Virus genome (UHGV): UHGV-0162385
Strand: one strand, 5' to 3'
DNA from: a virus
Length of the DNA stretch: 34,455 bases
The position numbers and the translations under genes were made by a program. Below, piece after piece: positions 1 through 34,455 of the stretch (the first letter of the stretch is position 1; the number at the start of each line of letters is the position of its first letter). The notes beneath the pieces are model-generated. The model saw nothing but the letters and a program-made list of their open reading frames with translations. It was not told where the DNA came from and did no database searches.

Positions 1-49
1 GACTGTTCGTAGTCATGCAATAATGTACACCGCAGTAAAAAGGATAACA

Positions 50-304
50 CTAGATCAACGTAGTGATGATCTCGGCTATGTGTTCAAGTGGGATTGGTGC
101 CAAAATAACACCATTTGCTGCCAGTACTGGAACCGCTACATAATTATAAATGAGAACGCCAAAGGTGATTGAAGCAATCGCCGTAGTTTTCCATTTAATT
201 TTTACATCTTCGCCATCTTCTTTAATGAAGGCTTTTTTAGTTAGCTCTATCATCTTTTTCATCTTTTTTATCCTTATCTTTTTTATTATCGGTTGCTTCA
301 TCAA
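50..304 (-). CDS. Small membrane protein, possible holin-like
   Basis: 84-aa ORF with Lys-rich N-terminus followed by two hydrophobic segments; lies in the region containing the lysozyme gene. No recognisable family motif. Confidence 0.3.
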   Translation of the reverse strand: MMKQPIIKKIRIKKMKKMIELTKKAFIKEDGEDVKIKWKTTAIASITFGVLIYNYVAVPVLAANGVILAPIPLEHIAEIITTLI

Positions 305-375
305 TTTTTTTAGTTATGAAGTATTGAAGACTTTGTACTAGCACAACTTTTAACATACTAAACATATACACATCC

Positions 376-1733
<1,358 letters not shown>

Positions 1734-1737
1734 TTAA

Positions 1738-2200
<463 letters not shown>

Positions 2201-2202
<2 letters not shown>

Positions 2203-2238
2203 AAAAGAAAGGGAAGCCAACAATGGTTTCCCTTTTTT
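2201..2238. terminator. Bidirectional rho-independent terminator
   Basis: Hairpin gggaagcc-aacaat-ggtttccc flanked by an A-run upstream and T-run downstream, between convergent genes 1756..2202 (+) and 2240..2485 (-). Confidence 0.5.
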
Positions 2239-2239
2239 A

Positions 2240-2485
2240 TTATTTTGATACTACATTTAGAACACGCTTTAAATCTGACTTGATATCTGTTAATTCATTA
2301 TGAATTCTCATCAACTCATTTACATCATCTTCTAACATTTCTGTACGTGCTTCTAATGCTTCTAACTTCACTTCTAACTGCTTGATACGACTTTCTAGCT
2401 GTACCGCTTCTCGTCGTTTAATTACGGCATAACGCACCATAAAAGTAAACAACGTAGCGAATATACCGACTAATGTCAGATCCAT
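2240..2485 (-). CDS. Membrane-anchored coiled-coil protein (possible lysis-associated or spanin-like)
   Basis: ATG at 2485 with SD aaggatg; N-terminal hydrophobic helix then heptad-like coiled coil (LESRIKQLEVKLEALEARTEMLEDDVNEL). Function inferred only from architecture. Confidence 0.35.
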   Translation of the reverse strand: MDLTLVGIFATLFTFMVRYAVIKRREAVQLESRIKQLEVKLEALEARTEMLEDDVNELMRIHNELTDIKSDLKRVLNVVSK

Positions 2486-2545
2486 ACACACATCCTTATT
2501 TAATTTATTATAATAATATGCGGCAAAAATATACCGCCTTATTAT

Positions 2546-10995
<8,450 letters not shown>

Positions 10996-11055
10996 TGGAT
11001 TAATTCCTTATAGTGAAACGGGGGAATAGATCCCCCTAAGTAAAAGTATTTATAA

Positions 11056-11516
<461 letters not shown>

Positions 11517-11590
11517 TTTTATTTCCTTATATAGATTTAAGTTATTAAGTAAAACGGGTACGTATACATCATGTACCCATGTATATTTAT

Positions 11591-15487
<3,897 letters not shown>

Positions 15488-15489
15488 AA

Positions 15490-15820
<331 letters not shown>

Positions 15821-15822
<2 letters not shown>

Positions 15823-17726
15823 ACGCCTTAATAGATAGTTGGACTACTGCTTCTGGATGAGTTTGAACTACATCTAGGTAATGATAGTTACGGATTACTA
15901 CGCCTAGACTAGAACGATAAGTAGTATCATCATAATCTACAGAAGAACCAATCCAATTACTAATAGCGACAAAGCTAAAATTTCCCATTAGGATAGTATC
16001 ATCAGCTACCATAGTGCTGACGTGCAATGGCATTTCATCTAGCAACCATTGAGTATCAGCAAAACGCATACCTTCAGCTAGTGCAATTCCGGCTAGTATT
16101 CGATAGGAATGGAGTCTGACGCAATTTAGCGTAGGTTACTGGACTAACGATAGCGATACAATCACGGGATTTAACGTTAGCAGTTAGTAGTTTTGCAAAT
16201 GCTGCTTCGATATCGGAATCTGCGATAACACCAGAAGCTGCGGTTTCTACTTTAGAAGCTTGTGCTTCAACAACGTCAACTACTGCTTTTTCTAGAGAAA
16301 CAGCTACGTTTTCTAGTAGAACATCGGTGATGTAACGTTCGATATTAGGACTAGATAGGATTAGGCTACGGGTTAGTGGAATTGAACCAGCAAATAGTTT
16401 TGGACGCATAACGATTTGATCGAAAGATGCAACGGATTCTTCAATCGCTTGACCTTCTTCATAGAATTTGAAGGATGCTTTAGAATCGATACCAGTTAGA
16501 CGTGGAATAGTAAATTCACGGTTGGTCATACCAGAATAAACTTTAACACCCATACGACCTAGGATTGAATCTGGAAGTAGTGGTTGGATAAAATCATCTG
16601 CATAGTTAGTTTGAATTGCACCTGCTGCGGTAACAGTGGTGGTATTTGCACGAGCTTGTGCTAGTTCACCAGCTTGTAGGGTAAAACCACGTTGACCTTG
16701 TTCTAGATTTTCTAGAGCGGATTTATCACCTTTAATTGCTTTAGCTAGTGCTTCGATAGTACGGACTTGTTGAGTCATTTTGTCTTCCTTAATATTAAGT
16801 TTATTATGTTTTTGTGTCTCGATTTCACGTTTAAAATCTTCGACGCTTACGTTATTATTTATTGCTTCAGTACTGTCAATATTAAAAACTTTAGCAATAC
16901 TTTCAATTTCACGAATACGGGATTGATTCAATTCTTCAGCTTTATCATCTTCAATTGCTTTCAATTCTGCATTAATGTTATTTAGTTCTTTTTCAACTTC
17001 CATTTTACGGCGAGCTTTTTCAAGTGAGCGTTTAGCTTCTTCTAGATCGCGTTCTTCTGGTAGTTTTTCTTCTTCATCTTCTTTAGATTCAGATTCAATT
17101 TCACGCACTTCTGTTTCTTCAACTTCAACCGCTTTTTCTTCGGTTTCTACTGCTTCAACTTCTTCGCGTTCAACTTTATTTTCTTCGTCCATGACAATTT
17201 CCTTAAGTTGTTCACTATCTTTATTTATGCTTCGACCAACACCTACTTTATTGTCGGCAGGACAACTAACCATACTTAATTCATATGGTTCAATCTTAGT
17301 TACCATTAGATTATTACCTTCAAAATAATAATCACGAATGTTATAACCGAAAGATACTTTAGTTAGTACGCCTTCTTTTACTTGTTGATACTTCTGATCT
17401 GCAAATTCAGTAGCACTAAAACGGACGCTTGCACGTCCTACGCGGTCTGAATCAATTCTAGCATTCTCGACTACACCGATTAACCAATCCATATTGTGAT
17501 TATATAGGAGTGGTGCACCTGTATTTAGTCGAGTAAGGTCTACGCTATCAGGAGTAGTAACAAGAATTTCATTGTAGATTTGTCCATTGATTTCACGTTC
17601 TACGGGTTGCTCTGACATAAATGCAATTTCTACTACGCGTGAATCATCATCAATAGAATTAGTAATACTTTGAATATTAATTTCACGCGTCTGTTTCATC
17701 GCTTCCAGTTTTATTTGATTGCTCAT
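15821..17726 (-). CDS. Prohead protease (HK97/S78-type) - acidic coiled-coil scaffold - HK97-fold major capsid protein, single ORF; C-terminal MCP part out of frame (15821..16069)
   Basis: N-terminus has LLYNHNMDWLIGVV, KVSFGY and ELSMVSCPAD, matching HK97 gp4 blocks HDTSKVLG, GMSFGF, EISLVAFPAYP; Glu-rich heptads in the middle; C-terminal part has capsid-like sequence continuing in ORF 15821..16069. Confidence 0.7.
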
Positions 17727-17779
17727 CTATATTTACTTCCTTGTTTTGTTGTTTTTCCTTTTCAACCTGTAATAATACA

Positions 17780-17801
17780 ACGGCCGGGTCACGGCCGGGT
17801 C
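17780..17801. repeat. Perfect 11-bp GC-rich tandem duplication (acggccgggtc x2) with hairpin potential
   Basis: Seen directly; contains self-complementary cggccg twice; spans the portal stop codon, ~55 nt upstream of the protease/capsid start. Confidence 0.5.
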
Positions 17802-19196
17802 TCGGCAATAATTTCTGCCTTGCTCTTAAGACCATTTTGTAGCATAAGAATTTCATATTGGGCATCTTTCAATGGGTCTAAACTGATTTTACGTTGACCG
17901 TAAATCTGTACTGATAATAGTTTGTCAAAATCACTAAAACGTAACCCTAATGAATCACCATTATTTAGTAATTCTAAACGCATCCATAACTTATAAAGTG
18001 GTTTTAATACTTTTACTTTTAGTTGGTTAGTACGTACTTGAAATGTATTTTGCTGAATCTTCTCACTCAAACGAGCGGCACTATAGGAAGCATTAGATGT
18101 ATCACCTGTTAAAGTTTGCTTAGTAATACCTAATCCCATACTAATTAATGTCATTTGTTGATCTACATATTCACTAATACCATCTGTTGCAGCACTAGGT
18201 TTTAGATCTTTTACACGTTGACCTGGTTGTAGTTCGACAATTGCACCAGGTTCCATCACTTCAGTTTCGAAGAATTGAGTACCAGGAGTTGCATTAATAT
18301 CTGTATCGTCATTATTAGATACATCATTTTCGATAAAGCCCATGAACGCCGAACCAATTTTCTTAGTAACTAATGAAGCCTCTAGGAAACTATCCAATTC
18401 TTTAAGCAAATCTTTAGTATGGATAATATCAGGTAGACCACGTTGCTGATTTGCAAACTGTGGTACGAAATAATGCAGTACTTCATCTGCTGGTACACGC
18501 TCTGGTAGTGCATAATCGTAAGTATAGTTTAATGGATTCTTATGCATGAAATAATATGCAATCGGTTTACCAAATTGATTAAATTCGATACCGATTACTA
18601 ACATAACGACCATCATCAAAGAATTGATTATTATTAACTGGTACACGTACTGCTTCAATTAGTTCAATACGTAGTTGACCATTGATAGTATGAATACGTA
18701 CAAAGGCTTCACCATTGATTGAGCGTTCTAATTCAAGTAAATTTTGGAAAGTACTGAAATCTAGTTCACCACGTACATCAAATACTTCGGGATTTTCAGA
18801 CCATGCATAAAAACGTTCTTCAAGTTTTTGTGACATATCAATATTATCTTGCTCATTTTCAAATAGATGTAAGTCTGGGCGTAGATATAGACCTTCACTA
18901 CCTGCTACGGCGTTCGCACTTTCGGTAAAATACTTTTTAGCAATTGGGTTATTAAGTGCCAAATCACGACTTTCGATCATCAGTGCTGGAAGCTGTTGGT
19001 TAATTACGGCATTAATATCTAAGCCAGTATAGGATGCACCTAGACCTAAAGCACTACGTACTGCACTACTAGTACGGATAGCATTTAGTTCACGCTTCAT
19101 AGTACCATTATTAATCAACTTATCACGTACCTGTACTGGTTTAGGAGGCTGTACTTTAATGGCAACTTCTTTATTTTTCTTAAATGGATTCCACAT
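17789..19196 (-). CDS. Portal protein, lambda gpB family, split into two out-of-frame ORFs (18579..19196 and 17789..18658)
   Basis: ESRDLALNNPIAKKY resembles lambda B ARADDLVRNNGYAANA; IGIEFNQFGKPIAYYFMHKNP resembles GVQINDSGAALGYYVSEDGYP; fragments overlap by 80 nt in different frames. Confidence 0.8.
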
Positions 19197-19687
19197 TATT
19201 TTCTACCTCGATTAAAAAAAGTTACAGACTTAATTGGATTATCCGGCGTTGCATTCTTCATTTTTGCTAGTTCGGCATTTGCACGTTTAATATAATTTGC
19301 ACGCATTGCATATAACTGTGCAAGTGTTTCACTCATTAGTGATTTATTATTAATCGAAGTCTGATATACACCACCATTCTGTAGACGGGCATCAATAACA
19401 TTATCAATATCTTTAATAATACCAATAATCTGGTTATAAGTACTCGCTGCTTCTAGTGGATCAATCACATTAAACTGTTTAACACTACGTGTCTTATCTG
19501 TAATAATAACTGTATACATTCCTTGAGGCCAGCTAGAAGTATCAATAGGTGAGTAAGGGAACGAATAATTATATTTGTTGCCCTTACTACTAATGATTTC
19601 AATAGATGAACCGTCACCGAAAGTAGGTACAATATTATCACCAATGTAGATATCTTGTGAAAAATCTACTTTGTTCTCTATTGCCAT
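19196..19687 (-). CDS. Hypothetical protein between terminase and portal
   Basis: Likely start ATG at 19687 (MAIENKVDF...); synteny position of a head-tail connector-like gene; no motif recognised. Confidence 0.35.
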   Translation of the reverse strand: MAIENKVDFSQDIYIGDNIVPTFGDGSSIEIISSKGNKYNYSFPYSPIDTSSWPQGMYTVIITDKTRSVKQFNVIDPLEAASTYNQIIGIIKDIDNVIDARLQNGGVYQTSINNKSLMSETLAQLYAMRANYIKRANAELAKMKNATPDNPIKSVTFFNRGRK

Positions 19688-19697
19688 ATATATTTCC

Positions 19698-21667
19698 TTA
19701 ACGTTTGAAATAGTTCTTACCAGTACTCTTAGTTTGAGCAAAACCAAACTTTTTACGTCTCTGTACTGGTTGTTCTATATATTTATCTTCATCTATATTT
19801 ACTTCTGAAGTATCTATATCTTTTTTATCTTCTATCTTTTTACGTTGGTTGGCATCATATATACGTAGTTCGGCAAATGGATTATTACCTAATGTACTTA
19901 AACGCCACTCAATTGCTACTAAAGCATACGCAAGACAATCTAACATTTCGTTACGGTCTAGATTGCTCTTACTCTTTTTCTCCCATACATAGCGACCACC
20001 TTTGAATACTCGTTTCTCACTGGTCAACTGAATGAAATAATCGTCGGGTAGATTACCACTGAAATAGATATTAGTACCGAATGTTCCAGCTTCATCATGT
20101 ATTGCTTGTTGTACTAACTTCATAATTGTATTTTTACTTTCACAACTATTAAGTATGATTAACTCTTTACCACCAGCTTTACTTTTCTTGAATAATTCCT
20201 GTGTACCATTACCTTTAATTGGTCTTAGTAGTTTCTCGCCATATGCATTGTACTTATTACAGATACGATAGATTGTATGTGTAGCGTTACCGTTACCTGA
20301 GTCTATGAAGTTACCAAAATTACGTAATGGCTTACCTGATACAGTCTTGAATGGATACTTTAGATAACGTGCCAATTCTTCATATGCTGGTGATTCTACT
20401 TTAGTAGTATCTACGGCACTGAATATACGATGATCTAATACATAAACCTTCTTCTTATTGTCAGTAATACCTAATGTAGTAGTCTCGATCCTATCTAATT
20501 GTTGATCGCTGCCTGTGAAAATTCCGGATAACATCATCGGGGATATTTTTAATATTAAAATCAAAATCTCTTAGGTTCTCTAAAATAGTTAAATCGATTT
20601 GTTTATTTGCTTCATCTTCATATGGTAAACCGTAATGATGTATTATAAAAAGTTTGAAGGTCAAAGTTTGCAAAGCTATCACTAAAATCTTGTACAATCT
20701 TTTCGATAGTAGTTAGTGGACTGTAAAGACGTGATATATGAAAGCCTGCATAGTCTGTTACTTCGGGGCGTGTCGCAATCCAACGACCATTAGCTACGGC
20801 AGTATGTCGTTGTGCTTCAGTGAATGGTTTATCACACTTAGGACAATGCAGTTTTGCACCCTTCGATACTGCAATCTTCTTACCGTTCTTAGGATCTACA
20901 GTCCAGGTGAATCTAACGTTAGCCCATACAATTTCATGTTCATGATTACAGTGCGGACACGGTACAAAATACTTACGCTGATCACTCTTAGACCATTCAA
21001 CCATTACGGGATCTGTTGGATGTACTGGCGTTGATGCACTCATAATCAGACTATCGGCAAACGAAGCTGCACGCTGGTTAGCCAGTGCAATCGGATCACC
21101 TTCTTCAGTTTCTACTGCACCTGATATCTCATCGAGGAATAGATACTTTGTAGTGACACTACGTAGTGTAGCTGGTGCACCCAACGAGGCAAAGTAAATC
21201 ATAGTACCATCTTTCATCTCGATCTGGTTCTGGTCGTTCACGGCGTTCTTATCGGTCTTGCGTGTCACTAAATTATCTAGTACTGAACACTGTTTGATAC
21301 CTTGTTCAAATACACCCGTTTTATATTTCTTCTTCATCTCACCAGTGATTGAAGCATGTAACATATTCGATGGGTTATTATGCATCAGATAGTAAGATGC
21401 ATATGTCAGTATTGAAGTCTTGAGGATCTGAGCACTAGAAACAAATACCGTTTTACGAATGCTTGGATTAACAATTATATCGAGGGGATCGCGTTGGAAG
21501 GGAAATAAGCGTACGGGACTTCCATTCATTGGACCTGAAACAAATTTAATGTTCTCTTCGGTCCATTCACTGGGTAGAATCTTGCGAGGCGGAATTATCG
21601 CCTGATTCGCCTGACTGAATATCTTCGTTAGTTTCGTCTTTAAATCTTTCTTCATATTTGAAATCAC
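19698..21667 (-). CDS. Terminase large subunit, lambda gpA-like, interrupted by two frame changes (ORFs 20618..21667, 20491..20697, 19698..20564)
   Basis: LFPFQRDPL, VPCPHCNHEHEI, LHCPKCDKPF and GSDQQLDRIE match lambda A blocks LPFQRAIM, ACPHCGEEQ, YLCEHNACV and GIDSQLDRYE; total length ~640 aa as in gpA. Confidence 0.85.
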
Positions 21668-22088
21668 CTAGTTCTAATAATTTATCATCTATATATTCTT
21701 GTAGTTTGTTTTTAATAGCCATGCCATCATCACCAACCTTTGATAGTTCCATATATGCCTGTACTGGCAGAGTACGGAATGATTGACGTATACGTGAACA
21801 ATATGCAGCTAGTTCATCAGCTACTTCATTTACATAAACTACTTCACCAATGGTCAGTTTAGTTTCAATTTCTTGTTGGTCGGCACGGGCTTTAGTAAGT
21901 CTGATTTCTTCGCGTAGCTTTTCACTTTTCAGTGCTGGGTCGCTCTTACGCAGTGGTGTGATTTTATTCTCAACTACCCACTTAAAAACATCGGCATCTG
22001 GTGCGGATAGGTCTAATCCTTCCGTTTGCCAACGACTAATAACAGACATGTCATATCCATATATCAGTACTAAATCTTTTAACATCAT
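21567..22088 (-). CDS. Terminase small subunit, lambda Nu1-like
   Basis: N-terminal LKDLVLIYGYDMSVISRWQTEGL resembles the Nu1 DNA-binding block KKQLADIFGASIRTIQNWQEQGM; followed by coiled-coil region; directly upstream of TerL. Confidence 0.7.
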   Translation of the reverse strand: MMLKDLVLIYGYDMSVISRWQTEGLDLSAPDADVFKWVVENKITPLRKSDPALKSEKLREEIRLTKARADQQEIETKLTIGEVVYVNEVADELAAYCSRIRQSFRTLPVQAYMELSKVGDDGMAIKNKLQEYIDDKLLELGDFKYEERFKDETNEDIQSGESGDNSASQDSTQ

Positions 22089-22146
22089 GATAGTTTTTAC
22101 CTTTTAATTGTTTGTTAAACTTTGATTATTTTTTATATAAAAAAAA

Positions 22147-22293
22147 GAGATCGCGGCGGAAACTCCAGGTATTTGCATATCACAAGGGGAACCTAAAGTC
22201 AATATTTTTTTTAAGATATTTTAAAAATAATTTAAATAATTTTTTATTTTATTCTATAGTACAGACACCTTACCCCCCTGGGGGGGTGGGGGG
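22147..22293. other. Candidate cos region upstream of terS (GC-rich islands in AT-rich intergenic DNA)
   Basis: gagatcgcggcggaaactccagg at 22147..22169 and C6-T-G7-T-G6 at 22273..22293 within the 220-bp intergenic region before the Nu1-like gene; position as for lambda cos. Speculative. Confidence 0.2.
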
Positions 22294-22308
22294 TAGGTAT
22301 GCCATCAG

Positions 22309-22653
22309 TTATGAACCAAATGGATAAACAGGATGGTATGACTCTAGACGGTATTGCACTAGCACCACCGTGTCCTTATCACCTAACACTTCACGTCTTA
22401 CGATTTTAAAATATCCTTCATGAATATATTGTTCTTTGTTATTCCCTTTAATAGATAGTTTGAATAGTTCATTATTGAATAGATAATAATCGAGAAAGTT
22501 GTCTTCTGTGTAGTTAATAGTTAGATCTAATTCAGTACAGACAATACCATCAGTGGATACTGTGGTAATGGGGTTAGCCCATTGTGTAATCTCTTTAACT
22601 TCTTTACCATCTACTTCTACAGTTAATGTATTACCAGTGAAAATATCTTTCAT
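22309..22653 (-). CDS. Small protein with tail-tube-like domain (paralog of the major tail protein N-domain)
   Basis: 114 aa; TLTVEVDG...LDLTINYTEDN...LGDKDTVVLVQY parallels the TVNYLPD and GDKDAVV blocks in 11056..11516 and 13828..15075. Confidence 0.4.
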   Translation of the reverse strand: MKDIFTGNTLTVEVDGKEVKEITQWANPITTVSTDGIVCTELDLTINYTEDNFLDYYLFNNELFKLSIKGNNKEQYIHEGYFKIVRREVLGDKDTVVLVQYRLESYHPVYPFGS

Positions 22654-22684
22654 AATTATATATCCTTATGTTGTTGTTGGTGTA

Positions 22685-23072
22685 TTATTTATATGCTTCA
22701 TTATCTCTGTGAATAAACTCACTAATCAAATGTACTAACCTATATCCGTATATACTATTGTATTCGACTATCTCGTTAACCAGTTCTTTTAGTTGTTGTA
22801 CTTTACTCTTTTCATATCCACTGTAATTGATTGCACTATAATTAGTAGAGCCAATCTTTACAGTATTATTATGATAGTTATATGTGATGTACTTATGTTT
22901 CAGTACAAAATAGTCCTTACCAATATGAATATCGATATAGTGCGGGGAGTTAATGCGGATGTGTATATCTATAATATCATCATAGTCATGGCGACTATAT
23001 TCATATCCTCTTAAACCATTACTATCAATTACAGTTGTACCGTTTAACGAATTGCATTACTACTTCGATCAT
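22685..23072 (-). CDS. Hypothetical protein, frame-disrupted near its 5' end
   Basis: ATG at 23072 with SD gaggtga gives MIEVVMQFVKRYNCN then stop; a ~110-codon open frame without start codon follows. Not in the ORF track. Confidence 0.3.
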
Positions 23073-23338
23073 AAGTTCACCTCATATTTATTGTACTATC
23101 CAGGAAGGATTTTATTATAGAAGAATGTAACGATGGGGGGAAGTTGGTTAGATATTGTGGAAGTACTTTAATCAGTTCGGTATCAATACTTTTTATTGTA
23201 TCTTCATTGAATGATTCACCGCATTACAAATACCTTATCATCAGTTACCATAATACATAATCTTTTATACATATATCTTTCTAACATTGTTTATCCTTAT
23301 ATGAAGCGTCGTTGTGACGCTTCATTAATTATTATCAT

Positions 23339-24216
23339 TTATACAACTTTGTATGATTTAGTTACATACTCTTTAAAATCTTGCTCATCGGCATTTTTGG
23401 GGAATTCCTTCTTATACTCGGCGTAGTATTCCTGTGCTTTAGAATTCATTTTACCTTTAGTATTTAGGTGAAATTCTTTACCATTCCATTTAGCATTGAT
23501 GGGGTAAGTAGTGCGGTACTCTTCGCTATAGGCTCGTAAAAACTCGTCTACGTCTGCCAGTTCGGGATTCTTTTTAATCAACTGTTGATAAACTGTATCC
23601 TTTAGTAAGGCTGCTGGTAACTTCTTGTTGATCACATTGTAGCGGCGGCGTTCATCGTTCTTTGCATCGACAATAACAACTTCGAAGATCCTATTACCGT
23701 TCGGCTTAAGCTGTTTTGTCTTAGGTGCTGGTACTGTTGTATCTGCCTGTAATGTAGCTAACAGTTCTTCTACACTATCAAAAGTAGTAGATTCTTTTAA
23801 TGCCGATTCTAAGAGCTTCTGTGCTTCTTTAATTCTTTCGGAATGAATGGTAGATATATACTCTTTTATATCTTCCAGGCGGCTTATCAGTATATCTACG
23901 TCTTTTTCTGTGACTTTTGCCAGTGCATTGCGTCCGGCAGCATCGGCGGTTAACATTCCGATATGAAAGTCATCATGTAACACTGTCGAGATCATTTTCG
24001 ATGTAATGCTTCTAATGCTTGACATAGTACAGCCTCGTTTGGTTTAAGTAACAATTGTGCACAATCTGTTAGCTTCGTTAGGTTTTCAGGTGAAATATCC
24101 TTTATAGCATGGATCATATCAGCACTTAACCCAAATTTACCTACTAACATCTCGCTTGGTAATTTTCTAACTATATCAATATATAGTACATTTAGTAAAT
24201 GCAAATTATCTTTCAT
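23339..24216 (-). CDS. Hypothetical protein with N-terminal helix-turn-helix-like segment (ORFs 23992..24216 and 23339..24025, probably one gene)
   Basis: LVGKFGLSADMIHAIKDIS has an HTH-like pattern; fragments overlap by 34 nt out of frame; C-terminal part basic and coiled-coil rich. Confidence 0.3.
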
Positions 24217-24410
24217 AGATTAATACTAATACGTTTCCTGGTAATTAAGGAAAGCAACGCCTCATTATATGTAGAATGCCATGTCTTACCGTCACTGAAA
24301 GGTTTATTAACATGGCGGGGATGTTTAGACATAGTGACCGCACCAACTTTGCGGTTACGGTCATCGTAGATTTCGGTTATCAAACCACCTGAGATACAAA
24401 CAAGATGCAT
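24213..24410 (-). CDS. Hypothetical small protein
   Basis: 65-aa ORF in operon-like packing with neighbours. Confidence 0.3.
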   Translation of the reverse strand: MHLVCISGGLITEIYDDRNRKVGAVTMSKHPRHVNKPFSDGKTWHSTYNEALLSLITRKRISINL

Positions 24411-24478
24411 AGTAAGAGAACCACCATTAGATAAAAGTACTGAGATTCTTTTCTACAGTATTGATTTCAATTTCCTTA

Positions 24479-24565
24479 TTATAACCACACTAATAACAAA
24501 ATAACAGGCGTGATGATTACGGCAAAAATCAAATCAAGTAGAGTTGGAATATCATTAAAAATCAT
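24479..24565 (-). CDS. 28-aa hydrophobic peptide (MIFNDIPTLLDLIFAVIITPVILLLVWL)
   Basis: Consensus SD aaaggagg 6 nt upstream; ATG overlaps the stop of the upstream ORF (ATGA); single predicted transmembrane helix. Below the ORF-track size cut-off. Confidence 0.35.
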   Translation of the reverse strand: MIFNDIPTLLDLIFAVIITPVILLLVWL

Positions 24566-24798
24566 AATGATTCCTCCTTTAAAAAATCGATAATCTCACC
24601 TTCACTAATGAAAATCTCACCATTGAGATCGAACCGAAAGGTTTTGTCTTGTAGCATAAAAAATGTAAAAGTACTGGTAAGTGATTTGAAAGCTACCGAT
24701 ACTTGATCATTCTCCTTATCATAAATCTCTAGTACATTAAAATTCAGTTTCGATGCTTCAACTATGAGATTAGTAGATATACCTTCAAACATTATCAA
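24562..24798 (-). CDS. Hypothetical protein
   Basis: 78-aa ORF; translationally coupled to the downstream 28-aa peptide. Confidence 0.4.
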   Translation of the reverse strand: MIMFEGISTNLIVEASKLNFNVLEIYDKENDQVSVAFKSLTSTFTFFMLQDKTFRFDLNGEIFISEGEIIDFLKEESL

Positions 24799-24956
24799 TA
24801 CTCCCTACAATTAGATACAGTGTGATAAGAACAACTAATAGTACATGTTCTTTAGTGATAGTGAATGTCATAGTGTTAACTCCCGTGTCGTAATGACACT
24901 GTTTATACTATGATCGATAGTTACTACAGTCAATGTGCATTAGTAAAATATTTTAG

Positions 24957-24985
24957 TTGTAGTTTTACAGCACCAGTACTATAGT
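24957..24985 (+). promoter_or_regulatory. Sigma70-like promoter (TTGTAG - 17 bp - TATAGT)
   Basis: -35 at 24957..24962, 17-bp spacer, -10 at 24980..24985, ~37 nt upstream of the plus-strand ATG at 25023. Confidence 0.35.
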
Positions 24986-25022
24986 AAGTGTAACAAGCGA
25001 GATACCACTAAGGATTGAAAAA

Positions 25023-25208
25023 ATGAATACAGTAACTTATGAAGTACGTGGTAACATCACCGACATTATCGTAAACGGTCAGTACGTTGGTGCAGTAGTA
25101 AAAGGTGACGATAACAAGTACCGTACAGTACATAAGAACAATGCTACATCTGGTACATTTACGGCGTTTCACTTTGCGGCATACCATGTAGAAAAAGCAG
25201 TACAATAA
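25023..25208 (+). CDS. Hypothetical small protein on the plus strand
   Basis: 61-aa ORF with SD aaggattg, own promoter-like element upstream and a strong terminator downstream. Confidence 0.5.
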   Translation: MNTVTYEVRGNITDIIVNGQYVGAVVKGDDNKYRTVHKNNATSGTFTAFHFAAYHVEKAVQ

Positions 25209-25212
25209 TAAT

Positions 25213-25236
25213 GGGGGATTTATCCCCCTTTTTTAA
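25213..25236 (+). terminator. Rho-independent terminator
   Basis: gggggatttatccccc hairpin followed by tttttt. Confidence 0.6.
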
Positions 25237-25249
25237 TTATTTTCAGATA

Positions 25250-25276
25250 ATAAAAAGCCCGCTATATAGCGGGCTT
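25250..25276 (-). terminator. Rho-independent terminator for minus-strand gene 25283..25501
   Basis: gcccgctatatagcgggc hairpin followed by a T-run on the minus strand; convergent with the plus-strand terminator. Confidence 0.45.
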
Positions 25277-25282
25277 CACTTA

Positions 25283-25501
25283 TCAGTAGTCAGCTAAACA
25301 GTTGTTACCTGGTCGGCGATACTTATGATCCAGTTCACTACACCATTGACCAGTCATTGGTAGTTTCTCACTATCATTCACTAACTTACCATTACCATCA
25401 TAGATAATCTCTTGTGGGATGACTCCACTGTTAGGCTCATTAGTATTAGCGAATGCATTACTACAAAGTAAGATTGCTACTACGGCGATTAATTTTTTCA
25501 T
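25283..25501 (-). CDS. Small secreted protein with signal peptide
   Basis: 72 aa; MKKLIAVVAILLCSNAFA has a Sec signal peptide pattern (AFA cleavage site); two Cys in the mature part; flanked by terminators. Confidence 0.5.
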   Translation of the reverse strand: MKKLIAVVAILLCSNAFANTNEPNSGVIPQEIIYDGNGKLVNDSEKLPMTGQWCSELDHKYRRPGNNCLADY

Positions 25502-25504
25502 ATA

Positions 25505-25837
<333 letters not shown>

Positions 25838-34455: not shown

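Follow-up and report, generated by a model that had tools for sequence, protein, structure and literature searches.

Where does an uncultured prophage with a lambda-like terminase cut its DNA? The prophage considered here fills a window of 34,455 nucleotides (UHGV virus genome UHGV-0162385), the whole stretch of DNA that was analyzed. It is a 35% GC prophage of Escherichia coli integrated within yegD; an element of that composition is unusual for this host. Essentially all of its phage genes lie on the minus strand, and 'upstream of terS' therefore means higher coordinates throughout. A sequence-only reading of the window expected a cos site just upstream of terS and singled out two GC-rich islands there, either of which might be the nicking site or a terminase binding element. 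Its description of the region matches the sequence exactly: both islands are where it placed them, and the 176 bp of the intergenic region outside them are 19.9% GC. The first island is of mixed sequence; the second is the homopolymer block C6-T-G7-T-G6. Coordinates of these and all other features are collected in Table 1.

Table 1. Features of the packaging locus and its surroundings. Coordinates are those of the window unless a relative (L number) is named.
Feature	Coordinates	Strand	Details
Intergenic region upstream of terS	22089..22308		220 bp; between terS and ORF 22653..22309
Island 1, gagatcgcggcggaaactccagg	22147-22169		65% GC
C6-T-G7-T-G6 block, CCCCCCTGGGGGGGTGGGGGG	22273-22293		90% GC
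E1, TAGGTTCCCC	22186..22195	minus	cosQ-like; starts 30 nt upstream of E2
E2, GAGTTTCCGCCGCG	22152..22165	minus	GC-rich core in island 1; candidate cosN
E3, T8-ATAT-A6 AT-rich dyad	22129..22146	strandless	I2-like position; perfect palindrome 22129-22144
E4, TTTAACAAACAATT	22106..22119	minus	candidate terS recognition site at R3-like position
terS, Nu1-type small terminase	21567..22088	minus	173 aa, intact
terL, gpA-type large terminase	19698..21667	minus	Pfam GpA_ATPase (5e-51) and GpA_nuclease
Indels in terL	20633-20658 and 20525-20527
Indel in portal gene	18592-18594
Variable cassette	22166..22850	minus	685 bp; right-arm end near the probable cos; BLAST breakpoints
Accessory ORF	22309..22653	minus	114 aa; cassette cargo
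GC hairpin including the C6-T-G7-T-G6 block	22260..22299	minus	inverted repeat; arms 22271-22278 and 22288-22295
Cargo hotspot	L018 1846-2784; L024 2021-2677; L025 325-1251; L013 1793-3615; L022 1-682; L023 1097-2804
Large serine recombinase and yegD insertion	32091-34405; L009 9936-12229		528 aa; prophage inserted in yegD next to it

The expectation of a cos site depends on the type of terminase, and the premise of a Nu1/gpA-type enzyme holds up. The terL gene has both GpA domains. The terS product falls in PHROG 57 (phrog_57; E 2.4e-14), the same PHROG that lambda Nu1 matches, and a profile built from 11 members of the terS family aligns with lambda Nu1 across both the N-terminal helix-turn-helix and the coiled coil (hhalign; probability 95%, E 3.6e-8). 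Against Pfam Phage_Nu1 (PF07471), the window terS reaches 18.4 bits and misses the gathering threshold of 30, and 4 of the 11 family members match this model at E<=0.01, the best with an E of 1.1e-7. We hold to the homology despite the sub-threshold Pfam score because the profile comparison supports it. An AlphaFold model of terS is confident only for residues 1-48 and gave no significant Foldseek match in the PDB, and phmmer against the PDB returned nothing useful. On the strength of the domain and profile matches, the terminase of the window is of the Nu1/gpA type.

Which relatives can serve for comparison? Of 5,426 complete E. coli genomes, 20 carry a related prophage. Among cultured phages, neither megablast nor blastn with the region gave a DNA-level match, and in tblastn searches with terS of three subtypes the closest match was Jilinvirus at ~27%; the nearest cultured relative of the family's terS is that of Enterobacter phage Arya (L031/L030), at ~27% identity. 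A scan of genome contigs using the terS alignment had no match. A profile search did recover terS relatives at 30-64% identity, most of them adjoining an intact terL and portal gene. Escherichia phage DCP80 gave the top terL match and was set aside as a 141-kb record without useful context. Integration into yegD is through the large serine recombinase that the prophage itself encodes; next to this gene, a 45% GC ORF (33725-34405, plus strand) is probably the yegD remnant, as annotated in L009.

Of the two islands, the homopolymer block is by far the more striking. None of 100 dinucleotide-preserving shuffles produced a match to it, even with 3 mismatches allowed, and of the only four runs of at least six G or C in the 34-kb window, three lie within it. 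The earlier reading took such a sequence to be a likely place for length errors. An independent relative, L004 (99.1% identity over 2.6 kb), carries the block unchanged, which marks it as genuine and not a read or assembly artefact.

Could this block be where cos is nicked, or an element bound by the terminase? Its GC-rich, partly symmetric sequence lies ~185-205 bp upstream of the terS start, near the 190 bp that separate cosN from Nu1 in lambda. Its distribution speaks against such a role. The window and L004 alone have the block, in both cases together with the cassette that carries the 114-aa ORF. It is missing in L001-L003 and L014-L016, whose terS or terL is 97-98% identical to that of the window, in all 20 related prophages of complete E. 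coli genomes, and in every distant relative with an intact terminase. Because relatives with a nearly identical terminase do without it, we take it not to be cos, and rate any part for it in packaging as very improbable. Of the proposal that either island might serve, what survives is island 1, which is the core of the conserved arrangement described below.

The block is best read, from its sequence context, as the 3' hairpin of a moron-like accessory cassette that has nothing to do with packaging. It starts 10 nt past the stop codon of the 114-aa ORF and forms a stem-loop in an RNA fold of -25.3 kcal/mol. As in phage morons, a promoter-like site (22713..22684; 10 of 12 consensus positions match), an ORF and a GC hairpin form a cassette that is swapped among near-identical prophages: in L009 and L014, an unrelated 249 bp takes the place of its 685 bp. 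None of the 5,426 complete E. coli genomes contains a match to the cassette itself. Among the 20 with a related prophage, homology to the window begins at ~22165/22166 in 13, and the other 7 show a gap there. The 114-aa ORF has no match in Pfam or PHROG, nor by tblastn in phages. Other upstream variants likewise have a hairpin after the last gene before the conserved cluster. We also considered the block as an intrinsic (rho-independent) terminator and rejected it: the stem-loop is present, yet no T-run comes after it on either strand and a terminator scan was negative. Unlike a canonical intrinsic terminator, the cassette hairpin has no U-tract. The most eye-catching feature of the locus is very probably irrelevant to packaging.

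Several further observations concern this variable side of the locus. An open frame of ~115 codons with no ATG, GTG or TTG start (~23070..22694, minus strand) follows a 15-codon ATG ORF in another frame and may be a frameshifted gene; from the cassette boundary at 22850, L009 and L014 have a diverged homologous version of its C-terminal third. The slot just upstream of the cluster is a cargo hotspot, and in L024 and L025 the cargo lies between the putative cos and terS. It often consists of opposite-strand genes for PLD-nuclease, OLD-family ATPase/TOPRIM or DUF488/SLOG-type proteins, which look defence-like; the cargo of the window is the 114-aa ORF. Farther out, a palindromic hairpin, ATGAAGCGTCGTTGTGACGCTTCAT, at 23301-23325, directly after the stop of a 228-aa ORF (23339), is the sole terminator-like call within 21900-23500.

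Island 1 behaves very differently from the block: it is probably, as its conservation suggests, the core of a cos site built like that of lambda. Upstream of terS in ~25 divergent lineages, with terS identities of 30-64%, we find a cluster of four elements, E1 to E4. E1 has the consensus WAGGTWCYCC and is followed by a spacer of fixed length and unconserved sequence, and then by E2 (consensus G-N-AGTTTYS-GCC-S-CG). Counting from E2, 13 of 13 lineages with unrelated flanks have the E1 sequence WWGGTWC at -28..-31, where the chance expectation is ~0.002 per sequence; the full E1 10-mer occurs once per locus. E2 is the best-conserved element, with a mean pairwise identity of 0.68, compared with 0.53 for E1 and 0.33 for the spacer and far flank. 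In the window, 77 nt separate it from the terS start. An AT-rich dyad, E3, is centred at +28..+31.5 in 12 of the 13 lineages, although its sequence differs among them, and the E4 motif follows at about +50..+60.

If the cluster belongs to the packaging genes, then its sequence should lead back to them. We searched IMG/VR with a pattern made of DNA only, AGGTWCYCC-N17-23-GAGTTTYSGCC. It returned 18 matches. Fourteen new ones directly precede a terS/terL homologue, as does a 15th, the known L004 contig. The same pattern also recovered prophages of Kluyvera ascorbata and Enterobacter sp. In genome contigs, the motif matched 71 times, mostly by chance in unrelated phyla, and only two of these matches came with terminase genes. 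None of the fetched contigs ends at the cluster. The earlier expectation of a cos just upstream of terS thus gains support in the form of a cos-like cluster, with island 1 at its core, that travels with the terminase family.

A cluster directly upstream of the first late gene, as it is in most lineages, might instead regulate the late operon of packaging and head genes, as an activator or operator site combined with an unusual promoter, with cos located elsewhere. The phased elements with ~30-bp spacing and the dyad are typical of operators, and in the window a promoter-like TTGACT-17-TATGCA overlaps E1. That sequence is not kept in other lineages, however, and a scan of the coding strand between E1 and terS found no sigma-70-like promoter. 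Because the motifs occur once per prophage, they mark no regulon. Moreover, in L024, L025 and L038, 0.6-1 kb of opposite-strand genes separate the cluster from terS while E1 to E4 stay together; a cluster that remains intact when terS is displaced is an autonomous DNA site, not a terS leader. We consider the regulatory explanation unlikely.

A replication origin, made up of iteron-like repeats next to an AT-rich region, is a far weaker candidate. It would account for the phased short motifs, the AT-rich dyad and the 100-bp AT-rich stretch of the window. That stretch is part of the variable cassette, however, and the cluster is tightly linked to terS and terL, not to replication genes. Nor do E1 and E2 look like iterons: they differ and do not co-vary. 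We had in fact tried them as repeats of one site and rejected this, since in some lineages TTC in E1 becomes TAC while E2 is unchanged. There is little reason to believe that the cluster is an origin.

The order and spacing of the elements point to cos. In lambda, cosQ (GGGTCCT) occupies -30..-24 relative to the nick and is followed by the GC-rich cosN and a dyad, TTTTC...GAAAA, centred at +28; the junction reads ...ACGGGTCCT (cosQ)-23 nt-/GGGCGGCGACCT/CGCGGG-TTTTCGCTATTTATGAAAA..., with R3 near +49. When the first base of E2 is set on the lambda nick, cosQ falls on the E1 columns, the lambda dyad on E3, and R3 on about E4. The two systems therefore share, besides homologous terminase subunits, an element of 7-10 bp at -30, a GC-rich core at +1..+14, a dyad of a T-run and an A-run, and a specificity-type motif, in the same order and at nearly equal spacings. 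As reported for lambda-type cohesive ends, the left half of the family core is more conserved than the right. There are also differences. The arrangement is more compact than lambda's, with 77 nt from E2 to terS against 190 nt from cosN to Nu1; it has one candidate terS site where lambda has R3-I1-R2-R1; and we saw no convincing IHF site at the window cluster.

Is this resemblance a matter of descent? Our comparisons indicate that it is one of layout, not of demonstrable homology. E1 (AGGTTCC) agrees with lambda cosQ (GGGTCCT) at 4 of 7 positions. The lambda cos has no match to a profile HMM of the family in nhmmer, and with a full-length PWM of the family it ranks 330th of 97,192 positions. 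A layout rule in three parts asks for GGT.C at -30..-26, a G/C count of 9 or more among the 14 positions +1..+14, and an AT-rich dyad with its centre at +27..+32. Just two places in lambda satisfy it, the cos junction being one of them, but the rule was written after lambda had been inspected. Applied strictly, it passes 7 of 13 family members on all three criteria. A side observation concerns phage Arya: its record as deposited has GGGTCCT, the sequence of lambda cosQ, 24 nt before the last base. The genome paper is silent on termini, and we gave this record end no weight as support for cos.

We infer from the layout that the cluster (22195..22106, minus strand) would be a compact lambda-type cos, with the nick site in E2, E1 as cosQ-like, E3 as I2-like and E4 as R-like elements; we put the probability of this reading at about 0.6. 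What the sequences show directly is the type of terminase, the conservation and spacing of the elements, their link with the terminase genes and the lack of the C/G block in relatives. The gpA-type terL would make staggered nicks in E2 or at its edges, and the resulting cohesive end would be GC-rich and about 11-14 nt long. E3 would be the counterpart of I2. The Nu1-like helix-turn-helix of terS would read E4 to start packaging, which would proceed toward terS and terL, and E1, placed where the preceding genome copy ends, would act in packaging termination like cosQ.

A variant of this reading keeps the cluster as cos and moves the nicks: they would fall symmetrically in the AT-rich dyad E3, with E1 and E2 as binding sites for terminase or accessory proteins. 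The gpA-type nucleases cut sites with two-fold symmetry, and E3 is the sole clearly symmetric element, one whose dyad character is kept while its sequence drifts. L047 is one of several lineages in which the arms of the dyad start from the final CG of E2 (CGAATTAT..ATAATTCG). The lambda precedent runs the other way, for the dyad I2 is left uncut and it is the GC-rich element before it that is cut. An overhang of A and T only would anneal poorly, and conservation is stronger in E2 than in E3, just as lambdoid phages conserve cosN. Nicking in E3 strikes us as doubtful, and we prefer E2 as the site of the nicks.

What would E4 be for? In lambda, 21 and N15, cosQ, cosN and I2 are conserved and cosB carries the specificity for TerS (PMC4669245). 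The window family shows the same division: E1 to E3 are constant and E4 falls into classes that track the helix-turn-helix subtypes of terS. The class RCATAACA goes with terS GFDVSVISR[DE]W in 5 of 5 lineages, and CCGMAMCG with terS GYDESTVR in 3 of 3; E4 in the remaining lineages is AACAAACAA. This is the pattern to be expected if terS reads E4, although plain linkage of the two could give the same pattern. N15 offers a close parallel, with a simple cosB whose one critical TerS site stands at the R3 position (PMC4669245): the window family likewise has one candidate site at about that position and keeps its equivalents of cosQ, cosN and I2 across specificity groups. N15 retains lambda-like cosQ and cosN sequences, which the family does not.

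The junctions of the upstream variants also fall at E2. Four upstream modules are found in E. coli (that of the window and L004, the L001 type, that of L013, and that of L014 and L009). They are unrelated to each other and each carries its own E1. In all four, the switch to the conserved terS arm comes at the left edge of E2, the join of L013 lying inside E2. Homology among the four variants breaks at 22165-22174. Such junctions would arise if phages exchanged DNA through cohesive ends that they share; a plain boundary between conserved and variable sequence would look alike.

What does the cluster offer? The signature E1-N20-E2-dyad-E4 locates the probable packaging site of a family of enterobacterial prophages that is uncultured. 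It helps to set genome ends, to predict the mode of packaging and to spot packaging-specificity groups. The general understanding of cos packaging is unchanged by it.

Whether the E. coli copies still use the site is another matter. Aligned with the intact terL of Erwinia sp. E602, the window terL needs three reading frames, with two 1-nt indels; the portal gene needs two frames against its intact Erwinia homologue, with one 1-nt indel. The gpA-type terL of the window is thus split rather than a single intact ORF, although both domains are present. All E. coli copies examined have the first of the terL indels (TTA-C-GGT) as well as the portal indel, whereas the second terL indel (TATCCGG vs TATC-GG) is missing in L014. 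Extra frameshifts occur in L004, L009, L013 and L014. Outside E. coli, terL is mostly an intact ORF of 559-657 aa, with L022 also split. By this evidence from the reading frames, the E. coli prophages look defective or decaying and their cos may be a relic: with frameshifts in both terL and the portal gene, it is possibly out of use. Alternatively, the frameshifts in terL and the portal gene may be programmed.

A different explanation takes the E. coli copies to be more than decaying phages: hitchhikers that bear a cos and rely on a helper phage of matching specificity to package them in trans. In its favor, terS is intact and the cos cluster fully conserved in these copies despite the shared frameshifts in terL and the portal gene, and the copies of diverse strains share the yegD site and are 96-99% identical. 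We think hitchhiking improbable. If it were true, the subtype-specific E4 would delimit packaging-specificity groups recognizable from sequence alone.

Some minor observations concern the rest of the window. In the related E. coli prophage L009, RefSeq annotates a 'tRNA-OTHER' at 16605-16673, roughly 26728-26796 of the window; a tRNA search of the whole window with ARAGORN and Rfam found none, and no other Rfam RNA family matched at the locus or anywhere in the window. A GC-rich 8-mer, CGGCCGGG, occurs twice, 11 nt apart, between the portal and protease-capsid genes (17781-17799). Another such pair, CCGCCCCG and CGGGGCGG, stands 49 nt apart just past a 665-aa ORF (29354-29410). Paired GC-rich 8-mers are rare in an element as AT-rich as this one, and they may be hairpins.
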